Source: Gracilinanus agilis
Lineage: Eukaryota
Direction: 5' to 3'
NCBI RefSeq assembly: GCF_016433145.1
Contig: NC_058134.1
Location: forward strand, 46,929,976 to 46,993,975
DNA length: 64,000 bases
Numbering within the stretch: position 1 is the stretch's first letter; the number at the start of each line of letters is the position of its first letter. Of the stretch, positions 1-64,000 are shown in pieces. Position numbers and translations under genes: made by a program. Under the pieces are notes generated by a model that ran no database searches, was not told the origin of the DNA, and saw only the letters and a program-made list of their open reading frames with translations.

Positions 1-130
1 TCTCCCTCCCCCTCTCTCTTTCTCCCTTTCCTTCCCTCTCTCTCCCTCTCCATCTCTCTTTTTCTCTCCCCTTTTTCTTTCTCTCCCCTTTCCTCCCTGT
101 CACTGTCTCTCTGCCTCTGTCTCACTTTCT
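1..130. repeat. CT-rich low-complexity tract
   Basis: Almost pure pyrimidine run. Confidence 0.9.
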
Positions 131-1020
131 TTTGTTTCCTTTTATTTTGTTTTGCTTTATTGTGGGCATCTGGAACATAAGTGTCCAGCATATGCTTATT
201 TATTTATTAAAAGTCAATCAAACTTGCACCAGCCATGGCTGGAATATACATAAGACAGGGAAGACAAGGAAGGGATGTATAAAAAGGTAAGGATGGATTA
301 GATGAGAGCCGTCAAGCAGGGCAGGGATGGCTGGCAGGCAACACTGAAGTGAACAAAGGCTTACTTTGGATCTAGACAAAAGCACTTGGCCAGGCTGCTA
401 CTGCTGCTGCTTCTTGTAAGTGAGGTGGGAAGGGGTTGGTTTGAACACTGAGGTCTCAAGTCATGATCTATCCAGCCAGAAAATTTCTGAAAAGCTAAAA
501 AAACCTGCTCTCAGTCATTCCTACTCATATTTCCTTCTCCTCTGTCCCTGGGGAGAGCATGCAGGAGGTGTTGATAAAGGACCAGTCAGATAAAGAGGTT
601 CAAACAATCAAGGGTTGTTGTGAAATATGGGAAATGCAAGAGGCATGGATGGATTTTAAAACCTTATAGCTAGCAGTGGTGTCGAGTTTCATTTGCTTAA
701 GGAACACTGCCAGCCCAGCTGTCTGCTTTCATGCCATGGCAGAGCTGCTGGTAACATGGCCCAACAAGACCATGGAAAATGGTTTTATTTGCCAGCAGAA
801 CCCGTCGGTGTCCTCACAACCTAGAGGCTTGGAAACAAGAAAGGAGGACTGCAATATTTGAGGAGGCCCCTGATAATGTTAGACAGTGGAGTCAGAGAAC
901 AGATAGATCAGAGCATTGCTTAAGAAAAGTAGGCTCCAAGAACCATAGATAGACCAAAAATAGAATAAATTAGAGGTCATCTAATCCATCTCCTTCATTG
1001 AAAAAAAAACCAAACAAACA

Positions 1021-1195
1021 AAAACCCTTACCTTCCATCTTAGAATCAATATTGTATATTGGTTCCCAGGCAGAAGAACAGTAATGCAATGGGGGTTAAG
1101 TGACTTGCCCAGGGTCACATAGCTAGGATGTATCTGAGGTCATATTTAAACCCAAGACCACTGGTCTCCAGACCCACCAAGTCACCTAGCTGTCC
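1021..1195 (-). mobile_element. Marsupial tRNA/CORE SINE
   Basis: AAGTGACTTGCCCAGGGTCACATAGCTAGG core and AAAACCCTTACCTTCCATCTTAGAATC tail. Confidence 0.8.
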
Positions 1196-1554
1196 CTATC
1201 CCCTTTATTTTTCAAATTAAGAAACTGAATCAAAGAAAAGTGAAGTGTCTAACTCCAGGTCACTTAGACGGTCACCTTGGTGTACGGTGAAAAATAGTAT
1301 TAAACTTGGAAGTCCTTGGCGTGAATTTGAAACCTGACTGCTTGGGGACTTGGATCAAAGAAGGTATTGTGGGTTGCCTGGGGCTCGAGCACAGCTGAGC
1401 ATTGATATCACATAATTTCAAATAGGGATTGGGCAAATGGGAATGAAAAGAAGGTTTGTTGGTCTTTAACCCTGAGCCCACTTTGGCCATCTAACCAGCA
1501 GTACCTGAGTGGCGCCCAGTTAGAACAGGGGGTCCTTACATGAGTGAGCGATCG

Positions 1555-3055
1555 TGTTCCATCCCATCTTCTCCAGAAGCTTTACCCCTCTATCATCCCT
1601 CTATCAATCCCAGATTGCTTCCCATCTCCTGGCTGATTCCCTACTGCCTACAAATATGACTATCCCCTCTTCTAAAAACCTTCACTCGGTCCATCCATTC
1701 CTTTCTCCAATAGTGATGATCCTCTATCTCTTTACCCTTTTATGTCAAAATTCTTCGAGAAGGTCATTTGTAGTCCATAATGGATGCCCTCACTTCTTTT
1801 CCTCTCTCTCCATTCTCTTCAGTTTGACTTCTGACTCAACCATTCAACTGAAACTACTTTCTGCAAAGTGATTAATAACCTCCTCATTGATAAATCAATG
1901 GCTTTGTTCTCAATCTTCATTTTTCCTGGTTTCTCTACAGACTTTGTTGTTGTCAGTCACCCTCTTCTCCTTGATAATCTTTTTTCTCCAGGTTTTCCCA
2001 TCACTTGCTCTTCCCTAAATTCTTTTCATACCTATCCAAATGTTCCTTCTTGGTGTTGTGTACTTAGAAATCTTAAACCTTTGGACTTCCATCTCCCAGA
2101 ATCCTTTTCCCTCCATCCATGGAGCGTCTTTACGTATTATTTATAAGTTGGCTGTCACATTGCCTCTTTTGCTCTTCTCTTGCAACTGTGGCTAGGTTAG
2201 CTTCCTCTTTTCTCTAGCCATTTATTTTCCTTTACTTCAAGTTATTATTAATAAATCTTACTAAATAGACCACTTGGAGACAGTATATATTAATTTTTAA
2301 GCTTACAGTGTCCTTTGCTGGATCTTTATCTGTATCATATCCACTCACCATAGGTGTCCCCCAAGGCTCTGCCATGGGCTGCCTTTTCTTCTCCCTCAAT
2401 ACTATTTGGGCTATTTCAGTAGCTGCACTGTTTCCATTTTCATGGGTATACAAATAACTCTCAGATCTTCTTGTCTTTCTTCTGATTTCTAGTCTCACAT
2501 CTGTAGCTGACTATTGGACAGCTGGAATTGGATGTCTCAAAGATATATCTTCAACACAACATATACCAAACTGAACCCATTATCTTTCCCTCCAAGTCAT
2601 TTTCTTTCTTACTTCCCTATTACTTACTTATTTAATTAATGATTAATAATTAATAAATTAAGCTGCCACCATCTTTCCAGTAACCCAGGCTCACATCCTT
2701 GACTCTACCTTCTACCTCATTCTCCATATCCAATCAGTTGCCAAGTCTTATTGTTTCTGCCTTTATAACATCTTTCCAGTATAGCTTCTTCTCTCTTTTG
2801 GCATGACCACTACCCTAGTACAGGCTCTCATCATCTCATAATCAGATTATTGCTGGCTAATCTCCCTTCCTCACAGCATTCTCTACTCTAATACATTGTC
2901 TATTCAGTTATCAAATTGATCTGAAAATTTAGGTCTCCTCCATTATACGATGAGCACCTTGAAGGCAAGGATTATTTTTTAGCTTTTTTTTTTAAGTGCT
3001 TAGCACAGAACTTTGCACATAGTGGTTGCTTAACAAATGCTAGTTGACTGATTAA
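1555..3055 (+). mobile_element. L2 LINE fragment (RT region to 3' end), interrupted by the LTR
   Basis: GVPQGSAMGCLFFSL (decayed GVPQGSVLGPLLF motif) at about 2350-2400; L2 3' tail TTAGCACAG...CACATAGT...GTTGACTGATT. Confidence 0.8.
2057..2307 (+). mobile_element. Short solo LTR (251 bp, ERV1-like) inserted in an L2
   Basis: TGTG...TACA termini; TSD GTGT at 2053-2056 and 2308-2311; AATAAA near the 3' end; L2 resumes on both sides. Confidence 0.85.
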
Positions 3056-3731
3056 CCCCTGAATTCTCATCCAACCCATTTTGTAGCTGGGCTCACCAGA
3101 CCACCCGTATCTTTTTCTTTCTTTTTCTTCTTTTTTTTGGAGGAGTGGGATGGGGTGGGTTGGAGTATTTGATAAACTGAGTAGGTAGAAATAATACATT
3201 TGCATTGAAAACAAAATTTAAGAACTATTTTTCCAAAAACCATCTCATAAAAACCACACAATGGAAGCATTATATGGACATTCAGTGTTGGCAGTCTGGT
3301 TTACAGTTAGCCACCTTGAACACTGTTCTTGCCAATCTTTGAAAATAGAGACTATCACATTGCACCCCTTTGTACACTCTCCATTCCATTCTCATTGGCC
3401 TACTAACTGTTTCCTGAACTTGATATTCTCTACCCATCTAGGTGCCTTGGTATGAGCTTTCCCCTGAGCCTGGAATTCACTTCTTATCTCTGCCTTCTTA
3501 GAATTCTTATCTTCTAGACCCAGCTCAGCTCAGGTGTCGTCTCCTCCAGGGGGTCTTTCCTGATTCCCCCCTAGATGTTAATGCCCTTTCCCCTCTTTAC
3601 ATTTCCTTGTATTCCCTTGTATTGTGTTACTCCCCCATCAAGAATCTTCACCGAGTCTCTATTGCCTCTAAGAAAAAATGCATATTCCTCAGCTTGGCAT
3701 TTGGTTTGAATCTGGTAATAGTTTACCTTCT

Positions 3732-3958
3732 GGGGGCAGGTAGGTGGCACCATAGTGTATAAAGTGCTAGGCCTGGGGTCAGAAAGACTTATCTTCCTGC
3801 AGTCCTAGGTCAGTCACTTAACCCTGTTGACCTCAGTTTCCTCATCTGTCAAATGAGCTGGAGAAGGAAATGGTGCACCACTCCAGGATCTTTGCCAAGA
3901 AAACCCCAAATGGGGTCATGAAGAGTCAGACAGGACTGAAATGACCAGACACCAGCAT
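3732..3958 (+). mobile_element. MAR1-type SINE
   Basis: CORE followed by the GAGCTGGAGAAGGAAATGG...AAAACCCCAAATGGGGTCA RTE-like 3' part. Confidence 0.8.
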
Positions 3959-4460
3959 CTTCCTTCTAAAATGATTTCATAAACATAAATCATGGAAACA
4001 TGGAAAATTTTTCTTAAAAAAATGTTTTTTTAATTAAAAAAAATAAAATGATTTCATCTTAATGCTCTTCACACATTGTTCCAGTCAGATTGGATTTTGC
4101 TCTTCCCAAATTCAGGATCCAATTTTTCATATCCATGCCTCAACATACCTGTATGCCTTCTATAAAATGCATTTCCTTCTCATCTTACTTAGCCTCTTCA
4201 GAATCTTTTGCTTCCTTAAAAGCCCAGCTCAGGTGTTACTTCCTATAGCAAACTTCTCCTTCCCCTCAGTTATGAGACCCATCTCTTTACCTAAATTACT
4301 CTGTATTTGCTATTTGCTTTATCCATATATGTATTATTTATCCACTCAAGAATTGTGACCTCTTTGAAGGCTGGTCCTCTTTTTGGTTTGATCTCCAGAT
4401 CTCTTGAATCAGGTAAAAGTCTCTTTACACGTAGTAAGTGTTTAATCATCCCCCGGTAAA

Positions 4461-4650
4461 GGGGCACTTAGGTGGCTCAGTGGATTGAGAGCCAGGCCTA
4501 GAGATGGGAGTTCTTAGGGTCAAATCTGACCTCAGAGATTCTTCCTAACCATGTGATCCTGGACAAGTCAGTTAACCTCCATTGCTTAGCCCTTACCTCT
4601 CTTCCACGGTATTGATTCTAAGACAGAAAGTAAATATTTAAAATAAATAA
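4461..4650 (+). mobile_element. SINE1_Mdo-type SINE
   Basis: GGGGCACTTAGGTGGCTCAGTGGATTGAGAGCCAGGCCTAGAG head. Confidence 0.85.
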
Positions 4651-4759
4651 TCAGAGTGAACTGAATTGAATTGAGTAATTTAGACTGACTGGTTTATAGA
4701 ATGTGGGTCTCTGAGGGCAGAGATTATTCCTGTTTTTCTTTGTATCCACAAGAGTGAAC

Positions 4760-6290
4760 ATGGTCAGTCAGCCAATTGGCATTTATTAAGGACCTGCTGG
4801 GTGCTAACCCTGGGGAAACAAAGGTAAAAGATAGTCCCAGTTCTTGAGAAGGCAATATGCTAACAATTCTGCATAAAATGGAGACAAAATAAATTGGAGT
4901 TCTTCTCAGAAGGAAGGCCCTGAAATTAAGGACTAGAAAAGGTTTCTCTCAAAAGGTGATTTTTGAAGTAGAGACTTGAAGGAAACCAGAAAAGCCAGGA
5001 GGTAGAGATGAAGATTAGAATATTTCCAGACCTATAAGACAGCCAGTGAAATGCTCCTTCTTGTATTTGAGGAAGAACATGGATGCCAATGGTACTGGAC
5101 TGCAGAATTTGTAGAAGGGAGGAAAGTATAAGAAGGCTGAAAAAGTAGGAAGTTTCCAGGTTCTGGAGGGCTTTGAAAACCAAACAGATCATATTTGGTC
5201 CTTGAGGTGAAAGGGAGCCACTGGATTTTGGTGAACAAAGGTATGATAAAAGTAAGGCAGGAAGAACAATTAGGCCAACAGTACAGAAATGAAGTGTTAA
5301 GGGCCTGTACCAAGATGGTGGTAGTTTCTTGGGTTTTTGTCAAGACAATGAGAGAAGGGGATGCAGAGAGCCCCTCAGGGAAATAAAGGTCTCCCTCAGG
5401 TACCATCAAGTCAATGCAGATGGCAGAGCCCTACCCAGATCCCTGCAGCCTGAAAATCAGGCCACAGGATGGATGGATGACCTAATCAGAGCCCTCTGTG
5501 TGACTCTCTTCTGACCAACACTTTTTATTACATGTGACACTGTAAAAACAACCTTCAACATATTTCAAAAGGTAGAGTTAAGTGTGAGAACTCTCAAATT
5601 CGGGGGACAAGTCTAACGTGGGAAAGTAGTGAAGCGTGAGAATATTTTGGTTTATTCATACTGGGTCCTTCAAACTCTTGGGACAGAGAGACAGAGAAAG
5701 ATTAAAGCAGCTTCTGCTATTTCACTGAGGGTATGAACTATTAACTCATTAAATGCTGATTTATTATAGAGTATTAAGGGGAATTCTATAAGGGGAGTTC
5801 TATAAATGGATTTCCATAAAGAAAATTTATATCTTTACTACAAAACTTGGGGCTATCCTAAAAATATATAGATTATAATAATTTTAATAATAAAAAGTGT
5901 TGGTCAGAAGAAAGTCACGCAGAGGGGTCTGATTGGGTCATCCATCCATCCTGTGGCCTGATTTTCAGGCTACAGGGATCTGGGTAGGGCTCTGCCATCT
6001 GCATTGACTTGATGGTACCTGATGGAGACCTTTATTTCTCTGAGGGGCTCTCAGCAAGGGGACATAAAGGAAATATGTTATGAAAGTATAAATGACAGGA
6101 TTTGGCTTCTGACTGCATATGGATGGTGAGTGTGAAGGAGGAGTCAAAGATGATACCTAGATTGTAAACCTGGATGACTAGGAAGATGATGGAACTCTCA
6201 AGACTAATAAGGAAGTTAGAAAAAGAAGAAGGTTTGGAGGAAAGGATGATGAATTAAGTTTTGGATATGTTGAGTTTAACAGATCTAAGA
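4760..6290 (-). mobile_element. L2 fragment hosting the 5362-6056 inverted-repeat element
   Basis: Purine-rich antisense L2 text (GGAGCCACTGGA..., GGAGGAGTCAAAGATGA..., GTTTTGGATATGTTGAGTTT) on both sides of the insertion. Confidence 0.7.
5362..6056. mobile_element. 695-bp unclassified non-autonomous element with 169-bp terminal inverted repeats, TG...CA ends and a 6-bp TSD
   Basis: Arms 5362-5530 and 5888-6056 align as reverse complements with 8 mismatches and no gaps. AGGGGA is duplicated at 5356-5361 and 6057-6062. L2 sequence continues on both sides. Confidence 0.9.
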
Positions 6291-6299
6291 CATCAAAAT

Positions 6300-7045
6300 T
6301 CCTGCTGATTTCACCTTTGTAACCTCTTTCTAACGTGTCTCCTTTTTCTCTTTTCTGACATTTCCACCATTCTAGAGAAGGTCTTTATTAACTCATGCCT
6401 TAATTATTTCAATAGTCCACTGGTGGATCTGTCTGCCTCAAGTCTCTCTCCACACTACAATCGGTCTTAAAGTGGCTTAATTTTTCAAAAGTTCACAGCT
6501 GATCCTGTCACCCCCTTAATCACTAAATTCTATTGGCTTTCTATTGTCTCCAAGATCAAATAGAAAATGTTCTCTTTGACATTCAAAGCTCTTCATAACC
6601 TAGACTCCTTTTAGCTTTCCTGTCCTCTTATATCTTACTCCCCCATATGTACTTTTCAATCCAATGACATAGATCTCCTGGATATTCCACACACAAGACA
6701 CTCTATCTCTTAGCAACAGGCATTCTCTCTGGCTATCCCCCAGGCCTGGAAAGCTCTCCTTTCTCTGCTCTGACTACTGACTTAATTGGCTTCCTTTAAG
6801 TCCAAACTAAAATCCTACCTTCTACAGGAAACCATCCCCAGCCTCTCTCATTCCAGTACCTCCCCTTGATTATTTTTCTTGTTTTCTGTAGCTCACTTTG
6901 TATATATTCATTTGTAGGTCTTCTCCTCAATTAGACTGTAAGTTCCTTGAGGGCAAGGACTATCTTTGGCCTCTTCTTATATCCCCAGCACTTAGCATAG
7001 TGCCTGGTACCTAGTAGGAGGTAAATAAATATTGATTGATTGATC
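6300..7045 (+). mobile_element. L2 3' fragment
   Basis: Ends in CTTAGCATAGTGCCTGGTACCTAGTAGG...ATAAATATTGATTGATTG. Confidence 0.75.
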
Positions 7046-7059
7046 AGATATCCAATAGA

Positions 7060-8390
7060 TAGAGATGTATGTGAGACTGGAGGATAGGAGAAAAATTAGG
7101 GACAGGTAGATCAAAGAATTATATGTATTGAGATGATAAATAAAAACATGATTACTGTTGAGATAACCAAGTAGAATAGTGTAGAGAAGAGGAGAGGGCC
7201 TAGACAAAGGTTTGGGGGGCACTGTGTTTAGGTATGACATTGTTAAATATCCCTTAAAGGCAAAAATAAAGAAGAGAGAGAAAAGGAATATTTGGATAGG
7301 TTGTGGGGGAATCAGGAGAGAGCAGTATCAAGAAAACTTAAAAGAGAAGAGAGTATAAAGGAGAAGAGGGCGATGGACAATACCAAAGACTGCAGAGAAG
7401 CCAATAAAGATGAGAACTAGGAAAGCGCCACTGGCAATTAAGAGATCATTAGTAACTGGAGAAAGTGTTTTCAGTTGAATGATGAGATTAGGAGCCAGGC
7501 TTCAGAGAATGAGGAAGAAGTAGAGGCCCTTATTTTAGATGGCTTTCTCAAGGAATTGAACCACAAAAAAAAAACCATGAGAGAGATAGAGTAAAATTAC
7601 TGCCAAGGAAAAGAATGAATGAATCAAGTGAGGATTTTTAGAGGATGGGATAGATATGGAAAAGAGGGAGCTCTCTGTAAATGCCTTCGATTATTTTTAG
7701 TGAATCATGTGGCAAGGTTCTGAGCTGAGACAGAGTGGGAAAAGAGGAGGTATCCGTATTTTGAAGGGCAAGAAGATTTAGAAAAGCCACTATAGTGAGA
7801 CAGTGAATTAATTAGGGAGCTCTATGAGGATTGCCTTGCTGCAGAGAGAGCCCAGTTGAATTATGTTACATAATATAATCATGAATCCATTTGTGTGGTT
7901 TTGTGACTTCCTCTTGCTTTGTTCTGGATAAGATGAATAGTAGGCTAGGTAGGCAATGAATGATCCAAGGATGGAGTTGGGAAGGGCAAAATATTCCATA
8001 GGATAATGGGGCAAGGGACTTGACAAAAGAGGAGACCATAGAATTGAACTGGCTCCCTGGTGGATCAAGATGGAGAAGTGAGAAGATGGCAGCCAGTGCA
8101 AAAGTGGTGATGTGGGAAAGAACTTGGGGCTCGAGGGATTAGAGGTCACAGTGAAGATGAAGAATAGAGTTTGGAATTGCAAGGCAGAAGGAGAGGTGGG
8201 ATGAGAACAGACTATGAGCGGATAAAGGAATTTCAAAGTTTGTGAACATGGAGGCGTAGCATTTGCGGGTGATAGCAAGATCGAGGGTATGGCTATCTCC
8301 ATGCAGCTACGGTAGTGTGGAAAAGGATGTCATGGGAAATTAGTAAACTGAGGAATTGGGAGGTTTAGATGTCTGAGGGAATATCACTTA
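7060..8390 (-). mobile_element. L2 fragment
   Basis: Purine-rich antisense L2 ORF2-derived sequence. Confidence 0.65.
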
Positions 8391-8676
8391 GGTATGTTAA
8401 GGCCCCTTTGTAGGAGAGCCAGAGTTGGAGAGGAGAGAAAGAATAGAAATTATTTAATAAATGTTTTTCTACTTGAATTAAACCTGTTCCCAGGTATGAA
8501 GCTTTCAGCATTAATTGTTCACAGATCCCCAAATTGCATCGCCTCCACAATTAAGCAAAGAAGGGTGAATGGACAGAGTTTCTTGTTTTAAGGAAGTGGC
8601 TAAAAACATCAGGGGAATTTCTGTGCATCTTCTGCCACAGCAAGTCAAATCAGTTATAAAATAGTTATAATATTTA

Positions 8677-8701
8677 TGTGTGTGTGTGTGTGTGTGTGTG
8701 T
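8677..8701. repeat. (TG)n microsatellite
   Basis: About 12 perfect TG units. Confidence 0.95.
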
Positions 8702-9280
8702 ATAAAGAAAAATAAAATATTTTTCTGGCCTTGAAAGTTATATGGGTAGGAGTTGTGTAGGACTATCTCATAGCCAATAATGAGATGTGTTAGGGAAAAG
8801 CACAAACAGAGAGATTATAAAGGTGAAAAAGGAAACATTCCATGACTACATAAATAGGAGCGTTTCCCCACTCAAATAAGCAGTCACAGCTCCACAAGAA
8901 AGGAGGAAGGGAGGGAGCCAAGCATCGTGCTAGGATCTGGGGCACAAATACAGAAGCTAATACGGTCCCTACCCTCAAGAATCACATATCCTATTGGGAG
9001 AGAGAACACCTATAAGGAGGCAATGACCAAGGAAGGGTTATTTTATTTGAAAATATATTTGAAAAAGTTACAAGGTTAGTGAGCAAGTCACTAGAGAAGG
9101 GATTAAATCATCCTTTTTAGGAGTAACTATTCCACAACTGGGAAAGTGTGAGGGTCAAGATCCTGGACACACACTAGAGCACATTCTAGAGAAGAAAAGG
9201 TGAAATCTTTGGAATATGGTTTCTGGACTAGGTAATTGGGCAGTTGGGGAATAAAGAATAAATGGGAGCCAACTGAAGGT

Positions 9281-9539
9281 TGTATTCATTAGAAATGTTG
9301 TACCTTGGACTCCATCTCCCAGAATTCTTCCCTCCTACCAAAATTCCTTTTTCCCTTTTCTTTTACATGCGTTTTTATGTTATTTTTTATATAGTTCTGT
9401 ATATAACTCGCTCTCTCTTCCACCTGTGCAGCTTGGGTGAGCTCCCTCTGGTCTCTAGTTCCCTTTTTGCTTCAAGTTAATTTTAATAAATCTTATCAAA
9501 TAATACTTGAAGTATATTGCATATTAATTTTAATTTTAA
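9281..9539 (+). mobile_element. Short solo LTR related to the 2057-2307 copy
   Basis: Starts with TG; shares the CCATCTCCCAGAAT, AATAAATCTTA and ATATTAATTT blocks with the 2057 copy. GAAGGT direct repeat at 9275-9280 and 9540-9545; the 3' CA is not intact. Confidence 0.65.
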
Positions 9540-12084
9540 GAAGGTAGAGGACTGAGGGCTTGGGAGAGGCATTTTGGTTTGAAAAGTCACAAATGGAATG
9601 GCATGCTAGAAGGGTAACATAACTCACTAGAGTTTTATATATATACATATATATAAAACTAGAAGTGCTTCCCATAATGCTCTTTACTAAAACCACTGGT
9701 ACACTAGAGACAGCTCCTATTGGCTCTTGTGAAATTCGCAATGAAAGCCTACAGCTCAGGGCTTGATTATCTTATTGATTCTGTAGGTTTTTGAAAGTGA
9801 CTGAGAAATTTTGAATAATGCATCTTTTAGACTCTAATTATGGAAAATCTTACATTGTGGCATAACCCATTGTGTGATAGGAGATTGTATCTACTTAGCA
9901 TCCTCTTCCAGGCATTGGTGGGGCTAGAATTGGAAACATACAACTTCTTTGTTTTTTTTTTTTTTTTACAAATGTATTTACTTTTATTCTTACCCTAACA
10001 AATATCTAATAAAACAAGGGTATTTATATGTATTAGAACAGAAATAGAGGATTGTTTATGAAACTGCGGATATATATCACATACAGCTTGTTTTGCTTTA
10101 AAAATACATTATAAATTCGACCTATAGCTTTCAAATCTGTCCTGCTTATCTCTTTCTTTTTGTCCTTTTTTTTTAATCTGTATTTTTTCTTCCAGAATAA
10201 ATGCAGTGTTAATACACTTCTCAATGAGTGGCTTCTCCAAAACTACCAGCACCACTACTCATCCCCGCTGCAATGATGACTTTGAACGCAAATAAAGATC
10301 TTGGAAAACTCAGACCACAATATGATAAAATCATGATTCCTGCTTGAAAGCCTGACCTCACCAGCTCTTCACGGGGATAATATATCAAAGGATAATTGCA
10401 ACATAGCCACAAAACGTCCATGGTATGATCCAGTCTTCAAACAGATTGTCTCTATGTGGCATTGGGGTGGGGGGGTGCATGGTTTTCCTACATCCTGAAA
10501 TAAATGACTTATTAGAGTGTTAATATGCTGATAGTATCCCATTAGGGAAGCTAAAATTTGATTAATGGGGCAAAAAAGAAGAGTTGAAAATTTAGAAGTC
10601 TAGTGCCTGGCACAGGATTCTGAACATGATGAGTACTTAATCATTTTTTGCAGAGTTGAATCTGTCTTGACTGTCTTGTTTCCAATTGGAGTCACAACTA
10701 AACTGGAACTTGGTTTTCAAAATAAAATGAATATGATTTTTCCAGGAAGTTGAGGATTCAGGCTTCATCCTAAGGACTTATTTAGTCCCAGGCAAAACTC
10801 TGCCTCAACTTCTGGGTACCAGATGATTACTGGTGGTCATTTGGACAGCACTGAAAGCCCAGAAGTTTTGGCTTTCCTTGGGCACGAGAAAAAGCTAAGT
10901 TAGGGGTTTACCAAGTCTAGGATGTGCAATAACAACCTCTGGAAATATCATTGCGAATATATCATTCAGTATGTAAATATCTCAGTAATATATATTTTTA
11001 TCTTTCAGTGATATATTATAGAAATATCATTCACTATATATATATATATATATGCATAGAATGATATATCTCAGCAAACTAGGATCAATGTATTAGTGAA
11101 ATAATGACTTGTTATAATGTCTTACTTATATGAAAAATATAATAATCCAAAGACCTCCATTTCATTCAGTATAGAACACCTACAAGATGCTGAACTCATC
11201 CTTTCTCCCTACACTGATGCCAGTTGGTAGTAGAAGGAATCATCCATAAGACTGCATAACATGTCCGTGGTCAAAAATGACCAGTGGTGGGATAAAGCAC
11301 AAGTTGGCCTTTCAATGCATCCTGTGTCTGGCCCCGTACACTCAACGCATATGTCTAATCACCCAACTTAGCGACTTTTACTCCGCTCCACCAGGCATGT
11401 TTCTTCATTGTCCCCCTTCTAATACTCATCTGCTCCCTTTTTTTTTCCTGTTAATACTAAGTTCATCCATCCTTTTATTCATGCAGAAAATACTTAAAGC
11501 ATCTAGTACGTGCAATGTGTTGTCCTAGGGGCAGGAAGAGACACAAAGATAAATAGGAACAGGGTACAGTTCATTAAGGAACTAATAATCTAGTAGAGGA
11601 GATGGCATATATTCAGATGAATATTGAAATATGTTAAGTATCTAATACAATTAAATGAATAGTAAAAGCCTTCCATAAGAAAGGAATTATGCTAGGAACA
11701 AAGATGAAAAAGAACCTGTTTCCAAGGTACTTACCATCTAATGGGAGTATATTAAATATAAAAAATGAATGAATGCAAAACACATTTATTAAATGCCTGC
11801 TCTGGGTCAAGCACTATTCTAAGAGCAGGGATACAAATGCAAAACCAAAGATAGTCCTTGCCTTCAGGGAGTTTACAATCAAACCCACACACTCACACAC
11901 AATTTTAGTTCTGAACTTAAACACCAACAAAAATGGACATTTTCATATACATAGTAGAGCAAAAAAAGGATTATACATAAAACTTCAGATCTCTATTACT
12001 TATATCTTGATTTTCTTTGAATTAACTTCAACCTTTGGATTTCAAAGCTGTCCTGCTTTTTCTTCACTTCTTTCTGGCTTTTCT

Positions 12085-12225
12085 NNNNNNNNNNNNNNNN
12101 NNNNNNNNNNNNNNNNNNNNNNNNNNNNNNNNNNNNNNNNNNNNNNNNNNNNNNNNNNNNNNNNNNNNNNNNNNNNNNNNNNNNNNNNNNNNNNNNNNNN
12201 NNNNNNNNNNNNNNNNNNNNNNNNN
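12085..12225. other. Assembly gap (141 N)
   Basis: N run. Confidence 1.
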
Positions 12226-12899
12226 TTTTCTTTTTTTTCTACCTTTCCCCTTATTATCAGATTGAGGCTGGTGGTCTTGAGACCACCTTGACAATTTTCC
12301 CTTAGGTGGAGCTATGGTCCCATACATACTCATAGAAATGTCTCCCATATAATATTTTGTCTATCACCAGTTTGTTTTTCTCTCTGCTAATGAACTCCCC
12401 AAAGAGTATTTTTGCTTTGTTCCCTGATATGCAATTTAGTCAGCTCTAAGGAGGCCATCCAAAATCATAGCATAAGAGCCTCACCCTTAGAAGGGGCACC
12501 TATGGAGCACTTCCACTTTCTGATGAATGGAACCATGCTTCCATGCTGCCCTAATGTATGTATGACTGAGTTATGTGGGTTCCTCTTGTCCTCTTTCCCC
12601 TTTCCCTCTTTCTACATTGCTTGCAATAAAGCTTTGCACCTGTAACAAATAAATTTAATATAGAGGGACAGAATTAAAAATATCATGGTTTCCAAAGGTT
12701 TATTGAAAGCCATTTAGAAAAATGAAGCCACGTGCCTATTAGGATTTAGTTCAAAGGCCGTGCCATGCCTCCGCCAATATCGCACACTGCACTGACTCCC
12801 GTCGTTTTACAAGTTGTTGTTTTCTCCAACATCTCTGGCTGGCCAACCAACCTTTCCTCAGATATATAACTTAGGCACCAGACCAAAACTTAACCTATA

Positions 12900-13907
12900 A
12901 AATGCACATAAATCATCAGCATTTCTATACATTTCCAACACATTAGAACAGCAAGAGGTAGAAAGAGAAACACCATTTAAAATCACCCTAGACAATATAA
13001 AATACTTGGGAATCAATCTAACAAAACAAACACAGCTATTATACGAAAACAACTACAAAACACTTTCCAAACAAATAAAACTGGACCTTAACAATTGGAA
13101 AGCCATTAACTGTTCATGGGTAGGACGAGCTAACATAATAAAAATGAACATCCTACCCAAATTAATTTACCTATTTAGCGCCATACCTATCAAATTACCA
13201 AAAAAACTTCTTTACTGAATTAGGAAAAACTATAACAAATTTCATTTGGAATAACAAAAGATCAAGAATATCAAAGGAAATAATGAAAAAAAATGTGAAG
13301 GAAGGGGGCCTAGCAGTACCAGATATCAAACTATACTATAAAGCAGCAGTCATTAAATCAATATGGTACTGGCTAAGAGATAGAAGGGAGGATCAGTGGA
13401 ATAGACTCNNNNNNNNNNNNNNNNNNNNNNNNNNNNNNNNNNNNNNNNNNNNNNNNNNNNNNNNNNNNNNNNNNNNNNNNNNNNNNNNNNNNNNNNNNNN
13501 NNNNNNNNNNNNNNNNNNNNNNNNNNNNNNNNNNNNNNNNNNNNNNNNNNNNNNNNNNNNNNNNNNNNNNNNNNNNNNNNNNNNNNNNNNNNNNNNNNNN
13601 NNNNNNNNNNNNNNNNNNNNNNNNNNNNNNNNNNNNNNNNNNNNNNNNNNNNNNNNNNNNNNNNNNNNNNNNNNNNNNNNNNNNNNNNNNNNNNNNNNNN
13701 NNNNNNNNNNNNNNNNNNNNNNNNNNNNNNNNNNNNNNNNNNNNNNNNNNNNNNNNNNNNNNNNNNNNNNNNNNNNNNNNNNNNNNNNNNNNNNNNNNNN
13801 GGGAGAGCGGGGGGGGGGGGGGTGAAGGGGAAAGTAGGGGCACAAAGTATGTAAACAAGTTAAAAAGGAATATTAATAAATGTCTAATAAAAACAAAACA
13901 AAACAAA
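12900..13907 (+). mobile_element. Young 5'-truncated L1 (ORF2 RT/C-terminal part, gap, 3' end)
   Basis: Translates to YLGINLTKQ...[36 protein letters not shown] and [23 protein letters not shown]...DQWNR, typical of L1 ORF2. A-rich tail; 15-bp TSD AAAACTTAACCTATA at 12885-12899 and 13908-13922. Confidence 0.93.
13409..13800. other. Assembly gap (392 N) inside an L1
   Basis: N run. Confidence 1.
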
Positions 13908-14587
13908 AAAACTTAACCTATACACTGTGAGCCCAGCTGCAAGACTCAGTGAGGAAACCCTGCATCCTCCCAGGAGGAACTCTTTAATGACAAAGGCCTG
14001 TCACAAAATTCCCTGATGCCCCTCTCCGAGCCTCCTTTCTGCCCTAGAAAAAAACGAACAAGAAAAAAACAAAGCTCTATTAAGAAAGCTCCAGTCAAAC
14101 AAAAGGAATTCCCACATTGGCCATGTCTGAAAAGGCATCTTCTTCCCTTGACTGCCAAGAAGGGAGTAACCCACTTCATCAGTCCTCTGACATCCTAGTT
14201 GGTCATTCTATTGATCAGTGTTCTTGTTTTTCAAATTTGTCTTTGATTCTTGTTGTTGGGGGGAATCTCTTAAGATTGCCTATTAATGGGAGGGAGGCCA
14301 GGGAAGTGGTGTCCTGAGGTGGTTATTTTGGCATAGAAAGTTACAGGGATGGCGGACAAGTATTAATGAAGTAGAATCACACCTTCTCCAAGAGAAATGC
14401 ACCAGAACTAGTTAGTACAGTGGGGTAGTTTAAGGTTTTCAGGGCATAAACTGAATGGCAAAGGAGAGATACAGAAAAGGGGGCTCAAGGAAAATTTGAG
14501 GCGATCACTTTCAGTTGGATGGGGCAAACTTTCATGGAAGAGGTGGCCGAGAAAAGAGCTCATTCTATAAAGGGGATTGGTCTGAGA

Positions 14588-14791
14588 CAGTGATGGGCAA
14601 ACTACGGCCTGCGGGCCAGTGGCGGCCCTCTGAAATGTTCTATCGGGCTGCCCGACATTATTCCTAATCTGACAAATACAGCGAGTAGGATACAATACAA
14701 TGAAACTTCAAAAGAGTTGCCTTAGAAACAGACTGACAGAGGAGCATTTCCTTTTCTTTGGCCCCCTCTTTAAAAAGTTTGCCCATCACTA
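14588..14791. mobile_element. hAT (Charlie-type) MITE, 204 bp
   Basis: 16-bp TIR CAGTGATGGGCAAACT (15/16 match); 8-bp TSD GTCTGAGA/GTCTGAGG. Confidence 0.88.
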
Positions 14792-15387
14792 GTCTGAGGG
14801 GTTGGATGTAGGTCAAGTCCAGTATGAAATCACTGGATAGCTGTGACCAATCTGACTGGGCTGAAGTGACTCATTCAGGGCCAAATAGCCGGGTCTAAGC
14901 TGGGACTTGAACTCGGGTCTTCGTGAATCCAAGTCTAGCACTTGACTCTACCATTGTGTCTGTGACTTCACGCCAACTCTGAAATCATCATTGCTGAGTA
15001 GGTGAAATGCTTTGGGACTACCCAGAATAGGAATCGGCAGTAGCTATTGCTTTGACTCCTGCTCTGAGCTGCTCTTCTGGTGTACAATTATGAGAGTACT
15101 TTCCGTGACTCCTGCATGTGGTCCAAACCTCATCAATAAACATCAAACTGGGAAGCACAATGATTGGATGAGTTCATTAAGTTGATTTTGTAGCCATCAA
15201 TTTGCACAGGGAACCAAAAGGCATTCTTGAATATTTTGAATTACTAATAGTCTCACATATTCACTTGGCACCAATTCACATTTCCACAATCTGTCATGAT
15301 TTAAAGTTTACATCTGAGTGTTTCATATATATGCACTTTAGTTGGTAAAGGCTTCAAAGAAATTTCAGAAATATTATATTCTTGTAG

Positions 15388-15575
15388 TTTTTTTTTTTAA
15401 ACCCTTGTACTTCAGTGTATTGTCTCATAGGTGGAAGGTTGGTAAGGGTGGGCAATGGGGGTCAAGTGACTTGCCCAGGGTCACAGAGCTGGGAAGTGTC
15501 CGAGGCCGGATTTGAACCTAGGACCTCCTGTCTCTAGGCCCGACTCTCACTCCACTGAGCTACCCAGCTGCCCCC
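15388..15575 (-). mobile_element. Young SINE1_Mdo-type SINE
   Basis: Full head-to-tail copy; 17-bp TSD AGAAATATTATATTCTT at 15367-15383 and 15576-15592. Confidence 0.92.
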
Positions 15576-15959
15576 AGAAATATTATATTCTTAATAGAAG
15601 TCCATTAAGTCTAGAGCTCCCTCTGTCCTTCACCCCTCTTCCCACCCACTTCTCCCAAGGGTAAAAAAAAAATATCTAAGAAATCACTTATTGTTTAACT
15701 AATAGGTAAATTTTTTATAAGTCCTAATAAGGAATTCTAAGCAAGGCTTGAGAAACCAGGACATCATAAAGCTGTCTAAATAAGGGTAAATTATATTGAA
15801 CAAATTAATGCCATGTGGTTCTTCCATTTAGCACAACAAAATGCTTGGAGAAATTATACAATCAGCTTTCTAGCACAGCATCTGGCACAGAAAAAGCATT
15901 TAATGTTTGACTAAATCAAAGCATAGCTTTCCAGCCCTTCTATACATTAGGTTTCTATT

Positions 15960-16375
15960 TTTTTTTTTTTTTTATCCTGGGACTCCATTCTAGGAGCATA
16001 GGGCCACAACCAGTAGGCAATGGGACACACAGTCGCTCAGGGTCACCCAGCTGGGAAGTGTCTGAGCCCGGACTTGAACCTAGGACCTTTTCATCTCTAG
16101 GCCTGGCTCTCAATCCACTGAGCTAGCCCAGCTGCCCCTACTTTAGGTTGCAGTTTCTTTAGCAGATGTAGTTTTTACAGGGTGGGGTTGCTAGCCCCAC
16201 GCCCAACCCTCCTCCTTTTTTCATCCGGGCTAGGGACTGTCCTTGGCCCAGGAGTGGTAAGGGTGGGCAGTAGGGGTCAAGTGACTTGCCCAAGGTCACA
16301 CAGCTCAGACTTGAACCTAGGACCTCCAGTCTCTAGGCCTGGCTCTCAATCCACTGAGCCACTCAGCTGCCCTGG
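15960..16375 (-). mobile_element. Two further SINE1_Mdo-type copies (about 15960-16138 and 16230-16375)
   Basis: Repeated GGGTCAC.CAGCTGGGAAGTGTC...CTCTAGGCCTGGCTCTCAATCCACTGAGC blocks. Confidence 0.8.
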
Positions 16376-19276
16376 CCTATTGGCCAGGATATGAAGTTAT
16401 TTGGGTTAGCAGTGGTTTTAGGTGTAGATCTAATCACTTAAGTGTATCTGTCTTAAGCTGTTAAGTTCCAAAGTCACTGCCCAGAAAGATGTGAAATGTC
16501 CCAGTAGATCATTTTTTAAGTATATATGCTTGTATGCAAGAATCACATGGATTGTCCATTTGATTTTTTGCAAAGTTTGTGTGAAAATTACATTGGTTGA
16601 AATAGCCTGTGTACAAAAGGAGACCTTGATAAGAATGTGTATATGTAAAAACATTTGCAGCATGAAAATGTGATTGCATCATAAAAAGCTATCTTTTGTC
16701 ACCGTTCTATATTATTTATTTTCTTCCTATCATTCCATGTCATGTTCACTATTGGCACCAATAACATTATTGGTCACATTCAAATCTTATACAAGTCAGA
16801 TAGGTGTGAGGGAGCAGATGCATTTGGAACAGAATCAACTGACTATAAATTAATGGCTTAAGTTAGAATTCTCATAGAAACAATTTTAAATTGGGGTCCC
16901 CTGGTTAAGTCCATGAGATCTTTTCTAACCTATATTACCAAAATCCTACACTTATAAACATAAAACCACACTCATACCTCGTGTTTGCAAAAACATTTAA
17001 CTAGAACAGAGGCTCTGAAGACTTTCAGGTCCTGCTTCTTTATAAGTGCCATAGTTCAGTATTTTCATTCATTAGAACACCATTAACCGGAGACGTAGGA
17101 TGGCAAGAAGCGAGAGCTAGATTGGAGCCAAGATTTTCTAATATAACTGGGCAGAAATCTGTGGAGCAGGTTAAAGGATTTGTGCATACACATTAGAAAA
17201 AAATTTGCTTGAAATAACATGCAGTGCTGAAGTACCTCCTTCCTGACAATTCCCAAAATTGGCCACCAAGTGGTGGTGTTGACCCAGGAAAGCGCAGATG
17301 CAAGGTAAAGGCTGGGAGCTCAGGGAGCAGAGCTGGGTGGATGATTCTACCTCTACCCAGGCTATATTGGAATTTGGCCTTTTGGAATTATGGACAAGTA
17401 ACAAAACAGACCTTTCTGGTCATCTCAAGTGTTTGCTTTTCGTCTGGAACTGGTCAATACCCTTCATTCTTTGGTAGAGTTTAGCCGGGCATTTCATATG
17501 ATTTCAATCATTTTCACCTGACCTCTCCAGGTCCTCTTTGAACTCATTAACTCAATGAGCAAATTCCTACTTGGCTACCATTTTAAGAGAAAAGTAATGG
17601 TGTTTGAACCTTTCTAACAGCTGTCAAATTATTTTCTGTTAATTTTTCAATTAAGCCCTTTATACTCCCTTACTCTGTAAACTTTCAATTTAGCTTTTTA
17701 CTCCCTTTTGGGAGACTAGTTGGTAAAACAGAAATCAGCCTTATCCTTTGGGTTATTCCCTCTTCACCTAAGTTGCAGATGTCACATTTTGTGAATTAAT
17801 AATCATTGATTGCTATTATCCCTTTTTCAAGGTGCTGAGGGCTAATATTAGAGAAACTAATTTGATAGATGAAAACTCAAGTCCTTATAGCCTGCTCATG
17901 ACTTTGCTCTTTAGTTCAAATGTCAAATTACATAAAACCATCAAACATTATCTTTTAAGTCAGTATATTTCAATGCTTTACACCAAATTAAGATTTGGAA
18001 CTTTTGTGTGGAACTTATCATGAAACTTGTGACTCCTGTGCTTGTGCAAATGATTTTTGTTCGAATCCAAATGCCGCAAACAAATCAAAGCAGAAACCAG
18101 ATCTTTTCATCTCAAAGAAAAATCTGTTTTCATTTCAAATGTGTGGAAAACACTTATAATGAAAAAAGTGCAAAAAAAGTCCTCAAATACAGCTCAAAGA
18201 CCACTAATGTTATATATTATGATATACATGAAAATAAATACAACTCTCAGTTATTTAAAATGGACATATCACATTTATATGGCACATTACCAGACTGTTG
18301 ATTCCATAAGATTTTCCAAAGATGTTGACTACAATGCAAATTCCAAACTTAACTATAAAGTGAATAGTTAAGTCTTAGTTCTAATATTTTATTCCATTAA
18401 GGAAAACAAGACAGTGCCCCTCCCCGTTATAAAATCATGGGTGAACAGAATGAATTCATGGAGGCAAGTATATTTAGCAAGTATTATGGACATAGGTTCA
18501 GCTGGCACACAATGTGATAACATACATTTCACAGAACCATCTAATAAATCAAAATTGACTCACTATATTAATTTGACAAATATTTACCAGGCACCTACTA
18601 TGTATGTACACACCACTATGGAGAATACAAAAGCAAGGTCCCTGTCCTCAGTTTATTATTTAATAGCTTATACATTTGGGTCCAGTTGTTTTGGCTATTC
18701 TGCTTGAATACTGTGCAACTATATTAATTCCCTTGACAAAAACATCAAGGCTATTGTCTCCATTACAATTTATTAACTATGAAGAGGGACTGCATTTCTA
18801 GCATTTTAAATCATGCCCCACCCCCATCATGTTACTCTAATCCACACACCTCCAACTTATCTCATACTATTCCCAAGTTGATTCTCCTCTTTCCTCATTC
18901 AGAAGATTCTCTGCTTATTTTACTTTAAGGCATGAGCCATAAAATAGGTATTGGAGCAAAAGATTCACCCAAAGATGATATTAATTTCTTGACAGGAGCA
19001 CAATTCCAGTGACGACTTTTTAATTCACAAGGACCTGAATTGTGGCACTGATGATAAGATATAGTTCAGCTCTGTACTACACTTATACTATGTTCCAAGG
19101 ATTTTATTCAGTAAACAAGGAATGGTCATGGAATGTGCCATTATACTAGGGGAAGGGGAAGCAAACTCAAGAGTATTTAATGCTCCCATTTCCTTCAGTG
19201 CTCAGAGGATTAGCTTCCAATGTCACAATAAAGTTTAACTATTCTTCCTGGAAGTATTTGCTGAAGGAGAAATCCA

Positions 19277-19282
19277 TTTATT
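19277..19282 (-). terminator. Possible second (distal) AATAAA
   Basis: TTTATT on the plus strand, 105 nt beyond the first signal. Confidence 0.4.
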
Positions 19283-19381
19283 GAAAGTTTATATTAATAA
19301 AAAATTAAAAAAAAAGTGCTTGTAACTGGGTCTTGTTTAGACTTGGGAGCATAACTGCTCACAGAAGTGTTAAGAAGCTTT

Positions 19382-19387
19382 TTTATT
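19382..19387 (-). terminator. Proximal polyadenylation signal AATAAA of EIF1B
   Basis: TTTATT on the plus strand, with a U-rich tract (minus strand) at about 19315-19296 downstream. Confidence 0.75.
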
Positions 19388-19502
19388 GTTAAGCTGCAAC
19401 ATACATGGTTTAATACAACAAAAACATTTTAAGTGAAAAGTAATAAACTGAACAATAAACACTTGAAACAAAATACTTTCCATTGGAAATGTGTTAGGAT
19501 GA

Positions 19503-19647
19503 NNNNNNNNNNNNNNNNNNNNNNNNNNNNNNNNNNNNNNNNNNNNNNNNNNNNNNNNNNNNNNNNNNNNNNNNNNNNNNNNNNNNNNNNNNNNNNNNNN
19601 NNNNNNNNNNNNNNNNNNNNNNNNNNNNNNNNNNNNNNNNNNNNNNN
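19503..19647. other. Assembly gap (145 N) inside the EIF1B 3' UTR
   Basis: N run. Confidence 1.
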
Positions 19648-19711
19648 AGGTAGCCAATTCGGCTTAGAGAACAAAACTATTCAAGAAATTCTCCATGTGT
19701 TTTTGCTCATT

Positions 19712-19756
19712 TTAGAAACCATGAACCTTAAGCTGCTCCTCCTTGACAATGCCAAC
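19712..19756 (-). CDS. EIF1B: EIF1B coding exon 4 (VGIVKEEQLKVHGF*)
   Basis: Acceptor ...TTTTACAG; 45 nt including TAA at 19714-19712. The C-terminus LLEVGIVKEEQ is EIF1B-type (EIF1 has LVEIGLAKDDQ). Total 113 aa. Confidence 0.97.
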   Translation of the reverse strand, partial: VGIVKEEQLKVHGF

Positions 19757-20322
19757 CTGTAAAACAAAACACATTTTAGCAAGACTGTTTTCAGGAATAA
19801 ATTACCCTTCCCTAAAACAGTAGACTTAAAATTAAAAGGTATGAAAAGAATATTATTTAGTTGGATGTTTGGCAGAAAAGGTATTATCTGTGGAGCAAAT
19901 TCTTTTTATTTTAGTCATTAAATGTAATTTTCAAAGGCTAAATCTGTATTTAATGTATTTTATTTACATTTAGGAATAAGGACAGAACCATATTGGATCA
20001 GGGAATCAAATTTCTTCTACCAAAATCTTACAAACTATCATGATATATTTGGAGAATTCCGTTTATATTTATTACAAAATTGTTTTCAACTGAGAGAAAT
20101 AGGACCTTCAGACATTTCTGTAAAAAATAAGAAATGTTAGGCCATTTTAATGATGAATAGGCCATTAATCCTTCTGCCACTAAACTTCCATTCTCTATTA
20201 TTAGCTACTCAGGAACTGATTTATTTGATGTGCATCATTTTTATGATGCTAATTAACTGCAAATGTATAAATATGACTAGTATAAAGCTAAACACTGCTC
20301 TATTTTATCTGCAGTCACTCAC

Positions 20323-20424
20323 CTCCAGGAGGAACTGGCAAATGTTCTTTCTCTGGTCACCTTGAAGTTGGATAACCTCACCGTATTCAGGGTGTTCAAT
20401 CACAGTACCATTACAAGCAAATTT
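20323..20424 (-). CDS. EIF1B: EIF1B coding exon 3 (KFACNGTVIEHPEYGEVIQLQGDQRKNICQFLLE)
   Basis: Acceptor ...TTTTAACAG; 102 nt, phase 0; donor GTGAGT at 20322-20317. Translated by hand because the ORF track misses it. Confidence 0.98.
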
Positions 20425-20909
20425 CTGTTAAAACAGGTCCATATCTTAACAGCAGAGTCACTAACAATTACTAGTTTTAATACCACAACGTGAACAAAAA
20501 ATTCATTATAAGTATTACTTAATTTTAGTTTTATCTTATTTTAGTTTTGCGTTATATGAGAACACATTAAGATGGTAATTTATAAATGTTGGCAAAGTCC
20601 TTCAAAACAAAGTATGTAGATAATTAAAAAAAACTAAAGGATTAATTTTCACATAAAATAAGCAGGTAAGAAATTGTTTTTTTTTCCCTTTTTCCTAATT
20701 TAACCTGAGATACAGGCAGCAACTGAATATTTCTATGTTAATTTTAAGACTTCATATCTAATTTGCTGGAATTAGGCATTATACTAACACTTCGTTTATT
20801 CAAATTTGAGTAAACTATTAGCACATGATTTAAGAATTGAACAGAAAACTAGAATCCAGTTACTTGGATTCTTTACATTATTCTTTCCTATTAAGTCTAA
20901 CATCTGTAC

Positions 20910-21073
20910 CTTTTTGAAAGCTTTCACAAGTTTCTTTTTGTCATAATCATCTGCAATTCCCTGAACAGTGGTCAGTGTCTTTCTGCCGTTTCGTTGTTGG
21001 ATTCTTATATGAATGTAATCCTCAGTCCCTGCCGGGAGTAAGTCGTCACCCTTAGTTGCATCAGCAAAGGGGT
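20910..21073 (-). CDS. EIF1B: EIF1B coding exon 2 (DPFADATKGDDLLPAGTEDYIHIRIQQRNGRKTLTTVQGIADDYDKKKLVKAFKK)
   Basis: Acceptor ...TCCACAG at 21074; 164 nt; donor GTACAG at 20909. 31+164 nt = 65 codons. SUI1-domain sequence. Confidence 0.98.
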
Positions 21074-21594
21074 CTGTGGACACAAAATCAAGTCATAGAA
21101 AACTCAATTACCACACAATAATTAGTTGATAGCCCAGCCAAGTGAGCAAAGAATTTTCCAGTTGCTAGCCATTTTTGCTCTATCATAAGCTTCCCCTCCC
21201 CCAACATCAGCTTTAAGAGACATAGATGTAGTTTCATACTGAATCCCAAAATATCATTGATAAAACCAATTATACATAAAATCTAAAACATGATGGGGCA
21301 GTCGTCTAATTTTTTTTCTTCAGATTTCAAACAGTTTTCTTTTGGAGTAAAAGGAGAAAAGCACACTAGTTTCAAGAAATCACATTATAGCTACTAGAAG
21401 AAGCACCTTTGTATTATCCTTTGGAAAAAAAATCCTGCGTATAAACAAAAATACCTCAAGATTCTTTAAAAATACCCAATTTAAACTTGTGACTGTTCCT
21501 CAAAACAAATACATTATAGAAGCATAATCTGAGAAACACACACAACACGTACTGCCCTCCTCCTACCATATAGGTTAGGATCTATTTTTTCAAT

Positions 21595-21750
21595 TTTTAT
21601 TTTTTGCCCATACCTTCTATCTTGGACTGTTTCTAAAGCAGAAGTGCAGTAAGAGCCAGGCAATGGGGGCTAAGTGACTTGCCCAGGGTTACCCAGGTAG
21701 AAGTGTTAAGGAACCGAATTTGAACCCGGGTTCCTGGGCCCGGGGCGCCT
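21595..21750 (-). mobile_element. SINE in EIF1B intron 1 at the CpG-island edge
   Basis: GCAATGGGGGCTAAGTGACTTGCCCAGGGTTAC...ATTTGAACCC core. Confidence 0.7.
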
Positions 21751-22403
21751 CGCTGGCCCCTGCAGCCCTTCCTTCCAATGCTCTGCCCTTCCCCCAACTC
21801 AGTCGCCACAGCCTGACTGTAACGACTCCCAAACCCTTTGCTCGAAGGCACCAAGCAGTCCGCTTCCGTGGGAAGGAAAAGGGGGGCCAAGAGAACGCGG
21901 AGGGGATTCTGGCTCCACAGGTAGCCAAAGGGAGGGGCCGAGGCAGCCCCTGGGCAGGTGAGTTACCCCGAGTTAGGACATGGGGCCGCCAGGCTAGGAT
22001 CTGGCGCCCCCTCTCCAGCTCGAGGCCCCTGGCCAGCTTCGGGGCTGCCCAAGGTCACGCAGCTTTGGAACTCGGACCCCATCTCCAAGAGGGCCAAGGC
22101 GGGGTTAAGGATAGAAAGGGAAGCTCGAGGGGCCTGGGGTGGGGGGGTAGGGATACGGTTGGTAAAGAAGCATTAGGCGAGGGGGAAGCATACGGGCTAG
22201 GCGCGAGGGGAAGGGGTTTGGGGACGGTGACAGGCCGGTGTGGGCGGAGATAATGGGATAACTGACAGGGTAGGGGGCTCGGGAGTTCAGAGCGGGGGTC
22301 CGGACAGGGGTCCGCTCGCCGTCGGCCATTTTCTGGGCACAGACAGACAAAGCCAGGGGCGCCGCTAGGGTAACGGACGGCGGGGATCGGGAAAAATACT
22401 CAC

Positions 22404-22434
22404 CGAAAGATTGGAGGTTCTGGATAGTGGACAT
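22404..22434 (-). CDS. EIF1B: Eukaryotic translation initiation factor 1B, coding exon 1 (MSTIQNLQSF + 1 nt)
   Basis: ATG at 22434-22432; 31 coding nt, then a GTGAGT donor (22403-22398). The N-terminus MSTIQNLQSF matches EIF1B rather than EIF1 (MSAIQNLHSF). Confidence 0.97.
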
Positions 22435-22680
22435 GCGATATTAGTGAGAGGCCGGTGAGGGGATAAAATGCCTGCGGGGCGCGCCCGGGAGGACCTTGTG
22501 TCAGGAGGCTGTGGGGCGAGGAAGGTGAGATAAATAAAGGAGAGCTGGCGGCCGGGAGCGGAGCGGAGGCGGGCGGAGGGCGGCGACGGAGGCGGCGGGG
22601 CAGCGGCAGCGGGAGGCGGCAGAGGCAAGGAGCGGAGGAGACGCGAAAGAGGAGGCGGCGCTGCGGCTTCTCCCACAAAA
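22435..22680 (-). other. EIF1B: EIF1B 5' UTR (exon 1); TSS approximate
   Basis: GC-rich leader with no upstream AUG between 22680 and the start codon. TSS inferred about 25-30 nt below a TAAATA box at 22700-22695. Confidence 0.7.
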
Positions 22681-22832
22681 TGGCCGAACGCGACTATTTA
22701 GGCACGCTCTCCGCCCATCCCACGTGAGCGCCTCCGCGCTACGCCTCTTGGGACTTGTAGTCTTCTTGAGGCGTTATGAGCAGCGAGGTGCGCTCGCTGA
22801 CGCGGGCTGGAGGACCACAAATCCCGGCAGGC
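22677..22832. promoter_or_regulatory. EIF1B core/proximal promoter motifs
   Basis: YY1-like AAAATGGCCG 22677-22686; TAAATA (minus) 22695-22700; GC box CCGCCC 22711-22716; E-box CACGTG 22721-22726. Two ACTACAnnTCCC-type (ZNF143/THAP11) motifs at 22750-22762 (minus) and 22813-22825 (plus). Motif matches only. Confidence 0.6.
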
Positions 22833-23245
22833 ACTGCGCCCCTCCTCTCTCTGCTTCCCTCCCCCTTCCCGGTTCCCCTTCCCCCTCCCCCTCTCAGGCT
22901 CCTCAGGGATGCTTGGAAAGTTGCTCCTATCGCCTTACTGGAAAAATCCTTTCAGGGCAGAGTGAGCCCACCCTGACAGGGTCATAGTTTTAGAGCTTCC
23001 GTGGACCTCAGAAATAATTTTACAGAAAAGGAAACTGAGGCAGCAGGAAAGGAAATTACTTGTCCAATGTCATGCAGATAGTGGAAAAGCTGGTGTTCAA
23101 ACTCCCTATCTGTTCCATTTTCACATTAATTCAGTAATTCAATTCAACAAGCATTAAACACCATTTTGTGCTAAGAATGCCTTGATAAATTGCTTTATGA
23201 AATCCTCAGAAACCCCTGAATCACACTAGATAGGATTAATAGGCT

Positions 23246-23652
23246 TGTCCTATAAACCTCCAAGTACCCAATGATCTCATTATATTTAGCTTGTAGTAGA
23301 TATAATCAAATCGGAAATACCCTTCTTTATCTTAGAAGTTTCTTCCATTCTCCCAGGGTAGGGAGGCCTTTCCCATGTAGTCCCGCCCTTGGCTGGAATC
23401 CTTCTTCCCCAGCCTCCATGTAAGCCAATCCATCAATTGTCCTTCCCATCCTCTATTCCCTAAAAGGTATAGAAGACCCCCAAGGTCTTTAGTTCCACGG
23501 AAAATCCTGTTCCAGGTGGGGTGTTCGGGAGACTCTTCCCAGAGTGGCAGAGCTTGGTTCTGTGGTGGCCACAGGAGCATCCTCTCCCCTCCCCTGACTA
23601 AAGACTCCTTCTTTGTAGCTAGTTAGTGCTTCTGAGTCTTTCAAGGCTGACT
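23246..23652 (+). mobile_element. Probable degraded LTR about 0.5 kb upstream of the EIF1B promoter
   Basis: CCAAT, an AAAAGGTAT block and a terminal TTCAAGGCTGAC resemble the 29548-30189 LTR. No TSD found; boundaries uncertain. Confidence 0.4.
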
Positions 23653-24456
23653 TCCTCCATGGATCAATCAGCAATAATTTAGTACTTAGTGGGTGCTAAG
23701 CCTTGAGGATACAGGGAAAGGCTTTTTAAAAGATTAAGATATTACTGTTCTCTTTCTTCTGGAATTTTCCTTTAATCGCTTCAGATCTTCCTACATCCCC
23801 AGGGCCCCTTACTTTGTATTATTCCTCCTCCAGTCCATTAGGAGCCCCTGGAGCCCAGGCTGTCTTTTCTTCTGCAGTGTCCATACCCATATGTGCTCCT
23901 ATAATCCCTGCTATCCACTGGCCATTTCCTTCTCCAGCTCATTTTACAGAGGAGGAAACTGAGGTAAATTGAACAATTGGTGTCTTTTGATTAAGATCCT
24001 CTATAAAAAGCCATCTAGTGTGGTGTGCCTGCATCAGAGAAGGCCCGGTGTTCAGAGAGCAGGGAGAGATCCTGGTAGGCCCAAGGAGATGGGACATGTG
24101 GGACGTCTGCATCCGGGCATCCCCCAGCTTGGCTTCCACAGATCAGCCACAGCAGGGGGATAGCTTTGGTCCTCCTGGAGTACAAAGAAGCACCGCCATC
24201 ACCATCAATTAAAAAAAAAAAAAAAAAAAAAGGACTCTTTTCCCCTTTCAACTCCCAATTTTTTGTGTGCCTTCCCCATTAGAATATAATGAATATAATA
24301 TATTAATTAAAAAGAGAATGTAAAGAATATAAACTCCTTGAGGGCAGGGACTGTCTTGAGCTTATTTCTACCTTCAGTCCTTAGAATTAGGCCTGCCAAA
24401 GGGTGTGCTTAAAAGCAGCCCCCCCATCTCTGTCTGTCTTTCTCTCTCCAAATCCA

Positions 24457-24530
24457 CATATATATGTGTATATATATATATATAATATATATATATACAC
24501 ACACAAATCACACATAAGTGTATATATAAA
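24457..24530. repeat. (TA)n/(CA)n compound microsatellite
   Basis: Seen directly; a similar AT-rich tract lies at about 24865-24980. Confidence 0.85.
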
Positions 24531-26292
24531 TATATGGAATATTGTGAGTTTGTGCAGTGTTAAGCTATCAAAACTGAAATTTTTAATAAAATGTAATTTT
24601 TCACATACAGATACATTTAGCAGATTTTTATTCATGTGGGGAATTTGATAATTCATTATCATACATTGAATCAAATGAGCATTTTCTCTCTATTCTTGAG
24701 AATGCCTGGAGGTAGTGAGAGAATAAATGACTTTCCTATGTTGACTTAGCTAGGACGAATCAGGGACAGGACTTGAACTCAGGCTTTTTTGGCTCCAAGG
24801 CTAACCCTCTATCCAATAGACCAAGCTGTCTCTAGGTGCAGAAATAGAAATATAAACAAACAAACAAATATATATATATATAATATGCATACACACATAT
24901 ATACCTATTTCTCTTTATATATATCTACATGTCTACATATACATGTAACACATGTATATGAAGAAATATGTATATTTATGAAACAAGGTTCAGGGAAGTC
25001 AGCCTGCGATGATGCTGGCTGATCAGGGAGAAAAGTCTGCCTTTGGGGCATGGAGTCATTCAGCCCGAAGGTCAGAGAAGAGGCAGCCAGGGCTGGGTGT
25101 GAGGGGGGGAGCCTGTTCTGTGATGTGGCTTCAGGCAGACCCAGAGAAGCTTCCATGGCAAGGCTTGCATAAGCAGAATCTCTTGAAGCAAAGCACTGGA
25201 TCGAGGTATGGCCAGGCGATGGAGGATTTTCTTTGTCTACAGGCATATATTTTCGGCCCGTCCTTTCCATTTCCCATAGTAAATGTTCCTGAATAGAAAT
25301 TCCCTAGTGTGGATGAAATTTCATCATGGTAAAAATTCACTTGGGCAAAATGTAATAGAATTTTGCAATGATGAGAAAAGTCAGAATGAATTCACCCTCT
25401 TTCATGGAACCTGCTTATAATGGAAACGTCCAGGAAAGATGCCAAGGTCTTTGGCTATAAAATCCTTTTGCAGTTACCAGATTTACTATCTGCCTTTATG
25501 TAAAAAAGGCCAGTGTTCTGCAGGGCAAAATGTATGAAGGCAAGAGATCTGACCTATTTTTCCTATCCAATTTTGTGTTACCATATAGATAGCCATATAT
25601 ATTCTTTATTTAACAATTCATTATTTCTCCAGTTAACATGCATTTATTTTTTTCCATTTCTACTTCCTCCTGCCTCCGTTGAAGAATTAAAAAAAAAATA
25701 CTTATAACATATGCGGTCAAGCCATACAAATATCCATATGGGCCATATCCAAAAACATGTATTTATCTTTCTTGCTTTTAAGTCTATTATCTTTTGGTTA
25801 GGAAGTGAAGTGCTTGCTTCATCTTTGTTTCTCTGGAAGCAGACTTTGTCATTGCCTAGATCAGAACACGCATTTCTTCCATTTAAAAAAAAGGATCATT
25901 TTCTTTAGAAAGACAGAATGGGTTTGTGGAAAGAAACAATATCCACTCCAAGTGAGGAAAGACCTGATTTCAAATGCCACCTCTGAAACTAACCGATTTT
26001 GTAACCATGGGTAAATCACTTAATTTCACAGAGCCTCAGTTTCCCTTAGAAGGTAATATCCAGTGCAAATAACCAATATTTGGGAGAAGTTCAAATGAAA
26101 TAAATGGAAAGCATGGTACAAATCTTAAAGCATTTTATGTATATCAATTATTATTATATTCCATTGTAAACCATTGGTTTGATATAATCATTCAATATAG
26201 ACTTTTAAAAGAATTTTTTGGACCCAATGCATGATTTCAACAGTATAGTGAGTCCCTGTTAAAGGGAAATGGACGCCTGACCTTTAAGTTAG

Positions 26293-26480
26293 TTGTTTGT
26301 TTTTTAAACCCTTACCTTCTGTCTTAGAATCGATACTGTGTATTGTGTAAGGGCTAGGCAATAGGGGTTAAGTGACTTGGCCAGGGTCACACAGCTGGGA
26401 AGTGTCTGAGGCCAGATTTGAACCCAGGACCTCCCATCTCAAGGCCTGGCTCTCAATCCACTGAGCTACCCAGCTGCCCC
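26293..26480 (-). mobile_element. SINE1_Mdo-type SINE
   Basis: Ends in CTGAGCTACCCAGCTGCCCC; full core. Confidence 0.88.
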
Positions 26481-27479
26481 CTCAAGTTAGGTCTTTTTAA
26501 AATGTGGCTGGAAGCACTGAGAATTTAAGCCAGGATGTGTCAGAGGCAGGACTTGAACCCAGGTCTTTCTGACAGTCAGGTCAACCCTCTGTCCACTAAA
26601 TTACATCATACTGCTCCCTTTAAAATAGGCCACCTTAATCCCACAGTCCCTTAAGTGGATGTAACTCTAAATGGAGCATGATGAAATAAACTATAGAAAG
26701 TGTGCCTTGGGGTTTTGAATGTTAGTGTGTAATAGAGCTACATTAAGAAAATTTATGGAATAGGCCGAGAACATGCTACTGGAAACAGTTATCTCTATGG
26801 TAAAAAGTAAGAAAATAAGAACCCTCACTGTCATTGCAACCCTGGCTCTATCTCCTGCTTCTCAGCATAACCTTGGAACACTAACGCAGGGATGCATCAT
26901 CCAGAATTTCCTCCATAAAGCCTTGCTACAAGTGGCTCTATTTAAAATAAAGTGATTTTCAATGGGAATACTTTGCCTATACGGTGATGGGCAGTCAGTA
27001 AACTTATCTCACCTTTGAAGAAGGAAGGGAGACGCCTCTTGGCATCCCTTCTGGATCCTTCACCTCAGCTACCAGGCTGCCTGATCTCCGGAACAAATGA
27101 ACTAATTTCTGGGAGCCAGAATCGTCTTTGGCCACTAGCAGTACTCATGTCTGAGCGCTCTTTTAGAGGAGTGAAAAAAGTGGGGGATATACTGCTTCCT
27201 GTTCTCCTGGTGGCAGAGAAAACCATCCCTCCATTTGCTTTATTTCTGGTAGCCTGCTCTCTCCTCTATCATGGTAACACTGGCACCACCAGTAAGATTC
27301 TGTAATTACATGTCCCTGTTCATTACATTCGCTGTCTAATCTCTCCTATTAGACTGCCTCCTTTAAGCCTGAGAGCAGGGAAGTGTCCTTTAACACAGGC
27401 AAGAAAGAGCCCTGGGCAAAGCTAATTACAATAGAAATGGGATTTGACTCATTGAGAGATTCTAAAAGATATGTTATTT

Positions 27480-27622
27480 NNNNNNNNNNNNNNNNNNNNN
27501 NNNNNNNNNNNNNNNNNNNNNNNNNNNNNNNNNNNNNNNNNNNNNNNNNNNNNNNNNNNNNNNNNNNNNNNNNNNNNNNNNNNNNNNNNNNNNNNNNNNN
27601 NNNNNNNNNNNNNNNNNNNNNN
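27480..27622. other. Assembly gap (143 N)
   Basis: N run. Confidence 1.
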
Positions 27623-27730
27623 CTTCATCTCTCTCTCTCTGTGTCTCTTCATCTCTCTTCATCTCTGTCTCTGTCTCTCTCTCTATCTCCTGCCCCCCAT
27701 TCTGTCTCTGTCTCTTATAGATAGATAAAT
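27623..27730. repeat. CT-rich simple repeat abutting a gap
   Basis: (CTCTGT/CTCT)n-like run. Confidence 0.8.
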
Positions 27731-29547
27731 AGTTATGTATGTATATAAATTTAGGGTGATAGTGAATTTTTACACTGAACAGAATACACGGCAAAAGTCA
27801 AGGGTTTATGTCTTGCAACTATGTATGATAATGTCAGACCAGGAAAGCTTTGAGGAGAGATCTTGTCCTTTTCTCTTCTCTTCTCTTCTCTTCTGGACCA
27901 CAGATTCATTTGCACACCCATCAAAGGAGTCCTCAGCCTCCACATCAATGTTGTGATGTTTTTCTGGCAGAGCCTGATTGATGATGGGGACACAGGATCC
28001 TAATCAGTGATGAAAGGGGAATTAAAATAAATTTTCCACCCTAAGTCAAATAGTTGTTTGGGACCTTGGATTTCAAATCAGTTCTAGGCACCGTCAGACA
28101 ACAAGAAGTGTTTGACACTAGAATATTCTGCTGATTGCTTGGCTTAGAATTGTAGCTTTTAGATCTTGAGGATGAATGAAAAGAACTTTAGCTCTTCCCA
28201 TTAGGGAGAGACATTCCAGTTACTGTAGCCCAGCTGAGTAGGGAACAGCAGCTGGATGCCCTGAAGCCCAGCAGATGGTGGTAGAGAGCAGCTACAATAA
28301 GATCCAGTTGGAGATGACCAGCAGAGAGGACATGATGCTGAGGAGAGATGATGCACCCAACAGAGGGATGTGCACCGTGATGTCACCAGAGGACATCTGC
28401 GTCAGGACTTGGCCTGGGAGCTGGTCTGGCCGCATGTGTAACTTGGTCCTGCGTTTCTCTCTTCGGTCCTTCCCCAAGGGTGGACTGGCCACAAAGGGAC
28501 CCAAAGGAGACACTCTCCAGTCCTCCCTGGGTTTGCCTTTGCCCCGGATTCTGATGGGCCATTTCGCTAATGTTTCCTGGCCACACATAATGCCTGTGTG
28601 CCACGCATGTTCCTCAGTTATGGGCGATCATGGCCTGCTGGTGGTGGGAAGTTGTATCTCATGCAAGTACAGAGAAGAATCTCTTCTAGTCACTTAGTTC
28701 TGCTGTTTGATTGAGTGGCTTTGTATTCTGAAGGAATGGATCTTCTGGCTGGCTGACCAACAGAAATACATCAACAGGTGCTCATGAGCTTCAGTTTTGA
28801 GTTGATGTTGACCTGCAAAATGCCTCCCACCTGCTGTAGCTTTTCTGAGGGACAAGTGAAGGCACTCCAAGGGCTAACAAGTGTGAAAACAGAGAAGAAC
28901 ACGTTTCCTTCCTCAGGACTGCAAATGTATCATGCTTTATTCTTTGATTAAAGTGTTCCATAGGAAAGAGTTGGCTGAACTTGGTTCCCTAGAATGAAAT
29001 GCCAGACTTAAGAAACAAGCCTGTGAAATACAAAAAACAATTTCCCTTATTAAAGATAATTAATGAACACAAATCCAGGGGAAATGATTTAGGGAAAAAA
29101 TTGGTAGAGATTGGCTTGAATGATAAACTAAGGCTAATTAATTTGTGAATTATTCTTTTTCAACTGCCTAACTTTAATGGAACAAAAGATCTGGACATCG
29201 TTATAAGTTGACATGAATCCTATAAGATGAATAAATAAAAATGATGTCATAAATGCTAAATTGTATTCTAGGAATTTAGAAAAGAGGGAGAATTAACAAA
29301 ATTTTATTAAGCCGCCATATTGTTTAGAGCATTGTGGTAGAGGCTAAGTGAAACCCAGAGACAGCTCATTTTGATTGTATAATAAACCTTTATTACTTGT
29401 CATGTTCATGGAAGCATGGTAGGTATGGGAAATGCAAAAAAAAGCAAACTGCTTTCAAAGACCTTCCTGAATTAATGGTGTATGTATGGGATAGAAGGAG
29501 TTTGGACTTGGAGTCAGCCTCTCTAGGTAGGAATTATACCTTAGATG

Positions 29548-30189
29548 TGTCAACATGGAATCTAGAATCCCCCAAATTTGTAGCCTAGATCGGATGAACC
29601 CCAAGTTTTAGGATTAGCTTGTAAAATGGAGACTCCAAAGTTGGTCCTTGTTCCCTAGAGAATTCACCCTGGATGAAACCTCAGGCTAGCAGTTTCACAC
29701 TGAATAATGTACCCTAAAGTAAATTACAATCCCAGTTAGGTGGGGCTAAGCAAATGCTAAGTACCCTTTTTGTCTTAGGTAGTCTTCCCCATTGTATCAG
29801 AGACCCTTTCCCAAGAAGACCCACACCTGGGCAGGGACCACCCTTTTAGCATCCATAGTAGGTAGCCCCTTCCCTGACACCCTAGCCTAGCTATGACTCC
29901 TTTCCCAAACTTGATTATACTCTGTCAGTATAGTGTGAACACTCCCAATTCCTGGTAGCCATGGTAATGTCGATCAATCCTATTTCCCTGTCCCTCAGTT
30001 TCCCAAAAGGTATGTAAGTTCCCCAAATTCCTTTGTTTCTTGGAGTTGTCAATCTATCGAGGTTGGCTGTCCCAGGGGTAGCCTGCAGCTCTGTGTGGAG
30101 GCCTTGAGGAAAGCCCTGAACCCCTTTCCTTAATTAAAGAGTGGCGTTTCTGACTATTTAATAGTTCTGTGTTTTTTTCCAAGTTGACA
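29548..30189 (+). mobile_element. Solo LTR (642 bp) inserted in a MIR
   Basis: Termini TGTCAAC...GTTGACA (7-bp inverted repeat); TSD GATG at 29544-29547 and 30190-30193; ATTAAA near the 3' end; MIR core continues across the insertion. Confidence 0.9.
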
Positions 30190-30589
30190 GATGCTTACTA
30201 GCTGTGAGCTTACTAGCTGTGAGGGCAAGTCTCCTAACTTCCCAAGAGCTTCCAATTTCTTCATCTATAAAATGGGTATCCAGGTACTACCTAGCTAAAA
30301 GATTTGCTATGAGAAGCACATCACAAACCTAAACATTTCATGCAAAGTTTTGTTATTATCAGCTACTTATTAAGTAACTACTGTGTGCAAGAGGCACCAT
30401 TTTGGCCACTGGAGACATAAAAATAGAAAAACAAACTCTTTAGCACTGAGGAAGGATTATGGAGGAAAGAGAGCTCTCTTAGTTCCTGCCCCATGTAGAA
30501 TAAGATTAGAAGCTGCCTTTACATCAGGGGTTCATTTAGTAATTTTGATACCTTCTCCCCTCAAAAAAGAGAAAAAGGAAAGCACTGCG

Positions 30590-30790
30590 TGGCTCAGTGG
30601 ACTGAGAGCCAGGTCTAGAGACAGGAGGTCCTGGGTTCAAATCTGCCCTCAGACACTTCCTAGCTGGTGTACCTGGGCAAGTTACTTAAGCCCCATTGCC
30701 TAGTCCTTACCACTCTTCTGCCTTAAAATTAATACACAGCATTGATTCTAAGACAAAATGTAAGGGTTTAAAAAAAACAAACAAACAACC
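30590..30790 (+). mobile_element. SINE1_Mdo-type SINE
   Basis: GTGGCTCAGTGGACTGAGAGCCAGGTCTAGAG head; A-rich tail. Confidence 0.8.
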
Positions 30791-30893
30791 AAAAACAAAG
30801 GGGTAAGTAAAGAGGGTCTATTTTTTTTTAATGAAAAAAGGACAGGTAGTCAGCTTTGAAACTGAGTTGAATTATGCTTTAAAACCCTCAACA

Positions 30894-31735
30894 GGGGCAG
30901 CTGGGTAGCTCAGTGGAGTGAGAGCCAGGCCTAGAGACGGGAGGTTGTGTAAATAGAATTAGCTCCAGCCCATTAATAGTCAAAATTCTACTCAACCCAG
31001 GCGTGCTAATGATGTCACTCCCACCTCCCTTAGTGGGGAGGGGAGACGAGTTACCCACACGTGACAATAAGTAACAAATCAAGAATAAGGGACTACCCTT
31101 TGGGCAGTCCAAATCAATGTAGAAACTGCCATTTGTCCATTTGAATTAGAGGTGGACCACAGGAAGTGATGACAGACATGATCTCTTTAAGTAAGTTAGT
31201 GAACTTCCTGTGGGGGCAGTTGCCCTCTCGAACTGGGAGCAGAAGCATCTCCTGAGACCACAGACAGATTACGCTCTATATTGTCATGTGGGTAAGTTAG
31301 GCTGACTTCCTTGGCCTAGCTGGGCCAGTTCTAAACTCTGCCTATCTGGCTGTTGGGCCTTGTGGCTTACAGCTTCATTTATTTAGCCTTTTAACCTTCT
31401 CTCTCCGTCCAGGCCTTTGGCCTGGACTAGCCTCTCCCTTTCTCTTATTCCTACTTTTTACCTACCAGATTGTAAATAAACTCCTCAACCCGATGCTGAC
31501 TTGGGTCTGATTTAATTACGGAATCAACCTGAATTGTTGATTCCTGGAGGCTACACATTTATATATATATATATCTATAAATACCTAATTTTCCCTCTTA
31601 CAAGGTCCTAGGTTCAAACCTGGCCTCAGCCACTTCCCAGCTGTGTGACCCTGGGCCCACCCTTACCAATCTTCCACCTATGAGACAATACACCAAAGTA
31701 CAAGGGTTTAAAAAACAAAAAACAAACAAACAAAA
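30894..31735 (+). mobile_element. SINE1_Mdo-type SINE split by the 30946-31602 LTR
   Basis: GGGGCAGCTGGGTAGCTCAGTGG head; A-rich tail; 13-bp TSD AAAACCCTCAACA at 30881-30893 and 31736-31748. Confidence 0.9.
30946..31602 (+). mobile_element. Solo LTR (657 bp, ERV1-like) inserted in a SINE1_Mdo-type SINE
   Basis: TG...CA ends; TSD AGGT at 30942-30945 and 31603-31606; AATAAA at about 31476; 9-bp hairpin stem GGAATCAAC/GTTGATTCC at 31520-31544. Confidence 0.92.
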
Positions 31736-34699
31736 AAAACCCTCAACAAACTATGTAATAGAGATTCACAGTTGCATATACATTGCTCTTTTTCTCTTGG
31801 TTTTTAGAAATGTTCATGGATGTTTATGTTGGCAAGTTGAGAATAGCAAACATTTAAATGAAAACTGTGAAAAAAAAATCTAGTTCAATGTTTGTTTGAA
31901 CTCCCTGTCTCCTCCACTTCCTCTCCCTACCTGGTACACTGACTTTCTTGACTCTCAAGGCCACCATTTCCCCTTTCCCATTCCTTTTCCCTTGTTCCTC
32001 CCTCTCTGATGACAGTAGAGATTCCTGGACATTCTATTCCCTTTATCTCCTCAATGCCCAGCACAATTCCTTGCACAGAGTCAGTATCTGGGGATGGAAT
32101 TCAGTAACAATTCACGTTGGAATAGCATTTTCAAGTTTTCATTTCCCTTACATCAACCTTTTAGCTGCCCAGCTGCTACCATTTTGATTCCCCTCAAACT
32201 CCTTTTCTAATTCACTGAGGAAACCCCCTGTGTGAGATACAATCTTCCCACCAAGGTGTGAACTAGGATATTTCCATACTACCTACTATGTGCTAGGCAC
32301 TGTGTGCTAAGCGCTTTACAAATATTATCTCATTCAATCCAAACAAAAACTCTAGGAGGGTTGCTATTATTTTCATTTTTCATTTGAAAAAACTAAGTTA
32401 AGTGGAGTTTAATCACTTCTAGGATCACACAGCTAGTATCTGAGGTGGGATTTAAACTCGGGTCTTCTTGATTTCTGAGTCCTACACCACACCTTCTGTA
32501 GTCTGATGAAGCATATCAATACCTTCTTAGAAGATTAATAATTGAGGGAAATGCTAAAATTCAATTAGAGGTTAGAAAATTAAAATGATTTTTTTCTCTA
32601 TCCAAGTTCATGAACTCTTTGCAGCTCTCCATGGGTCTCCAGACCTCAAGTGAACTCATCTTGAAGTAGGGGGATCAGGAAATGTTTCCCACAAGAGATA
32701 GCACCTGAGCTGTTCCTGGAAGGCAGGCAGGGGTGTGCTGGAGTCAGTGTCACCAGGCTGATGGTTAATTTTCAGTGTGAGCATTTATACACCAGAAATC
32801 ACAAACACTACAATCCAGAGCTTTATGTGATGAAGAAATTGTGAATGATGCAAAGGCTTGGAGTCTGGAGACTGAATGCTGAAGTAAAGACCGAGTGAAG
32901 CAGTTTGGCTGGATCACAAGACTTCTGCAAGGGAGTCGGACGAAAATACCCAGAAAGGTAGGTAGATAGGAAGCAAATTTTATCATAGAGGCAGTAAAGT
33001 TTCTTGATCAGGGAAATGATGTGGTCAGACATGATCTTTGGGGAGATTTTTTTCCATAATTGAGTGGAGGATGGATTGGAGAGATAATGAGGGCCCAAAC
33101 CAGAGAGGTGGCTTTCTAAGTGTGAAATGGAGAGGAGACTTTCATTGTGCTCTCTAGACCGTCTTTCACTCATTTTTTAAAAATAAAATTTTTATTGATT
33201 TTTTTTGTTTGTTTTTATATTACCTAGATTTTCCACTGTGTCCTTCCCCTAACTGCCTTTCAGAAAGCCGTTATTCAGCCATTTTTCAGACATGCCTGAT
33301 TCTTTATGAACTCATTTGGGGATTTCTTGGTAAAAATACTGGGGTGGTTTGCTATTTCCTTCTCCAGCTTATTTTACGCTGAAGAAACTGAGGCAAACAG
33401 GGTGAAGTGACTTGCCCAGAAAGCCAAATCTTATGACAAAGAACAAAAAAGAGGGGGCAAAAACCAGTATAGTAAGTCCTTTTAGTCAAGTGAATGCCCT
33501 AATCCTCTGTAAGGGTAGAAGCCCTTTCAAACAAATTTGCCAGTCCTTAGGGGTTTACTCCAATTGCATCCCCGTCCTTAGAGATGATTGGTTTATTCTA
33601 GCCCGATTTAGATTACATTCACACCTAGCAGAAGGCAGGCATCTTTCAAGAGGAGATCATTTTTCACCTTTACTTGGAGTAAGCTCATTTGCACCTTGTA
33701 AACTTTAAGAAGCTTCCAAGTGTCTCATTTGTTGATGAAAAGGCCAAGCAAGGTAATGAGCTTGCTCCCAACACACACATTCCCTCAAAGAGCCATCATT
33801 TGCAGAGACTATCAGATGAAATCTATAGTTTAAAAAACTAGGGAACTCTGAACTCCAGAACTATTTGGTGATTATAGGCTAATGGCCATTGCCTGGTTAT
33901 GACTTTGAATACAGAGATGAAAATTTGGGAAATATAATGGATGGTCACTATAGTTTGGGTCAGGTTTCTCCCCAAGGGATCCTAGCCAAGAACCAGGAAA
34001 GGCTGTTGAAAATGCAACAGATTTGTACCCAGGAGTTCAAACCCAGGTTTGAGGTTGAAGTGTTGTTTTTTAAATTTCTATTCTTGCTATGCTATTTGAA
34101 TAAATGGCTCTGCTAAGCCCTAATTAAGGCTGTTGGCTGATTGTTAACGTGGAACCCACCAAAGGACACCCAGGAGCTAGTGTTAAGAGCAGCTACTTAA
34201 AATATTGTTCTTAGAGTCAAAGGGAGTTCTTGAAGGTTGAGGAAGTAACCCTAGAGAATGATTCATAAAACAAATACATTACAAAAAATTCATCCTTATC
34301 AGCACCCATATTCCCTGTTTTGGATGGAGTAGGGTAGTACCTTCATTTTAAGCCAAGCTTAGTCATTTTAACATTTCAGATTTATTTTTGATTGTTTAGT
34401 TATTGTTAATTTTGCTTATATTGTTGCAGACATTGTACATACTGTTATCCTAGTTTTACTTATTTCACTTTGCATCAGTTCATATCTTCTCAGGTTTCTC
34501 TGAACTTATATTATTTATTGTTTCTTGCAGTACAGTAATATTCTTTTGTGTGTACCACAATTGGCTTAGATATTTTATATATTTTTACCTATAAACCAAT
34601 AAATGACTCACCAGTTATTAATTAAGGAACTCCTTTTCATCTGAAACCATTTCTTTTCACATTCTATCGCCAGGGACTTGGGAATGACAAGTTTTCTTC

Positions 34700-35640
34700 T
34701 AAAGACAATTTGTTCTCTGCCCCCTCTGCAGAGCATTCTGTCTATTTTTCATATCCCAGACATTGTTCCAAGAGGAAGAACTGGACTTCTTACTGCATTT
34801 TCAGAACTTCTCTCTGTTACCATTACTCATCAACCTCTTCTTTGAAATTCAATCCATCTGTCTCTATTACTGTCCTTATTCTTTTTTTTTTAGCCTACAA
34901 ACCACATTTCCCTCTTTCCAATGTGTTCACTACAGGAACCCAGACCTTCTCTTCATCATCTCTTCTGTCTTCATCCTTGGTGTCTCCAGTGCTCCAACTG
35001 ATGTACGTTGGAATATTCTAGCCTTCCAGTTTATTGATTTGCTTAACCCCCTCAACCTCCCTCTCTACTCTATCTAAACTACCCACCTTACGATCACTGT
35101 TTCAATTCCCAGTTTGTAATTCTGGTCTCCGGTGACAATATCACATCATTCTTCCTCTCCCATTACTTCACTCCTCCCAAGACTCCTATCCTTTCCCCCT
35201 TCCTCAAATTCCCAAAGGAGAGAGAACAGCCTGCTCTGGCCTCATTTTCCTATAATCTTTTTTTTTTTTAAAGTCCTCACCTTCTATCTTGGAGTCAATA
35301 CTGAGTATTGGTTCCTAGGCAGAAGAGTGGTAAGGGTAGGCAATGGGGGTCAAGTGACTTGCCCAGGGTCACACAACTGGGAAGTGTCTGAGGCCAGATT
35401 TGAGCCTAGAACCTCTCATCTCTAGGCCTGGCTCTCAATCCACTGAGCTACCCGGCTGCCCCCATTTTCCTATAATCTTGGACTTGCAGTTAACCAGTTT
35501 GTCAAGGCACCCTCCATTAGCCTGCTCTTCCTTGATCCCTTGCCCTTTGACCAATTATGCTCTGCTAGTTTTCATTCATGTGCTATATCTACTATTCCCC
35601 TTCCATGTACCTATTCCCAAGCTTCAAAACCCTCTTTAAG
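34700..35640 (+). mobile_element. L2 fragment interrupted by a SINE
   Basis: Pyrimidine-rich L2 ORF2-like sequence on both sides of 35260-35462. Confidence 0.55.
35260..35462 (-). mobile_element. SINE1_Mdo-type SINE
   Basis: 17-bp TSD CATTTTCCTATAATCTT at 35243-35259 and 35463-35479. Confidence 0.92.
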
Positions 35641-38600
35641 CAAGTTATGAAATTGTACCAAATGAGACAGACCACTACAAATTCATGTTGTATAATCTCA
35701 AGTGGCCTTCTTCATGGCAATCCTTTTATTCATCTCTGATTTACTCTCTTACTTCCCATTGGGCCATTTTAAAAACTTATTCACGGGTGCCAATAACCTC
35801 TGTTTTCTTAGCAGAATTATCATGAGTAAGGAGAGAAAAGTAGATTGTAACCATATCATAAAGGACTTTGAATGCCATATAAGGAATTTGTTCTTAATTT
35901 AATAGGCAATGGGGAGCCATTGTTACCCTTTGATCAGAAGACTGATGTAATTAGAATGACATATTACAAGTTTTATAAGGAAATCAGAATGAAGAATTGA
36001 TTGGAGAATAGATTAAAGTCAAAAAGCTATTGAATTAAAAAGATGTTAACTCAAACTTCCTCAGTACTTCCTTGCTCCTGGGGTGGATGGTGGACATGGA
36101 GAGCTCCTCCCAACAAGCATTTATGAAGTGTTTACTATGTGCTAAGTATGAAAGTTGGAATAGGGTGGAGAAGAGAGAAGGGTTCAAGATGGCATCAGTA
36201 TCCTTCCAGCCATCCACTGGTGCCATTAACCAAAACAGAGAATTTAAGAGAGAAAGACAATTTTCTTTTGGCAAGAGAAAAGAGGATAAATTTGGTCAGA
36301 TGCTTGTTGACTCTAAGCTACCAGCAGAAGAATCAGGTGGGGACATTGTGGAAACATGGTTATAAGGTTTAATTGTATTTTAAAATATTAAGAAATAATA
36401 TTGTGACAATATTCTAGTCTTGGTTTCAGCTGAATAAAGACATAATAAGTCTAAGGATTAGAGGCTTAATACTGGCAGGGACCTTAGAGATCATCTAGTC
36501 AAACTGCCTTACCTTATTTTTAAATTTTATTTTAAAAAGCTCTTACTTTCTGCTTTAGTAACAACTCTGGGATAGAGACAAATGGGGTTAAATCACTTGC
36601 CTAGGATCACACAGGTAGGAAGCATCCACAGCAAGATTTGCACCATGTCCTCCCAACTCCAGGCCTGGTACTCTATCTACTGAGCCACCTACCTGCCCCC
36701 AAACCATCTTACTTTATGGATGAGTTAAATGAGGCTTAAAGAATGTTAAAGGACCTATTCAGGGTCATACAAGTGGTGTCAGAAGTGAAAACTGAACTTT
36801 GGTTTTTCTCATTTTGGATCCATAATTCTATTCATTTTACCACACTGCTTCCTTTAAGCAGAAGACTTTGGGGAGGGATCTTGAGTCTGCTAAATGAAGA
36901 GTCTTTATTATGGTGGGTGAACTAAGAGTGGAAATGTCCTTTATGTCAGTTGAGAGAGGTATGTTTTGTTCCCCCTAAAGCAGATGGAAAGGGGAGAACT
37001 CAAAAAGAGATTGATCTCAGGAGATATTTTCTCTAAGATTCACACTGTATTAACATTACTGTTGTTCTCTGGTAAGTCAAAAACCATGAACTTGAGCTCT
37101 GGATCTTTGTCATGCTTTATTGTGGAATTATGCTTTTCTTTGACTGTTGTTATAACAAGTACCTTGGAAGTTGCTTAGAGGAAAGAGAATATTCTTATTA
37201 GAAGAGGAAACCCTGAATGTCTCTAAGCCAAAACAATTGTATACTAATACTTTATTTCTGATAGGTTTTGTTTAAAACACAGAATATAGAGTTTTTCTTC
37301 CATGACATTTACCAGGCAGTTAAGAACGTAAGACTAGAGTAGAGGGATTTCCATTGAGGTCCTCTGGCTCTCTGGGCAGTATTCTTCCCACTGTACCCCT
37401 CTGTCTCTACAAGATCCTGATCTTTGGGGTATGTTAAAAACCTCTAATTGCCTCTACCTCTCTGATGGGAAATCTGAAGGGCAGTGCCAAAAAACTCCTT
37501 CCAAAGCCTCCCTTCAGTTCTGCCTAGAAGCAGAGCCAAGTTGTCATCCTGTGGGTACTCTCCACCCCTTTTTCTTTTCAGCTTTTCTCTGTTTGTTTTC
37601 CACTGTTAGATTGTAAACTCTTCAGGTTAGACACTACCTTTCTTTTTCTTCTTTGTCTCTATTTCTGAATCGGTACACATCTCTATATCACCGATATCTA
37701 CCTTTGTCTATATCTTCTCCATCTGTTATTAAAGTTATGCTGACTCAGTGACCTATTATTTCCAGACCCTTGTCTGTCACAGCCTGCAGCTTAGAATTCC
37801 CCGATATTTGTCAAATAGCCAAGTCACCCTCTACCTGTTTGTACCTGGTGATGGCCACTCACACCTGGCTGACACAGACCTAAACTAATGATGTCCAACA
37901 ATCAGTCCTTCACCACAATATTACCTCGATGTGCTTATAATAATCTCCTTTAAGTTCACTTTGTCCCAAGTTTTGCCTCATTAATCAGGGTGAAAACCCA
38001 GAAAAAAACTTTCCTTTCAACATTGTATCTATTTATATATCTCTTTACATTTTTTATCATATTCTAGATTGTCCCCCTTTAGCCAAGGTGAGCAGCTAGG
38101 TATCAGTATAGGTCAAAAACAACAAAAAAGCTACTCTGCATGCATTTGCCAGTTTGTCTTATTAGCATTACATCTTTTGTTATGAAGAGAATGTTTCAAG
38201 TCACTAATAGAGAACAGTCTGACCCAGAAGATATTGCAGTCATCCTAATACAAAAGATTGGTGCATTCTGCATATATTTTTAAACCTTTACCTTCCTCTT
38301 AAAATCAATCCTGTATGTATATTGGTTCTAAGACAGAAGAGAAATAAGAGCTAGGCAATGGGGTTAAGTGACTTGCCCAAGTGTAACACAGCTAGGAAGT
38401 GTGTGAGGCCAGATTTGTGCCTATTTTCTAATAAGTAGGATTTATATCCCTCTCAAATATTACTGGGTAAACATCAGTCTAGCAAACACCAAAGAAATAG
38501 ATGGAACTAGATTTTTATAGCATGAGAATTGAAAACAAAGAGCTGAAAAAGGGCTGAGAACAAGCCTACAGGGAAGGGCTAGTATTTGGGCATAACAAGT

Positions 38601-39214
38601 AACACTTACTAAAAGCCCTGATCAAAAATGCAAAAAGAACTGAAGAGAAAAATCCATCTGATGTTTGTATTTACTTTGTAGGTAGGAGGGAAATTACATC
38701 ATTGATTCCTGTTAGTTCAAAAAATGCTAAATGGGGAGCCGTGAAATCAGAAAATGAAAATGAAAAGTACAATTAATCCAAGCCATTTCTCGGAGAGAGA
38801 ATGATGTCAATTGCCTTTGATTTGATCACCGAAAGAGGTTAATGGTGGAGCAAAGAGAAGGCCAGTCACACACAGTAGGGAACAGCTGTTCTCAATTACA
38901 GGAAACCTCTGACTCCGGCTTCTTGCCAGGGTTCCCCTTTCAGCTTTGCATGCCCTGCCTTCTGTTTTGGAGAGGTCTGTGAAGGGATCCCAGACCTGCT
39001 CTGAACCCTGTCGGGTACCACTGGGGTGAGCTGGAGCATCTGCCTGCTCTGTCCCAGCATGCAAAAAGTGTCAAAGCAGAGTGGAGGCGCCATATTGATA
39101 TTTCTTGAATCTTATGGTTGGAAGTGAACTCAGAAGTCACTAAGCCCAACCCATCCATCCAGAGAGGGATCCCTTCTCTGAATGATCAAGATTTCACTTC
39201 AAGAACTCTAAGAA

Positions 39215-39676
39215 TACTGCAGGAATTCCATGTGAACTGGAAAGACCTCCAGGAATTGATGCAGGGTGAAAGGAGCAGATCCAGGAGAGTGTTGTACACA
39301 AAGACTGATACACTGTGGTACAATCAAACATAAAGGACTTCTCTACTACAAGCAACAATACAAGAATCCAGAGCAAGGCTGAGGGACTTATGAGAAAGAA
39401 AACTATCCACATCCAGAGGAAGAACTGTGGGAGGAGAAACACAGAAGAAAAACAACTGTTTGAACACATGGGCTGTTGGGGATATTATTGGGGATGTAGA
39501 CACTAAATGATAACTCTAGTCCAACTATCAATAATATGGAATTAGGTCTTGATCAATGACACATGTAAAACCCAGTGAATTGTGCGTTGGCTAAGGGGGA
39601 TTAGGGGCATTTGGGGGAGAGGGAAAGAACATGAAATATGTAACTATGAGAAAATATTCAAAATAAAAATAAAAAA
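39215..39676 (+). mobile_element. 5'-truncated L1 3' end
   Basis: ORF2 terminus EFHVNWKDLQELMQ, 3' UTR and A tail; TSD AAGAACTC(T/C)AAGAA at 39201-39214 and 39677-39690. Confidence 0.88.
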
Positions 39677-40269
39677 AAGAACTCCAAGAAGAATCTGCTA
39701 CTCTAGGGTGAGAGTGGGGACAATCCATTCCATTTTCTAATAGTACCAGTTGTTAGAAAGTTGGTCATTCCATAGAGATAAAATCTGTCTTTCTGTAACT
39801 TGTGCCCATTGTTATGGGGTCAAGCTGACCACATACACGAAAGCTCTCAAAAATTCAATAATTGTCATTATGTCTCCTTTTCCTCTTCTGCTTACTTCCC
39901 ATTCTGGTATGGAGAAAAGAACACTAGATCTGGAGTCTTAAGACCAGAGTTCAAATCCTACTTTTGTCACTAACTAATCATGTAACATTGGATAAATTTT
40001 CTAACCTTTCCTTGCCTCAGTTTTATCATATATGAGATGGAAGGATTAGGTAAGGATATTTTCAAGGCCCCTCTTAAGCTTTTCATTATATAATTTTAAG
40101 AAATGACCCTTATGTGTCATCTGGGCAAGGCACTTAAATGATTTGAGTCTCAGTTTCCTCATCTGTAAAATGAAGGGAGTTGGACAAGATGACTTCTTCT
40201 AGCTCTAACCTCTGATCTTATAATTCCTGCAACCAGAATCCTTTCCTTTTTAGAACAAATATCTCAAGT

Positions 40270-41080
40270 TCCTCATGATATTCTTTGTATGACATGATCT
40301 CGTTTCCTCACTTTTCTGGTCACTCTTCTCTGAACATGCCTCTGGCTTAACAGGGTCCTTCTTAAACCAGAGTATCCCTAACTAAATATCACTTTGAGTG
40401 TGGTCTGAATATGGTGGAATCCGGCAGGACTATCACCTTCTTATTCTTGGAAGTTCTGCCTCTTTTCAGGTAGCCACAGGTTTCATGAGCTTTTGTAGCT
40501 GCCACGTTACAGATTACAGATCTATATTGATGCTGTAGGCCACTACAAACCCCAGCTCTTTTTTTAAAGGAACTGTTGTACAGCCATTCAGCCCCTTCTC
40601 TGCTCTTGTGGAGTTGATTTTCTTTTAGAACTAACCATTTCTTTCTATTAAATTTTTCTTACTAGGTTTGGCTTATTGTCCTAGGCTCTTCGGACCTTTT
40701 GTCATCCTTACTGGGTCACCCAACATTTTAACTATCCTAGACTTTTGGATCACCTACACATTTCATATAAGCTTACCACTTATTCCTTTCTCAAACTCTT
40801 CAATAAAAATGCCATCATAGGGCCAGCAATAGACCTTTGGGCTTTTCCCCATGTAAAATTTTTCTGGTTCCACATCCATTCAGCACCAGATTCTTTGTGT
40901 TTTGGCCACTCCATGACTTCCAAATACATGTAACAGTCTGGCCCAAACCTCTTTATCTCACAAGAACAGCAGGAGATACTTTGTTAAGTGCTTTGCTAAA
41001 AAAATGAGTCCCAGGCTTGATCATCTCATCTCATCAATGGATGTTTTGCTTCTGATTAGATGCTTATGAATGGTATGGAC
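40270..41080 (-). mobile_element. L3/CR1 LINE fragment
   Basis: Antisense CR1-type text (GGTCACTCTTCTCTGAACATG..., GTGTGGTCTGA..., CTATCACCT...). Confidence 0.6.
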
Positions 41081-41959
41081 CTGGGCCAATAACTTGACAT
41101 TTTAGCTTCCATTTTCTTATCTATAAAACAGAGATGGGGAGCTATGTGGCACAGACAACTATTGGAACTCATCACAGCGTTTTGATAAAGAACAATTAAG
41201 AAATTTATAGAGAATTCTTCAAAATAATGAAAAAGGCAATAGTTTATATATATCGAAGGCATACAATCTCTCTTATCTATTTATCATCCATCTTCTACCA
41301 TCTTACCTATCATCTCTCTAACAGAAATCATTCTTTTCAGTAGGAGTAAAGCCTTAATGCTATAGACGCCATAATTTTTCAAACACAGGAAATAAGTTGA
41401 ATTGAAAATGTTGGAGTTGGAAGATTGATTGAAGAGAGTGAGGATTTTCACATCCTACTAAAAAAAACACCCACAAATAGAAGCAAAAAAGGCAAGAAGA
41501 GAAATGATTTTAAAAAACCTCCACAGATAATAAAAAACCAAGCACATAAAAATGAGCAAATCAAGGAAAAGTGCTGATACAATTATAATGCAGAGCCATG
41601 AATCAGCTAAAATACTGTCTAATCAAAAAAGGGAGAAAAATAAGAGCAAGCTGAAATCATTAAATGAAAAACAAGAAAGGATACCTCATAAGAAATTAGT
41701 AGTAATTACTATATATAGGTTAGTAAATTTGAGAATATCAAAGAAATGGATGACAATCTCAAAACACATAAAATACCCAAACTAACATTGCAATACCTGG
41801 GCAATATAAGTAGATCCAAATCAGGAGAAATCAGTTAAAGAGCATTGATCTACCCAAACCAAATGAATTCATGAGGAAAAAAAATTCCCAAATGATATTC
41901 TCATTAGAAACTTTGTTTTCAAACATACAGAGTTGGTAGGTTCATCAACTTAGTAGTCC

Positions 41960-42800
41960 CCAAATTCAAAAAGAGTCAATCGGAAGATGGCTCCCAAAAA
42001 AGCTAATGAGATCTTGGACTTAGCTCCCAGAAAAAAGGATGTGGCATTTTGTATCTGCTGTATTTTGCCCCTGTGAAATTCTTTCTGCAGTATTGTATGC
42101 AGTTCTGAGAGCAGAAGTTTAGGAGAGACAACAAACTGGAGAATGTCTGGAGGAGGGCAACCAAAATGTTGTTGAACCTTCAGCTTCTACCCTATGAATA
42201 TCATTTGAAGGAAGTGGGGATCCTTAGCACGGAAAAAAGAAAGTTCAGTGGATAGATACTTGCTACCTGCCTTCAAATCCTTGGAGCATTATTATCTGGA
42301 AGGGGAAAAAGAAGAGAATGAGCATTTATTAAGGAGGTACTATGTGTCAGGCACAGTGCACTATACAAATAATATCTTATTTGATTCTTACAAAAACTCT
42401 GTGAGCAAGTTGCTATTATTATCGCCATTTTATAGATGAAGAAACTGAGGCAAACAGAGATTAAGTAACTTGCATAGGGACACATAGTTAATAAGCCCCT
42501 GAGGTCATATTTGACCTCAGGCCTTCCTGGCTCCAGGCCCAGCACTTTTTTCACTCTCCTATCTAGCTATTAGATTAAATTTGTTCTATTTGGCCCCAGA
42601 AGACAGAGATGAAAACAATGAGGCAAATTTAGGCTGGATATCAGGAAAAAAATTCCTAATAATCACAACTATCTAAAAGAAAAAAGGATTCTTTTGGGTA
42701 GTAGTGGATTGTCCCTCACTAGAGGTCTTTAATCAGTGTGTGGATGACCACTTGTTGGGCATAATGGAGATTCTTTTCCAGGTAAGGGTTAATCTGGATT
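41960..42800 (+). mobile_element. L3/CR1 3' fragments with an intervening MIR
   Basis: AAAAAAGCTAATGAGATCTTGG, CTGGAGAATGTCTGGAGGAGGGCAACCA and AGGCAAATTTAGGCTGGATATCAGGAAAAA CR1-type blocks. Confidence 0.6.
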
Positions 42801-43849
42801 GCCAAAGAGTTGTCTTGTTACTCTTAAATACAGTAAGTCTATTTCTTCCATAAAATGAGTATCATGCTGATCCCTAAAACTGAAATCTGAGAAAGGAAAT
42901 TTTTAAGCCACTATCACCAGTGAAATGGATATTAAATTACTAATTAAAGTGTGCACAAAAGCAATTACCTTCACTATCTACATTCCTAAAAACCATCACC
43001 CCTTACAAAATGATGCAATAAAAACCACAGGGCTGGTAGGAGAAAAGGGGTTAGGAGAATAACTCTTTTTTTTTTGAGATTTAAATATTTTTTTTTTTAG
43101 AAAAATTTTCCATGGTTACATCATTCATGTTTTACTTTCCCCTTCATCCCCCTTCACCCCCCCCCACCCCATAGCCAACGCATATTTCCACTAGTTTTAA
43201 CATGTGTCATCAATCAAGACTTATTTACATATTATTGATAGTTGCATTGGTGTGGTCGTTTAGTATCTACATCCCCAATCATGTCCCCATCAATCCATGT
43301 GTTCGAGTAGTTGTTTTTCTTATGTGTTTTCACTCCTGCAGTTCTTCCTCTGAATAGAGAATAACTATTAAAAACTTAGCAACATATAAAAGAAAGATAG
43401 AAACCTAATAAAACAGTAGCACACTTTTGTGCTTGCTAATGGTTAAGAAATATATAGATACTACAATAAATAGTAGTGGTGCTATCCAATGCCTGGAGCT
43501 GCTTCTTGGCTTGGCTGGGCTAGCAAAGTTTAGCCATAGTTGGCCAACTAGAAGGCCAACAAGACTGGCCAGGCAGAAGGCCAACAAGATTGGCCTAGGA
43601 GCTTCAACTCAGGGACCACTGTGGCCATGGTGGAAGACAGGGAGAGAATGAGTTGGATGTTGATCATAGTTGTATTCCAGCCCTCTTCTGCCCACAGGTC
43701 CTACTGCATCAGATGATATATGAAAAAGACTTGAAGTTGCCTTGTGGAAGAGGGCATTAGAAGGGTTATAGTTTGTGAGTCATAGTGAACTGGTGAAGTG
43801 TCCTACATTCTCACTCTTTCTTGAAGACAAAATCATTCATAAGAAAATA

Positions 43850-45700
43850 AGAAATGCACATTATATTTAAATTGTTCTCAAATATACCTATTATACTAGA
43901 ACAAATTAACATTTTAAAACAAATGCTATCACAGAATTGACTATAGAACAAAGAGACATAAAAAATTATCCATTGTGACAAATTTGGATTTATAACTGGG
44001 AGAAAAGGGTGGTTGGAAAACAAGAAAACAATCCATATAATAAACTTCATCAACAAGAGAAAAAATTATAAAGAATATACGATCTTATAATATGCAGATA
44101 AAGTCTTTGCTAACATAGAATACATATTTATATTAAAAGATATTAATATAGGGAGGGGAATATCTTTACATGATCTGATAAAAGAAATAAATGTTTGAAA
44201 TCATGAGCTACTATATACAATGGGGCAATTGAAAGTATTCTCATTGGAAGTAGCTATAAATAGGGATGTCTATTTTACCTACCTCCCAAAATTTTAGAAA
44301 TTTTAGCAATAAAGCATGGAGAAAGTTAAATGAACTTGCATCAGCAATGAAGTGAAAAGGCTATATTTGCAGATATTATTATATACTTAGAAAATACAAG
44401 GTACTTGATTGCCCTGCTCCTTCAAAAAAAATAGAAATCACAATATTTTTTAGTGAATAAACAGTCTATAAGAGAAACAGAGAAAATACATGTTCATTTT
44501 TACATATCATCACTAAGAGTCAAAAGAAATTGACAGAAAGAAATATTATTTGCAATAATGACAAAATGTAGTAAGTAACTGGATTGAGAACCAGGTCTAG
44601 AGACAGGAGGTCCTAGGTTCAAATCTGGCCTCAGACACTTCCTAGATGTGTGGCCCTGGGCAAGTTATTTAACCCTCATTGCCTAGCCCTTATTGCTCTT
44701 CTGCCTTGGAAACAATACAGAATATTGATTCGAAGACAGAAGATAAGGATTAAAAAATGGTGCTCTATCTGTACTATGAGGGAAGGGAGGAGGAGTATTT
44801 AAAGGAAGAGGTAAGGAGAAAGCACATTTCCTTCATTGGAGAGAGACAGTTCATAGACACAGAGACTAGAGATGGAGTGTCATGTGTGAGGAAAAGAGAG
44901 AAAATCAATTTGGCTTGATTAAAAAGTATGGAAAGGGGCATAATATATAATAAGTCTAGGAGGATAGGTTGGGTCAAGTTGTGAAGGGCTTTAAAAGGCA
45001 AACTAGAATTTGTATTTTATTCTAAATAGCCATTGGAAGTTTTGAGTAGGTAAATGACATAGCCAGATTTAAGCATATGGAGGTAAAATGAAATAAATAT
45101 GAACACTTTCCTAAGTGACTTTCAACTTTAATGAAATACCAGTGTACAGAGTCTAGCAACATATTTCAAAATGTATACTGAAGTAATAATTACAAAATTT
45201 GTTCCATACTGGTAATAGAATAAATAGATGAATGGAACAGAATAAGGGACCCAGAAGTAGAATTCAGTAAATATTAAAGATTAATGTTTGATAAACTGGC
45301 ATTTAAAAAAAAATTAGAAAATGGGATCACTAGTGAATAGAAACGATTGGAGAAATGGATAGTTATTTCACAAGAAAAGAAAAAATTTAAAAATTTTGGA
45401 TCCATATCTCACAAAATATATCTATGTGTATGGAAATATTCATAGCTATTCTATTTGTGATAGCGAAAAAAAAACCCCTGGAAACAACTGGTATGTCTAA
45501 AAACTGGGGAATGGCCAAATAAAATATGTTAAGTTTATGTCATGAGATATTATGCTATTATGAAAAGATAAATATGAAACATTCCAATATTTATGGTAAT
45601 ATCTATGTTTGCTGATACAGAGGAAAGTAGTAAAAACAGAATTGCACATACTCAGACTTTCACTATATGAAATAAATAAAGAGAAGCAAAAAGTAAAACA
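43850..45700 (+). mobile_element. Ancient degraded L1 ORF2 remnant, interrupted by a SINE (about 44575-44760) and an L2-like piece (about 44770-45060)
   Basis: Decayed RT-region motifs (IGSSYK.GCL..., LFAD..IYLEN-like) in A-rich sequence. Confidence 0.55.
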
Positions 45701-47819
45701 GATTCCCAAAGAGGCATGATTTGGGGAAAGTCTGGGAAAGGGGAAAGACCAAAAGGATTTTTCTGGTTTTATAACTTCCTGGTTCTGCTTTGATAAGGTT
45801 AAAGGTTTTGGAATTAAAATTTACTTTTTTTTATGGGTTTATTTGCTATTTCTGTTGATGGGTGTTAAAATCATAACAAGAAGAATACAGCAAAGTGAAG
45901 ATGAGAGAGTAGGTATTTGAAAAGAAAATTTCCCAAGATATGTTTATTTTTATCTTAATCATGAACAGCTCAATATGCAGTACCCTCAAGTAGCAAGTAT
46001 TTTGGGAAACATTGATTCATTTTTGAAAAGTATTGCTAGATTACATGGCACATATTTATACTTTTAAATTCATATCTTTACTCTAATCTTAATTAAAATG
46101 AATATATTTTTTGAGAAGTCAAATGAAGGCATATTTTATTTGGGAAAGAGCCATTTCCTGCTACAGAAAAAGAACATTTGTCAGTTTTTGTTTGCATCAT
46201 GGAACAAAACACAAAATCACACATTTTCCTTGCTACCACTGGGCATATCACATTTATATAGCAATATTTTGGATGAATCAAAAGATTATGTTTTTGTTTT
46301 TGTTGTTTAGGAAAAGTAAGAAGTTTTGATGCAGTTTTGGTTATATTTGGCCCCTACCTTGAGAAGAAGGGGGAAGGAAGTATTAACTGAAACATCAGAG
46401 TAACCAGTGAAACCACAGGATCTAACCACTAAGAAATTAAACCAAGTTTGTTGGGAGCCATTAAGATTCCTCTTTTGACTCCTTTTATGATTCACACCTT
46501 TTCTTATTGAAAAACATTATAGCCTCCAGGAAAACTTTAAGTTCTTAGTAAACCAGCACTTTATGAGTTAACATCCTTTTTTCACTCAGCAGAGTAAAGC
46601 TGCTCTCTAACTGCTCCAGGCATCCCAAGGTCATGGAGTGGCAAGCTCAGACAAAATAACTTTTAGATAAAGTGAGGCCCATTTTTAACCTTGAGACTTT
46701 TTCTCATCCAGCATTATCTTCTTAGGAAAATTATTTGTAAAACTATAACTTTATTGTGCTTTGATATGACATAATTTGTGTTTCTGCACAAATGCAAAGT
46801 TTCAGGGGAGTTCTTTTGTGTGAAATGAGTCTTGAAGTATATATAATAAACTCCATGCTGCAAGAGACAGAGCTGGAAGCATGAGCTAGAAGATCTTCTG
46901 TGTCCGTTACTTATCAACTAAGCCTTTATCAGATTACCTGGAGATGATAGATAGATCTCAAGACAAATTCATTTCATATTTTTATCTGGCTTGTGTTGGC
47001 AGGATCATAGGCACATGGGATTTTCCTATCCTGGACTGGTATAGTTTTAACATAGTTTATTTATTCTGAAGTCCAGCAAGTGAAAGGAGCCACTCACTAC
47101 ATATATTCAGTATTAGAAGAGCTGGACAGCTCCTGATGAGATTTCATACAGAGCTGGGATAGTTCAAAGAATTTTTTCATATTTAACTTAGAGGACCTGG
47201 GTACAAGACCTGGTCTGTTACTTAGAATCTCTTATCTTAGACAAGTCACTTAAATTTCCTCTACCATCATGTTCTCATCTATAAAATGAAGGCATTGGAC
47301 TAGATGACCCTTCTAAGTCTATGATCCTATAAGCCTATAATCAGGACAAAAGGATCTCCCAGCCTGATGAGTAGAATTAATAATCAAGCAATGGAGAAAT
47401 CAGCTCACATTTATTAAGCACATACTATGTGCCAGATGCTATGCTAAGTTCTGGGCATACAAAGACAAAAGTGAAACAGTCCCTTCCCATGGAAAATTTG
47501 CATTTAATCAGACATTATATATCTTATCATGCTATCATATCTATTCTATGAAACTGTAAGCTCCTTGAAAGCAGAGACACATTTTTATTTTATTTGTATG
47601 TCCAGAGCTTAGCCCACTGCCTGGTACATAATATCATAAATGCTTATCGTATAAGGGATATATGTATATAAACATATTTAAAGCATATACATGGGGAAGA
47701 TAGATTGGAGAGCATTGGACACTAGAAGCTGAGGAGAATCTGGAAAATTTTTATGTAGAAGGTGGTCCTTCAATATCCTTTGTTTTGCTCTCAATACATT
47801 TAAATTCTCTGTGAAAGTG

Positions 47820-50050
47820 AGCTGTGACTCTCAGTCAATCAATAGGCATGTTTTAAGTCCTACTATGTGCCAGGCTTTGTGCTAGACATTGTTAGTCAAT
47901 ATGCTAGATGTTGCTAGCTTACATTCCAAGTTGGAGGAAGAAAACAAGTACATGTATAAGTGTATGCAGAATAAATTAAAAATGAATAAATAAAAATAAA
48001 TAAAGAATACCTAAAAGACAAAGTGGTAGGAGAGGAAGAACACTGGTATGTAGAAGTATTACATTAATCTAGAAGAGGTGATAAAGGCCTGATTAAGATG
48101 TAGCTTTGTGCATAGAGAGGAGTCAGATGCAAGAAAGGTTGTGGAGACAATAACAGTAAGATTTATCAACTAATTGGATATGTGAGTAAGGGAGAGTATA
48201 GAGTTGAGGATAATTTGGAACTCAAGTGGCTAAAAGTATGTTAGTTTCTTCAATAGAAATAATGAAGTTTGGAAAAGAGGAAGGTTTGAGTTCTGTTTTA
48301 GATATGTTGAGCTTGAGATGCCTTTGAGAAATATGGTTTGAAAAGTTCAGTAGGCAATAGTTCCATACAAGCATTAACACTTCCTTCCTTCCTTCTCCTT
48401 AGAGATTTCAGAGAAGACCTCTCTTAGAATGAGATCAGATTTTCTGTCCTGGTTTTGGTTGATATCTTACTCTTATATAGGTCTGTGTATCATTTATATA
48501 AATATGATCCTTAAATATGATCCTTAGAGATTTCAGAGAAGATCTCTCTTAGAATGAGATCAGATTTTCTGTCCTGGTTTTAGTTGATATTTTACCTTAC
48601 TCTCATATAGGTCTGTGTATCATTTATATAAATATGATCCTTAAATTTTGGAGGAAAGATAAAGTTATCAGTGTAGAAGGAGATGAGACAAGGAAGGAAC
48701 CTAGGTAGGAGCCTCAGTGAACATGGAACTAGTGGATATGATATAGAATATGTGCCAAGGAAGCAGGCAAGGAAATATTCAGATGGGAAAACAAGGAGAC
48801 AGTAGGGTCATAAAAATCAACAATATCAAATGCAGAAAATTGATAAAGATGTGGGCCAAGAAAAGACCATCTAATTTGGCAATGGAAAGATGATTAGTTA
48901 ATTGGAGAGATTTTCAGCTGAGTGATTGAGCCAGAAGCTGGATTGCAAAGGGTTGAGAAATTAATAATAGGAAAATTTGAGACAGTGGTTGTAGATACCA
49001 TTTGAGAGTTTTCTCAGCATTTAGATGAGAAAAAGAGGAGAGATATAGAATGATAGTTTGAGGAGATGATAGTGTCTAAAGGAGGTGGTTTTTGTTTATT
49101 TTCTTTTTACATACAGGGAAGTATGGAGCATACATGTATGTGGAAGACAGTGGGGAAGAAACTGGTAGATAGGGAGAGGTTGAAAATTCAAAAGGGCTAT
49201 CATTGAGGTTTCATTTTTCTAGAAAAAATAGGAAAGAATGGAATCAAATACATGTATAGAGAGTTTAGCCTGCAAAGGAGAAGGAATAGAGAAAAAGCAA
49301 CAGAGAGAAAGGAAGAAACATGAGAGGCAGAGAAAGAGATGATGTCAGGTGGGTTTGAAATAAGAGAAGGGAACTAGAGAAAGTTACTTTAGGCTGGCTT
49401 AAATTATCTCAGTAAACTAAGAGATAAACTCTTCAGCTGAGAAAGATTCAGGGAGTAGAAGGTGTAGGAGTCTTGAGGAGAGAAGTGGAGGTTTGAAATA
49501 GCTTCTGTGGGAAGTGAGATAAAGAATTAATTAGGGAGAAATAAAAGGACTACCTTGCTGTAGTGAGGGCTGAGGTGTAATTAGATAACATGAATTTATG
49601 AAGACAACGAAGTGTGAGACTTACTCCAGCTTTGTTTAGGAACCCATGAGTAAGAACAGGGGAGTCAGATCATGGGTAATCTATGGTTGAGTTTTGTCAA
49701 GAGAAAAACAGTGATAGGAGTAGGTGAAGGTTTCCAGAACAGAGGATAGTATAAGGTTGAAATGCATAATTATTGGGTTGAGATTAGAAAGGGAGGAGTC
49801 AGAATAGGAATAAGGACCTAAGAAAGTTCTAAGAGGTAGAGAAATTGAAAATCTTAATGTGAACAAAAAAATAGTTTTAGGCATAGAGAAAGGTAGAATC
49901 ATAAAAGCCTATGTAAAATGGGAAGGTCAGAATTTCTAATTAAGAAAGTGGAAAACTTGTGGGTAATAGTGAAATTCAGTGTTTAACTTGAGGAGTTATA
50001 TAGGGAATAGGTTATAGGCTTTAAAGAGACTAAGGAACTAGGAGACTAGG
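47820..50050 (-). mobile_element. Long degraded L2, interrupted by the tandem duplication at 48396-48645
   Basis: L2 3' tail at about 47830-47890, followed by a purine-rich antisense L2 body. Confidence 0.65.
48396..48645. repeat. Direct tandem duplication, period about 125 bp
   Basis: TCCTTAGAGATTTCAGAGAAGA...TATAAATATGATCCTTAAAT occurs twice, starting at 48396 and 48521, with a few differences. Confidence 0.92.
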
Positions 50051-51799
50051 GAATCTCCCATGAATGCAGAAAAGAATTGTGCAATGCACTGATAAATACA
50101 AAATAAAATTAGACTGCAAAACAATTTCTAAATCTTATCCTTCCTTCAAGGTGCATATCAAGTCCCACATCCTCTAATGAAATCTTCTCTGATGATTGCA
50201 GCCCAAAAAGGGTCTCTCTGTATTCTTAGTAGACTTGTAGTCAATTCCTCACAGTTTTTCAAAACAATATAATTTGGTGATTCTTAATTGTTTCACACAT
50301 ATTGCTTTTGTCTATCTAGAATGTATGCTGCTTGAGGGCAGAAATCACATATTATATTTCTTTCTCATGGAATCTAGAACCTAGAACATTAAGAGGGCTA
50401 TGATTAAAAAGGCACTTTAAAATAGTAATGGACTGGGCTATAGGGAAGGGAGTGGAAAGGGTACTGAATTGAGAGTAAAAAAAGTCTAGTTTTGGCTCCC
50501 TTTGTGAACTTGGAAAAAATCTGGGCTGAAGCCCTTCATTTGTAAAAAGGAATTAAACTACATGATAACTAATGTCTCTTCTAGCTCAAGTATTATGTGA
50601 TTTAATGATTACTTCTTTGTGTGTATGTATATATGTGTGTACATATGCATGCTGTTAGCTTTCTTGGCTGTACTAGGGCTAGTTGTGGGTAGATCTTTTC
50701 ATCACAATAAAGTAGGGATCTTTGCAGGCATAATGAAACTAAATCCCTTCCGCATCATGGCTAAACATTCTTCTTGATTCAATGACCCTCTTTCTGCTCA
50801 CAGAGACAGACAAAAATCCCCCTAAAACATACACCTACACTTTAAAAAAAAAGACTCATTCTAACTGGTCACCTGCCAAATAGAATAAAAACATTTCAGT
50901 GTTCCCTCCCTGCTTCTTCTCATCCTCATCATGCTTAAGGATTTAAAGCTCACAGCCTATGATTGTTTGGGAGAATACATCTTTGAATCCTGTTATTCTT
51001 AAAGTATATTCCCCCCCCCAGTCCAAAGTTTCTAGCTACAGATCTTGAGATTGGAGAACAAGCTATAGCTATAATGAAGTGGCAAGATTGCATGAACTGT
51101 ATCCCTTCTTCCTTAATGTAACTTAAAGGGTCTCGGATATAAGCTCAACACCTTTCTAGTAGCCATTTTAAAGAAAGATATCTAGTTCCAATTATAAATG
51201 ACAAGATATGGTGGTTACCTTGGAAACCTTTCTGAACACAAATAGAGGCATTCTTTTGGCCTCTCTGATCCCTCACTGAGTGTATATATGGAAATCTTTT
51301 GATTCTTCCGATTGTGTCTCACTGTATCAAGGCTACATTTAGTTGAAAAAAAAATTGACAAATCACCACGAAAAGAATTTATTTATTCCTAATTGTTTGT
51401 CTCTCGGAGACACAATCAGTTCAGGAAATCTTAGAACATTAGGGTAGGAAAAAGATCTTAAAGAGAATTTGTTTCCGCCTCCTTTCAAAAGGAGGAAACT
51501 GAGGCTTGGAGGAACAAAGTGACTTGGCCAAAGTCATGCAACTAGTTGAAGTATTGATGTTTTTTTAAAAATGGTCAAGACATCAGTAACAGTATATTTT
51601 CACAGAACATGGTTTTATTATTGTGCTATGTATCAGATGTCATATTGAATTGTGCAGCAAGAAAGAATGAATACTTCTTTTGATTGTAAGGGGCAGTATG
51701 GTAAAATTCAATGATCATTGGGGTTGGAGTTAGGAAACATGGAGCTGAATTCTACTTTGAACAATTGTCATGACCCTAACTAAGTCACTTTATCTTTAA

Positions 51800-54700
51800 G
51801 TTTTTTTTTTAATTTATTTTTACCCAGTTACATGTAAAAACAATTTTTAGCATTTTTAAAAAATTTGAGTTCCAAATTCTTTCCTTCCCCTCCTTCTTCC
51901 TTGGTATGGTAAGCAATCTGAGTGGTAAGCAATCTCAATGTAGATTTTACATGTACAATCACATAGAACATTTTTCCATATTAGTTATTAACTGGAAAAG
52001 ATCTTGAACAAAAGCGAAAAAGAAAGAGAAATATAGTATGTTTTGGTCTGCATTCAGACCTCATCAGTTTTTTCTCTGGAGGCAGATGGCATTTTTCATC
52101 ATAAGTCTTTAAGACTGTCTTGGATATTACTGGGAATAGCTAGGTCATTTACAATTGTTCATCAAAAAATATTGCTTTTACTGGGTACAATGTTCTTCTG
52201 GTTCTGTTCACTTTACTTTGCACCAGTTTACATAAATCCCAGGTTTTTCTGAAATAATTGTTTGTCATTTCTTATAGCACAATAGCATTCCATTAAAATA
52301 AATTCTATTAAAAATTAAAGACCTCAATTTGTTCAGCCATTCCCCAGGTGATGGGCATCCTCTCAATTTCCAGTTCTTTACTACCACAAAAAGAGTTGCT
52401 ATAATTATTTGTTTGGACAAATAGATTCTTTTCCTTTTTCCCTGATCACCTTAGGAAATAAACCTAATAGTGGTATTGCTGGGTCAAAAGATATACACAG
52501 TTTTATTACTCTTTGAGCATAATTCTATGCTCTCAAAAATAATTGGATCAGTTCGCAATTCCATTAACAGTGTATTAATGTCCCCATTTTCCCATCCCCC
52601 TCCAACTTTGTCATTTTGCCCTTTATTTATTTTAGCCAATTTGATAGTTGAGAGATGATATCTCAAAATAATTTTGATTTACATTTCTATAATCAGTAGT
52701 GATTTAAAGCATTTTTTCATATGCCTATATATGACTTTGATTTCTTCATCCAAAAACTATCTGTTCATATCTTTTGACCATTTATCATTTGTGGAATGAC
52801 TCCTGTTTTTATAAATTTCACAGAGTACTCTATACATGTTGGATATGAGACCTCTATTTATGAAACTGTCTTTAAATATCCCCCAATTTTGTGTTTTCCT
52901 TTGGTTTGACTATATTAGTATTATTTTTACAAAATCTTTTAATTTAATGTATTCAAAATTACTAATTTTATATTTCACAATGCTTTCTGTCTTGTTTATT
53001 CATAATTTTTCTCCTATCTATAAATCTGGTAGTTAAGTTCTTGCCTATTTAAAAAATGTGTTTATGATATCTCTCTTTATGCCTAAGTCATGTATCTATT
53101 TTGATCTTATCTTGGTATATAGATGTTGTTCTATATCTAGTTTCTGCCAGATTGCTTTCTAGTTTTCCCATCAATTTTTGCTAAATAGTGAATTCTTATC
53201 CCGAAAGCTTGGATCTTTGTTTTTGTCAAGTACAAGGTTACTATAAACTTTTACAACTGTTTGTGAATCAAGATGGCAGAAGAGATCTCTAAAATTACCC
53301 TCCAAGAAACTATAATCTGATGCCTCAAAACAAAATTTAGAGCAGCATAACTCGCAAAAAATATGGACTGGAATAATTTTTCAGTCCCACACAGCTTAGA
53401 AGGCCTACATGAAAGATCTATTGCATCAGGGTGGAAATGGAGCTCAAAGCAGCATGCCAAGGCAGGCCTCATCACAGCACCAAGTGTTGGGTTCATCTGA
53501 ATCAGCAGCAAAGACTTCCTGATGTCTCAGCCACAGATGGTAAGGTGGGAGGTTGCAGGGGGGATTGGATAACAGCTCATAAGGAGATTTCAGGGGTCTC
53601 TGTGCTGGCTCTGAGTGAAAGACTCTTGTCATACTGCCTACATGCAAATCCAAGTCTCAGTCCTGGGTTGAGATCTTGGAGTGAAGAGCATTAGCTCACA
53701 CCTACACTCACAGCCATGGGAGAGCAGGTGACTCTGGTCACAGGTCTAAGGCAGAAAGGGTTGCTTGTGGTTGCTCACAGACTGGAGCACAGGTTGGGAG
53801 AGTACACTCTCCTTAGATCATACTACCTTGGAAAAACTGAAAACTTATACATTCTTTTATCCTCTACATAACAATTCCCAGAGCTAGTTCTGAAAGAAGT
53901 TGAATAAAGAACCTGAAGTTTGGAATAGTGTTCCCTTCATCATAGAAACAAAGTCAAACTTTAATAGTTTTTTTAAGTAAAAAAGGCTTGAAAATGAACA
54001 ACAACAACAAGAAAGAAACTCAACATAGAAAGTTATTTTGGTGACATGGGAAAAATCAAACTCAGAAGAAGACAAAAAAAAGTCCATACTGCTGCATCCA
54101 AAGCCTTCAAGAAAATTAGGAATTGCTGTCAAGCCCCAAAAGAATTAATGGAGGAACTCAAAAAGAATTTTAAAAATCAAATTAAGACAAGTAAAAGAAA
54201 AATTGGGAAAAGAAATGAGAGTGATATAGGAAAATCATAAAAAAGAGAGCTTGATAAAGGAGGCAGAAAATTCCTCTGAAGAAAACTCCTTAAAAAAGCA
54301 GAATTGGCCGAATGTAAAAAAAAGATACACAAAAATGCATTGGAGAGAACTTTTTAAAAGGCAGAATTGTCCATATGGGGAAAGAGGTACAAAAATTCAA
54401 TAAGGAAAAGAACTCTTTACAAAATAGAATTGGCCAAATGGAAAAGAAGATACAAAAAGCTCATTGGAGAAAATAATGCTTTAAATATTATAACTAGGCA
54501 AGAAGAAGCTAATTACTTAATGAGATATAAAGAAATAATCAAACAAAGTCAAAAGAATGAAAAAAATGGGAGAAGATGTGAAATATCTCATTGTAAAAAC
54601 AAATGACCTGGAAAATAAATACAGGAGAGATAATCTAAAAATTATTAAATTACCTGAAGGTCATGATAAAAGAAAAGCTTAGATATCTTCTTTTAAGCAT

Positions 54701-57500
54701 TTATCAAGGAAAACTGTCCCGATATTCTAGAATTTAGAGGACAAAATAGAAATTGAAAGAATCTATCAATCACCTCCTAAAAGAGATCCCAAAAGGATAA
54801 CTTCCAGAAATATTGTAGCCAAGTTCCAGAACTCCTAATTCAAGGAGAAAACAATTTAGATATTGTGGAGCCACTGTCAGGATAACATAAGATTTAGTAA
54901 CTTCTACATTAAAGAATCAGGAGGTCTGAAATATGATATTCCAAAGGGCAAAGGAGCTAGAACTTTAACCAAGAATCTTTTACTCACCAAAACTGAGCAT
55001 AATCCTTCGGGGGGTGGGGGTTGGGAATGGTATACAATGAAATAGAAGACTTTCAAATATTCCTAATGAAAATACAAGAGCTGAATGGAAAATCTGACTC
55101 TCAAATACAAGACACAAGAGAAGCATAAGAAAGTAAAAAGGAAAGAGAAATTAAAAGACATTCAATAAGATTAATTGTTTATAACCCTAAATGGGAAGAT
55201 GATTCATGTAAAGCCTCAGAACTTTATCGTTATTGGAACAGTTAGAACAGAGTTGAATAGGTGTGAATTGAATATGATGGGATGATCTCTAAAAAAATTA
55301 AGAGGTAAGATAGGGAATGAATTGAGAGAAATAGGAAGGGAGAACCAGAACACAATAAATTATCTTACATAAAAGAGTTATGAAAGAGCTTTAACAGTGG
55401 AGGGGAAGATGGAGTAGGTTGGGACAGGAGCAAGTAAACCTTACTTTCATCAGAATTGGCTCAAAAAGGGAAGATCATATACAATCAATTGGGTATAGAA
55501 ATCTATCTTATCCTACAGGAAAGTAGGAAGGGAATAGGATAAGGCAGTGGGGGTGGCAGATAGGAAAGAGGATGAATGGGAGTTTGTGGTCAGAAGCTAA
55601 ATACTTTTGAGGATGGGCAGAATGAAAAAGAGAGAAAAGGACAAGTGAGGTGGGGAAATAAGATGTAGTATAAAACACAGTGATCATAATGGTGAAAAAA
55701 TTTTACAATAATAATAAAAGCCTAGTTTCTCAAATATATAGAGAAATGAGTCAAATGTAAGAAAATATAAGTATTCTTCAATTGATTAATGGTCAAAGGA
55801 CATGAACAGGCAGTTCTGAGACAAAGTAATCAATGCTCTTTATAGCAAAAAATACTCTAAGTCACTATTAATTAGAGAAATGCAAATTAAAACAACATTA
55901 CATCCCTCATCTATCAGAATGGTTGTTATGAAAGAAAGGGAAAATGAAGAAATAAGGAGGGGATATGGGAAAATTAAAACACAAATGCACTGTTGTAGGA
56001 GTTGTGAAATCATTCTGGAGAGCAATTTGGACTATGCCCAAAGGGTTATAAAACAACATATACCCTTCTACCCAGCAATACTATTACTAGCTTGGTATTC
56101 CAAAGATATAGAAAACAGAAAGAGGAAGGACCTATATATTAAAAAATATATTTAAAGCAGCTCTTTTCCTGGGGGCAAAGAATTGGAAAGTGAAGATATA
56201 ACCATCAATTGGGAAGTGGCTGAGTAAGTTGTAGTATATGGTTGTACTGGAATAGTATTGTGCAATGAGGAATGATAATCAGAAAGTGTTCAGAAAAAGC
56301 TGGAAAGACACAAACTGAAGCAGAGTGAAGTAAGCAGAACTAGAACATTGTACACAGCAATACTGCACAGTGAACAACTGTGAATAACTTAGCTATTTTC
56401 AGTAAATCAGAGATCTAAAACAATCCCAAAGGACTTAGGATAAAAAAAATACCATCTGCTTCCAGAAAAAGAACTGATGGAGTCTGAATACAGAGCAAAA
56501 CAAACTTTTTTCACTTTCTTAAAAATTTTTGTTCACCTTTCATTTCGCAAAAGGATTAATATGGAAAAATATCTTGCATGATTGCACATGTAAAATAGAT
56601 TGCTTGTCATCTCAGTGCAATATGGGAAAGGGGGAGACATGAGAGAGGGAGAGAATTTCGTACTCAAAATTCTTTTTAAAAATTTGGAAACAATTTTTAT
56701 ATGTAATTGAGGAAAAATAAAATAAAAAATTAAACAACTATTTGTTGCATGTCTGTTCTGTTCTTTTGATCTACTTTTCTAATTCTTAGCCAGTACCAGA
56801 TAGTTTTGATAATTACTGATTATTCAGAATGCTACTTAAAATCTGTTGCTGCTTGATCTCTTTCTTTTATATTTTTCCATTACTTCCTTTTATATTCTTG
56901 ACCTTTTGTTCTTCCAAATGAATTTTATTATTTTTTTCTAGTTCATTACATATTTTTTTGTATCTTAATTGGAATGGCATTGAACAAGTAGATTATTTTA
57001 TGGGTAGGCATTTTCCATTTTAATTATACTGGATCTGCCCACCCATGAACAATTAATACTTCTTCCATTGTTAAAGCTGACATTATTTGCGTAAAAAGTG
57101 TTTTATAATTATGTTCATACAGTTCTTGGATTTGTTTTGCAGGTATATGTCTAGGTATTTTATTCTATCTTTGGTTATTTTAAATGGTATTATCTCACTA
57201 TACTATATCTTCAGGTCTTTGTTGGTGATATTTAGAAATGCTGATGATTTATGTGAGTTTATTTTGTATCTTGTTCTTTGCTAAAATTTTTGATAGTTTC
57301 AACTAAGTCTTAGTTGAATTCTCTAGGATTTATTATATACCATCGTATGGTCTTCAAGAAGAGATAGTTTTATTACCTTTTTGTTCATTCGGAATCCTTT
57401 AATTTCTTTTTCTTCTCTTATTGCTATTGTTAGCATTTCTAATATGTTTAATAATTTCTAATGAAATAATATTGATGATAATCATCATTTCACTTCTGTG
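51800..57500 (-). mobile_element. Older antisense L1 (3' UTR and ORF2 part) split by the 53265-56733 insertion
   Basis: T-rich tail at about 51800. Antisense ORF2 sequence is contiguous across the nested element (…TTAGCCAGTACCAGATAGTTTTG…). Confidence 0.75.
53265..56733 (+). mobile_element. HAL1-like / internally deleted L1 (5' UTR, decayed ORF1, spacer, ORF2 C-terminus, 3' UTR)
   Basis: Starts GAATCAAGATGGC; ORF1-like remnant (DLENKYRRDNLKII.LPE) at about 54600-54670. Near 55695 the sequence jumps from the ORF2 start to the ORF2 C-terminal region. A-rich tail; TSD ACAACT(G/A)TTTGT at 53253-53264 and 56734-56745. Confidence 0.8.
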
Positions 57501-57749
57501 GCCTATTTTTTAATTGTTAACTTTATGCTGATGTTGGGCTCTCCTCTGTGTGTGTGTGTAAATAATATCTCAGGTTAAGTTTTTTTAATTGTTGTTATTA
57601 TTTTCTGAACTTTCTAGGGGGTCTTTGGCTTCTTGGTTCTTCTGATTTCTATATTAAAGGGTCCTCAGCATGGCTGCCAACTTAAATGCTCTTACTCTTT
57701 GTGGTTTCTCCAGAGACTACAAATGTTATCCTCTTCTTCTCTCTTTCTC

Positions 57750-57935
57750 TTTTTAAACCTTTACCTTCCATCTTAGAATCAATACTATGTATTAGTTCCA
57801 AGGCAGAAGAGTAGTAAAGGCTAGACAATGGGGTTAAGTGACTTACCCAGGGTCACACAGCTAGGAAGCCTCTGAGGTCATATTTGAACCCAGGGCTAGG
57901 CCTGGCTCTCAATTCACTGAGTCTCTTAGCTGTGT
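57750..57935 (-). mobile_element. SINE1_Mdo-type SINE
   Basis: TTTAAACCTTTACCTTCCATCTTAGAATC tail and CORE. Confidence 0.8.
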
Positions 57936-59869
57936 CCTCTTCTATCTTTTAACTACAACCAGGAACTCTGTCCTCTCAGGGTCCCTGCCTCCCTTCAGCT
58001 GCACTCACTTGCGTGTTTTCTCTTCTCCTCTCCTACAGCCACAGCTTGAGATAGTGTCTAATCAGGCTTCTCCTGGTCAGCTGCCCAAACCCCAAACAGT
58101 CAGTTGGGTCAAGGATTCCGAACAGAGGCTACAGCCTATACAGCTGCCTCCAGCCTCTGCCATCTGTTGATCTGATTCTCAGACTTCCCAGCTTCTTCTC
58201 AAATTGTCCTATAATGTAGCTCATTTTAGTGATGAGGAATGGAGGCAAATAAGGTTAAGTGACTTGCCCACAGTCATACAACTAGAAAGTGTCTGAGACC
58301 AGATTTGAACTCAGAAAAGTGAGTCTTCTTGACTCCAGGCATTCTATCCACTGCTAGCTGCCCTTGGTACATTTGGGGGAAACATAATTTAAACCATAGT
58401 ATAACTGAATACATGGAGAACTCAGGTTAATATTTGAATCTGCTACTTTCTTCCTATGACTGTGTGCAAGATATTCTCTTCTTTAAATCTCCGTTGCTTC
58501 ATCTGAAGTTAGACTAAATAATCTCTCCAGTCTATTCTGCCCCAAATCCTGTGATTTTATATAATACTACACAAAGTCACATTGCTATTAAGTATCTGAA
58601 GTCAAATTTGAACTCAGGTCTCCCTGACTCCATCCACTGAACAAATCTAGCTGCCTTAGATACCCTGTTTACTTTCCTTTTATTTTTCCCCCCTCTAGGT
58701 AGAGGACAACAAATTATTTCTTCTTCTACAAAAGAAATGCTAAAACACAAAAGATTCATAAGTGCACATTAACGGTAATCAAATCATGTTGATGATTCAA
58801 ACCAATAAATATGTTCTGAGTACATAATTACCTTGACATAATGAGGAAATGAAAGGAAAAGAACCTGTGGATAATTTGCCCTAGGATGGTTCCTCCCAAC
58901 CGCTAGATTTTAATGTATTTCAGAAAGATATGAAAAATAGCTAATGAATTCTTTCCAGGGGCTTCTGAATACCAGCTAGGAGAGGCATTGAGTTTAGAGC
59001 CAGAAACCCTGCTTCAATTTAATTCAACACACATTTATTACACACCTTCTATGTGCAGGGTGTTGTGCTCATTGTAGGAGATACAGAGGCAAAAATGAAA
59101 ACAAAACAAAACAAAGCAAAAAAAAACCCCAAAACAAAAAAACCCTCTTTCCTCTGAAAGCTCAGGTGCGACTAGATGACAACCCTGACTGTTTCTTGAG
59201 ATTTCAGACGAGTCACTTCCTCTCTGTTTATTTCAGTTTCCCCATTTGTAAAATGAGGCCATTAGGATCTCCAAATTCCCTTCCAGATTTAATTCCTACA
59301 ATCTTAGCATAAGGAGCTGAAACTGTACTGCTGAAACTAATGAAGTGTTAACAGCAGATGGAAAGAGATGGTATAAAAGCCTGTTATGCTCCCTTCAGAG
59401 AGCCACGGCAGGAATTTGCTAATTGACAAAGGGAGGGCTATAGGAAGGCAGTAGCTGTACCTAATACATCTGTCATACTTCCCTTTCCACCCTGGGCTCC
59501 CTTGTTAATTTTTATAATTTGCACTTAGCAGTGCGATTCCTTTTAAAGGCTTAAAGGACTTCCTGGCTCTTTCATTCATTTTCATGACAAGCCCTTTGGG
59601 AATTGAGCTATGTATACCCCAAAACAGCTAGCATCATAGAGTACTCTGAGGTCTGTAAAGTGCTTTACGTATTAGCTCATATGACTTTGGCAACTACCCT
59701 GAGAAGTAGGTGATAATAGTACTCCCCATTTTACAGGTGAGGAAGCTGAGGCTAAGACTGGGAGACCTCAAGTGATTTTTCCATGGTGTCAGAGGCAGAA
59801 TTTCAAGTCATCTTCATGACTTCAAGTTCAGCATTCTCTCTGCCGTACCACCTGGGTACCCCGTATTTT

Positions 59870-60110
59870 GTTGTTATTTAGTCGTTCAGTTGTCTCTGAC
59901 CGTGGCCTGATGGACCATACTGTCCAGGCATTTTCTAGGCAAAGATACTGGACTGGTTTGCCATCTCCTTCTCCAATGGATTAAGGCGAACAGAGATTAA
60001 GTGACTTGTCCATGGTCACATCGTTATTTAGTGTCTGAAGCTGAATTTGGACTCAGGTTTTCCTGATTCCAGACCCAGTGTTTTATACACTGAGCAATGG
60101 AGCTATTTCA
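59870..60110 (-). mobile_element. MAR1-type SINE
   Basis: GCAAAGATACTGGACTGGTTTGCCATCTCCTTCTCCA and CORE. Confidence 0.75.
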
Positions 60111-60228
60111 GATACTCTGTATACTTGCCTTTTATTTGTCCCCCCCTAGAGGTAGCACTAATTATTTCTTCTTCCACAAAAAAAAGCAAAAACACAAAAG
60201 ATTCATAACTGCACATTAATCTTTAAAT

Positions 60229-60404
60229 TAGTGGTTCCCAAACTTTTTTGGACTACCATCCCCTTTCCAGAAAAAATATGACTTAGCACCCCCTGTCACA
60301 TACTATCACAGCCCCACCCCCAAATGCACCTGTGGCCATCATCGCTTCCCTGGATGGCTGTAGCACCCACCAGGGGGCGGTGGCGCCCACTTTGGGAATC
60401 ACTG
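60229..60404. mobile_element. hAT (Charlie-type) MITE, 176 bp
   Basis: TIR TAGTGGTTCCCAAA / TTTGGGAATCACTG (12/14 match); 8-bp TSD CTTTAAAT/CTTTAAAA. Confidence 0.85.
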
Positions 60405-63139
60405 CTTTAAAAGCTGAAACAACAATCCATCACTAATTTTACTCTCTTAGGAGCCAAAGACAGCTTTTTAGGACTATTCCACAGGCACTGCTCAGTCACT
60501 TCTGATCCGTACTGTCTGAGCAATCCACAAGCCCAGATCTCCTGGCAATCCAGCTTATGGCTCCATCTTTCTTAGTCTTTTCCATTGCAGTGTCTCCCCT
60601 CTGAAGATCCATTTCCAATATATAAGGACAACTCTTGCTAAAATCCTAAAATGTAGGAACTGGGCATTTTGTGTTAGGGAAATTATCGCACAGTGAATAA
60701 ATACTTATTTCTGTATTCCTTTTCAGCTTTTGTGGATTTTCTCTCCATATTTTTCATTTGCTTCCATATAAAATGCTGTTACCAAGAACTCCATCTTTCT
60801 ATTGATCCCTGCTTTGCTAACGCTACCTCCTAATTTTTGATGGTGTCTCTCCGCCTTCTCTCTTTCTATCTTCCTCAGTTCCACTGACAAGGCTCTTGGC
60901 ATCTTGGTTCACTGCCTTGGCAGAGCATCTGTCTCTCTTTCTCACACCTCTCCCCATCCTTTCTCCCTTTCCCCCAAACACTGAAATTGGGCCACGGTCT
61001 ATATGGCAGCCCAGCTGCTATCACTCAGCTGCTCTCCAATGCAGGGCAGATCATTTAACTATTAAAATGATGACAGAAGTAACTTGTCTGTCTTCAATAG
61101 GAAACATGCTTCTTTGCTGGAATATTACATAAAATCACCTGCCCACATCACAGATTATGGGGAAAGGGGACATCTCAATCACTCACATTTTGTTAAGAAA
61201 TCATCCTAACGGCACTGTCAGTAGTCAGGATATGAGGGTTTTAATTTTTCTGGGAATGAGTTGAGGCAGGTGGATAAAATGCCTTCTTTTGTTTTAGTCT
61301 TAAAGGATGCCTGTAGTTATTTTTTTTGTATTTGCCTTGAATGTACTTGGCATTTACTTATGGAGGTAGCATCTCCCAGGAGCATATGAGCTTTGGAGAG
61401 TATGGAATGCTTTGTTTCAGACCCACACCACTGGAAATGTGAACTCTACCCCCAGCTTCCCTTCTCCCCCACCTTGGTCAGCCTTCTGCCTCATTTTGTG
61501 TGAAACCAGACATCATTTCATGGTGTTTGCTCCAATCTCTTGGCCATGCCCTTTCTTGGTTGCACTCATCTCCTTTCCAGCACCTCTTTATTTATTGCCT
61601 TTCCCAGGAAGAATGCAAGCCCCATTGAGGGTAATGAATATCTTGCTTGTTCTTTGTCCCCAGTTCTTAGTTCAATATCATAATATGCACTCAATACATT
61701 TTCTGTCTGTCTCTCCGTGTCTCTGTCTCTCTTTTGTCCAAACTATCAAAGTTTTTTTACCACAAAAAATAAATATTTAGTTTCAAATGTTTAGAATATT
61801 TAGAAAATTCAAATCAAAAGTGAATTTTAGAGAGATTTTTTTAAACTAAGATAACTGGGAATACAGTTTTAGTAACATTTTTCTAGATTTTTCACATCAA
61901 CAAATTACTCTTGAAAGTATAGTTAAATTTTAATTACAGCCAGCTGTCCTCAGGATTCATGCTTTCTCACAACTCTGGGCTAATTTCCCCAGGTTGCTTC
62001 ACCTATCCTGGGTCTCCTCCTTCATTGTAAATGGTACCTCCAACACACTCCCATTACTATGGAAAGAATAATGATAGTTAACTTTTACATAGATCTTTTA
62101 AGGTTTGCAAAACTGAAATGTTTTCCAATGGTACAATATTAACTCATTTTACCTTTGCAACAATACTAGGAGGTAGATGCTATTATTATTCCCATTTTAT
62201 AGATGTGAAAGGGGAGGCAGACCAAGGTTGAAACATGTCAAGAACTATACAGCTAGAATATGTCTGAGGCCAGATTTGAACTCAAGTCTTCATGATTCCC
62301 ATTCTAGCATACTATGCCTCTGCAAAGTATGAAGCAAGCATCTTCTATGGAATGACATACTATTTTTCAGATACATTTAAGATGCTGTTCTGGTTAATAA
62401 AATATTGATCCATTTGAAAATGTAGCTATAGATAGAATTATAATATATAATACATATTATATGTAATATAAATATAAGCTGATAGAAGGTCAGCTCCTTG
62501 AAGGCAAGGACAGTTTTTCTTTGTCTTTGTATCCCTCAATACCTAGTGTGGATCAAACAACTGTAGCTTTTCCCTGATCAATGGATGCTAGTAATACAAC
62601 TCTTACCATATGGGCGTCCCTGAAATATTTTTATGTTAAGGAAGGGTCTTTATGTTGGAAAAAGTGGGGAGCCCCTATCTAAAGCCTTTCATCCTTATTT
62701 CTTTTAACGACTCAGGCAGATACCACATCTCAATATATTTTCTATATTAATGTATTTTATGGTTGACTGTTCATTGTCTAGCCTAGTTTTAGGAATGAAT
62801 AGGTTGGCGACTCTGAATTTGAATCAATTAAAGAGGCTTCAGGTATTTTAAATGGACTTTAAAGCTTTCCAACCCCAGGGAAAGCTCTTCAAAAGACATT
62901 TCCATTTACCTGCACGATGTTAGAATTATTACTCAATTGCCAAGGCTGAGGGCTCATTCAACTAAATGTTCTGTAAAATGCAAATTTTGCACAGGGCAGA
63001 CTTCTCCTGAGAGAAAATAGAGAGGCTATCATGCGAGGAGATGTTTTAAAATGAGCACATCAAATGTCTCCTGGACTCAAAATGTTTCAGGGTGAGTTTC
63101 AGCAAATACAGCACCCTTGCAGGTAGACACAGTGTCATT

Positions 63140-63360
63140 ACTGTTTGGCCAGGTGGCAGGGGAGAGAGAGTGCTGGATCTGAAGTTAGGAAGACTTGATC
63201 TCAAATCCTGCCTCAGACGCTTCAGAGCTGTGTTGCCCTGGGAAAGTCACTTAACCCCTCTCAGGCTCTGTTTCCTCATCTATAAAGTGGGAATAATAAC
63301 AGCACTTACCCCAGAGGGATGTTGGGAAGAGGAAATGAGGTCCTCATATATATAAAATAT
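63140..63360 (+). mobile_element. MIR-type SINE
   Basis: AAGTCACTTAACCCCTCTCAGGCTCTGTTTCCTCATCTATAAAGTGGG core. Confidence 0.75.
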
Positions 63361-64000
63361 TTTGCCAATCTGTCTACAGCAAGATGTGATATAGATTTAA
63401 TAAAGGCATGATGTCATCTCTTGAAAAATTTCCTTCTTTGCTTAGCATCTTGACTTTCCAGGGCTACCCCTTAATCAGAGAAGCCCCAATTTTGCACTAA
63501 AAACTCATTTGATGACAGCTTAGTTGGCATTTAGATTCCTAAGTCCTTAGTCCTCTCAGGGACATGGACTAAGGAATATCATTTATTATGCCTTTTGGGA
63601 AAATGATCCTGATAGATGGCAACACCCTAGAGCCCATTCTGGGAGCGTTGCAGGATCAAAAGCTGGTGAATGTGGAAGATAGATATTAAGGTATGTTTTT
63701 CAATTTGTACCAAATTTGGTAGTATTTTCTACTTTCTTCTGTTGCCCTTTACACACGTAAACACACACACATACTTTCTTCCTGCTTCTTAGTGCCTGGT
63801 GGTGTTTGGCACATGGTAGGTGCTTAATAAAGACTTGCTCCCTTGATTCTAATGTAATATCAGCTCCTTGAGAGTAGGGATAGTTCCATCTTTGTCTTTG
63901 ATCCTCCACCTCCTAGCACAGTACCTGGTACAAAAGGGTAGTTAATAAATGTTCGCTGAATTAAATTGAATTTGACCCTAGCATTTATCTATTTCTACCT

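Follow-up and report, generated by a model that had tools for sequence, protein, structure and literature searches.

A 695-nt insertion in non-coding DNA, with TG...CA ends, long inverted arms and a 6-bp duplication of its host site, lies near the left end of the 64-kb window (the whole stretch of DNA analysed here). The element would work like a retroviral integrant and is best read as a rearranged LTR, but it departs from a standard solo LTR, and its membership of a family is unproven. Our favoured account, a tentative one that may well prove wrong, is a one-off event in which the unprocessed U5 end of a retroviral DNA was joined to an inverted U3 fragment and the product was integrated through two U3 ends. 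The outline itself, with long terminal inverted repeats (TIRs), a 6-bp target-site duplication (TSD) and TG...CA termini, is within known kinds. The features of the element and its host site are collected in Table 1.

Table 1. The insertion, its putative LTR-like interior and its host site. Positions are those of the window; a dot marks features without an assigned strand.
Feature	Position	Strand	Basis or remark
Old interspersed repeat, split by the element	4912..6307	.	Flanks collinear with other copies in the window
Left TSD, AGGGGA	5356..5361	+	Identical flanks and host collinearity
Left arm, 169 nt, TG start	5362..5530	+	Inverted complement of the right arm
Linker, 2 nt, between att-like end and left arm	5531..5532	-	No microhomology with the other arm's continuation
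LTR-like unit, 524 nt, TG...CA, putative U3-R-U5, right arm included	5533..6056	-	Motifs
att-like 3' end, 4/4 of gamma NNYNACA and 5/6 of general YNYAACA	5533..5539	-	Motifs of PMC3601003 (excerpts)
AATAAA, 118 nt from the unit end, with a C+T-rich stretch (0.67) after it	5651..5656	-	Motif
TATAA, candidate TATA box	5764..5768	-	Second TATAAAT at 5831-5825; such motifs are common in AT-rich DNA
14-nt tandem repeat	5775..5830	.	2.2 copies at 94% (5775-5805) plus two degenerate units
Right arm, 169 nt, CA end	5888..6056	+	Minus-strand CCAAT at 5936-5932, lost in the left arm by one substitution
Right TSD, AGGGGA	6057..6062	+	Identical flanks and host collinearity

The two arms are complementary at 161 of 169 positions with no indels, around a spacer of 357 nt (GC content 0.33, against 0.50 in the arms), and their complementarity has sharp limits on both the outer and the inner sides. 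The eight mismatches are scattered and comprise five transitions and three transversions, a single one of the eight being a CpG-type transition. The terminal pentamers of the element are TGCAG and TGCTG. When flank lengths of k = 2 to 12 were compared (11 lengths), the flanks were identical at k = 6 only, and the 169-bp inverted arms, TG...CA ends and 6-bp TSD described in the sequence-only reading are thus all confirmed. Pairs of identical 6-mers at a spacing of 701 nt are found at 31 of 61,598 positions in the window, and just one of the 31 pairs has TG...CA inside it, namely the element itself. The window contains 37 inverted self-matches of at least 60 nt, seven of them within 5 kb; the arms of the element are 95% identical, compared with 68-82% for the other six inverted pairs within 5 kb.

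The arms hold zero (left) and one (right) CpG where about ten would be expected, despite a GC content of 50%. Because the arms are CpG-poor and only one of the eight mismatches is of the CpG type, the source sequence would have been CpG-poor already when the arm was duplicated. The motif AGAGCCC occurs three times in the left arm (5366-5373, 5424-5431 and 5487-5494, spaced 58 and 63 nt apart) and twice in the right arm; these recurrences are candidate U3 enhancer repeats or transposase binding sites.

The element interrupts an older repeat, as had been claimed earlier. The flanks 5328-5361 and 6063-6307 are collinear with a second copy of the repeat at 2818-2519, while 4912-5246 matches 6864-6508. 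When the flanks are joined with one AGGGGA, the alignment to the copy running from 2818 to 2519 is ungapped across the junction (65% identity over 302 nt, E 4e-23), and its score is maximal at k = 6 among the values k = 0 to 14 tried (99.0, with a modest margin over the runner-up at 95.5). Since the flanks are collinear without a gap and fit best at k = 6, the insertion removed no host DNA, and AGGGGA is a genuine duplication. The alignment establishes the repeat nature and collinearity of the host DNA; the repeat is presumably an L2. The TG...CA ends, the strict 6-bp TSD and the collinear host flanks support insertion by an integrase-type DDE enzyme, and on this point the sequence-only reading stands.

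The divergence between the arms is 4.9% (K2P). Assuming a rate of 2.2e-9 per site per year, arms that were identical at first and no gene conversion since, this corresponds to about 11 Myr (5-21 Myr). A reference SINE-like copy has ten hits to other such copies in the window, at identities of 77-87%. With arms that are 95% identical, the element looks younger than these copies, unless conversion has homogenised the arms. One of the many tRNA-type SINE copies in the window lies at 4461-4643, about 720 nt to the left of the element; we take it to resemble opossum SINE1, and on this likeness the host is presumably opossum-like.

Chimeric fold-back reads are a known type of artefact, and the window has four N gaps elsewhere. 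The nearest gap is no closer than 12085, and the arms carry eight scattered differences, including the CpG-type transition. A fold-back read would also be expected to yield near-identical arms and no duplication, while the element has an exact TSD and collinear flanks. An assembly or library artefact is very unlikely, and we give it almost no weight.

The inner junctions of the two arms are unequal. The right arm continues into AT-rich DNA, while the left arm is followed by 2 nt and then by the att-like motif. Read on the minus strand, the unit from 6056 to 5533 presents in order CCAAT (5936), two TATA-like boxes (5831 and 5768), AATAAA (5656) and the att-like end; a TATA box, AATAAA, a C/T- or G/T-rich tract and an att end are conserved LTR landmarks (excerpts of PMC2664473 and PMC3601003). 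The 14-nt tandem repeat may be an enhancer-like repeat of the putative U3. An NF-kB-like reading of this repeat relied on a loose pattern and was left out of the evidence.

The significance of these motifs was estimated against shuffled sequences and windows of host DNA. An att-like end exactly 2 nt from the arm occurs in 65 of 5000 shuffles and 140 of 8544 host windows; if offsets of 0-4 nt are allowed the count rises to 342 of 5000 shuffles, giving a chance of 0.013-0.07 for the end motif. The poly(A)/TATA pattern considered apart from the end motif appears in 115 of 5000 shuffles. The end motif, AATAAA, C/T-rich tail and upstream TATA occur together on one strand at offsets 0-4 in 4 of 5000 shuffles and 9 of 8544 overlapping host windows, and the same-strand end and poly(A)/TATA set at offset 2 in 0 of 5000 and 2 of 8544; as the thresholds were fixed after inspection of the sequence, we estimate that these counts probably overstate the significance by a factor of 10-30. 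The motif set thus gives moderate support only for the region from 6056 to 5533 as an LTR.

The same motifs bear on the orientation of the arms, which had been likened to R-U5 segments in the sequence-only reading. The minus-strand series of CCAAT, TATA and AATAAA, the C/T-rich tail and the gamma-type end (4/4) favour U3 instead, though not decisively. Read on the plus strand, AATAAA (5889) is followed by a C+T content of 0.48, against 0.67 on the minus strand. The start of the left arm matches the gamma 5' motif at 6/8 positions, the general att consensus is matched at 5/6 at both ends in either orientation, and the HML 3' motif is matched at 5/6 in the plus reading and 3/6 in the minus reading. 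On the balance of these motifs the arms would more likely be U3-type than U5-type ends.

Comparison with a solo LTR from a retrovirus with a 6-bp TSD (an MMTV-, ALV- or HTLV-1-like integrase; class II ERV) shows what is ordinary in the element and what is not. Both have TG...CA ends and a 6-bp duplication, and the 524-nt sub-unit carries candidate TATA-like, AATAAA and C/T-rich landmarks. A TSD of 4-6 bp is the rule for ERV LTRs, with 6 bp for alpha, beta and delta types (excerpts of PMC12789967), and that of the element falls within this range. The element differs in its extra 169-nt inverted copy of one end, which gives both outer ends the same att site. The terminal inverted repeats of LTRs are about 7 bp long (excerpts of PMC3601003) compared with 169 bp here, which sets the whole element apart from standard solo LTRs. 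The assignment to a class is also mixed: the 3' motif fits gamma (4/4) better than HML (3/6), while gammaretroviruses duplicate 4 bp (excerpts of PMC12789967), so that the gamma-type motif and the 6-bp TSD disagree.

From the observed insertion, its ends and its motifs we infer a series of four steps, each of which is conditional. The sequence from 6056 to 5533 on the minus strand would be a whole LTR (U3-R-U5). Before integration, the unprocessed U5 end of the viral DNA (CA plus 2 nt) would have been joined tail to tail with a 169-nt piece from the start of U3, through a template jump by reverse transcriptase (RT), through strong-stop DNA folding back on itself (fold-back), or through end-joining with another viral DNA that had been broken; the left arm would then be an inverted extra copy of U3 positions 1-169, and the 2-nt linker may represent the two extra nucleotides of an unprocessed retroviral DNA end. 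In the third step a linear DNA with a U3 att site at each end would have been inserted by an integrase with a 6-bp stagger. Finally, the internal region would have been lost later through ordinary LTR-LTR recombination, or would never have been present.

Several of these steps have counterparts in the literature. According to excerpts of PMC12789967, viral ends before processing carry extra nucleotides past the CA (2 nt in ALV, MMTV, MLV, HTLV-1 and HIV-1 U5), integrase trims these from linear retroviral DNA, and ALV, MMTV and HTLV-1 make 6-nt duplications. Concerted integration of U3-only substrates by RSV integrase in vitro is reported in excerpts of PMC7955051, and self-priming and 2-nt template jumps of HIV-1 strong-stop DNA are described in part of PMC4668388. 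For the genomic setting, excerpts of PMC4350176 describe a recent LTR burst in the opossum, and few DNA transposons and no Maverick in mammals.

At the inner junction, the linker showed no microhomology with the continuation of the other arm, and hairpin formation was not significant (folding z = +1.1 and +0.55); an RT jump, fold-back and end-joining are consequently not distinguishable. An inner junction made by the integrase itself, through autointegration, was rejected, as the 2 extra nucleotides remain and are unmatched to the arm's continuation. Two independent head-to-head LTRs were likewise rejected, given a single TSD and no host deletion.

An extension carried on the 3' LTR would fall outside the viral RNA, and progeny would be ordinary proviruses. 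Because such a structure would not be transmissible by retrotransposition, the element is expected to be a singleton, with its parent LTR family abundant in ordinary direct form. No description of a U3-U3 germline integrant was found in our literature searches, which covered few subscription papers. Against a one-off event, a random window would be more likely to catch a member of a multi-copy family.

This base-rate argument would be accommodated if the element were an ordinary solo LTR from an ERV lineage with heritable long inverted ends, in which U5, upstream of the PBS, had been lengthened by an inverted copy of U3 and a family had formed. The TSD, TG...CA ends and LTR motifs would then be explained together, and 695 nt is within the usual range of LTRs; in excerpts of PMC3601003, the training sets of LTR models have mean lengths of 390-521 nt for retroviral LTRs and 695 for rGmr1. 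Nevertheless we regard such a lineage as improbable. The TIRs of about 7 bp given for known LTRs in those excerpts, and the inverted repeats of 2-5 bp of chicken ERVs (PMC5260121, PMC2329609), are far from 169 bp, and our literature searches found no precedent. An additional step would be required before the 5' LTR carried the extension, and reverse transcription might be impeded by a long stem formed from the LTR ends.

A change within the host chromosome receives still less credence from us, in which a later replication template switch or conversion would have added the inverted 169 nt to a plain solo LTR. The return switch would have a 2-nt CA microhomology, LTR ends being short inverted repeats, and the nearest rearrangement reported is that of a guppy ERV whose 5' LTR is inverted, possibly as a result of recombination (excerpts of PMC5210030). 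However, both breakpoints would have to hit the LTR termini exactly and leave the TSD intact, and the first switch would have occurred without microhomology and added 2 nt. The idea, raised in the sequence-only reading, that an ERV integrase mobilises a non-autonomous family appears mechanistically hard, because reverse transcription cannot make new copies of a piece that lacks a PBS or PPT. Efficient excision by integrase is not known, according to excerpts of PMC2836005.

The inverted arms also invite comparison with DNA transposons. hAT elements have 8-bp TSDs, and this assignment was rejected because the flanks at k = 8 differ at both boundary choices. Ginger1 and Ginger2/Tdd have TG...CA ends, TIRs of 40-270 bp and non-autonomous copies (excerpts of PMC2836005), and Polinton/Maverick elements share a 6-bp TSD and long TIRs with the element (excerpts of PMC10045372 and PMC6839031). 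The termini of Ginger1 and Ginger2 are TGTNR, compared with TGCAG and TGCTG here, and the flanks at k = 4 and k = 5 are not identical; excerpts of PMC2836005 and PMC10045372 give TSDs of 4 bp for Ginger1 and Ginger2 and 5 bp for Tdd, in conflict with excerpts of PMC6839031, where the Ginger2 TSD is 6 bp. Polinton/Maverick elements have AG termini, unlike the element (excerpts of PMC6839031), they are absent from mammals, and the element has no coding remnant. The earlier exclusion of these three groups is upheld, on the TSD for hAT, the termini and TSD for Ginger1/2, and the termini for Polinton.

The broader claim that no TIR element fits overlooked the IS3EU/GingerRoot group, whose members have 6-bp TSDs like the element, together with long TIRs and, in a minority, TG...CA ends. 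The element could be a MITE of this type or of an unclassified family with a 6-bp TSD, with the arms as true TIRs for an integrase-like DDE transposase and the AT-rich spacer as filler. We think this somewhat unlikely, though deserving of serious weight. GingerRoot elements have a 6-bp TSD, TIRs of 100-150 bp and TG...CA ends in 5 of 77 intact copies (excerpts of PMC6839031), and IS3EU and GingerRoot form one lineage whose TSDs are usually 6 bp (excerpts of PMC10045372). The sharp limits of the arms, their GC-rich composition around an AT-rich core and the recurrence of AGAGCCC (three in the left arm, two in the right) are all in keeping with a MITE, and a random window is more likely to contain a member of a multi-copy family than a one-off.

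Against a MITE, the ends are TA..TA in 72 of 77 GingerRoot elements (excerpts of PMC6839031) and in all complete IS3EU elements (excerpts of PMC10045372), so that TG...CA would be the minority form. The arms, at 169 bp, are just over the GingerRoot range, and intact GingerRoot copies are 3.9-12.9 kb long (excerpts of PMC6839031) while the element, at 695 nt, is without a transposase. The hosts named in those excerpts are fish, invertebrates, mosses and lycophytes, with no mention there of a mammal, a marsupial or vertebrates as a group; a literature search on IS3EU and mammals, judged by titles, gave no marsupial case, and a MITE would be unexpected in a mammal (excerpts of PMC4350176). A MITE would also not account for the set of LTR-like motifs or for the att-like end inside the element, and there is no second arm or spacer in the 64 kb, which is a weak test.

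Searches for relatives were negative within their scope. The best match to the arm within the window scored 23.8 bits, a value reached by 164 of 200 shuffles, and no second copy was found. The best match to the spacer (33.7 bits, reached by 1 of 200 shuffles) covers 28 AT-rich nucleotides, too short to read, and again the window has no second copy. A likeness to an L1-like 3' end at 51833-51871 (39 nt, 31.0 bits) was discarded, being reached by 22 of 200 shuffles. There was no match among 72,556 plasmids; among 50,697 phage records, two produced a single AT-rich match of 52 nt (E 5e-3), which we take as chance. The GTDB genomes contained no exact match to a 25-nt motif of the arm, and Rfam gave 0 matches at E<=1 over 4000-8000. 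Neither the element itself nor an LTR with long inverted ends was found in the literature searches, with few subscription papers covered, and the architecture is not described in PMC3582472, PMC4455052, PMC5260121 or PMC2329609.

Other repeats in the window include old copies of about 1 kb at 51805-52837 and 55734-56729, which are inverted, 68% identical and 2.9 kb apart and which we take to be L1-like 3' ends. A recent tandem duplication of about 125 nt lies at 48396-48646; its units are 93% identical, and a sub-repeat of 13 nt sits where they join.

Pfam was searched with 201 of the 211 window frames of at least 62 aa and three shorter frames from the element. The 8 (of 25) listed frames that overlap the element gave 0 hits, the frames inside it being short, and across the window SUI1 alone scored above its cut-off. 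A weak TNF match at 46717-46917 on the minus strand (E 1.9e-4; 21.8 bits against a cut-off of 23) lies in a 67-aa frame in AT-rich DNA and is probably chance, or a decayed exon. The SUI1 domain (E 4.5e-11) belongs to a four-exon gene on the minus strand, presumably EIF1B-like, with coding sequence from 22434 to 19712 and a CpG island at 22001-23000. This is the nearest gene found, and its end is about 13.7 kb from the element. No exons were detected near the element in the 201 of 211 longer frames scanned, a search that would miss short exons and non-coding transcripts.

As RNA, the region 5356-6062 has a predicted fold of high stability (z = -23; 0 of 20 shuffles equally stable), and the stem of the plus-strand RNA would contain 161 Watson-Crick pairs, three G-U pairs and five mismatches, with a longest perfect run of 50. 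A transcript from the putative promoter in the spacer would hold one arm only, and a double-stranded stem would therefore need transcription entering from outside; a read-through transcript would meet AATAAA 21 nt into either arm. The earlier proposal that the arms form a long dsRNA stem is possible but not supported here: it would need such read-through, and no nearby exon was found in the frames scanned. Most likely the element is inert, and no host function is indicated.

If the element is a singleton, it would be a germline fossil of an integrase inserting viral DNA with two identical ends, and would illustrate one way in which an LTR, normally a direct repeat, can turn into a TIR-like structure while its TSD stays intact, which is of specialist interest. 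The chain of events from LTR to TIR in the origin of Ginger1 has been called unclear, and inverted LTRs have been suggested (excerpts of PMC2836005). There is a slim chance that the element is instead one copy of an uncatalogued and fairly young marsupial family, either an ERV LTR with 169-bp inverted ends that spreads as a retroviral LTR or a TIR element, or the first mammalian family of the IS3EU/GingerRoot type. Were it already in Repbase or Dfam, the element would be ordinary. A family would otherwise represent an architecture that has no mammalian example in the literature searched. Either type would have seeded ready-made long hairpins across the genome, and an ERV LTR family with inverted ends would capture in progress the change from LTR to TIR that has been proposed for Ginger1, with the LTR-to-TIR question becoming testable.
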